A stretch of DNA of 64,000 bases from Saccostrea echinata. Lineage: Eukaryota. Shown here piece after piece: positions 1 through 64,000 of this stretch. A program made the position numbers and the translations under genes. The notes under the pieces were generated by a model. The model had not been told where the DNA came from. It saw nothing but the letters and a program-made list of their open reading frames with translations, and made no database searches. Location: NCBI RefSeq assembly GCF_033153115.1, contig NW_026889790.1, positions 3,596,001 through 3,660,000 of the forward strand. Reading direction: 5' to 3'. Within the stretch, counting starts at the first letter, position 1. Each line of letters begins with the position of its first letter.

Positions 1-2246
1 TGGGTGATCTTAGGGCCAACCACCTATAGGTTGTCATCTTTTAGCTCCATTCAAGTCCATATTATAACCATAACTAAGCTAAGTAGCACTTTTACACATC
101 TTATATTTCACATTCTAAACACTTTTCTTGTTTGATCTATGCACAAAATATACACAAAAAACATAAACCAGCTCCTCTAAAAATTATTCCATTCATCTTC
201 AACCAGTCAACCATCTTCATCAAAAAATTAACTTCTTTAAAGAATTAAACAAATCTATTATCTTTACTCTCAAGAAAATTTAAATTTACAGTTCTTTTAT
301 ATTTATTTCTTTATTAACAACTGAGCATAAATCTATCATAAGAAATAATCGGGATTACTTAGCTCAGACCCTATTATTAATAGCGTAAATTAGATCTAAA
401 TACTCTCCACAAGAATGTACAAAGAGAGGTAACTCTATCTGGTATCAACCCAAACCTTCCTTTTTCTTCAACCTTTTTTTTTGTAAACACGATGCAGGTG
501 AATCAAATTGTGTGCATTTCATAAACAATTAATAATTATAAAAAACAAGACAACTTTCCATCAAACAAGATCTATAAGTGAGTCATTCAATAAGAACACT
601 TGATGAGTTACACAAGATTAAATCAATGCCTGAATGATTTGTACGATTTACCGAGTAAAGCATGCTCCTATGTAAATGAAGAGAAGGTAATACGCAAAAA
701 CATCAGTCACCGAATTCCTCTTATCAAGCTATTATCCTTCCATGCATTCTCCGTGTATGAATAAATCAACAAGATCAAAAAAAAACATTTTTTAGATTTC
801 TAACATTCAGACTTGATCTCCCTGATGATAACTTAATTTCTGAAGTAGAAATTTCTTTGACAGAAAATTTATGTAAGTCAGAAAAAAGTTCAATCATGTG
901 TGTTATCTTAGATAGATAGGATAGTAGTTATTAGGAGTGATTGTGGGGAAAAGGGAGGGGGGGGGGGGGGAGGACACAGGCACATTATAATTATCAATAA
1001 CAGTAGTCAAATACATGCATCAAAAACTCAAAATACATATAATGTATTTATACATTCACAACTCTTTCCTTCACAACTATGGTCACTACTTATTAAGGTT
1101 TTAAACATTTAAGCCAGGAGGCTCATGCACATTTATCAAATTATGACAATCTTAAAGGTTGCATCCTGAATGCTGGAGCCATAAATTCTATTTTGCCTAC
1201 TTTATAATAAAGTTAACAGTGAAAAATTGGTCAATGGTGAAGTTCACCCGGTCAAGGTTGGTAGACCACGTATATAAGGAAAACTTGCATCATTCCTGCT
1301 AGATATCAAAGGGAATTCAAAGCTATATCTCTCATGGTTTAGAAAAATTAAGACAATTTGGATCCCCATCCCACCCCCCACACCCCAAAATGAGAAAGCA
1401 ATATTATTACTGGTAGACAGTATCACTCTGCTTAGCAAGTACCCAGATAACTCCACATTGTACACGTGTAACTTTCACCACCCATCTTCATCAGACAAGG
1501 TTTCTGATCCGCCACTCTCCTCACAAACTCTTGGCCTATGATGCTAACAGAAGTCGGGATTGTTTATCAAGATGTCAAATCTTACTTCATTCGTACAGCT
1601 TGTGTCACAGACAGAAATAAAAACCCACTTTCAAATTTTAAGTATTTAAAGAATAATTAACAAGCGGTTATCGAGCGATGTTTATTTGTTATTTATAATG
1701 CAAATCTATATCTGAATGTCTGCAATAAGATAACATAATGTGGATGTCAACTTAAAAGTTGGATGATGCCATAGCTATTAAATATAGAAAGGCATTTTAT
1801 CTTACAGATCATTGTTCATTCCCAAAACTATAGAGTCAAGAAATCTACTGATTGTCATTTACTATAGCACTCAGTGACTGGTCAAATGATATCAATTTAC
1901 TCCAATCATAACTCAAGAAAAAAATCCAGATTTTTAATAGCACGATAGGCCAAGGGTTTGTCAATAGAGTAGTGGATCAGAAACCCTTGGCTAGTGAAGA
2001 TAACCACCCAAGGATATAGTTATCAAAATGTTACTAATTTAAGGAAGCTTAAAATAATCTTTTTTTGCAAGTTGCTGACCCAAATTTCTAGAGTGAATAT
2101 GTAGATTTCTTTTTCTTATAAAAATCAATTTTAGTTTATTACTTTACAAATTGGGTGATGCCAAGGTAATATTTTTCCTGCTGAGTTGATCATGACATAT
2201 ATATTGAATTAGTACAACTGATTAATAATTTTTCTAGATAATGTAC

Positions 2247-5200
2247 CATATGTGGCTGTATGTGTCATGTCCAGTTTGATAGCTTGTAGTGTAATTGTTA
2301 GGGTAATGCCAATGTTTTTGTCAGATTCTATCTCCATGATTTTCACACAGCTGTAGCAGCAGTAACATCTCTCAGGGATATATTGATTTGATTAAAGCTT
2401 TTAAGGTCTTAGCCTCCAGTGATGTGTTTAAAAACAGTTTTATGAAAGATTACATAATCTACATTGTCATCTAAAAGTAAGTAGTGATTGGGAATGGCTT
2501 GCACCATCAACCATGCACCATAGTCTCAATGAAGTAAAAAATGGTGCATAAATCAACCATGGGCGATGCCTAGGTGTGCACTCAAATTTTAGCCATATCT
2601 GTTTGAAATTTTTTGTGCACAACTTTATTAATTGTTTTACTTTCATTTTAAATGCAGTCATTTTAATACTGTACAAAAAATCTCATGGGTTACACCCAAT
2701 AAAAACTGCTTCCTATTACATGAAAAAAAAAAATATAACTTACATTTGCCACCCATATTAAGACATCCCTTCCAATCATTTTGAAATGCACAATATGCAT
2801 TGAACCTTAAAAAACTTCTTTATCAGAAATGTGATCTTTTTTTAGCAAGAACTGGATTGATTTAGAAAGCACATCTTTGCTTGTTTGTGGATTTTATAAA
2901 CCATTTCCTAGATACATTTTTCTCTTTTACAAGATGTTTTAAACACAGAATAACTAGTCCATTTTGAACTATCATCCTCAAATTCCCAACAGTCAGAGTC
3001 TACTTTGTCCTTTTGTTTAACATCTTGTGATTTATGATCACAGTTACAATTTATGTGAGGTAAATGTCTTATTAACAGTACAGGTTTGACCAAAGTACTT
3101 ACATATGAAACTGTAACAAAAGTGGCAAAGAAAAAAGTTTCCATACATTTTTCACATATGCATAATAATTTATATATTTTCATGAAAACTACTCAATATG
3201 ACTCAAAGCTCGCATATGATGTAAATCTACCAACTTAATATGCAAGCTGCTGAAACCTTAAAAAAATATGTGTGTCTTTCACACACATTATGAGGAATAT
3301 ATAACACTGTCTGCTTTAATCACACTAGACTTTGAAGCTGCATATGCCATATTGAACTTAATGGATGATTAGCAAATTTAGGAACCCAATACAGAACAAG
3401 AGGCCCATGGGCCTTGATGGTCACCTGAGTAACATAAGTCTCAGGCTCCAACCACTTTACCCCTACCTGGAACTGGCCTCATGTAACAAAATTTTTTTCA
3501 GTATGGTGAAGACACTGTTATAATTACATGTATGCTAAATATACAGGAGGAAAGAAGAAGATTTTTAAAGAATTTATGCATATGATCAATATAGCCTTGC
3601 CCTAACACCAGAACCTCTGACCCTTGGGCCATGGATTTCACAATTATGCTTATTATAATCATGCCGACAACTTGGCTGCTTGATGTCTAAAAATAAAGAA
3701 GAAGATTTAAGAAGAAAACAAGAGATGTTTGTGAAACACTTATCCCCCCCCCCCCCCCCAAATACTTGGAATTTTTCAAAATCCAAGGGGCATTACTCTG
3801 TCAAAAATTGCTCGATTGTACCAAAAACAGAACTTGACCTAGATATTTTTATGATAAATCTGCATACCAAATTTCATTTCAGTATTTGCAACCTCTGCGA
3901 AAAAATGAACGGAAACTGCAAATAATTGGAATTTTTCAAAGTCAAAGAAGGGGCATAACTCTGTCAAAAATTGCTTGATCGTACCCAAAACAAAATATGA
4001 CCTAGATATTTCTATGATAAATCTGTATACCAAATTTCATTTCAGTATGTGCAACCTCTGCCAAGAAAATGAACGGAAACTGTTAGTGGACTGACAGACA
4101 GACAGACCAACTGACAGACAGCAGCAAAGCAATATGCCCTCCCTTCTTCGAAGGGGGGCATAAAGATTACATTAATTTTGATGGTTTTAGCCCCACCCCT
4201 CATGCCCCAGGGAGGCAGAGATCACAAAATTCACAATTCACCCTAACCCTAACCCTTTGCCCATAGATACTACACAGCGAAACTTGTCTAATCCCATCAC
4301 CATTGCTTTCAGAGAAATTTGTCAGATTGGACACATTTCAGATTAGACAATATTTTGCTGAATACTGCTGAAAAGGACTACAGTTTTGATCATAATAGAC
4401 AAGATTTTGGAATACACATCCAGATTTTTCTGTATATCAAAATTTTGATACAAATTAAGCCAATTAAATCACAGTGAATCTTTAGTGGAATAAATCCATA
4501 TTCTGGAGAAACTGCAACTCAGTCATGTCAAATCAATAAATTTCAGGTAGATCTTTACCACTGCCAACTGGAAACTTTCACTCAGAACTGGGTGCAGGTA
4601 AACTTCTGGTAATGACTTGACTCTGTGGGTACAAACTGATTTGATAATGAGCTGTTTAGGACACAGACTAAACAGCTGATGAAATATGCACATCCATCTT
4701 GCCCACTTCTTATGGACTTGGGACACATAATAAATTTCAATGTCAGTACAGGATTAATCTATTTTCTATAAACTTTCCTAAAAATATTATTTAAAGGAGG
4801 ACAAGCAGTAGTTATACTTTTATAATATGGAACTTTTTCCTCCTTGCACTACTAAAATACTTCAAACTATCTATACATTATTATAACATGAATCAGACGT
4901 GGATCCAGGAATTTAAGTTAGGGGGGTGCAAAAAGTAGGTAAGGGGACTGGGGGCCCCCAGTGGGTCCAAAGCGAAGCCCTGGTGGAGGCCCAGGGGGCG
5001 AAGCTCCTGGATTCTAGAGATTTTTTAGGGTAAAAATGAGGTCTACCGAGTAGACATTTTTACATTTTCTTGACGAAACTATGATTTGTACTATCTTTGA
5101 CAATTTTAGGGGGGGCACCCGGTGCCCCCCCCCCCCCTTAAATCCGCCACTGTGAATCACTCACAAACTAATATTACAATATCATGTAGCATAATGTGAC

Positions 5201-5965
5201 ATCATAACATTAAAGAGTGACATCACAGTAGCCAATCAAATGCTCACCAGAGGTTCTCTAAAATAACAGAGAAACAAAAAAGAATCAGACTGTTTGAGGG
5301 TGATGAAATGGGAGAAATAACGATACTTATCATACTAACCTAATATTTTGAAGGACTGAATTCAAAAAATCGTTTTCTTTGTGCTCTTCCTCCTGGAGAA
5401 TTTTATCCTTTGTATAATTACACAATTGGACCACTTGTTAGATACAAATTTAATTTCTTTTCACAAAGTAAAAACAAAATGGCTACATCAGTTTTAACAC
5501 GAGTAGTATAAGTGACTTTTTTCTAAGAGAAATGCTACCGTCCACAAATTATAACAGAGTAAAATCGGGTTCAATTTCATTAAAAAGAAATATTTTTATC
5601 AGTCTGCATAGACACTGCAGATAAATAGTGTAAAGTGTAAAATACTTCCAGGAAAATGGCACAAAAATGAAAATCGGTGAACATTGTTTTAAGTGGACAC
5701 TTTTATAATTTAGCAATACGGAAGAAAACATGGTATGTTTTCACTGACTAACATTTTAAAGGACTTCCCTGTTCCTCGGCTACTGAGGATGCAAGACCGT
5801 TTCCGTAACACCCTGTCCTGCAGTTAAGCAGTATTTACACTCTTTATAATATAAATTATCTATATATATGAAATTAAAAGTTTTTTGCTTAGTACCTGTT
5901 AAAACTTGCGGTCAAAGCACGGTTGGACTACACTCACACAAATCAGTTGACATGCAATCCGCCAT
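2247..5965 (-). CDS. Putative multi-exon orphan gene, partial model. Candidate exons 5938-5965, ~5340-5433, 4559-4667, ~2933-3068, 2247-2350
   Basis: ATG GCG GAT TGC... at 5965 followed by a GTGAGT donor. Open, phase-compatible GT-AG exons DKILQEEEHKENDFLNSVLQNI and SLCPKQLIIKSVCTHRVKSLPEVYLHPVLSESFQLAV. Segment CWEFEDDSSKWTSYS is weakly WWE-like. The full exon chain could not be closed. Confidence 0.3.
3396..4163 (-). mobile_element. Two nested non-autonomous Helentron/pearl-type elements (~160-bp core repeats, GACA microsatellite)
   Basis: Termini aacaagaggcccatgggcc (3396) and aacaagagatgtttgtgaaacac (3718). Core repeated at 3768 and 3928, (gaca)n at ~4093-4121, end ggggggcataaa. Confidence 0.7.
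4894..5152. mobile_element. MITE with G/C-run TIRs and 5-bp TSD (TGAAT)
   Basis: cagacgtggatcc...aatccgccactg imperfect TIRs; tgaat on both flanks. Confidence 0.7.
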
Positions 5966-6160
5966 AGCGAAGGGGAAGTGGTTTGACGTCACGAGACGTT
6001 GGACGAAGTTGTTTCCCTTGTTTGTCTGCATCTTGATGGCGCCAAAACTAAATCAAAGAATTAAATCAATAATAAACTATTAATGAAACTTCTGAAATAA
6101 GAGAGCCGTGGACAGAATATATAGAGGAAAAAACTTCTCAAGAACAAAATGGCGGCTGTT
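5960..6160. promoter_or_regulatory. Housekeeping-type promoter region (ETS, CRE, YY1 motifs)
   Basis: GGAAGTG 5974-5980, perfect CRE TGACGTCA 5984-5991, YY1-like AAAATGGCGGC ~6146-6156, locally CpG-enriched. Confidence 0.45.
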
Positions 6161-6966
6161 CAATAAATCAAATCAGTATTTTTTTCAACACCAGGCAGAT
6201 TCAAGTTTCTGCAGCATGCATTTATAATTAAGCAGCGGATTTAAAACTTTTTTGTAATTAGTTCTTTTCCCATCCCAATTATTTTTAACCATGAGATACA
6301 AATTTGCAGCTTGTTAAACTTTTACAGGTGTTGTATTTTTTCTTAAGTTGATTTGCATTTTGCTCTTTTAACAGTTGTTTAATTTCTAAATTTTTGAATT
6401 ATTTGTGCATAATTTTAGAGAGTGTTACTTTTATCTATTTGTTATGACGTTCTGCAGGTTCCATGCATTTCGCTCGGCCAAGTAAATCAAAATTAAGGAC
6501 TACTGACCCTCTGCTCTAAATTTCACAATTTTTTTTTTAAACTTCCCATCATTGATTGTCATCAAGCATCAGATTCAAATCAAAAATAGTATGAGGTAGG
6601 AAGCACTGTTTATTTCTTCAGAAATGATTTTTATGTCAGAAATATATGAAGAAATTTTAACACAGAGAATAGAAAGAGTAATAATTTATTATCACAACAT
6701 AAAATTAAAAATATGAGGTGTAATATGAAAATAATATTTAGTGTCATGAAGCGTTGCTTCCTGATTGAGTCAGAAGTCAGGCATGGATCCAGGAATTTTT
6801 TCCAGAGGGGGTCCATCCCAGTCAAAAAAAATTCCNNNNNNNNNNNNNNNNNNNNNNNNNNNNNNNNNNNNNNNNNNNNNNNNNNNNNNNNNNNNNNNNN
6901 NNNNNNNNNNNNNNNNNNNNNNNNNNNNNNNNNNNNNNNNNNNNNNNNNNNNNNNNNNNNNNNNNN

Positions 6967-9900
6967 ATGTAGGCGGGAATCGAGAGTAAGCGTGCGTAGT
7001 TCTTACAATAATAACAAAATTTGGCGGATTTAGGAATTTTCAAACTGTAAAGACAAGGAAGGAGTAAATGGGAAGAAGGAGTTTTTCCTCTTAAAAACAA
7101 AACATTTAATTTCTGCATTTCCTTGCAGGCAAATAATTTGGTAGCTTTTTTGACGCGGGAAAAGGGGTGGTGGGTTCACATACAACAAAAGAACAAACTT
7201 TTAGAAGGGTCTTGAGTAACATTTTTTGATATATGTATTTATACTAGAAATATATTACTGAAAATTATAATAACATAATTTTTGCATATAGTGTAAAATA
7301 TCTAGCAATATCTTTCGGTGTTTCTTTTTACCCTAGGAAAAGTACCTCTATTTGTGAATTTTTATATGTGTCTTATGTAAATCGTTTTAATGGCTAATGT
7401 TAGATCTGTAAAAACATTCGTGGTAGTGACATGGGGGGGGGGGGGGGTCGTACATACTAAATTTCCAACAATTCATATCCTATACAGTAGTGCTCTCTCA
7501 ATAAAGACGCCTGTGACTTTTTTTTTATTTTTTGTCAAGGGAATTATGTTGGGCTCCCCCCTCCCCTTCCCCCGCACTGAAATTGCTTTTCCTTGACTGA
7601 GATCAACTGTTTTTACATAGGGTAAAAGACCTTTATGATTTTTATTAGTATTTCTGATATAAATGCATATACCAACAAATATTACCCAAGATCCTACTAA
7701 AAGTCTCCCCCCATTTTTCTGGGTATATATAAGCCTTTAATCCCCCCCCCCCATCAGAAAATCTATTGAATTATTTGCCTGCAAGGAAATGTGGGAATTA
7801 GATGTTTTGTATTTAAGAGGGAATACTCTTTCCTCCTATTATTCCTTCCTTGCCTTCACTGTTTAAAAATTAAAAAATTTTGTAATTAAGGTTAATAAAT
7901 CCTCTGCTCACTCATATAAAATGTTTCTTAAACTCTTATTTTTAAGACTTTATTATTTTTTAAGTAAAATACAAACAATTATAGCATAGCTTGCGGGGCA
8001 AAATTGGACAAAAAAGACCCTTCAACTTGACAAGATTATAAAGGAATAGACATATATATCATTAAGAATTGTCTCTCTTATCAGAGTATCGATGAAGCTT
8101 AATATTATTGTTATCTATCATAGGGTTTATTCAATTAAGCATGCGTATTAAAGATAACAAAACAGGCAATATCATCTACGAACAGTGTGCAGTTGGCAGT
8201 AAGCTGTGAGCAGTTGGCAGTAAGCAGTGAGCAGTTGACAGTAAGCAGTTGGCTGTCGTATATGGAATTCCATACAAATTCCTTTCTTTCCCTATCCCAT
8301 GGAATTCCATATATACGACAACCAACTGCTTACTGCCAACTGCCGCGCATATTTGAATAAATTTTCATATTTATATAGATATTTATGTGAATTTTCATAA
8401 AACATTACTCATTGGGAAAACAAAGAGATGTAAGTCTTTAATTTGGTAAAACTTTGTTTTTCACTATAGAAATTAATGGAAAACAATTCAGTTGTTATGA
8501 ATTGTTATTCCACAAAATCATACCATGTAAAGGTTTTGTTGTTTCACGGGGGGGGGGGGGGGGGGATGTGTTTAAAGACTAAAAACAGGAAAATAATCAT
8601 GTGTTTAAAGACTAAAAACAGGAAAATAATCATTTTATTACCAATTTCAAATGAGATAACAAATAAAAAAATGTACTTTATCAATCTTATATGTTGAATT
8701 TTACATTAGTTAAACATACGGTGAGATTTAAGAGTCATTTCTCCATTTCCATGAGTATTTGAAGATCTGGTGATGTGTTCAGTCTGATTTAAATTGATAA
8801 AATTTTCTACCCTCTTATGAAAGGAGTGGTAAATAAGAGCAATTTAACTTTTTGACACTGGTTCTTAAAATTATCAATCCAAATACTAATGAACTTTTCT
8901 TTGCATTCAAACAAATTTTAATTCAATGGCCAAATTGCCATTTGTATTGAAATAAATGGATGTAAAATGGCGGAAATCGAGAGTTAGCGTGCGTAGTACT
9001 TAATAATAACAAAAAAATTGGCGGATCGAGGAATTTTAACAGTAGAGACGAGGAAGGAGTAAATCGGAAGAAGGAATATTTCCGCTAAAAACCAAAAGAT
9101 TTAATTTCCACATTTCCTGCAGGCAATAATTTGGTAGCTTTTTTGACGCTGGGTGGGTGGGTGGTGGTGGTGGGGGTCACATAAATGTGCGACAAAGGAA
9201 CCAACTTTTAGTAGGGTCTTGAGTAACATTTGTTGGTATATGTATTTATACTAGAAATATTACTGAAAATTATAATAACATAACTTTTGTCTTGTGTAAA
9301 ATATCTAGCGATATTTGTCGGTGTTTCTTTTTACCCTACGAAAAGTACCTGTATTTGGGAATTTTTATATATGTCTTATGTAAATCGTTTTAATGGCTAA
9401 TGTTAGATCTGTAAAAACATTCGTGGTGGTGGTGGTGGGGGGGGGGGGCGGCGTCCCCACTAAATTTCCAACATATACTATACAGTAGTGCTCCCTCAAT
9501 AAAGACGCCTGTGACCTTTTTATCCCTTGTCAAGGGATTTATGTTGGGTTGTGCCCCCCCCCCCTTTTCCTGCACTGAAATTGCTTCCTTGCCTAAGATC
9601 AACTCTTTTAACATAGAGTAAAATGCCTTGTATTATGATATTTTATTAGTATTTCTGATATAAATGCACATACTAGCAAATATTACCCAAGATCCTATTA
9701 AAATGTTGTCCTCCCCCATATTTTCTGACGTATATAAGCTTTTAAACCCCCCACCCTCCCACCCCAAAAAGCCATTGAATTATTTGCCTGCAAGGAAATG
9801 TGGGAATTAGATGTTTAATTTGCATTTAAAAGGAAATACTCTTTCCTCCTTTTTATTCCTTTCTCGCCTTCACCGTTTAAAAATTCCTGAATCCGCCAAT

Positions 9901-10200
9901 TTTCGTTATTACTGTAATCTATCATAGGGTTTATTTACATTAAGCATGCGTATTCAAGATATCAAAGATAACAAAACAGGCAATCTTTGAGCAGTGGCAA
10001 TTGGCAGTAGGCACTGAGCTGTTGGCAGTAAGCAGTGAGCAGTTGGCAGTAAGCAGTGAACAGCTGGCGGTAAGCAGTGGCAATTGGCAGTAAGCAGTGG
10101 CAATTGGCAGTAAGCAGTGGCAATTGGCAGTAAGCAGTGAGCAGTTGGCAATAAGCAGTGAGCAGTTGGCAGTATAAGCAGTGAGCAGCTGGCAGTAAAA
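6967..10200. repeat. ~2-kb-period tandem duplication of a ~930-bp foldback element (long imperfect TIRs), each copy followed by a gcagttggcagtaagcagtga minisatellite
   Basis: 6970-7890 aligns with 8968-9915. Each copy's ends are reverse complements (e.g. catttcc(t)tgcaggc..ataatt / aattatttgcctgcaaggaaatg). Shared downstream atctatcatagggtttat...aaacaggcaat. Confidence 0.75.
9990..10197. repeat. Minisatellite, 20-21-bp unit gcagttggcagtaagcagtga, ~10 copies
   Basis: Directly visible; it explains the repetitive ORFs at 9940-10253. Confidence 0.9.
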
Positions 10201-11949
10201 AAAAAACAAAAAACAAAAAAACCAAAAAAAAAACCCGTATAATTCATTTCCAAAACGTAAAAAACTCCTATTTAGTGGTGGTGATGGTGGGGTCCACGTT
10301 TTCTAGGGGGAATGGTGGTCCAAAGTCATTTTTTATTTGCTTCAGTATACTTTTACTAACTCTGCAAATTCCGGGGGGGGGGGGTTCCGGACCCCCCTCT
10401 AGATCCGCGCATGTATACAATGTTATATATGGTTGTAAGAAAAGAATACATCTGTTTGCAAGAGTTATCTTTCTTATAAATATTTCTTCATTGGAAAAAA
10501 TATGTAATATTAATTAAAAAAAATTTATATTTGGTAGTTGATACATGAAACCAAAGGAAATACAAGGCAATGTTTCCATCATATATGTTATATTTGATCG
10601 ATAACTACTCAGTGATCTCGATAATTAAACTCTGATCAAGTAAATTATGAGTTAATGTTACCACGAGGGGTATTCTCTTTAGAGAAGTGGACAGGCTTTC
10701 GCCTACATCTCTAAAGAGAATACAGGAGATGTTCAAAGTTTTACATTGGGATATACAATGTATAGACGATTTTTTTTTTTTTAAAAATCTGATGAAGAAC
10801 AGCAGGATGACTATGTTTCATATAATCAAGTAAGTGAAGCCATGCATGGCGAATCTTCTTTCATGAACACGATTACGCCGGTAAAGTGTGGTGTCCCATG
10901 GGCCTTTTGTTTTAAATTTTAACAACCTGTTCTAGAGTATATACTAATTTGAATGTTAAGCTTAAAAATATTTTTCCTGCATGTGGTTCATATAGCTAAT
11001 AACTTTGGGAGTAGACCATATTTTGGGGAATTCTAAAATTCTCTTTACATGCGCGGATCTAGAATGCAGGGGGGGGGGGGGTGTCTGGACCCCTGGATTT
11101 TGCGAGTTATTTAATGTACATGGTAAACAACTAAAAAATGACCCCCCCCCTTAGAAATGCGGACCCTGTTAAGTTGATAGGAAGAGTCATACATAGGAAG
11201 GTTAAGAACTGAAGGAAAGCGTCTCTCTCTCTCTCTCTTACGAAATATGTTTTTGACGTTTGGGAAAGGAGTTTTTTTTTTTTTTGGAATGGGGTGTATT
11301 CCCCCCATCCTCTGGAAACAAATCCTGGATTCGCGTCTGCTGTATTTTTTCTGCAAAGTAATAAAACTTGTAACTTTTAATTTATAAAATGAAATACACA
11401 AAAAGAGAGAATATTCGCGACGGTGTATCATATAGGCCTGGTTGTTAAAAGGTCCTCAACTGTTCAATAAAATTTGTTCTAAGAATATACATATTGAATA
11501 ATTAAATTGGCCGATTATATAAGAATTAAAAAAAATTATTTCATTTTATTCTTTTTTCTTTCTTTCTTTTTTAATTTTACTTTTTTCCCGCATCGCCCAG
11601 TATGCTGCGACTTTGAACAGTGTATTGGGTGATACAATATTCCTTAAAGTAATTTCACTATTTAACTTTCCCCACAGTCGATTGAATGGTATCTTACAAG
11701 TTAAGTATTGACTGATTTTAAATTGTAAACCATCTAGTCTAGCTGTTACCAAAAGGTAACCGACTTGCTTTGAACCATTTCCCAAATCCGAATATGATTG
11801 GAACGCATTAACTAAAACCATTAAACCGGATATAAAAGTTCTTGCACAGCTTTGAGAAATAGAACGGTTTTATTTTTTTGGAAAAGACATACTTTACGAA
11901 AAAATATATGTGAAAGTGTTGGGTCATCTTACGATTTCCTAATTACACA

Positions 11950-12120
11950 ACAGCGAGGAACAAGGAAATCAGTTGGTTATATTTCATTCGGACAGGAAAA
12001 GTAAGAAAATATTTAAAAAAAAAAAATAATAATTCAGGTGGCCAAATAAAGCTACGGTATGTAGTAATTGAATCCACACTTCTCAAAAGTTATGTCCCTT
12101 GGCCGCCATCTTTGGGGAAA
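11950..12120 (+). promoter_or_regulatory. Candidate promoter / non-coding first exon of DNAJC21
   Basis: Donor AA|GTAAGA at 12001 and YY1-type GGCCGCCATCTTTG at ~12101-12114. The DNAJC21 ATG directly follows an acceptor AG, so an upstream UTR exon is expected. Confidence 0.4.
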
Positions 12121-12373
12121 AACTCATAACAATATGCACCTTGTTATTTCATGAACTAAAGTATCGGTGTCCGATATGCATTGCAATAATTTTTTTCCTT
12201 GGGTAAAATTAGACCAATCCACAGAGTTTAAACATTTTTCCTTCTGCCATGTTATAACCATAAGTTCACGTCCCTGTAGGTATTCAGCTTACATAAAATC
12301 CTTTTCGCAAACAGGTGTGCATTGCCAACTCCCCGTAGATATGTTTTCATGAATACTTTTGTGTAATAGATAC

Positions 12374-13396
12374 TAGGGCTGGGATGATATCATACATGTG
12401 ATATGTACCGGCTGTACGCAAAATGTACAGTTTTTCGAGCCCATTCATCGTGTACCGGCGGGACACCAAAATTCACGGAATATGAAAATTTGTACAGTAT
12501 TTTGAATTTCTCGCTAAATGCCGCTATTTTCCTCTCATTCTCGCTCGCGAGACACTGGAAACGTCACCTGTGTTTGACACTTGACCTTCTGATAATTGTG
12601 TAGTGTACACAAACCATCGCGTGCGAAGGTCTGAACTGCCAATTGGGATAATTATATTGCTATAAATCCGTATCAAATACCTCTTTATATAGCTTTAGCT
12701 TTATTTTTTAAGGGGTACTTAATTACTGTTAATGTTTCGTATACGTAACTTGATTGAAAAAAAATTAAGCCAACTTCTAAAGTTGATATACATGACTTAA
12801 TATACGTGAATCTGACCCAGATCTTCGTAGGTATAAAATATACGATGTTTATTACAATGAATACTATGGAATTTCAGAAGAATTTAAGCGATATTTTATA
12901 CCATTTTTTGTACCGTTTTTTGATAGGCAGTGTACAGTTTTTTCACCCAAATTCCAGTTTTTTTATGGCTCCTGTACAATTTTGTGGTCTTTGACTTATC
13001 ACATGTATGCGATATATCAAGTTATCGATAATATCGATTCTGTGTGAGGATAGTATGCATATCGTTACCTATGAAGAAATATAGAAATATCGAAATATCG
13101 CCCAAAAAATTCTGACTTATGTTTTTCTTTGTTTACTTAACATTTTGGGTTTAACATATAAATATAAATGTAAAATACATAATAATTAACACCACTTGTG
13201 TAAAATAATTTTGTTTTACAACAGATATACAACTTCTTTGAATAGATTATTCTTATTTGTGAAGAATTGTTTTGTTCATTTCAATACAAAAAAAAAGATT
13301 TTATAACCAATTCAGCATATCATGATACATATTGTATCATGGCTCAGATATCATGATATGTATCAATATAGAAAAAGTTGTATCATCCCAGCCCAA
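12374..13396. mobile_element. Non-autonomous hAT element (probably with a nested insertion)
   Basis: TIRs tagggctgggatgata / tatcatcccagcccaa and a perfect 8-bp TSD ATAGATAC (12366-12373, 13397-13404). Confidence 0.85.
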
Positions 13397-14139
13397 ATAG
13401 ATACACATGAAGACTGTGTCACTGATGAAAATCATCGAGCTAAGCAAGAATTTTAAGATTTTATTTACCAACAGCAATGATAAATCTACCCAACATTCAT
13501 CACTGAGAATATTATGATGTTTTTTTTCCTCTGTGAACAAAAGCAGCATTTTGTACTTTTCCCCCCTATTATTGAGGTTTATTCATGGTAAATCAGAGGT
13601 TTATTCATGGTAAATCAAATGTATAGGAGAATACCTATATAATTCTGTCTACTGTTCATCATACTTTTAAAGTTAATGAGTAAAAAGTCTTATTGAATGT
13701 ATTCTCATGATTTCTTTTACATCTATTCAAATGTTTGAAAAAATGCTTTTTTCTGATATTCATTTACATTGTTTTTTAAGCAATTTTCAGTTAACATTCT
13801 TGATTTCCCTATATAGGGCAATTGTTCTATGACCAGTCTTAGAATAGTTGTTTAAGTATGATACTGTTCTGAGTGACAATCATGAAACTGTGACTTTTTG
13901 TATGCTCTGAATAAGAAAATAAATGTTTAAATATAAAGCTTAAACTAGCATTGCGACTTAGTGTGAAAAGTATATGATTTTGTTAGTTTTGATATTTTGT
14001 GACCTGAGATGGATCTCGCCACAGTATGAAGCTTGAGTCTCATGTACCAATAATGAAAACTGTTGTATATTTGAATTTATTCTAATCCATGCTTTTAAGA
14101 AATGCATTCTCTGTTGTAATAATATTTTGTATCATTTAG

Positions 14140-28394: not shown

Positions 28395-31365
28395 TTATGT
28401 TCCCAGATTGACCAGCAGTGGGTGGGTCATGTTTTTTATCATGATGCCTTGTATTCTTGTCAGTGTAGCAGTCTGTATTTTGCTGAATTCATATTGGAGT
28501 GATCGTTGGTAAGAGTACAAAGCAGCCTCGAGATTCGGAGGGTCTGACATCTGCTGACAAATCCCCAGGATCTGCCATGATATGTCTTTAAGATGTAGGG
28601 CTACGTACTTTCCCTCATCATAATGCACTAAGGTATATAGATCATCTAAAGCTGTGTGTGCTCTTGTCATGTCAACATGTCTACTGCACAAAAAATCCAA
28701 CATGTGCAAGAGGACAAAGGGTGGTACCAATAGTCCATCCCTTTGTCCTGGTATAGTACACTGTAGTTCCATCATTAATTCATTGATGTAACAGATATCA
28801 GCCAGAAGCATAATGTCGTGAGCTACAGCCTTTCTCATCTTTGTAGACCAGGTCTGTCCTCTTAGCGCCTCTCTATACCTCTCTGCGTCCACGTGTACCC
28901 AATACATAACAAATGGTTTTGATAGTCTGGCCTTTGACATCTCTATCACAGTTAAGGCTTTCTGGTACCTAAATGTCTTGTAATAATACATAGCAATGTA
29001 TAACATGTAAGAAATTAACCCAAACTTGGCTGTTACTTTCAACATATAACATGACATTTTGTCAGCGACGTACACCAGTTTATTAATACCAGTGTATGCG
29101 TACTTGGTATGCAACATAAATGCAGCTAAGTATAGTGTATAGGCTATCATATTTTGTAACATGACAATTTCATACGATGAAGCTGATGAAGCTATCAATT
29201 GTTCGATTTTTTGAAGATATTTCAAACATTGTTGAAAGTCTGCATTGCGTAGATCAAACTGTCTTAAATTACAGAATACATCAGTATCAAATTCGACTTC
29301 AGACGTCACGTAACGTTCATCTGTAAAAACGAAACCCCTAGGATTGTAGAGAACCTTTATGATATGTGATCTTATGGAAGGACTCTGTAACAGAGATGCC
29401 AACCCGGTCACGTATAATGAATGTAACCATAAAAATAACCTATTTTGTGCTTCCCCATATATCTTCACTAAAAACATATTGTTTTGAGGAATGAAAAAGT
29501 TTGGACAGATCCCATCGTACACCCACTGTAGGATGACTTTAAAACAGATCCAGAAACACTCCAAAAGATTCTGTGGACACCAGCAGGAAATGATGTTTTT
29601 CTGAATCACCCAAAACACTGCTGTTTTCATGTGATAGGAACAAAGCAGTTTGCTATTGTTTTCTGATCCTTCGTTATCTTCAAACTGGTGATTTAAGACC
29701 TCTTTCAGGAACAATTTTAACAATCCATAAACCAGGAACTGGCAGTGGTTCATCGAGTACACAAGTTTCTGTTCTGCCAGAGAAAAAGAAATTCTCCATT
29801 CTTTACTTTGATGGAGCCCTAGTGGATGTCCAATTGGTACCAAGTGGCATCCTCTCTTAACTATATCTCTTACAACTTGAGCTGGAGGCCACACGTGACA
29901 TCTCTCTATCCATAACGAGGCAGCTGGAGGCCAAAAGTCAGAGGCAAGACAGTAAGCATTATCAAAATCTATTCCAATTACATTTCCACTTCCACAGGGT
30001 CCACTGAAAGTAGAAATTTGGAATTTAGAACACATAATTTCCTTGTATACTGAACTAGAAATATAAAATCTTCTATTTTTCATGAAACAGGCCAAGAAAA
30101 TATCTCTGTTCCAAGGTGGTGTCAGTATCTGAAGCAGAGAAAATCCTGGTGGACTTTCAGAAGAATCAGAGATAATTATTGTTTTTCCATTTATATTTTG
30201 AAATTGACGCCGGTCCCAGATTACCCGATGATCAGTAGGCCAAAACATTCTGTCTACATCGGATCCTGTCAAATTGAACCCTTCTCGTCTACTTCCACTC
30301 AGCATATACCTCGTGTTGTTATTGGCTTTCCCTTGTCTTTTCACTGTCTCATTAATGTCCGCCATATTTCTCCTCATGGCAACTTGTTGTGAGGTTCCTA
30401 TTTTGTGACACAATCCAACAAACACAGATTCCGAAATGTGCTGGATTCCTTCATATCTGAGAGAAAAAGTAAAATACATTTTTAGAATAAAAATTGAAAG
30501 GCAGTGAGGAGTATATGATATGAATATTGAAAATTGCTCTGTCGTATTTATATGTCCATTGCGACAAATGAATTTCCATTCTCAATTGTATGAACTCTAG
30601 TCCACTGTTGCTTCGAATTTTAAGAATCTCTCAGCATTTTTTTTATATGGGGACTCAGGTTTGACTGTACGTCGATCCACCTCCCCTAAAACCTTACGTA
30701 TTGTAAAATCTTTAAATCACTTTGCAATGATGTAGTAATATATTTAATAAATTCAAACGGATATTTCAAACCAATTGTTAGGCCTTTGTTTTTATACTAA
30801 GTGTGACTACGGCTTATTCCATCTACTTGTTCAATACATAGGGTCATTTGACGTGTGCGACCAGTCAACAGGGGATGCTTACTCCTCCAATGCACCTGAT
30901 CCCACATCTGGAAATTCCATGGGCCCCCGTTTTATGCGTGTTCACAGATTTGTATTGTTTGTCGGTTAAAGGTTATGCTACGATAAATCAGACAAAGGTC
31001 CTCAGATACATCTCACCAGTGGGAGAGTTCTCCATGACCAATTATGGGTTCGAACCAGGAACGCAAGAATATTTCTTAACATCGAGATTTTGAATAAAAG
31101 GTGAAATTGAACCTTACATTCCGGATTGTAAGTATGTTCACAGGAACTCTTTTCCGTATATTTTATACCCATAGATTACAAACTTGCCATGGCATGATGC
31201 CAATAAATGCTTAAAAGCAGACAGGAATAAATTTTTAGTACAGGAAACAAAACAGAAATAAGGTAATCAATCCTTTAAACAATTATATTCCCCATAGATA
31301 AGGACGAGGGATTCACCAAGTTGTATAGAATAGTGCACTTACAGAGTCGGTGGTAAAGAAGCCAT
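28395..31365 (-). CDS. Mab-21/cGAS-like receptor (cGLR) nucleotidyltransferase with helical, TPR-like C-terminus, ~694 aa. Exons 31343-31365 and 28395-30456
   Basis: NTase motif SGSRREGFNLTGSDVD, third Asp in DFDNAYCL, Mab-21 motifs GCHLVPIG, WRISFSLAE, LCSYHMKTAVFW, CPNFFIP. Mini-exon ATG GCT TCT TTA CCA CCG ACT CT|GTAAGT (phase 2) matches the phase-2 acceptor ttctctcag|A at 30456. Confidence 0.9.
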
Positions 31366-32739
31366 TTTCTTCGATCAGAGAAAATTTTCAAAGCTAATAT
31401 TGGCTCTGGGAAATTTATCCGGTAATTTAAACATTACACTTTCAGTTTGTATTTTCTATTGGAGCTTTAATAGATATGCACAAATGTCTATTACATTTAC
31501 CCCAATTCATTGCTTGCCTTATTCACAAAATGACTTAATGGTCTATTGGTCTTTCAGTTGATCAGTCATAACCGTAGCGTACGAAGTGGAAGCTATAGTT
31601 AACGACATTAATCTATATGTAACATCTCTAAACCATGGTTTACGTCTAAATATTTACATTGCATTTGCATTTTTTCCCTTAATATTCTTTGCAAATTAGA
31701 AAAAGATCATTTTCTCATGAACTACCACGGACGAGCAAGAATATTTCCACTGTGAAGACGATGTCTTAACTATAGTGCAAACTGTTTTGTTTTAAAAATG
31801 ATCATTGAATGACCTAAAATTGTGTCAAGTCATCAGGCAAATAATGTAAATATATAAGAATTTAATGTAATTTTTGAGAATTCATGAGGTCCATGAACTA
31901 CAACGCTCGCATTTTCATCATGAAGTATTATACCGCTCTTCATGAAATGTACAGGCTTGAAGTGTCGCAGTTCATATATCCTCATGTGTTGACAATACTG
32001 TCGCTCTTTAGGATTCTAATGCAGGTTCGAAGCGTTTGGAGATTTCATATTTGGTCCAAGGTTCTGTTGGCCAGTTTTAACACGAAAATAATATGCTTTG
32101 GAATAAAAAAAATTCAGTAGAAGGTTTGGAAATTTTAATCAAAACATTCGATCGTCAAAGACGCAGTGAGAATAAATCAACTCTGTGATTTACTATGCCG
32201 TTGCAGAAAAAAATAACCCGCGTAATATTTCTTTGCAATAGCTGCGACGTTTATTTCCGTTTTTACAAATAAAGAAAGGCATTTTATTGTTTATATTTAT
32301 GTCTGTGTTATAAAACAATGAAAGTTGAATATGTTAAATATTGTATCATAGATGTGTGTGTCAGTGTATGCATAATTGACTGAAGCGCCGTTGCTCAAGA
32401 AATCTTTTGCGGGTGTCTTTAAATTCTTAGCAGCGTTAACTGACTGATAAACGGCAATGGTTTTCAGAAGAAATAAAGGAAATAATATTTAGTGGATGTA
32501 AATATTTATGTATTACCTGTGATAAAGAAGAAATTTTAAATATATAGAAGTTGGCTCTGGGACGATTGAAATCCAAATCATATTTGCTTGTTTGCTTAAC
32601 GGCCTTTTGATGATTTTTTCAACAAACTCGTTTAAAGTCGGCATTTCTATGGTCGCTATTATGACCTTGTTAGCAAATATAACCTATCATAGGGTGGTAA
32701 TTTGGCTGACTTGTTTCATATCAAATGTTAGGCCTTTGT

Positions 32740-34009
32740 TTTTATGCCCCCGGATCGAAAGATCCCGGTGGTATATTGTTTTTGTCCTGTCTGTCTGTTT
32801 TTCTGTTTATCTGTTTGTCTGTTGTCAACTTTAACCTTGCCCATAACTTTTGATTGGTTGGAGCTATGACTTTCATATTTCACATGTGTATTCCTTGTGA
32901 CTAGACCTTTCTTTGGGTACCATCATATTTACCTTTTGACCTTGCCCTTGGAGTTTGACCCACTTTTGCAAAATTTTATGAGACTTTAACCTTGGCCATA
33001 ACTTCTGAACAATTGGTGCCTGGGGTTTCAAACTTCACGTGTGTATTGTTTGTGACAAGGCCTTCCTTTGGATACCAACAACTTTGACCCTTTGACCTTG
33101 ATCTAGGAGTGTGACCTACTTTTGAAAAACTTTAACCTTGGCCATAACTTTTGAACAGTTGGAGCTTGGGGTTTCAAAATTCACATGTGTATTCCTTGTG
33201 ACAGGACCTTCCTCTGGATATCAACCTCTTTGACCCTTTGACCTTGATCTAGGAGTGTGACCTACTTTTGAAAAACTTTAACCTTGGCCATAACTTTTGA
33301 ACGGTTAGAGCTAGGGCTTTCATACTTCAAATATGTAATCCTTGTGACAAGACCTTCCTTTGGATACCAACCACTTTGACCTTTGACCTTGACCTAGGTG
33401 TTTGACCTACTTTTGAAAAACTTTAACCTTGGCCATAACTTTTGAATGGTTGTTGCTAGGGCTTTCATACTTCACATATGTAATCCTTGTGACATCACCT
33501 TCCTTTGGATACCAACCACTTTGACCCTTTGACCTTGACATAGGAGTTTGACCTACTTTTGAAAAACTTTAACCTTGGCCATAATTTTTGAATGGTTGGT
33601 GCTAGGGCTTTCATACTTCACATACGTAGTCCTTGTGACAAGACCTTCCTTTGCATACCAACCACTTTGACCCTTTGACATTGACATAGGAGTTTGACCT
33701 ACTTTCGAAAAACTTTAATCTTGGCCATAACTTTTGAATGGTTGGTGCTAGGGCTTTCATACTTTACATATGTAATCCTTGTGACAAGACCTTCCTTTGG
33801 ATATCAACAACTTTGACCTTGACCTTGATGTTTTACTTACTTTTAAAAAACTTTAACCTTCGCCATTACTCTTGAACAGTTGCAGCAAGGGCTTTCAAAT
33901 TTAACATTTTTTATCTTTTGGCCTGGATTTTGACTTGCATTTGAGAAACTTTAACCTTCGCCATAAGCTGCCATACGGGGGCATCAGTGTTTCACCAACA
34001 CATCTTGTT
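32740..34009 (+). mobile_element. Non-autonomous Helentron/pearl-type element with ~146-bp tandem core (~7 units), inserted in a Penelope-like fragment (32626-32739 + 34010-34232)
   Basis: Starts ttttatgcccccggatcgaaagatcc, then (tctg)n; period 145-146 (tttaaccttg at 33131, 33277, 33422, 33568); ends ggggcatcagtgtttcaccaacacatcttgtt. Confidence 0.85.
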
Positions 34010-34493
34010 ATTTCTGATTTTAGACTGAATTAGACACCGGAATATTCCGTCTGCCTGATCAATACATGGGGCTCACGGCGGGTGTGACCAGTCAACAGGG
34101 GATGCTAACTCCTCCAAGGCACCTGATCCCACCTCTGAAATTTCTAGGGGCCGTGTTTTACGCGCTCTCCACATTTTTTTTTATATAGATTTTTTGATAT
34201 CGATCACTGTTCGTTATATTCACCCTTTTCACTCATTATTGATAAATTATTGTTATTTTAACTTGACAAAATAAAGGAACAATATGCATTTTCCTCTGAA
34301 GAAGTTGTCGCTCTTATCAGAGAATCAACGAACCTTAAAGAGCAAACATGAAACATCCGTTTTGCAAAACATCTACCATGCTATCAGGGGACTAATTTTC
34401 AATGAAGAACAACAAAACCAGAAAAAATGACCATACTATTACATTTGAAAAACAGAAAACATTTTGCTTAGAAAACTGGTAATGGGAATAAAT

Positions 34494-34831
34494 CTATGTC
34501 TTTGTGTACATTAAATAAATGCACGGACTATAACTAAACAACTCATTCAGTACTAATACTCTTAACACGTTGTTGTTTATTTCTTCTCTGGGTTTTTCTA
34601 CCTCCTTCGTCTCCTTGGATTCAGATGAACTCAGCATTTCTTCTTCCACCACTTCCGCCGGACTTGGAAAGTCCACGTATTCCTTTTCGATGTTGAGATC
34701 CGCCTCAGCCTCCAGGTCTCGGATTTTTTTCAGTTCATCTGAGAGCACCTGTTCCTCCACCTCGTCCTCTCTTACCTCCTCCTGTCTAAGTTCAATAACA
34801 AAAAAGACGTTACAGACGTCATCGGTGTAAC
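34494..34831 (-). CDS. Duplicated last exon of the acidic secreted protein gene (alternative last exon, paralog or pseudo-exon) with frameshifted, extended C-terminus
   Basis: ~34262-34900 is clearly homologous to ~42298-43060. Peptide GYTDDVCNVFFVIELRQEEVREDEVEEQVLSDELKKIRDL...; a 1-nt insertion near the end removes the paralog's stop codon. Confidence 0.5.
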
Positions 34832-36269
34832 CTGTCAGAAAAATAACATATCTACATCCAGTGCAGAAAAAAATGACAGACATCATTTGTAAACCTTCAG
34901 ATAAATTAAAATTTAAAAAAAAAAATCGGTAATGCAATGCAGTCCAAGGGAATTTCCGGCAATCGCAAACACTGGCTTTGACGAGCACATATTTTAGGTG
35001 CGGATCAAAGAATTTTGTCGTTGACGGAATGCTTTTAAAGAGAGCAGCAAAACGGAAATATGAAGTGGGATATCTGCCGAAAATCTTGTCCGAAAATTTG
35101 TGTGCACCCATAACTGAAATAGAGAGGTCATTTTTTTTTATTCACGCGATAGGGCATCAATTTCGTTTCCATACCATGAAATTTCAAATAGGACAGGGGT
35201 CTAGTACAAAGGAAGAGATCACATGTTGAACCAGTGCTTGATTGTAAACTATTTGTTTGGTTTTTATTAATTTAGTTTGTACAATTAAAAGTAATTTATA
35301 CATTTCTCTTTCATTTATCAGTATAAAGTAAACTTTTCAAAACTCCAAAAGATTTATTCCTGAGCGAAGCGAGTCTTCGGGTCAGAGATTTAACAAATTA
35401 ATACACAGTACATGGTTTACACAACAAATTAAATCCTTTCTTTTCTATCCACTTCTTAAAGTTCTTTTATGCTTCTTATTATTTCGGCCACTGTACAAAA
35501 TGGAGACCTTCCGAAATGTTATTTCTGCCTGTACAGGTAGGTAGGTTTAAAAAACAGAAATATTCAAACTAAGATCTGTACGATGTATACATCAAATCAT
35601 TGTTCCTTTGGGACTTTGAAGCACTATTTGAAGTGGACATTAGTTACATATTAACAGGTTAAAAAGTGATAAATTGATATGGTAACGATGATTAGACAAA
35701 CATAAAATTTTTCACAAAACGAAAAAATCTGGATGAGAAGATAGATGTCCATCCAAGGTACATGTATATGTATTTCAGACTGAATGTCTTTCTTTGTTGA
35801 TTGGCCTTTCTTGTACATTAATAAGCGAAGCGAGAACTCAGGTAAATATCAGCATATGTAGGTTTTACCTGGTGCCTTCAAGTAATTATCTTTGTTTGAG
35901 GTGTGAACCACGTGTAAGTTGGTAAACCTCTTACGAACACCGAGTCCCTTACTTGGATTGGGGGCAATGGGCAAGTGAAAGATTAAACAGCCTACCTTTA
36001 CAACCTCACAAAGCGTAGTTAATAGAGACGTGTTAAAGGGAAACTGGAGAAGTTGCATGAATAAGAGTACAAGACGATATCTCTGCAATCTCTTGATGTG
36101 AAGAAAAACAAACAAAAAAAAGGAATTTTGAAATGAAAATTTAAAAAAATTAGACCATTGCCTTTCGTTCTATTACATAAAATTAGATGTAGCTAATGAA
36201 TAAATACCAGTGTAGTCTACAAATGGTCATTAGTCACGATTATACTGCCGGTGTAAAAGACTCAATTTT

Positions 36270-36590
36270 CTCGTTTAAAGTCATCATTTCGTAAGTTCTC
36301 TGGTCGATACAATGACCTTGTCAGCAAATACAATTTATCATTAAATCAAATGCTGACTGGCATTTTTCATACTAATTGTTAGGCCATTATTTACACACTA
36401 AATTGACGACGGATTTTTCCGTTATTTCCCGACCATGACAAGGAGCGGGTGTGACCGGTCGGCAGGGGATGCTCACTCCTCCATGGCACCTGATCCCACA
36501 TCTGCTGTTTCAGATGTCCGTGTTTGCTCTGCTCCTGATTTATATTGTTTAAATGGACGTTTGAACTTGAATATTGTTCGTTTTCTTCAA
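36270..36590 (+). mobile_element. 3' fragment of Penelope-like RT retroelement
   Basis: Closely similar to 48917-49240. Confidence 0.75.
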
Positions 36591-36954
36591 ATATTTTATT
36601 GTTTATGTAGTTGCTCACCAACGTGCAAATTACATAATAGAAATATTGATTTTAGTAGTCACTAGACTGCGGCTATATTTTATTTGATAATTTACTGCTT
36701 AAGGTAAGGATCCTTCTAGTAAAATATACAAGGAGAAAAACTTTCTGCCTTTTTTTGATACATTTAAATTGTCCTTTGTTCGCAAAGAAACTCTTAAATG
36801 TGGGAAAATGAAAACTCAAACTTTTGTCTCATAAGATTATATTGAAGGATGGGAAAGAAATGTTAATTGATCCTCTCTCTCTCTCTCTCTCTCTTTCTTA
36901 TCAGTGATCATATTTCTTGGCCATAACGCAAGAACCTTTGATTACTAGAATGAA

Positions 36955-38536
36955 ATACAGAGATAACGAACAGTATTCAAGCTCAAAGTCCATTAAAACA
37001 ATATAAATCGGGAACAGAGCAAACACTGACCTCCAAAAACTATATAAGTTGCTACAGTCTTTGTCGGCCGGATTTATAAATAGTAAGTCATGTTATGAAA
37101 TATATGGAGATAACGAACAGCATTCAAGCTCAAAAGTCCATCACACAATACAAAATAGGAGCAGAGCAAACACGGACCTCCAAACATCAGAGGTGGGATC
37201 AGGTGTCATGGAGGAGTGAACATAGACCGGTCACATCCGCCGTATGCTCCTTGTCATGATCGGAAAATAACGGAAAATCCATTGACAATTCAGTGTGGAA
37301 TAATGACCCAACAATTAGTATGAAAAACGTCAGTCAGCATATGACTTAATGATAGATTGTATTTGTTGACAAGGTCATTGTATCGACCATAGAACTTACA
37401 AAATGATGGCTTTAAACGAGACTGTAGATATTCTTGTTTCATCAACTTGTTTGTCAATAACTTACCTAGTATTAGAAATTGTTCATACGTAGAGCTTACT
37501 CTTGCGTATCGAATCAACTACGAGGGGTTATCAAAAAGCGCCATAAAATTAAAACCGCTTTAGGTACATCAATAAATTTTAAGACATTTAGTTAGCATCA
37601 TCTTTTCTATCTATAGAGTAAACCACAAATCAGTAGTTTTGTTTTTTGATAAATTGTTAATGTTTTTGTAAGCAATGGTATGTCCAGGCGGCGCAACCTC
37701 GAACTTAACGTTTTTTTCTACCTGAGTGTAACTTAGAAAAACTCTTTTAATATAAATATTTGTCATCCAAAAATCCCGTTAATTCAGGCATGTGATATGA
37801 CACAACTGTTCCGTAAAATTTGTACCTCATTCTGTAAGTTCTATTAAATTTTATCGTAAACTTCATATGGAGTGTACAAACAATTAAGGGCTTGAAAATG
37901 ACGTCAAAGAGGGGGAGGGGTTTCTTTTTCCAACATTTTATAAAGTAGCCGCTGGAAAAACTGCTATAGCCTTAGGGAATGTTTAAACGGACTACAGAGA
38001 AAGAAAATCCACCCAGAGTACTTTTTATAAACGCGGAAAAAGAATCACAGAGATGAGAGATGCACAGTTAATTTCAATTTGTAGTCGGGGCGTCAAAAGT
38101 CAGTCACGTCGAAAAGCGACGTTGATCATGTCTGGTAGATATTGAACTCCGACAAGCAAAATATGCTGGCATAATCAAGTGAGGATCTTTACATATGTAT
38201 AGACCCATCTGCAATATTATATGCATTTAAAGCAGCTGTTCGTGACATTGTAAAGTCATATAAACAAGACAAGTTTAAGTCCTTACTTAACTCCAGGAAA
38301 TCTCATCAAGATAAATGTATGAGGTAGAGGGAGCGGACATTGAGAAACTATGACGTCGTCGAACGTAATGAAACTAAACGGCGACAGCGCCGGTTGATCA
38401 TTTAATGCCTTTTTTATTTTATAATAATTTGGCAAATTATCAACGTTACAAGCTAAAATTTTCAACATTTCTTAAACTTTTGTTGTTTTATGTACCTTAT
38501 AAATTTTGTAAGCACAGACTTCATAGTATTAATTTT

Positions 38537-38574
<38 letters not shown>

Positions 38575-39080
38575 TTGCTGCATAAGTAAGGGAAGTTGAC
38601 GATTGAAAAGTTAAAGTCATCACGTTTATCATAAAGCTTGGTTGTTAGACTACCTTTAACGTCTTTTTCTAGTAAAATATCCAAATATGAAACAGATGTG
38701 TCAGACTCTGTGGTATCTTTTTTTCAAGCCCACTGGGATATATTGTGTCGACATATGGATGGAAATAACTATTGTTAATTGATAATACGTCGTCGATATA
38801 TCTAAATGTTGAATTGAAGGCCATGGCAAGAGTTTTTTTAATGTATAAGATTTATAAGATTTTGTATAAAATTTTGAATAAATTCTGCTTCATATGAATA
38901 CAAAAATAGGTCTACTAACAACGGGGCGCAAAAGGGACCCATTGGAATTCCAACAGATTGTTAGAAGACCTGTTCTCCAAACACCACGTAGATATTGTCA
39001 ATCAGAAACTCAAGCATCTTTTAATATCAACTTCAGTGTACATATGTGTACAATCAGAATGTTTTTTGACAAAATAATTT
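36955..39080 (-). mobile_element. Penelope-like RT retroelement fragment split by a mariner insertion
   Basis: Minus-strand peptide IRYARVSSTYEQFL..GKLLTNKLMKQEY..SRLKPSFCKFYGRYNDLV. Continues after 38574 with YDKRDD, YIDD and GIPMG..CAPLL-like segments. Confidence 0.75.
37521..38572. mobile_element. Non-autonomous mariner element (1052 bp)
   Basis: Perfect 18-bp TIR CGAGGGGTTATCAAAAAG / CTTTTTGATAACCCCTCG, with TA on both flanks. Confidence 0.85.
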
Positions 39081-39622
39081 TGCAAATGAGTAGTGACAAG
39101 GTAAGGAAATCTAACGGTGCTACCCAAGGTCACACATCAAAGTTTAAGGTCAATATGCATTCTTAAATCCTGCAACTTCGAACAGTCGATTATAATACAT
39201 CGGTATTCAATCCCTTTGCTCATAAATGAGCTAACAGGGTTGAGCTAAAGGGGTTGTTTTATGCTGTAGGAAATATTTTTATAAGAGTCANNNNNNNNNN
39301 NNNNNNNNNNNNNNNNNNNNNNNNNNNNNNNNNNNNNNNNNNNNNNNNNNNNNNNNNNNNNNNNNNNNNNNNNNNNNNNNNNNNNNNNNNNNNNNNNNNN
39401 NNNNNNNNNNNNNNNNNNNNNNNNNNNNNNNNNNNNNNNNNNNNNNNNNNNNNNNNNNNNNNNNNNAATAATTTAACGGAGAACCTTATTCCACCTCCGA
39501 AATTCCAGTAATACTGGCCATTCTTATTAGTTAGTGTGGACTGATCTGATTATTTAATACAGGACTGTGATTTAATTCACTTCTATTTTCAGGGAGAAAA
39601 ATGGAGGTATGAAGCATCCAAT

Positions 39623-41245
39623 ATGTTACATCTGACAACTCAATGTAAAATACGTCAGTGTTCTCGTTGTCATGAATGTGTCTCGTACTATTGTAATACG
39701 TGCACTGAAGATATGTGTATCAGATGTAAGAAAATACATGTTCTTGATATAGATACATGTAATCATGAGGTCTTTATCTATCGTGAAAGGTATGCATCGC
39801 AGGTAAAGTTTGAGGGTTGTCCCAGACACCCAAACTCTCACTTTTCTAGATGGTGTCACACATGTAAAATTCCCGTATGTTACACCTGTATCAAAATACA
39901 TGAAAACCACGCAATTTCAGATATCAATCAAGAGTATCTAACAATCCGAGAAAAGTCTAGAGGAATTATTTCTAGAATTCGTGGTCAAAAAATTCCTAAC
40001 AATATTGCTATAAAGAAAGAAATTGAGCTGGAAATAGAAGCAGTGCCAAAGGAAGTGGACGTCTTTGGTCAAGGGTTGTACAAATCAGGAAGACAAATGA
40101 AAGGCCATACCAAAAACATCGCAAGATCTTATAATTGTGAGGATGTCAAGAGAAGATTGGTGTCTTTGTTTTGGAAACAAAAGACAAAATTGATTTGGCA
40201 AAATAAATTGTTGCAAAAAACAGAGGACATTTCTGTTTCAGCAAAAAACCCTGTTGAATTTTTACGATTCACAAAACACTTGCAAAAACGCAGATTTAGA
40301 ATTATGATTGAAGACATGCTCAAATTATCCTTTATATATGAGGAAAAAACCGTTACCAAAAATGATGTATGTCGGAAGCTAGATACCAAAGAAACAAACA
40401 TCCCAAAGAAAAGACATCCCCAAACGAATCTCATGTTAGAGTCCATGTCAACTCTATGGCTAAAGAAATCTCAAAGCGTCCCCCGTGTAAATCGCAGTGT
40501 TCACATTTCTTGTAATCCAGTAGATGGCCATTTCTGGGTGAGTGACCACGAACATATCTGTAGATCAGACAAAGATCACACACTTGAGATCGGCAGACAT
40601 GGATACGGGGAACACACGGTGACTGGTCAAGGAGAACTAATCTACATAGATCGTAATTATGATATAATTAAAGACTGTACCAAGAGAATTGTTCTGATCG
40701 ATGCAAAGGGAGGATGGAAGCCTAAGTGTATCTATTGTTCCCCTTTGACTGGAGACTTACTGGTTGGCATGGCGACAATAAATCACACAGCGGCTAAGGT
40801 AGTGCGATATCTAAGTTCTGGGGTGGAAAAACAGTCCATCCAGTATGATGACAGACAACAGGCTTTGTACACCTACCCCGCCTATGTTACGGAAAATCGT
40901 AACGGTGACATAATTGTGTCCGATAATTATGTCGTTATGGTGACTGACTATAAAGGAGGCGTTAGGTTCACTTACAGAGGGTCGCCAGATCAAGGACTCG
41001 CCCCACGGGGGGTCTGTACTGATCCATTGTTAAATATACTTGTGTGTGATTGTAGATCCCATGGTGTTCACATGCTTGATAAAGATGGAAATCTCCTAAC
41101 TGTTCTGTTACAATATGCAGAGAATTCGGCCGGTCCATGGGGTGTGAGTTATAATGAAATTGATCACGTGATATTAGTGAAAGGTGATACAAACAATAAA
41201 GTGGCGGTATATAGATATCTAAATCGAGCAAACTATTTACTTTGA
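39623..41245 (+). CDS. TRIM-like protein: two B-boxes, coiled coil, NHL-type beta-propeller (RING-less in this exon), 540 aa
   Basis: B-box1 CSRC...YYCNTCTEDMCIRCKKIH...H, B-box2 CPRH...WCHTCKIPVCYTCIKIHENH, NHL repeats (YPAYVTENRNGDIIVSD, PRGVCTDPLLNILVCD, PWGVSY). In-frame acceptor at 39593 may extend the N-terminus. Confidence 0.88.
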   Translation: MLHLTTQCKIRQCSRCHECVSYYCNTCTEDMCIRCKKIHVLDIDTCNHEVFIYRERYASQVKFEGCPRHPNSHFSRWCHTCKIPVCYTCIKIHENHAISDINQEYLTIREKSRGIISRIRGQKIPNNIAIKKEIELEIEAVPKEVDVFGQGLYKSGRQMKGHTKNIARSYNCEDVKRRLVSLFWKQKTKLIWQNKLLQKTEDISVSAKNPVEFLRFTKHLQKRRFRIMIEDMLKLSFIYEEKTVTKNDVCRKLDTKETNIPKKRHPQTNLMLESMSTLWLKKSQSVPRVNRSVHISCNPVDGHFWVSDHEHICRSDKDHTLEIGRHGYGEHTVTGQGELIYIDRNYDIIKDCTKRIVLIDAKGGWKPKCIYCSPLTGDLLVGMATINHTAAKVVRYLSSGVEKQSIQYDDRQQALYTYPAYVTENRNGDIIVSDNYVVMVTDYKGGVRFTYRGSPDQGLAPRGVCTDPLLNILVCDCRSHGVHMLDKDGNLLTVLLQYAENSAGPWGVSYNEIDHVILVKGDTNNKVAVYRYLNRANYLL

Positions 41246-41257
41246 AACTGAAAAAAA

Positions 41258-41260
<3 letters not shown>

Positions 41261-41302
<42 letters not shown>
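41261..41302. repeat. (TA)n microsatellite
   Basis: About 21 TA units just after the TRIM stop codon. Confidence 0.95.
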
Positions 41303-41306
<4 letters not shown>

Positions 41307-42629
41307 TCTGTGGATGCAAGATGCTTTCGAAACTTAAGTTATCAATAGGGGAACATTTCCAGTAAACTGAGCATTTCTTGAGGGGAGAAAACTAAAAGGG
41401 GGAAATATTTCCCTTGCTGAATATGTGATTAGAGGAAAGGAGACCATCACTAGAGGATTATCAAAGAAAGATCACATCATAAAAAAATACATTTGAAATA
41501 CTAAGTAAATATCTGAAATACATGTATCTATTATAACTTTATTAATAATAATTCCACAAGATATGCAAAGTTTATAGTATGAAAAAGGTGAAAGAAATCT
41601 CGTTATTCCTGTAAACAGTACAAAACGCAAACAGGACAAAAACATGGACCTGATATCACAAACAAACTTATATTTTACGATATTGACTTGAGTTACTTAA
41701 AAAATAGAGGAAATCCAAAGATGTGTTTTAAATGGTGAAAAATCTGAAAATGTTCTGTTCCAAAGAAAACAATATAATAAAAGGGTTTTATTTATCGATA
41801 CGTTCTACATGACTCAGGTTAGCTTTATGTCCAATGGGTCTCATATTTGAAGTATGTTTTAAGTACATACTGGCACTTGCTAGAAGACCTTCCAGGCTAA
41901 ATCATTATTTTATTACCTTGTTATCTTTCCGTAAGGTTTTAGGAAGTATTGTTATTTCTCTCGTTTCAAACATTGTTTAGGCAGATCAAATATTTTGGAA
42001 CCATTGTAGTTAATGCCACCTCTATTGGAGCCTGCCTGAATATGCAGGAAACAGTTGTTTGACAGTTAAATGATTGCGTTTAATATAATTTCCCCCCGTT
42101 TTAATTAAGTATATAACATTTTACAGCATATGATAAAGATAAATGATTACAATGACAAAATGAATTGAAGGTTCATCATCCCTCTGCTGACTCATATAAA
42201 ATTTTGCTTTAACTCTCATGTTTTTCCAGATGAAATGTATTTATAAGTAAAATGCAAACATTATAGCTTGCAGAGCAGAATTGAACAAAAATACTGAACT
42301 TGCCAAATTTATAAAGGAATAATATGCAATTATCCCTTTAAGAGTTGTCTCTCTTATCAGAGAATCAACGAACCTTAGAGAGCAAAACATAAAACATCAG
42401 TTTTGCAAAATATCTATATCTACCATGCTATCGGGGGAATAATTTTCAAGTTAGAACAACAAAACCAGAAAAAATATGACCGGAGAATTATATTTTGAAC
42501 AACAGATAACATTTTGTTTAGAAAACTGGTAATGGTAATAAATTCATGTCTTTGTGTAGAATAAATAAACTGCACTGACTTTAACTATATAAAACCCATT
42601 CAGTACTAATGTTCTCGACACTTCGTTGT

Positions 42630-44325
42630 TTATTTCTCCTCTGGGTTTTCTACCTCTTCTGTCTCCTCGGATTCAGACGAGCTCAGCATCTCTTCTTCCA
42701 CCACTTCCGCCGGACTTGGAAAGTCCACGTATTCCTTTTCGATGTTAAGATTAGCCTCGTCCTTCAGGTCTCGGATTTTTTTCAGTTCATCTGAGAGCAC
42801 CTGATCCTCCACCTCGTCCTCTCTTACCTCCTCCTGTCCTACGTCATCGGTGTAACCTGTCAGGTAATTTACATGTCTAAATTCAGTAACAAAAAAGACT
42901 TAAAACCGTGGTCATCGGTGTAACCTGTCGGAAAATTTACGTCTGAATTCAGTAAAATAAAAAAAACTTAACCAACGTCATCGGTGTGACTTGTCAGAAA
43001 ATTTACATGTCTAAATTCAGTGAGAAAAAAAATATCTGACGTCATCGGTGTAATCTGTAAGAAATACATGTCTTGATTCAGTTAAAATGAAAAAAAAAAA
43101 AAAACCCCACAATCACAGTATCAAACACGAATCTGTTTATGATATACAAATATACTTATACGAGACTGGTGGTTTAATTAACCATATAAAAGAAAAAAAA
43201 ATTCTATTACATTATTTTGAGTCAAAACTGTCAAATTGAAAATAAATTAAATCCATTTTCGTTTTATTTCATCAAAGGAGAATTTAAGCCACTAAATATG
43301 AGTATTTATTCTGTAAAACGCACCTATACCAATTATAGTCAGGAAATTCGGTTAGTCCTTAGTTAAGCGCAAGCCTCATTGAAAATAAGTCTCCTACAAA
43401 CATCTAGGTCTCATGTCTCGATAAGTATTCTTAAGAGGGCTCACAAGTATTTTTTTTTTGTTCTAGTAATCACTTCGTCCACTTTGAAAAGAAGTACAGC
43501 AAAAAGGATTTGTTTGATTTCACAATCATATTTTTAAGAACGTAAATTCTCGTGTACTATGGCAATTGCTTAGAAAAACTGAAACAACATATGGAATTAA
43601 TATAATTCTTTTCAGATTTGTAATCGAACATTCCACAAAATGTCACTTTTCCCTAATGCGTCTTATTGCTGTATTTTATCTCAATAATCAAACATAAACT
43701 CAATATTCAAATACAAAATCAAGTTACTTTAGTAAAACAACAAAACAGTTTCGCCGTAAGATCAATTTGTTCTCTATTTACCTGTTTAATTCGGTCTGTC
43801 TCTATATTTTATCTGTCTGACTGATTATATAATCGTCTTATTCCTGTTTTACCTGGGCTGTCTCTAGATTATACCCTTTCTGACATAATCTTACCTGGAT
43901 CTTTTTTTCTCTTAAGTACTTGTTATATTCTAGATATATAGATAACATGTTATTTATGCCTTTTTACCTGTCTGACATCATATTTACCTGTCTGACATCA
44001 TATTTTACCTGTCTGACATCATATTTACCTGTCTGACATCATATTTTACCTGTCTGACCTACCCGTTTAATTACAGATTTTACCTGTCTGACTCCTTACC
44101 TGGATCTTTTTTATCCTCCACGATCTCCTCCAAATGCTTGAGAAGGAAGGCTTGTTTCTCCAGAACATCCCCGATGTTGTACATTTCCTCTTGAAGATTC
44201 TTAATTTTCTTTTCGTGAGCCTCCATGGTTGTTAGTAGCACATCCACTGCCTCCTCAAGCTCTGAGACAGGGAGGGGACTAGCCCAGGCCAGGGGAAACA
44301 GTAAGCAAATCCACAGAAACAACAT
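42630..44325 (-). CDS. Acidic secreted orphan protein, ~150 aa. Exons 44100-44325 and 42630-42856
   Basis: Signal peptide MLFLWICLLFPLAWA|SPLP, heptad-like LEEAVDVLLTTMEAHEKKIKNLQEEMYNI. Phase-1 donor CCAG|GTAAG joins acceptor ctgacag|GTTACACC in frame to a Glu-rich tail. TATA-like element at ~44410-44418. Confidence 0.75.
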
Positions 44326-45045
44326 CTCTCTATCAGGTCTAGTTCATGTATGAATTTTGTGTTTGCAGCTTTGACTGAAAAGTGCTTGAGACTTGCACTT
44401 GACAAATCTTAATATAGGTGATAGCCGTGTTGGTAGAAAGGCCATTTCTCAGCAGACGTACATTTTGTCTTGTGTAAGTGAAACTAGATCTCCATATCAT
44501 GTTACTGGTGGTGTGAGTTCTGAGTGTGGGTTTTCATATTTTATTTCAATGTAATGATAATTAAAAGACATGGCAATCCAAAGAAGAACTGTACACGTAA
44601 TTAAGCCAAGACAGAATTTTTTCTGTGAAAGTCTGCACTCATAATAACAGTAATTAGCTATAGAGCAGGAAGTCAGTTCTTTGACGGACATGAAGTATTT
44701 AATTATCCTACTTTTGATGTTGGAAAACTTAAGCACTTGTTGATCCAGATTTGAATAAAGAACAAAAAAGGTACATGGCCACTTCTTGACAAGAAACACC
44801 GGTGGATACAAGTTTTGGTGTCAGGCGACATGAAACTTGATACTTGGGAGTGACACCTTCGGTGTACCTGAAATAAAATAGTCGGAAATTGGTCTGCTGC
44901 TGCAAAAAAACCTGTGTAATTATTCAGGCAGAAAACAGTAGGTATGTATATGTGATAGTTTAATGAAAATAAAGAATGAATGCACCTTAACAAAGTATAT
45001 GACGTAATGCATTACGTAATCCCATCTGCTAAAAAAGAAAAACAA

Positions 45046-45893
45046 AACAAGATGTATTTGTGGAACACTGATGCCCCCATATTGCAACTTATAGCGAAGG
45101 TTAAACTTTCTCTAATGCAAATCAAATATGTTGGTACCCAAAGTAAGTTCTTGTCCCGAGGAATATACCTGTGAAATATGAAAGCCCTAGCAGCAACCAT
45201 TTAAAAGATATGTAAAAGGTAAAAAAAATTCAAAGATAAATCAAACATCAAGGTCAAGGTCAAAATTAATGGTGCCCTAGGAAAGGCCTTCTCACAAGAA
45301 ATACACATATGAAATATGAAAGCCCTAGCACCAACCGTTCAAAAGATATGGCCAAGTTTAAAGTTTATCAAAAGTAAGTCAAACTCCAAGGTCAAAGTCA
45401 AAAGGTCAAAGCTGTTGGTATCCAAAGTAAGGTCTTGTCACAAGGATTACACATGTGAAGTATGATAGCCCTAGCACCAACCGTTCAAAAGTTATGGCCA
45501 AGGTTAAAGTTTTTCAAATGTAGGTCAAACTCCTAGATCAAGGTCAAAGGGTCAAAGTAGTTAGTATCCAAAGGAAGGTCTTGTCACAAGGACTACACAT
45601 GTGAAGTATCAAAGCCCTAGCACCAACTGTTCAAAAGTTATGGCCAAGGTTAAAGTTGGGTAAAATTTTGTAAAACTGGGTCAAACTCCAAGGTCAAGGT
45701 CAAAGGTCAAATATGATGGTACCCTAAGAAAGGTCTTGTCACAATAAATACACATGTGAAATATGAAAGCCATAGCTCCAACCAATCAAAAGTTATGGGC
45801 AATGTTAAAGTTTTTGCGGACAAACAGATAAACAGACAAACCGACAGACGGACGGACAGGGCAAAAACTATATACCCCCGAATCTTTGATACG
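45046..45893 (-). mobile_element. Non-autonomous Helentron/pearl-type element, same family as 32740-34009
   Basis: Reverse complement of the 146-bp core, (gaca/gacg)n and both termini. Confidence 0.85.
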
Positions 45894-46289
45894 CCCAGTT
45901 TAATTTTTCAGACAGAAAACAGTAGGTATGTATCAATGGTAGTTTAATGAAAATGAAGAATGACCTAAATGCACCTAAACAAAATATGACGTAACGCATT
46001 ACGTAATCCGATCGGAAACTTCACAAGGTCCTAGTAAATAAATAGGATGAACTTCTCAGATATTGCGAGCTTGAGTTGATTGAATATCCTTATCAGATTG
46101 CTTTATATTTTATCATGAGCAATACTTGGGTTGTTTAATTTATCTCCCTCGTCTAACAATTATCCAAAATTTTCATGTATATCACGCAATTTTTTCAAGG
46201 TAATTTTTGAGAATTTCTGGCCATCATCCCTCTACTCAGTTATATAAAATCTTACCTTATTGCTTATGATTTTCCAAAATGAAATATTT

Positions 46290-46835
46290 TATCAAGCTCA
46301 AAAGTCCATTGAATCAATACAAATCAGGAGCAGAGCAAACACAGACCTCTAAAAGCATCACAGGTGGGAACAGGTGCCATGGAGGAGTAAGCAGTGTACT
46401 CCTTGTCATGATCAGGAAAACGGAAAATCCGTAGTCAATTCAGTGTGTAAATAATGGCATAACAGTATGAAAAACGTCAGTCAGCATTCGACTTAATGAT
46501 ACATTGTATTTGCCGACAAGGTCATCGTATCGAGAACAGAGGCTGCGAAATGTTGACTTCTAACGAGATTGTTGGTATTCTTGTTTCGTCAACTTGTTTG
46601 TAAATAGCTTGCCTCGTTTTAAAAATTTAAAAAACCTTTAAAAAAATATTCGTAAGTAGAGCATGCTTTTGCTATCGAATCAACTGGGAGACATAAACTA
46701 CACATGCAGATGATAAGGGTATATTGCTTCATAAACAAGAAAAGTTGAAATCATCACGTTTATCATAAAGTTTTGTTGTTAGGTTACCATTAACGTCTTA
46801 TTCTAGTAGAAACAGATGTGTCGGATTCTGTGGTG
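46290..46835 (-). mobile_element. Penelope-like RT retroelement 3' fragment
   Basis: Reverse-complement similarity to 48640-49230. Confidence 0.7.
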
Positions 46836-47254
46836 TTCTTTGGAGTTTTTAAATATCCACATCTGATTTACACCACTCCTCGAATATTTTGATGTGAAAT
46901 ACTCCTTAAGTTTCTCCGTCACTGCTGTTAATATTACTAGTGAAATCTAATTTATAATCAAAATTAACACAACCCTAGCATACCTTCCTGAGCTAAATTT
47001 GACAGGAATGGACAGTTAACTTGACAATTTGTAAAGGAATAATGGTCACTTACACAAGTATGAGTTATCTCTCTTATCAGAATATCGATAAACCTTAAAA
47101 ACCCTTTATTAAATACTTCAACAGGATATCTTTCAATGCCCCATCCCTAAATAAAGATGTTAAGACTTTATATGATATACGAATAATGTTAACCATTCAC
47201 AATGCTTTATGTAAATTTGTAGGATTGATACTCCAACTCTACAACTACCATTAT

Positions 47255-49665
47255 TGCTCATACTAACTTCAGACTTTTTCACTATACCTATATTTATTGG
47301 TCTTGAAACCTTTTCAGCATTTAGTATACATATTCATTTTGGTCTAGAGTCTTTTTCAGTAAACCTTCTTGAGTCCTTTTCACTATACGTTTTTATCTCT
47401 GTCTTTGAGCTCTTTCCAGTATACGTTCTTGAGCCCATTTTAGTTTACGTTTTTGTTTTTTCTCAGGGCTTGAGACTTTTTCAGTTTATCAATTTTATTC
47501 TGGTCTTGAGCCCTTTTCAGTATACATAATTGAGCCCTTTTCAGTATACCTTCTTGAGCCCTTTTTAGTTTACGTTTTTGTTTCTTCTCAGGGCTTGAGA
47601 CTTTTCAGTATTCTAATTTTATTCTTGTCTTGAGCCCTTTTCAGTTTTCGTTTTTATTTCAGTCTTTGAGCCATTTTCAGTGTACATATTTATTTCTGTC
47701 TTTGAGCCCTTTTCAGTATAACTATTCATTTTTGTCTTTGAGCCCTTTTTACTATACCTAATTATTTCTATCTTGAGCAATATCATACTTGAACCCTTTT
47801 CAGCATACGATTTTATTTTCTTTCTTTGAGTCCTTTTCAGTTTCTGTATTTATTTCTTCTTGAGACCTTTTCAGTATATCAATTTATTTCTGTCTTGAGC
47901 ACTTTTTAGTATACATATTTTTTTGTCTTTGAGCCCTTTTCAGCATACCTGTTTATTTTTGTCTTTGGGCCCTTTTCAGTATACTTTTAATTTCTGTCTT
48001 GAACTCTTTTCAGTATACGTAGTTATTTTTGTCTTAAAGCCCTTTTTAGTATATGTATTTTTTCTTCTTTGAGCCAATTTCAGTATGCCTATTAATTAAT
48101 GTCTGGAGCCCTTTTTCAGGATAACTATATATTTTTGTCTTTGTGCCCTTTTCAGTGTACCTATTTATTTCTATCTTGAGCACTTTTCAGTATATCGTAC
48201 TTGAACCCTTTTCAGCATAGGATTTTATTTCTATTTTTGAGCCCTTTTCAGCATACCTGTTTATTTTTGTCTTTGAGCCCTTCTCAGTATACTTTTAATT
48301 TCTGACTTGAGCCCCTTCAGTTTACATATTTATTTCTGCCTTTGAGTCGTTTTCAATATAACTATTTTTTTTTTTTTGTCTTTGAGCCCTTTTTCAGTTT
48401 ACTATTGATTTCGGTCATGAGCCCTTTTCAGCATCCAATTGCTCCCCATTGTTAGCAGACCTATTTTGTATTTATATGAAGCAGAATTTATTCAAAATCT
48501 TATACATGAGAAAAAGAAATATCTTGCTGTGGCCTTCAATTCGACATTTAGATATATCGACGACGTATTATCAATTAACAATAGTTACATGTATTTCCAT
48601 TCATATGTCGACACGATATATCCCAGTGCGCTTTAAATAAAAGATTCCACAGAGTCTGACACATTTGTTTCATATTTGTATATTTTACTACAAAAAACGT
48701 CAATGGTAATCTAACAACAAAGCTTTATGATAAACGTGATGACTTTAACTTTTCAATCGTCAACTTCCCTATGCAGCAATATACCCTTATCACCTGCATA
48801 TGGGTTGTATATCTCTCAGTTGATTCGATACGCAAGAGGATGCTCTGAGTACAAACAATTTCTAAAACGAGGTAAGTTATTGACAAACAAGTTGATAAAA
48901 CAAAAATATCAATGTTCTCGTTTAACGTCATCATTTCGTAAGTTCTATGGTCGATACAATGACCTTGTCATCAAATACAATCTATCAATAATTAAGTCAT
49001 ATGCACTGACGTTTTCCATACTAAGTGTTAGGCAATTGTTTACACATTAAATTGTCGACGGATTTTTTCCGTTATTTCCCGACCATGACAAGGAGCACAT
49101 GGCGGATGTGACCGGTCGGCAGGGGATGCTCACTCCTCCATGGCACCTGATCCCACCTCAGATGTTTTTGAGATCCGTGTTTGCCCTGTTCTCGATTTGT
49201 ATTGTTTTAATGGACTTTGAGCTTGAATACTGTTCAATATCTCCATATTTCATTTGAGCCCTTTTTAGTAAATGTATTAATTTTGTCTTTGAGCGCTTTT
49301 CAGTATATGAATTTATTGCTATCCTTGAGTCGTTCTTAGTATACCTTATTCTGTCTTTGAGCCCTTTTAGTATACGTACTTGAGCCCTTTTCAGTATATG
49401 TATTTATTTTTGTTTTGAGCTCTTTTCAGTTTACTTTTTATTTCTATCTTTGACGTTTTTCAGTTTACGCGTACTTTTCAGTAGGCGTTTTCGTTTCTGT
49501 CTTTGATCCCTTTTCAGTAAGTTTTATTTGTTTTGAGCATTTTCAGTATACGTATTTACATGTATTTCTGTCTTTGGGCCCTTTCAATATACGTTTTTAT
49601 TTTTGTCTTTGAGCCCTTTTCAGTACACATTTTTATTTCTGTCTGAAGCCCTATTCAGTATATTT
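47255..49665. repeat. Degenerate ~35-36-bp T-rich satellite (core ttgagcccttttcagtata), interrupted by a retroelement
   Basis: Dozens of gagcccttttcag cores on both sides of 48438-49252. Confidence 0.85.
48438..49252 (+). mobile_element. 5'-truncated Penelope-like (possibly Naiad-type) retroelement, RT C-terminal half, frameshifted
   Basis: Motifs PLLADLF, FNSTFRYIDDVLSINN (YIDD), YDKRDDFNF, SNIPLSPAYGLYISQLIRYAR, SSFRKFYGRYNDLV and the conserved 3' tail. Clade assignment is from recalled motifs, not a search. Confidence 0.8.
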
Positions 49666-50104
49666 ATTTCTCAACCTCTGGAAGAAATATGTGGGGAACA
49701 AATATTATGTTTATGTCTCTCAATTAGAATATGTAGATTTTTAAGTAATTAACCAGGCAAGACTGTACATATTTATTTTATCTTGATGCACAAACCTTCT
49801 AAATAAAGAACATTTAAATAAACAAAAAAATTATTTATAAATAACAAAGGAATGTGGTGATGGTAGTTGATAATGATTTTAAACAAACGCATACTTTATA
49901 ATTCACTTTCATTTAGTTACAAACTTTCATCCAGTTACATGGCAGTATTCTATAAAGGCTTTCAATATCATTGTTCAGCATTGCATTCTACAATGTTACA
50001 ACAAAATTAATTCTTAGATCCTTAAGTCTTTTGTTCTCAGGTTTTCTACTTTGGCGGAGTCTGAGTCTATCGCTGCCTATCTATCACTGTTTCCTCACAG
50101 GTAT

Positions 50105-53100
50105 TCACACGACAGACACATACATTGCAAACGAAACGGAATGTTCCAGGGAATCCCCGCCCACATACCCAGCATCCAACATTTCCAAAGATCCATCCCA
50201 GTTTGATTGGCGGATCCAGTTGTTAGGTTCCAGGTCTTCTGCCATATTGTCCGTGTAGTCCCACTGCAAAGCCAAGTCGGCGGATCCTAAAGTTCCACTT
50301 AGCACGTTTTTTGAGCTCCGCCTTTCACGCAGTGCCGCCATGAAGTCATGTGACAAGGTCAAGTGGGAAGCTGCCAACATTGATGTTTCAATATTCCTGT
50401 TAGGAGTACTGCAGAGAGGTTGGAATTTGGAGAATGTAGTGGGTATCTGACATGTGTTAAAAGAACGCTTCCTCCGTTTGTTTAGCAGATGTAAAATCAG
50501 TGAACGAATCAGAAGATATCCCACTCCGGACCCTAGTCCGATTGTCAGGAAGATCCACACATTATATGTCATCAGTGACATCACAAGTAAACAGCAGACG
50601 TAGACACGGAACACGTGCAGAAAAGCCATCAGGCAGTGCTGAAAAGTCACCGAGTAACTGCTCCCTTCCAGTGTGTACCTAAAACATTGTATAAAAATGA
50701 CAAAAGTTGTCAAATATTCAACATTATTACATGCTTAAAGCTAGGACATAGATGGAAAGAAAATGTATTTTTGAGGGTAAATAATCTATATTCCCAAACA
50801 TCAAACACTCAGGAATAAACATTTACTATACTGTGTAAAAAACGGAGATTGTCTCTTCATGACTATGCTTCTCATATAATTAATGTACCTGCTTATTTCA
50901 GTTTTTGTTAACTTTAAATTGTGTGGCGGACTAATAGGAAACCCAAAATATTTATACTGAAGGCCAGTGTAGGGATTTTTCTATTGAGTGAACAGAGTGA
51001 GAATTTAGGTTAAGACAGTATGGCTTCTTTTGTCGAAGTAAGAGATAACTATTAAACATAGATAAATTCCTAGACTCCATGACATCATGATCATGATTTA
51101 CCTGTCGTCGTTGATCTTCTCGGTGAGGCTGATGAAGGCGCGCACAGTCTCGTGAATTAATGTGAGTACCAGCGTACAGAGAAGGGCACCAGTTAAGCCT
51201 ACAACACAAAAGTCACATGTTAGTTACCTATACTGGATACTTAATCAATGACATAATATAATAATAATTCTATTTGTAAATACAGTGATTAAGCAACCCT
51301 CGATATACACTATATTCATGGGCCTCATCCTTTGGGCTTGGTGAATACATTATTCCTTAGGTAGCTAAATTTTCTTAACATACTGTCTTACTTTTTCACA
51401 GTTATCGTTGAAAAATTGAATGGAATAATTTTGCAATATTTTTGCGATGTCAATTTTCTGCGAGATTTTCCTGTGACCCATTTTAATACAAAGTCATGCC
51501 AAATCGTAATTTAGTGATAATAATTTTTCAATATTTTTGCGATGTCAATATCCTCCGAGATTTGCCTGAGACCCATTTTTACACTTCTTTTTGTGAGAAG
51601 GGCTACAGAACCCTAGTATTAAAGACTACCGTATGTAAAGCCCCCTGACCTAGCTATAGAAGTTATAGTGACTTCCTGTACAGATATAAGAACATTTCCC
51701 TTTTTTATTTTCTCTTTCATTAACAAGGATTACACCCCCCAACCCATACACACATAAATGAAAGTCAGGTGCTTTATTGTTAGGAGACATAACTATTTCC
51801 TTCTTTCTCTGTTTAAAATTCCTTAATTCACCCTGAATTATCGTACTATTAAATGTAAAGATAACGAACAGTGATCATTCTAAAAAGTCCAAATAAACAA
51901 TATATAAACAATATATAAACAATACAATTTATGAGCAGAGCCAACATGGACTTCTGAAAACAGAGGAAAGATCAGATGCCACGGAGGAGCAAGCATCCCC
52001 TGCCAACCGGTCACGCCAGCCGTGAGCTCTTTGTCATGATTGGAAAAAGGTTAAATCCGTAGACAATTCAGTGTGAAATTAACAGCCTAACAATTTTTAT
52101 GAAAAACCACTGTCAACATTGGACCTTACGAGGATTGTGTTTGCAAATCAGGTTCAGGTGTATCAGGTATCGAGCATAGAATTTGCAAAATATTGACTTT
52201 AATCGAGATTGTTGATATTCTTGTATCTTGAATTTATCATAAAGTTTAGTTGTCAGTTTGTCATCAATGTCTAACTTAAGTAAAATATCCAAGTATGAAA
52301 CAGATGTGTAAGACTCTGTTGTGTCTTTATTTCGAGTTCAAAGGGATATATCGAATCAACGTAGGAACGAAAATGAATAGTGTTAATTGATAAAACGTCG
52401 ACGATATATCTAAATGTTAAATTGAAGGCTACATCCATAGGCATCGGAACCGGGGGGGGGGGGGGGGGGTAGGGGGGCTAAGCCCCCCCACTTTTTTTTG
52501 CAAAGATAGACATAGTATAGGCATTGAAAATTGGGGCTTACCTTTTTTCGCTGGTTTAGACCCCCCCCACTTTCAATTAGCCCCCCCCCCACTTTCAATT
52601 TGCTTCCGACGCCTATGACATCAAGAGAGTTCTTCTAAAGTAGAAGTTTTTTTTTAAGATAGAGTCTACTTCATATGAATACAAAAATAGATCTGCTTAT
52701 AATGATGGACAACTAGTACCCATGGAAATTCCAAAAAGTCTGTTGGAAGACCTGGACTCCAAAAACCACAGATAATCAAGCATCATTTTAATATCAACTA
52801 CTTTGGAGAATCAGAATGTTTTCAAAATGACCTAAAACAATGTATGCAAATTAACGAGTTTCAATTTTGTTCAAGAAGCAGTTGTCTATGTTGTCAAAGA
52901 GTCTTGTCCTTGATTTATCGTGGGGAATGGTTTTATAAAGTGTTGAAAAGTGCATTTTGTTGCTATTGATTTTGATAATTTTTCAAATTTCAAATTTTCT
53001 AAAATTTCCTTAGAACTTTTAAGTATCCACATCTGATTTACACCACTTCTCTTATATATGTTGTTGTAATTACTTCTAAAGTTTTTCCTTCACTGCTAAT

Positions 53101-55382
53101 ATTTTCATGAGGAGTAAAGAAAGCGGTTTGGTAGAACGTTTACTAGAACCCGCAATGTAAAGAAAGCGGTTTGGTAGAACATTTACTAGAACCCGCAATG
53201 TAAAGAAAGCGGCTTGGTAGAACGTTTACTAGAACCAACAATGTAAAGAAAGCGGCTTGGTAGAACATTTACTAGAACCCGCAATGTAAAGAAAGGGGCT
53301 TGGTAGAACATTTACTAGAACCCGCAATGTAAAGAAAGCGGCTTAGTAGAACGTTTACTAGAACCCGCAATGTAAAGAAAGCGGCTTGGTAGAACGTTTA
53401 CTAGAACCCGCAATGTAAAGAAAGCGGCTTGGTAGAACGTTTACTAGAACCCGCAATGTAAAGAAAGCGGCTTGGTAGAACGTTTACTAGAACCCGCAAT
53501 GTAAAGAAAGCGGCTTGGTAGAACGTTTACTAGAACCCGCAATGTAAAGAAAGCGGCTTGGTAGAACGTTTACTAGAACCCGCAATGTAAAGAAAGCGGC
53601 TTGGTAGAACGTTTACTAGAACCCGCAATGTAAAGAAAGCGGCTTGGTAGAACGTTTACTAGAACCCGCAATGTAAAGAAAGCGGCTTGGTAGAACGTTT
53701 ACTAGAACCCGCAATGTAAAGAAAGCGGCTTGGTAGAACGTTTACTAGAACCCGCAATGTAAAGAAAGCGGCTTGGTAGAACGTTTACTAGAACCCGCAA
53801 TGTAAAGAAAGCGGTTTGGTAGAACGTTTACTAGAACCCGCAATGTAAATAAAGCGGCTTGGTAGAACGTTTACTAGAACCCGCAATGTAAAGAAAGCGG
53901 CTTGGTAGAACGTTTACTAGAACCCGCAATGTAAAGAAAGCGGTTTGGTAGAACATTTACTAGAACCCGCAATGTAAAGAAAGCGGCTTGGTAGAACGTT
54001 TACTAGAACCAACAATGTAAAGAAAGCGGCTTGGTAGAACATTTACTAGAACCCGCAATGTAAAGAAAGCGGCTTGGTAGAACATTTACTAGAACCCGCA
54101 ATGTAAAGAAAGGGGCTTGGTAGAACATTTACTAGAACCCGCAATGTAAAGAAAGGGGCTTAGTAGAACGTTTACTAGAACCCGCAATGTAAATAAAGCG
54201 GCTTAGTAGAACGTTTACTAGAACCCGCAATGTAAAGAAAGCGGCTTGGTAGAACGTTTACTAGAACCCGCAATGTAAAGAAAGCGGCTTGGTAGAACGT
54301 TTACTAGAACCCGCAATGTAAAGAAAGCGGCTTGGTAGAACGTTTACTAGAACCCGCAATGTAAAGAAAGCGGCTTGGTAGAACATTTACTAGAACCCGC
54401 AATGTAAAGAAAGCGGCTTGGTAGAACATTTACTAGAACCCGCAATGTAAAGAAAGCGGCTTGGTAGAACGTTTACTAGAACCCGCAATGTAAAGAAAGC
54501 GGCTTGGTAGAACGTTTACTAGAACCCGCAATGTAAAGAAAGCGGCTTGGTAGAACATTTACTAGAACCCGCAATGTAAATAAAGCGGCTTAGTAGAACG
54601 TTTACTAGAACCCGCAATGTAAAGAAAGCGGCTTAGTAGAACATTTACTAGAACCCGCAATGTATCTCTGTAAAGATTTTTCGTGAAGTTTAGGGACCCA
54701 GTATACAATAGGTAAATCATATAGGCAGTTGGCTGTCCTTTTCTCTCTCTTAATTGTATGAATAAAAAGAGTATGGAAAAGCTTGAGTAAAAGCGTTTGA
54801 ATTGACGAAAAGCACTAGTAAAAGTTATCTTTCTTATCAACCAGCTTTAAAAAATATTCTTCCCTTTTTTCAGCAATTACACTGTATTTCGAATTTCGTT
54901 CTTGCGTTGGTGTTTTATCATGATATATAAGCGAATTTACTCGAAAGTTTTCCTGTGTTGACAAAAAATGTAATATGAAATGCAATACTTTTTTAAGACC
55001 TTAAAATGATATTTAAAAGTTATCAATATGTATGTATGGTGGTGTTGGGCGGGGAGGGGATGTATATATGGTGGTGTTGGGCGGGTGGGTGATTTTGAAC
55101 TAATATGCAATCCAATCACAGTGTTGGTGATAACCAGCTGAAAATTACGAAAGTCCAGAAGGCTCATTCGAAATTCAAATTTCGAGATTAGCCAAAAGGG
55201 CAGTAATCAAATTTTGAATCCGAATTTTGATTGGCTAATTTAGTTCTTGAATCGCGAAATTCGAATTTCGTATTTTGAATCTCGAATGAGCCTTCTGGGA
55301 TTTCGTAGAAAATACCTTCATTGTTTGTCAAGTCCCATCCTTGAAGAAGGTAGAAAGACTGAGCATGTGATAATGTCATCAT
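50105..55382 (-). CDS. Copper transporter CTR/SLC31 family, atypical paralog (CTR-A), ~245 aa. Exons 55316-55382, 51102-51198, 50105-50678; probable UTR exon ending at 59815
   Basis: MMTLSHAQSFYLLQGWDL, TM1 GLTGALLCTLVLTLIHE, TM2 HCLMAFLHVFRVYVCCLLVMSLMTYNVW, TM3 GLGSGVGY. Intron phases 1 and 2 match the neighbouring paralog. Confidence 0.85.
51850..52830 (-). mobile_element. Degenerate Penelope-like RT fragment
   Basis: Conserved 3' tail at 51960-52025 and YIDD / GISMGTSCP-like segments on the minus strand. Confidence 0.65.
52436..52617. mobile_element. MITE with 5-bp TSD (ACATC) nested in the retroelement fragment
   Basis: TIRs cataggcatcggaa / ttccgacgcctatg; acatc on both flanks. Confidence 0.85.
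53114..54663. repeat. Homogeneous 43-bp minisatellite, ~36 copies, intronic in CTR-A
   Basis: Unit gtaaagaaagcggcttggtagaacgtttactagaacccgcaat; no spacers. Confidence 0.95.
55146..55307. mobile_element. TA-flanked MITE 8 nt from a CTR-A splice donor
   Basis: tacgaaagtccagaaggctcattcga / tcgaatgagccttctgggatttcgta inverted repeats. Confidence 0.7.
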
Positions 55383-55504
55383 CTGAAAGGAAAAGAGAAT
55401 TTTTTTTTTCAACTTGAAAATTGTTCTTTTTGCCAGACCATAATGGATTATTGAACATAGTGAGCATATTTCAACATTATATCATACATGCGTGAATACA
55501 AAAT

Positions 55505-55915
55505 GAAATGTGAAGATAACGAACTGTGATCTTGCTCATTTATACAATTGTGAGCAGAGCAAACATGGACTTCTAAAAACATAGGTGTTATTAGGTACCA
55601 CGGAGGAGTAAGCATCCCCTGTCGACCGGTCACACATTCTGTGTGTTCCTTATCATGATCGGGTAAACGAGAAAATCCTTAGACATATTCAGTGTGAAAA
55701 TAATGGTCTAAAAATTGGTTTGAAAGATGTCAGTCAATATTCGACTTTACGACAGATTGTATTTGCAAACAAGGTAATAGCATCGACCATGGAATTTGCA
55801 AAATGTTGACTTTAAAACAAGATTGTTGATATCCGTGTATTATCAACTTATTTATCAATAACCTGCCTCATTTTAGAAATTGTACGTACGTAGAACTTTT
55901 GTATCAAATCAACTG
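55505..55915 (-). mobile_element. Penelope-like retroelement 3' fragment
   Basis: ggaggagtaagcatcccctgtcgaccggtcacac tail plus degenerate upstream RT C-terminus. Confidence 0.7.
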
Positions 55916-56100
55916 GGACTTGTAGTTGGCAAAAAAAAATTTAATTTTTTTTTTATACAATTGCTGTGTCTTTGTTCTGAAATGAAAAACTATTATCACA
56001 ATGTGAAGGGATTGAAGTGTAGAATTTTTCTCTTATATATTATGTAACATTTAACAAGCTCTGAACACACCTTCACCACCACCCCCCCCCCCCCCCCACA

Positions 56101-56137
<37 letters not shown>

Positions 56138-56704
56138 CATATGGAAATAAAGAAGTTATGATGAATTAAAACGAAATAGCATAAATTGCTTAAAATGTTA
56201 TATATCGTGATACACAGTGTTTGTACAGCGATACAGTATATTTTTTGTGTATTGCGTTATATCGGTATATCGATAAGACCCTAGACTAATTTGCACCATT
56301 GGTATTTCCCGACCAACCCTGAACTAATAGGTATTTGTGAAAAGAACCTTGGCTAAAACTATTTTTCATATCATAATGCAGTTTGTCGAGACGAATTATT
56401 TTCAATTTCATATCAATTTTTTTTTTTGTTTTTCTATTCCATGTGAGGTCACACAATAATAAAAAAAATCTACAATTGCATAAATGTCAAAATTCAAACT
56501 TTGATAGTTATTTCATGATGATCATTTAAAAAAATCAACCAAAAAAGTAATCTGATGCAGGGCAGACACACAGACCGAAAATTTAAGGAAAGTTGGAAGG
56601 GTATAAAAATACGTTAAAAAAAACAATGGAAATTCTAAGAACCTCATACGTCATTTAAACCATCTACGAGATACTTCCGCGAGACATTTCAATGTGTTTG
56701 TATT

Positions 56705-57028
56705 TTTTATGCCCCCGTATCGAAGATTCGGGGGTATATAGTTTTTGCTCTGTCCGTCCGTCTGTCTGTCTGTTTGTCCGCAAAAACTTTAACATTGCCC
56801 ATTACTTTTGATTGGTTGGAGCTATGGCTTTTATATTTCACATGTGTATTCCTTGCGACAAGACCTTTCTTTGGGTACCATCATATTTGACCCTGACCAT
56901 GGAGTTCGACCCAGTTTTGCAAAATTTTACCAATTTTTACCTTGGTCATAACTTTTGAACAGTTAGTGCTAGGGGAATCATACTTCAAATATGTAATCCT
57001 TGTAACAATACCAACAACTTTGACCCTT

Positions 57029-57059
<31 letters not shown>

Positions 57060-57305
57060 GGAAAACTTTAACGTTGGCCATAACTTTTGAACAGTTGGTG
57101 CTAGGCTTTCATACTTCACATATGTAATCCTTGTGAAAAGACCTTCCTTTGGATACCAACAACTTTTACCCATTGACCTTGGACTTTGACCTACTTTTGA
57201 AAAACTTTAACCTTGGCCATAACATTTGAACGGTTGATGCTAGGGCTTTCATACTTCACATATGTAATCCTTGTGACAAGACCTTTCTTTGGATACCAAC
57301 AACTT

Positions 57306-57336
<31 letters not shown>

Positions 57337-57640
57337 GGAAAACTTTAACCTTGGCCATAACTTTTGAACGATTTGTGCTATGGCTTTCATATTTCACATG
57401 TGTATTTATTGTAAGAAGGCCTTTCCTTGGGCACCATTAATTTTGACCATTTGACCTAGACCGTGATGTTTGACTTACTTTTGAAAAACTTTTTCCATAT
57501 CTATTCAATGGTTGCTGCTAGGGCTTTCATATTTCACAGGTATATTTCTCGAGACGAGACCTTATTTTTGATAGCGACACATTTGATTTGCATTTGAGAA
57601 AGTTTAACCTTTGCTGTGAGTTGCCATACGGGAGTGTTTC
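56705..57640 (+). mobile_element. Non-autonomous Helentron/pearl-type element, third copy of the 146-bp-core family
   Basis: ttttatgcccccgtatcgaagattcggggg, (tctg)n, repeated tttaaccttggccataacttttgaac cores. Confidence 0.85.
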
Positions 57641-58359
57641 ATCTACTTTATTTCATAAATGAAAATATTCGATGACACCACATGTACCGATAGTAATTTT
57701 CGAGTAGTGATACAAATTTTAACTAATTTTGCAACTTGAATTCGGAATACAAACATGCTTTTAACTAATATGTAATCGACATGATGTTACTTAAGCACCG
57801 GGACATGTTTGCAGGTCACGAAAGAGGTTTGATAAGACACTTTAAAAGATGGAAAAACTTCATTATCTTTCAGAAATAAGTAAATGTTCAGAATTACTCA
57901 GTGTATGTCAAATCCAGTTTGAATATTTATTGACAAAGTTTTCATTTTATCTTATTGAATTAGTGGTAAATTAAATATTCATTGAGTGGGGCATCCTAAC
58001 AGGTCTTAGTTTCAATGGATGTCCTTATCGACTCTTTGAACGAAGGTTTTCATCAAAACTGTTACATCTTAAAGTGAGTCATAGAACGATCCTGTGAAAT
58101 TCCATAGAGCTCGAGAAAATACCTCTTGCTATTGAATGTGTTTCTTTGTTACAAAGCAGAAAACGACGTTATTCCCGAAAATTATGGTCTTTCAATGTGG
58201 GAAATAGTAGGTTTAAACCTTTGGAAGAATATTTATTTCTGTTATAATATTATCGATAAGAAATGACCCTTTATTTTCATATACAACATTGCATGTTTAT
58301 CAACAGAACTTTGCTAGAAATTTTAGCTGAACATGGATTAAAAGTACATTTACTTGATG

Positions 58360-58997
58360 TCGGATTAACATCCAAAGATATTGCTAGAACACTAAGCATT
58401 TCATCGCCATAACATTTTATAAAATTCTGACAACAGAAATGAATATAATAATATTTCTATCAGATAGGTGCCTTATTTTCTTAAAATTGCCTAAGAGAAA
58501 AATACGCATTAAATATGCCAACGGTCTATTTCATAACAAATATTTTAACAAAATAGAAGATTTGTTAAATTTTCGTGATGGATGACGAAATATGGGTGTA
58601 CTTTTTGTAGCCAATATGGGTGTACTTTTTGTAGCCAAAAAGGAAGATGAATAATAAAATGTGGAATCAAAGAAAAAGCTAACGTTCTTATTATTGTAAA
58701 GAGAAACAATGACTCCAAGCATGTTTTATTTGTTTTCATTTTTTTCAAGTTGTCCAGTAAAACATGTACATACACCCAAACTTCCCAAAGGAAGGACCAT
58801 CAATGGTAACTTTTATGTTCAAATTGCACTGAGGAAAAATAAACGGATTTCCTGCGAAGGAAGTTTAAATACCGGCCCCCAGGGTAATTTTCTTGCACCT
58901 GACAACGCTGCGGCAAATAAGCACACAGAAATAAATGAAATTATGAAGAAAAGAAAGTTTACAGAGCTTTTGTCATCCCCCATGTTAGCTAAATCTC
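58360..58997 (+). pseudogene. Highly decayed mariner transposase remnant
   Basis: LTSKDIARTLSIS (HTH-like, ~58367-58405) and LPKGRTINGNFY...APDNAAANK...FTELLSSP. These resemble the mariner GxTINxxYY, HDNAxxH and LPHPPYSP motifs in order. Confidence 0.5.
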
Positions 58998-59466
58998 TAT
59001 GGAAAGCCATAGGGGACCCCCATGTCATGTTCTATATATTTCATTGTAAATCAATCCTACCCGGTCAGGATGGTAATCATGACCATGTCAAGATTTCAAA
59101 CATGACCAAGCCATGATTTTCATCATCTTGACCAAGTCAGGATTGATAACATGACCAACCTATCTTGGCCAAGTCAAGATTTATAACATGGCCATGCTAT
59201 CTTGGCCAAGTCAGGATTGACATGGCCATCCTATCTTGGCCGGTCATCATATAACATGGCCATCCTATCTTGGCCAAGTCAAGATTTAAAACATGGCCAT
59301 GCTATCTTGACCAAGTCATATGGAAAGCCATAGGGGACCCCCATGTCATGTTCTATATATTCCATTGTAAATCAATCCTGGTCATGATTACCATCCTGAC
59401 CGGCCAGGATTGATTTACAATGGAATATATAGAACATGACATGGGGGTCCCCTATGGCTTTCCATA
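58998..59466. mobile_element. TA-flanked foldback element with ~88-bp TIRs, internal ~36-38-bp repeats and an extra internal TIR copy
   Basis: tatggaaagccataggggaccccc... at 58998 and 59319, reverse complement ending at 59466. Confidence 0.8.
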
Positions 59467-60665
59467 AAGAAAAGGTCGTATGGATGAACAGAACACCATT
59501 AGGCTACGCCAATTGGTATACTAAGTGCGCTATACCTCTTTCTACATTTCTTAGTATTTAGTATTAAGGATAAAGTTTACTTTGTGAAAGTGCAAGGATG
59601 TGTCAATCAAACGCAACCCGAAATTCGTAGTTTCAATAAATTCCAGATAAAAGAAGATTCTGAACACGCTTATTTTATATTTCCGTGTGAAATGCTATAG
59701 CAACATGTAATTCATATCATACAGAAAATAAAAAATATTAACTTCAAATCTGTGTCCAGGCCCCTTTAAATACATCTCCGATATTTCTTTTAACAATAAA
59801 AAGAAAATACTTACCCGTTAAATCAGCAAATCTCGACAACTGTCGATGTACCAATAAGTATAAAGAAAGAGGAAAATTAAACCTTTTGGATTCTTGATTT
59901 TAATTAGGAGTGGTTAATTAGAAATGTTTATCTAAACAGAGTAGGCCGACTTGCTCAATAATTACTAATGGGACTATGATAATTGCTTGTTTGTTTTAAT
60001 AAATTGTCGGGACGGTTTGATAAAAGTAAATATATCTATTTTCTGCCTCAATATAATCAGTTTGACCTCTTGTGAATAACGTAGTACTACATTTATAAAT
60101 CAAAGATCTACTTTAGTTACCAAACATTTAACTTTATTAAAATTTCACAGTTTAATTTTATCAGGATGAATTTAAAACTGCAACATGTGGGGATCAAAGG
60201 ATAGCAATATTGAAGGAAATGATAGCATCTTTGACCTTAAAAGTTTTCGAACTAAAAATTACGTTAAGATAGGATAGCGTGTTCTTTAATGTGAAAATCG
60301 ACATATAAGAGATTGCGTCTGGTAATTGTAATTGCAGATAATATGCTAACCAAAACTACATGAATGCTTAGATTAGTCTCTATAGTCCATCTTTTCCCAC
60401 CATCTACCACATCACAAGTATCTATCTTAAAGAATTTAAAATTGCATCGTACAAAAACTTTATTTTTATGTCAAAAAATGTAAACCAATAAACAAAACAA
60501 TGTAAATAAAAGTACACAGTTCATGCTACCCTTATAAACACTAAAGCACCATAAACAATAATTTAGAAATCAGATCTTGATATGTAACTATACACGTGTA
60601 CATGTAATAATGTAAAAAAAAAATTGCTGTTCCCATCTTTTGCTTATGTCCTGTTTGTGATGACG

Positions 60666-63600
60666 TCACAATGAGCAATCCTCGCAGTCTGCAGCGGACG
60701 GACTCTGTAACAACTTCAATTCTTGCTCCATGTCCTCGTTACCATGGCGATGGGATTTATCATTGCTGCATGTGACCGGACATGACGTAATTTTTTCTTC
60801 TATTATTGGATATGCCCATCCACACAGGAAATAGCCCAGTCCCAGTCCAGCAATGGTGGACAGAAATACCCAGACATTAAATGTCATTATAATTAACATA
60901 AGTATATAGCTATTGATCATTTGTATAAAATACAGCAACGTCTGTAAACCATGCTCCCGGCTCTTAATAGTTCCCCTACAACAAAATACAGAATGATTAA
61001 TACAAGTCTGTAATCTAAATGGTACCCCTACAACAAAATACAGAATGATTAATACAAGTCTGTAAACCATGCTTTCAGCTCTAAATGGTACCCCTACAAC
61101 AAAATAAGCAAAACTCCTAAATCAACATCTGTAGATCATGCTCACGGTTAGTAATGGTGCCCAAAATACGGCACGATTAATAAGTCAACGTTTATAGACC
61201 TTGTAATGGTACTATCATGTTTGAATTTTGAATTTACTAGGTGGAGGTTAAATTCAAATCACAACATGTGCTTCCTACCTGTCTTTGATGCGGTATCGCC
61301 TGTGTGCGTACTGTCGGAGACATTTCACGATCTGGTACAATATACCCAACAGAATGCTTCCTATACAGGTCAGAAAAAGGCCTGTCNNNNNNNNNNNNNN
61401 NNNNNNNNNNNNNNNNNNNNNNNNNNNNNNNNNNNNNNNNNNNNNNNNNNNNNNNNNNNNNNNNNNNNNNNNNNNNNNNNNNNNNNNNNNNNNNNNNNNN
61501 NNNNNNNNNNNNNNNNNNNNNNNNNNNNNNNAATCAGGAAAACTTTAAATGTAAGTTGTCTCTTTTAGAGCGTAGGCACATATGCAAAAATTTCATTGTA
61601 GCCGCCCATTCAGCCTGATCTGTTACAATTATAAGAAACGTTTCGCACCATCATTTTGAAATGGTGTTTTAACGGTAGCCCCCCCCCCCCCTCCCCCTTG
61701 GTCAATGAGTTTGACATCCGCAGCTTTATGAAAAAGAATTTGGCGCCAAATGTCCTACCTATTTTCGTGTTGAGGTTCCATTCCTTGAACAAAATCGGAA
61801 CATTCACACCAATCGAGAAAAACTGCATATGCTGCAAACAGAAAAAACGAAAGGTGCTAAAATTAGAAATACATAAGTTGATAAACTTACTCTAACCCCT
61901 AACAGTTAAATGAGGCGACTTGGGGTTCACACACCGTATAATTCATAATGTTCAGAATGTCGCTCGCCTCCGGGGAATGAAACTTTCCGATGTAGTAGAT
62001 AGCCCTGTAAAATTCGTCAATAATTACATACAGAGTAGTCTAAGGTAGCTCAACTTCACTAAATCACACCTGGATATTTATATGAAAAAATAATATAAAA
62101 AGAACATGGTTGACGATACGATAGCGAATCTTGCATTTATAATTCCTTTACCAGGATCAAAGAATCGACACATCATTGGTTCAGCTTACTATTCTATCAA
62201 AAGTGTGTAGGATGGTTTCATACGCGTTGTCTCCACCTCGCACGGGGATGAACTAGTGTCACCCTCGAGATCCCTACCTTAGTTTTATTGTCTTGGATGT
62301 CATAACAACGGACTTTTTCCACTCAATTTATTTAAATTTTAATTTGTTATACTTTTATTTTAAAGTTTGTTTTACTTTTTAGTATGGTTTGGCAAGAAAT
62401 AATTTATTTGAAAGATAGTTCAGGACTTCAATGCAGTCTTAACATTTACAAGTGTCTATAATTGAGACATCTGAAAGGCTACGTATGAACAGTAGGCAGT
62501 ATTTTTGGATATTATACTTTCATGTAAATTACTTGAATATGATTCGCCGAGAAACATTTGTTACCCCTAACTACATGCAATATGTTGTACATGGATGTCC
62601 TTATCTATCAACTCTCTCTCTTCTCCCATTTCTCTCCCCCCCCCCCCTCCAGCTACAACCCCCCTCCCGTAATCTGATACAGAGGTCTGCAGTCCATACA
62701 GCATCAAAATGATACATATTACTTTCACAAATATAAATCTATCTTAAAATCATCATACAAATCAATTGTGACACATATGGCAATATTCTATAGTTACCAG
62801 ACACCTTTGTTATTTACGAACAGAACAGAACAGAACATTTATTTTCTAATTTAGAGCCCATAACAGACAAGTATGAAATTATTACAATAATAAAGAAAAG
62901 ATATGCCAATGGATAGTACAACAATTTGTAAATGACATTGCTCATTTCAACAATAATATTGTACTATTTCAGTTAAAGGGAATACTATATATAAAAAACT
63001 GTATGGCTACTACAACATGTTATCATTTATGAATTTGTAATTTACGATGCTGAAGTTAAACGCCAAAATTCTCACAAGCATCGGGCCATCGCCAAATGCT
63101 GCCTTTCTTCTGCAGCTCGGACCCATTGACGGTAATGTTTTAATTTAGAGAAACAGTACTAAGTTTCAAAGAAATGCACACGTTTGCTTAGGTATGCAAT
63201 GAAGAGTCATTATAGAACATACACATGTATCTAAAAATTAAAAAGAAATCAATATATTTTGGGATTTTTTTGAAACCACATGAATATTGAAGTAGTAAGA
63301 ATTTACTGAGAAGGCAGTAATTAATCCAATAATCGAATAAATACATGTAAACCGTCTTAGGGATTAATGCAGTAAGTCTACATATATTTAGCATAATCAC
63401 ATTACATGTATAAGTACTCTCTTATGTACATTTATACCCGTAGAATGCGGGGGAGGGGGGCAGTCCCCCTTTTTTCTGGGTATAGTATTTTGCTATAATA
63501 AATTTACCATTAGATGATGGTTGCCCCCCCCCCCCCCCAATTTTTAGTGCTGTAAAGTCGAGCACTGGCAAATTCCAGGACATGGACAGTTAAGGAGGGG

Positions 63601-63819
63601 TTTTTTTTTTGCTTGTCAGATTATTTTGGGAAGTTGGCGCCCCTTCCCAATATTGTTTCCTATGGAGAAGTTTTTTTTTTTTTTTTTAATTTTATTTTTT
63701 TACATAAATCTGTTTGTTCAATTGACATATTTCAGATTTTTAATTAATAAAATCCAATAACACTCAGACAGCCATTTACATATACTCACGTTTGAGTGAT
63801 GGTTCGCATGTGAAGACAT
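60666..63819 (-). CDS. SLC31A1: High-affinity copper uptake protein, CTR1-like (CTR-B), ~171 aa. Exons 63790-63819, 61759-61831, 61279-61381, 60666-60975
   Basis: His-rich N-terminus MSSHANHHSNHMQFF, ILFKEWNL, TM1 GLFLTCIGSILLGILYQ, canonical MxxxM (YILMLIIMTFNVW) and GxxxG (GLGLG). All introns GT-AG with phases 0, 1, 2. Symbol indicates family likeness; orthology not tested. Confidence 0.85.
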
Positions 63820-64000
63820 TTTGGTCCCACTAATAGCATCAAACTTTCATGATTTTAGCTCCATCTACAATCAAACACATAGACTGTTTAGCTTAATTTT
63901 GATGGGTTGAAATTGTTACGAAATCTCTGTCACGCAATATTCCACGAAATATATATAATTAATTACTTTCTTTCTTTTAACTTTAACATTAGACAACACA

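What the first reader, a model, noticed from the sequence alone, without database searches (positions are those of the whole stretch)
34775..34900. Echo acceptor apparently rescues the duplicated exon in frame after loss of the original acceptor
Relative to the 42.8-kb copy, this copy lacks 39 nt (42839-42877, bounded by TGTC microhomology) containing the proximal acceptor. The next echo acceptor (ttttctgacag|GTTACACCGATGACGTC at 34831) has the same phase and reads openly into the exon, adding former intron as CNVFFVIELR. Inference: this would be a direct example of echoes working as spare splice sites and exonising intron sequence. The direction of the indel is not proven.
Basis: partly seen in the sequence, partly recalled or inferred. 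Interest (0 to 1): 0.7.

Follow-up and report, generated by a model that had tools for sequence, protein, structure and literature searches.

The report
Orphan exon copy with spare acceptor
A stray copy of an oyster gene's last exon lost its splice signal in a 39-base deletion, and a repeated copy of that signal sits upstream in the same reading frame, but this is likely a chance arrangement in a dead fragment rather than a working rescue.

Summary
The sequence observation is right. 34260-34925 (copy B) duplicates the last exon of a two-exon oyster gene (A). B lacks 39 nt holding the true acceptor, between TGTC microhomologies, and the echo acceptor at 34831 is in frame and open. The indel is now polarised as a deletion in B: 30 of 30 spliced homologues have A's junction.

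Rescue is not shown. Contigs join 44100 to 42856 in 4 of 4 runs, with poly(A) at 41525. B lies 6.7 kb beyond that, past a convergent B-box/NHL gene. The genome has one exon 1. The echo product would put ten residues in place of a glycine that is fixed from Saccostrea to Pinctada. B is also frameshifted, and two out-of-frame AGs now sit next to the exon body. An in-frame, open echo arises by chance about 1 time in 5. One point against this reading: dN/dS of A versus B is 0.165, which hints at past constraint or conversion.

The echoes are known 'mirage' repeats, and spare-site use is published for human F7 donors. This scan has noted such repeats before, in this genome and in others. Likely a pseudo-exon; low interest.

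The parts
34260..34925 (-). Copy B: partial duplicate of gene A's acceptor-echo array, last exon and about 330 nt of 3' UTR (matches A 42297-43100); no exon 1, no distal UTR
   Evidence: 86% over 34260-34786
34785..34831 (-). Echo acceptor (first exon base 34831) and the stretch it would add before the exon body; in frame with a phase-1 donor; use not shown
34832..34894 (-). Second, more decayed echo acceptor (first base 34894), also in frame and open
34781..34787 (-). Deletion junction (single TGTC at 34783-34786); leaves TTAG|34785 (needs phase 2) and ACAG|34781 (needs phase 0), both out of frame with exon 1, next to the purine-rich exon body
34593..34597 (-). +1 frameshift in an A-run five codons before A's stop; B's frame runs on about 30 more codons to a stop at 34494-34496
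34494..35141 (-). 215-codon open frame running through B into unique upstream DNA (ATG at 35111); no Pfam match, not in the protein collection
35863..35876 (-).
39545..41245 (+). Intact 566-codon B-box/NHL (TRIM-NHL-like) frame lying between A and B, tail to tail with A, covered by contigs
   Evidence: contig 39467-41333
41525..42629 (-). Gene A 3' UTR; AATAAA at 41543, poly(A) loose end at 41525
   Evidence: (X2, X3)
42630..42856 (-). Gene A exon 2 coding part; true acceptor at 42856
42839..42877 (-). The 39 nt present in A and deleted in B
42857..43110 (-). Acceptor-side mirage of A: three upstream copies of the intron/exon-2 border at 42924, 42990 (AG changed to AA) and 43054; units 64-68 nt, 69-77% alike
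43774..44099 (-). Donor-side mirage of A: ten further AG|GT sites after the true donor
44100..44325 (-). Gene A exon 1 coding part (75 codons plus 1 nt, phase-1 donor); the only exon-1 match in the genome

Best explanation
Copy B is a duplicate of gene A's last exon that lost its true acceptor in a 39-nt deletion and is likely a non-productive pseudo-exon, with the in-frame echo acceptor likely there by chance. Shown: the duplication, the deletion and its direction, the frame, A's splice junction and poly(A) site, the intervening gene and the frameshift. Inferred: a segmental duplication copied the mirage array, exon 2 and part of the UTR about 8 kb downstream. B then stayed constrained or was partly gene-converted for a time, and suffered a microhomology-mediated deletion and a +1 slip (order unknown). 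A's transcripts are cleaved at 41525, so B is likely seldom reached. In a read-through RNA, exon definition would likely favour the out-of-frame AGs at 34785/34781 beside the purine-rich exon body as much as the echo.
For: Contigs join 44100 to 42856 in 4 of 4 runs (2 samples, 1 study), and poly-T loose ends stand at 41525 in 2 of 4, with AATAAA at 41543. An intact opposite-strand B-box/NHL gene and many repeats lie between that site and B. The genome search gives one exon-1 match and two exon-2 matches. The A-only product equals RefSeq XP_061192739.1, the only member of its cluster. The junction motif GY.[DE][DE].G.EE keeps its spacing in 30 of 30 spliced full-length homologues, including Pinctada; the echo product would replace that Gly with ten residues. 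B carries a +1 frameshift. Its duplicated UTR has no AATAAA or ATTAAA; the first downstream are ATTAAA at 33719 and AATAAA at 32288, though weaker hexamers stand at 34220 and 34185. Chance of in frame and open is about 0.19. In A the used acceptor is the one followed by 76% purines, against 42% after the two unused echoes scored. In B that context follows 34785/34781 (76%, 74%), not 34831 (44%). Against S. cucullata, B has 5 private amino-acid changes and A has 1 (binomial p 0.22, not significant).
Against: dN/dS between A and B is 0.165 (6 N, 8 S, 63 codons): p 0.0025 against omega 1 and p 0.059 against omega 0.5. A B branch neutral from birth predicts 10.6-18.6 replacements, against 5-6 seen. 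Both B echoes (34831, 34894) are in frame, and the frame stays open 103 codons upstream, which about 1.3% of window positions do. One 156-nt contig of depth 2.8 matches B exactly at 34443-34598 in X1 (A differs there by 21 letters), so B sequence is present in a probable RNA library, strand and origin unknown. The 34831 acceptor has a better pyrimidine tract (60%) than A's true acceptor (45%). In human F7 the next repeat copy does take over when the first donor is lost (PMC1557585). Only 2 samples of unknown tissue could be examined.
Confidence: 0.62

Rival explanations
1. One reading: B is a minor alternative last exon of gene A. In some tissue or stage, transcription would pass 41525 and exon 1 would splice to the echo at 34831 (or 34894), giving a longer isoform with exonised intron and a new tail.
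For: 34831 and 34894 are phase-matched and open. dN/dS is 0.165. A B-exact contig lies at 34443-34598 in X1. F7 precedent on the donor side.
Against: Poly(A) at 41525 and a convergent gene in between. The junction motif would be broken. Frameshift. No protein with the insert among the hits of three searches (weak, as the databases hold few Saccostrea transcriptomes). Frame match expected about 19% of the time.
Confidence: 0.13
2. B is the relic of a once functional, larger duplicate (gene or alternative exon). The echo did serve as acceptor for a time after the deletion, and the 5' part was later lost to insertions.
For: Low dN/dS. A faint match of 36101-36202 to A's intron at 43190-43298 (score 51; 0 of 40 shuffles and 0 of 152 control windows reach it; T-rich) suggests the duplicate was once longer.
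Against: No trace of exon 1 upstream of B. Constraint could predate the deletion or reflect conversion: identical tracts of 72 and 56 nt if site 34752 is set aside (p 0.0001, post hoc; p 0.035 with it; third positions alone p 0.016-0.22).
Confidence: 0.13
3. B was recruited into a new gene independent of A: either spliced from the 35869 donor, or as an intronless 205-codon frame from the ATG at 35111, in which case no acceptor is needed.
For: The 215-codon open frame. Four short contigs of depth 2-3 lie between 34443 and 35595. 35869 is one of only 2 AG|GTAA sites on this strand between 34900 and 41525. The upstream DNA is unique in the genome.
Against: No Pfam match for either frame. The 205-aa protein is not in the collection, and the longer-protein search found none among 783 candidates. 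The added N-terminus is Phe-rich, like translated AT-rich DNA (sequence inspection).
Confidence: 0.06
4. The 39 nt were inserted in A, and B keeps the ancestral exon start.
For: The 39 nt resemble the neighbouring echo unit, so a local duplication is conceivable.
Against: All 30 spliced homologues from Saccostrea cucullata, Ostrea, Magallana and Pinctada have A's junction. B keeps the 5' half of a repeat unit fused to the exon body.
Confidence: 0.02

Closest known systems
Amphioxus 'mirage' minisatellites (Adh3; globins BflGb6, BflGb9; PMC3087553, passages read)
   Same: Head-to-tail copies spanning an intron-exon border, many but not all keeping AG/GT; normal splicing uses the authentic site; both 5' and 3' borders can be copied. 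The paper already proposes that a repeat's cryptic signals could be recruited.
   Different: Here the units are few (3-4) and old (62-77% alike), both ends of one intron are echoed, and a duplicate of the exon has lost its authentic acceptor, which sets up a natural test.
Human F7 IVS7 37-bp VNTR pseudo-donors (PMC1557585; abstract, Introduction and first Results section read)
   Same: Repeated splice sites are silent until the authentic one is lost; then the next copy is used and a short piece of intron is retained.
   Different: F7 is donor-side, with identical copies, shown by RT-PCR, and pathogenic. Here it is acceptor-side, with diverged copies, in a duplicated exon, and use is not shown.
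Internal tandem repeats altering paralogue structure in human segmental duplications (PMC2812944, 4 passages read)
   Same: Repeats at exon-intron borders of recent duplicates activate cryptic sites and change gene structure.
   Different: Those cases have transcript support and mostly create introns; B is a lone exon copy.
Tandem exon duplication giving alternative or mutually exclusive exons (PMC9013439, PMC5589949; search listing only)
   Same: A homologous exon copy downstream in the same orientation and phase.
   Different: B lies beyond the poly(A) site and another gene, has lost its acceptor and is frameshifted.
Oyster secreted acidic coiled-coil-like protein family (XP_061192739.1, XP_062575774.1, XP_048760001.2, XP_052687348.1, KAK3090121.1)
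   Same: Gene A is this family's member; its spliced product equals XP_061192739.1.
   Different: Function undescribed: no Pfam family passes cut-off, no Atlas hit, no paper with five family accessions.

Membership tests
Mirage repeat | Tandem copies that span an intron-exon border | tested here: met
   Four acceptor units in A and three in B, each with the intron end plus the first 14-20 nt of exon 2; donor copies after exon 1
Mirage repeat | Many but not all units keep AG/GT | tested here: met
   AG kept at 42924, 43054, 34831 and 34894; changed to AA at 42990
Mirage repeat | Regular splicing uses the authentic site | tested here: met
   Joint 44100/42856 in 4 of 4 runs; 190 weaker joints were not shown, so minor use of A's echoes is not excluded
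Mirage repeat | Copy-number instability between haplotypes | not testable with these tools
   One assembly only; A and B differ (4 versus 3 units)
Spare splice site of the F7 type | Authentic site lost | tested here: met
   39-nt deletion, polarised by homologues
Spare splice site of the F7 type | Next repeat copy used in transcripts | tested here: inconclusive
   Assembled contigs of 2 samples only; they show presence, not absence
Alternative last exon from exon duplication | Homologous exon copy in the same orientation and phase | tested here: met
Alternative last exon from exon duplication | Spliced to an upstream exon of the same gene | tested here: inconclusive
   see Tried and rejected
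Alternative last exon from exon duplication | Own polyadenylation signal | tested here: inconclusive
   No AATAAA or ATTAAA in the duplicated UTR; weaker hexamers at 34220 and 34185; ATTAAA at 33719, AATAAA at 32288
Alternative last exon from exon duplication | Purifying selection on the copy | tested here: inconclusive
   omega 0.165, but a frameshift, 5 private replacements and possible conversion
Pseudo-exon / duplicated gene fragment | Disabling lesions and no 5' part | tested here: met
   Acceptor deletion, frameshift, no second exon 1
Pseudo-exon / duplicated gene fragment | No productive transcript in any tissue | not testable with these tools
   Needs raw stranded reads from many tissues

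The most novel reading that the evidence does not exclude
After a deletion removed its acceptor, a duplicated last exon was kept alive by the next mirage copy. Exon 1 skips gene A's poly(A) site and a convergent gene, splices to 34831 or 34894, and yields a second secreted isoform with exonised intron inside the family's most conserved motif and a new hydrophobic tail. That would be a natural, acceptor-side case of mirage repeats acting as spare splice sites in evolution.
Probability: 0.13. Interest if true: 0.58.

Novelty: new member of a known kind. Interest (0 to 1): 0.2.

Why it matters
Mirage repeats have been proposed to supply new splice sites (PMC3087553), and takeover by the next copy is shown for a mutant human donor (PMC1557585). 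My searches listed no natural acceptor-side case. This locus is a ready-made pair for a minigene test: the same array with (A) and without (B) its authentic acceptor, plus competing AGs, so it could show whether exon context or the nearest intact repeat decides acceptor choice. As it stands, it is most likely a dead exon copy and changes nothing known.

Tried and rejected
RNA search: no RNA holder listed on record; 4 runs were listed as guessed RNA with small shares (2 samples, 1 study). Their contigs show a spliced joint and poly-T ends, so I treat them as RNA-derived.

Laying them on 34230-36060 at 90% likeness: no joint, no loose end at 34831, 34894 or 35869, and no cover in the bin 34788-34849 or from 35780 on, in 4 of 4 runs, while cross-laid A-type contigs reached depth 1000-3000. 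Contigs drop rare forms, a filter leaves records out, and 2 of 21 pieces were not shown, so this is not counted as evidence of silence. No silent control stretch and no DNA run could be laid (cap reached).

The B-type base at 34752 on contigs of depth about 300 in X2 was considered as B expression and rejected: the listed contigs at 34609-34751 are A-type, and S. cucullata has the same residue, so it is likely an allele of A.

Contigs at 39467-41333 were first read as read-through of A, then reassigned to the plus-strand B-box/NHL gene.

Searches for a second exon 1: none. Upstream match 35738-35841 to 44563-44676 rejected: 14 of 150 control windows score as high. Protein searches for a B isoform: 2 hits of 22 candidates, 10 of 356 and 0 of 783, none with the insert. 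Metagenome scan for outgroup genomic DNA: 453 pattern matches, 0 confirmed. Pfam and Atlas for gene A: nothing usable. Scan notes near this place, by sequence and for relatives: none. No splice-site scoring model was available, so acceptor strength rests on simple pyrimidine and purine counts. No outgroup genome was available to date B or to polarise synonymous changes.

Full report
Setting. The window is G000:C41:3596001-3660000 of a 923-Mb genome. On the minus strand lies a two-exon gene, here called A. Exon 1 codes 75 residues and ends in a phase-1 donor at 44100; exon 2 starts at 42856 and stops at 42630. The spliced product equals RefSeq XP_061192739.1, 150 aa, named by NCBI as an uncharacterized protein of Saccostrea echinata. 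It has a hydrophobic N-terminus, likely a signal peptide (my inference; UniRef calls the Pinctada homologue 'Secreted protein'), and an acidic tail. No Pfam family passes its cut-off. Contigs of four coded runs (2 samples, 1 study; RNA status is a guess by the tool) join 44100 to 42856 in 4 of 4 runs at depth 238-2309, and show poly-T loose ends at 41525 in 2 of 4, with AATAAA at 41543.

The echoes. The border of the intron and exon 2 is repeated upstream at 42924, 42990 (AG changed to AA) and 43054, in units of 64-68 nt that are 69-77% alike. The donor is echoed too, by ten further AG|GT sites down to 43782. This fits the 'mirage' repeats described in amphioxus (PMC3087553, seven passages read). 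I took that name and the two key papers from earlier scan notes and read the papers myself.

The observation. Copy B (34260 to about 34925) matches A 42297-43100: the echo array, the coding exon and about 330 nt of UTR. It lacks 42839-42877, which is 21 nt of intron and 18 nt of exon with the true acceptor, between two TGTC; one TGTC remains at 34783-34786. The echo at 34831 needs a phase-1 donor and reads open for 111 codons, with CNVFFVIELR in place of one Gly.

Direction of the indel. The other 30 are spliced full-length homologues, from S. echinata, S. cucullata, Ostrea edulis, Magallana gigas, M. angulata, Pinctada imbricata and unnamed sources; many are alleles of one Magallana gene. All 30 have GY.[DE][DE].G.EE with A's spacing (the regex printed a shorter spacer for P0034, but the alignment shows the same spacing). 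B also keeps half a repeat unit fused to the exon body. So the 39 nt were deleted in B.

Is the frame match more than chance? One frame in three, times 0.575 for nine open codons measured in this window, gives about 0.19. In A the same echo is 68 nt away and out of frame, so the match in B rests on a 2-nt difference in unit length. A second B echo at 34894 is also in frame, and the frame stays open for 103 codons to 35141, as about 1.3% of window positions do. That extra openness runs well beyond the duplicate and is not predicted by the rescue model; it is the basis of a minor rival.

Can B be reached, and would the product be a rescue? The genome search gives one exon-1 match and two exon-2 matches. 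There is no exon-1 likeness upstream of B, including at the 35869 donor. From exon 1, an RNA must pass the poly(A) site at 41525, an intact plus-strand B-box/NHL frame at 39545-41245 that is covered by contigs, and about 3 kb of repeats. On arrival, the deletion has placed TTAG|34785 and ACAG|34781 directly before the purine-rich exon body, and both are out of frame. In A the used acceptor is the one followed by 76% purines, against 42% after the two unused echoes scored. In B that context belongs to 34785/34781, not to 34831 (44%). Reading this as exon definition is my inference. Even if 34831 were used, the insert would split the motif that is fixed in all 30 homologues, and a +1 slip at 34593-34597 replaces the last five residues with a tail of about 35. 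The duplicated UTR lacks AATAAA and ATTAAA.

Results against my reading. A and B differ by 6 nonsynonymous and 8 synonymous changes in 63 codons: omega 0.165, p 0.0025 against 1 and p 0.059 against 0.5. The UTR differs at 40 of 313 sites. A B branch neutral from birth predicts 10.6-18.6 replacements; 5-6 are seen. So B was probably constrained or partly converted for some of its history. The differences cluster, but the clustering test depends on one site set aside after the fact. One contig of depth 2.8 matches B exactly at 34443-34598 in X1; three others of depth 2-3 lie at 35078-35595; strand and origin are unknown. The 34831 site has a better pyrimidine tract than A's true acceptor. In human F7 the next repeat copy does take over when the first donor is lost (PMC1557585: abstract, Introduction and first Results section read). 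The attempt to see a junction at 34831 is told under Tried and rejected and is not used as evidence.

Mechanism, with odds. Most likely (0.62) B is now a pseudo-exon: segmental duplication, a period of constraint or conversion, then a microhomology-mediated deletion and a slip, with the in-frame echo a by-product. Rivals: a minor alternative last exon through the echo (0.13); a past rescue in a duplicate that has since decayed (0.13; a faint intron remnant at 36101-36202 supports a once longer duplicate); a new gene from 35869 or ATG 35111 (0.06); insertion in A (0.02).

Comparison and novelty. The array meets three of four mirage features; copy-number instability could not be tested. The spare-site model meets 'authentic site lost' but not yet 'next copy used'. 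Repeats that reshape the structure of duplicated genes are described in humans (PMC2812944, 4 passages). Apparent splice-site shifts often shrink on re-annotation (PMC5010894, 12 of 23 passages). PMC9013439 and PMC5589949 were seen as search listings only. My searches listed no natural acceptor-side rescue by a mirage, and one search found no paper with five family accessions. The library lacks most subscription papers, and I read no supplements. The scan has noted mirage-type repeats repeatedly, including twice in this genome; I did not check those windows.

Verdict. Observation confirmed and indel polarised; rescue not shown and unlikely. New member of a known kind; interest 0.2. If the junction were found, interest would be about 0.58.

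Noticed in passing
window 39545-41245 (+): Intact 566-codon B-box/NHL (TRIM-NHL-like) frame, tail to tail with gene A (contig end 41333 versus poly(A) 41525); acceptor-like TTTCAG near 39590; 5' exon not located; a 42-nt perfect palindrome at 41261-41302.
   Followed up: partly
window 28395-30581 (-): Single 728-codon frame with Mab-21 and Mab-21_C domains (cGAS-like receptor type; the label cGAS-like is recalled, the domains are).
   Followed up: partly
window 43774-44099 (-): Donor-side echoes: five near-identical 20-21 nt units and a copy of the exon-1 end at 43895-43907, so one intron is echoed at both ends.
   Followed up: partly
window 42804 / 34752: Contigs of X2 show both bases at this exon-2 site (depth about 300 versus 1300-1500); the minor one matches B and the S. 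cucullata residue, likely an allele of A.
   Followed up: partly
window 36101-36202 versus 43190-43298: Faint T-rich likeness to A's intron, above 152 of 152 control windows; may mark a once longer duplicate split by a 1.2-kb unique insert.
   Followed up: partly
proteins P0004-P0036: The exon-junction motif GY.[DE][DE].G.EE is the best conserved part out to Pinctada; a Tyr among acidic residues in a likely secreted protein could be a sulfation site (recalled rule, untested). Three database proteins (P0014, P0033, P0035) read on from exon 1 without exon 2.
   Followed up: no
window 35191-35480: An X4 contig differs from the assembly at 18 of 290 letters, while neighbouring contigs of other runs match almost exactly; a divergent haplotype of the DNA upstream of B.
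   Followed up: no
window 32739-34009, 45076-45893, 56704-57641: Three copies of an element with an internal tandem repeat of about 146 nt; one lies just beyond B's 3' end.
   Followed up: no
window 15095-16403, 19949-21251, 53114-54664: Tandem arrays with periods of about 32, 166 and 86 nt; the last is 96-97% homogeneous.
   Followed up: no
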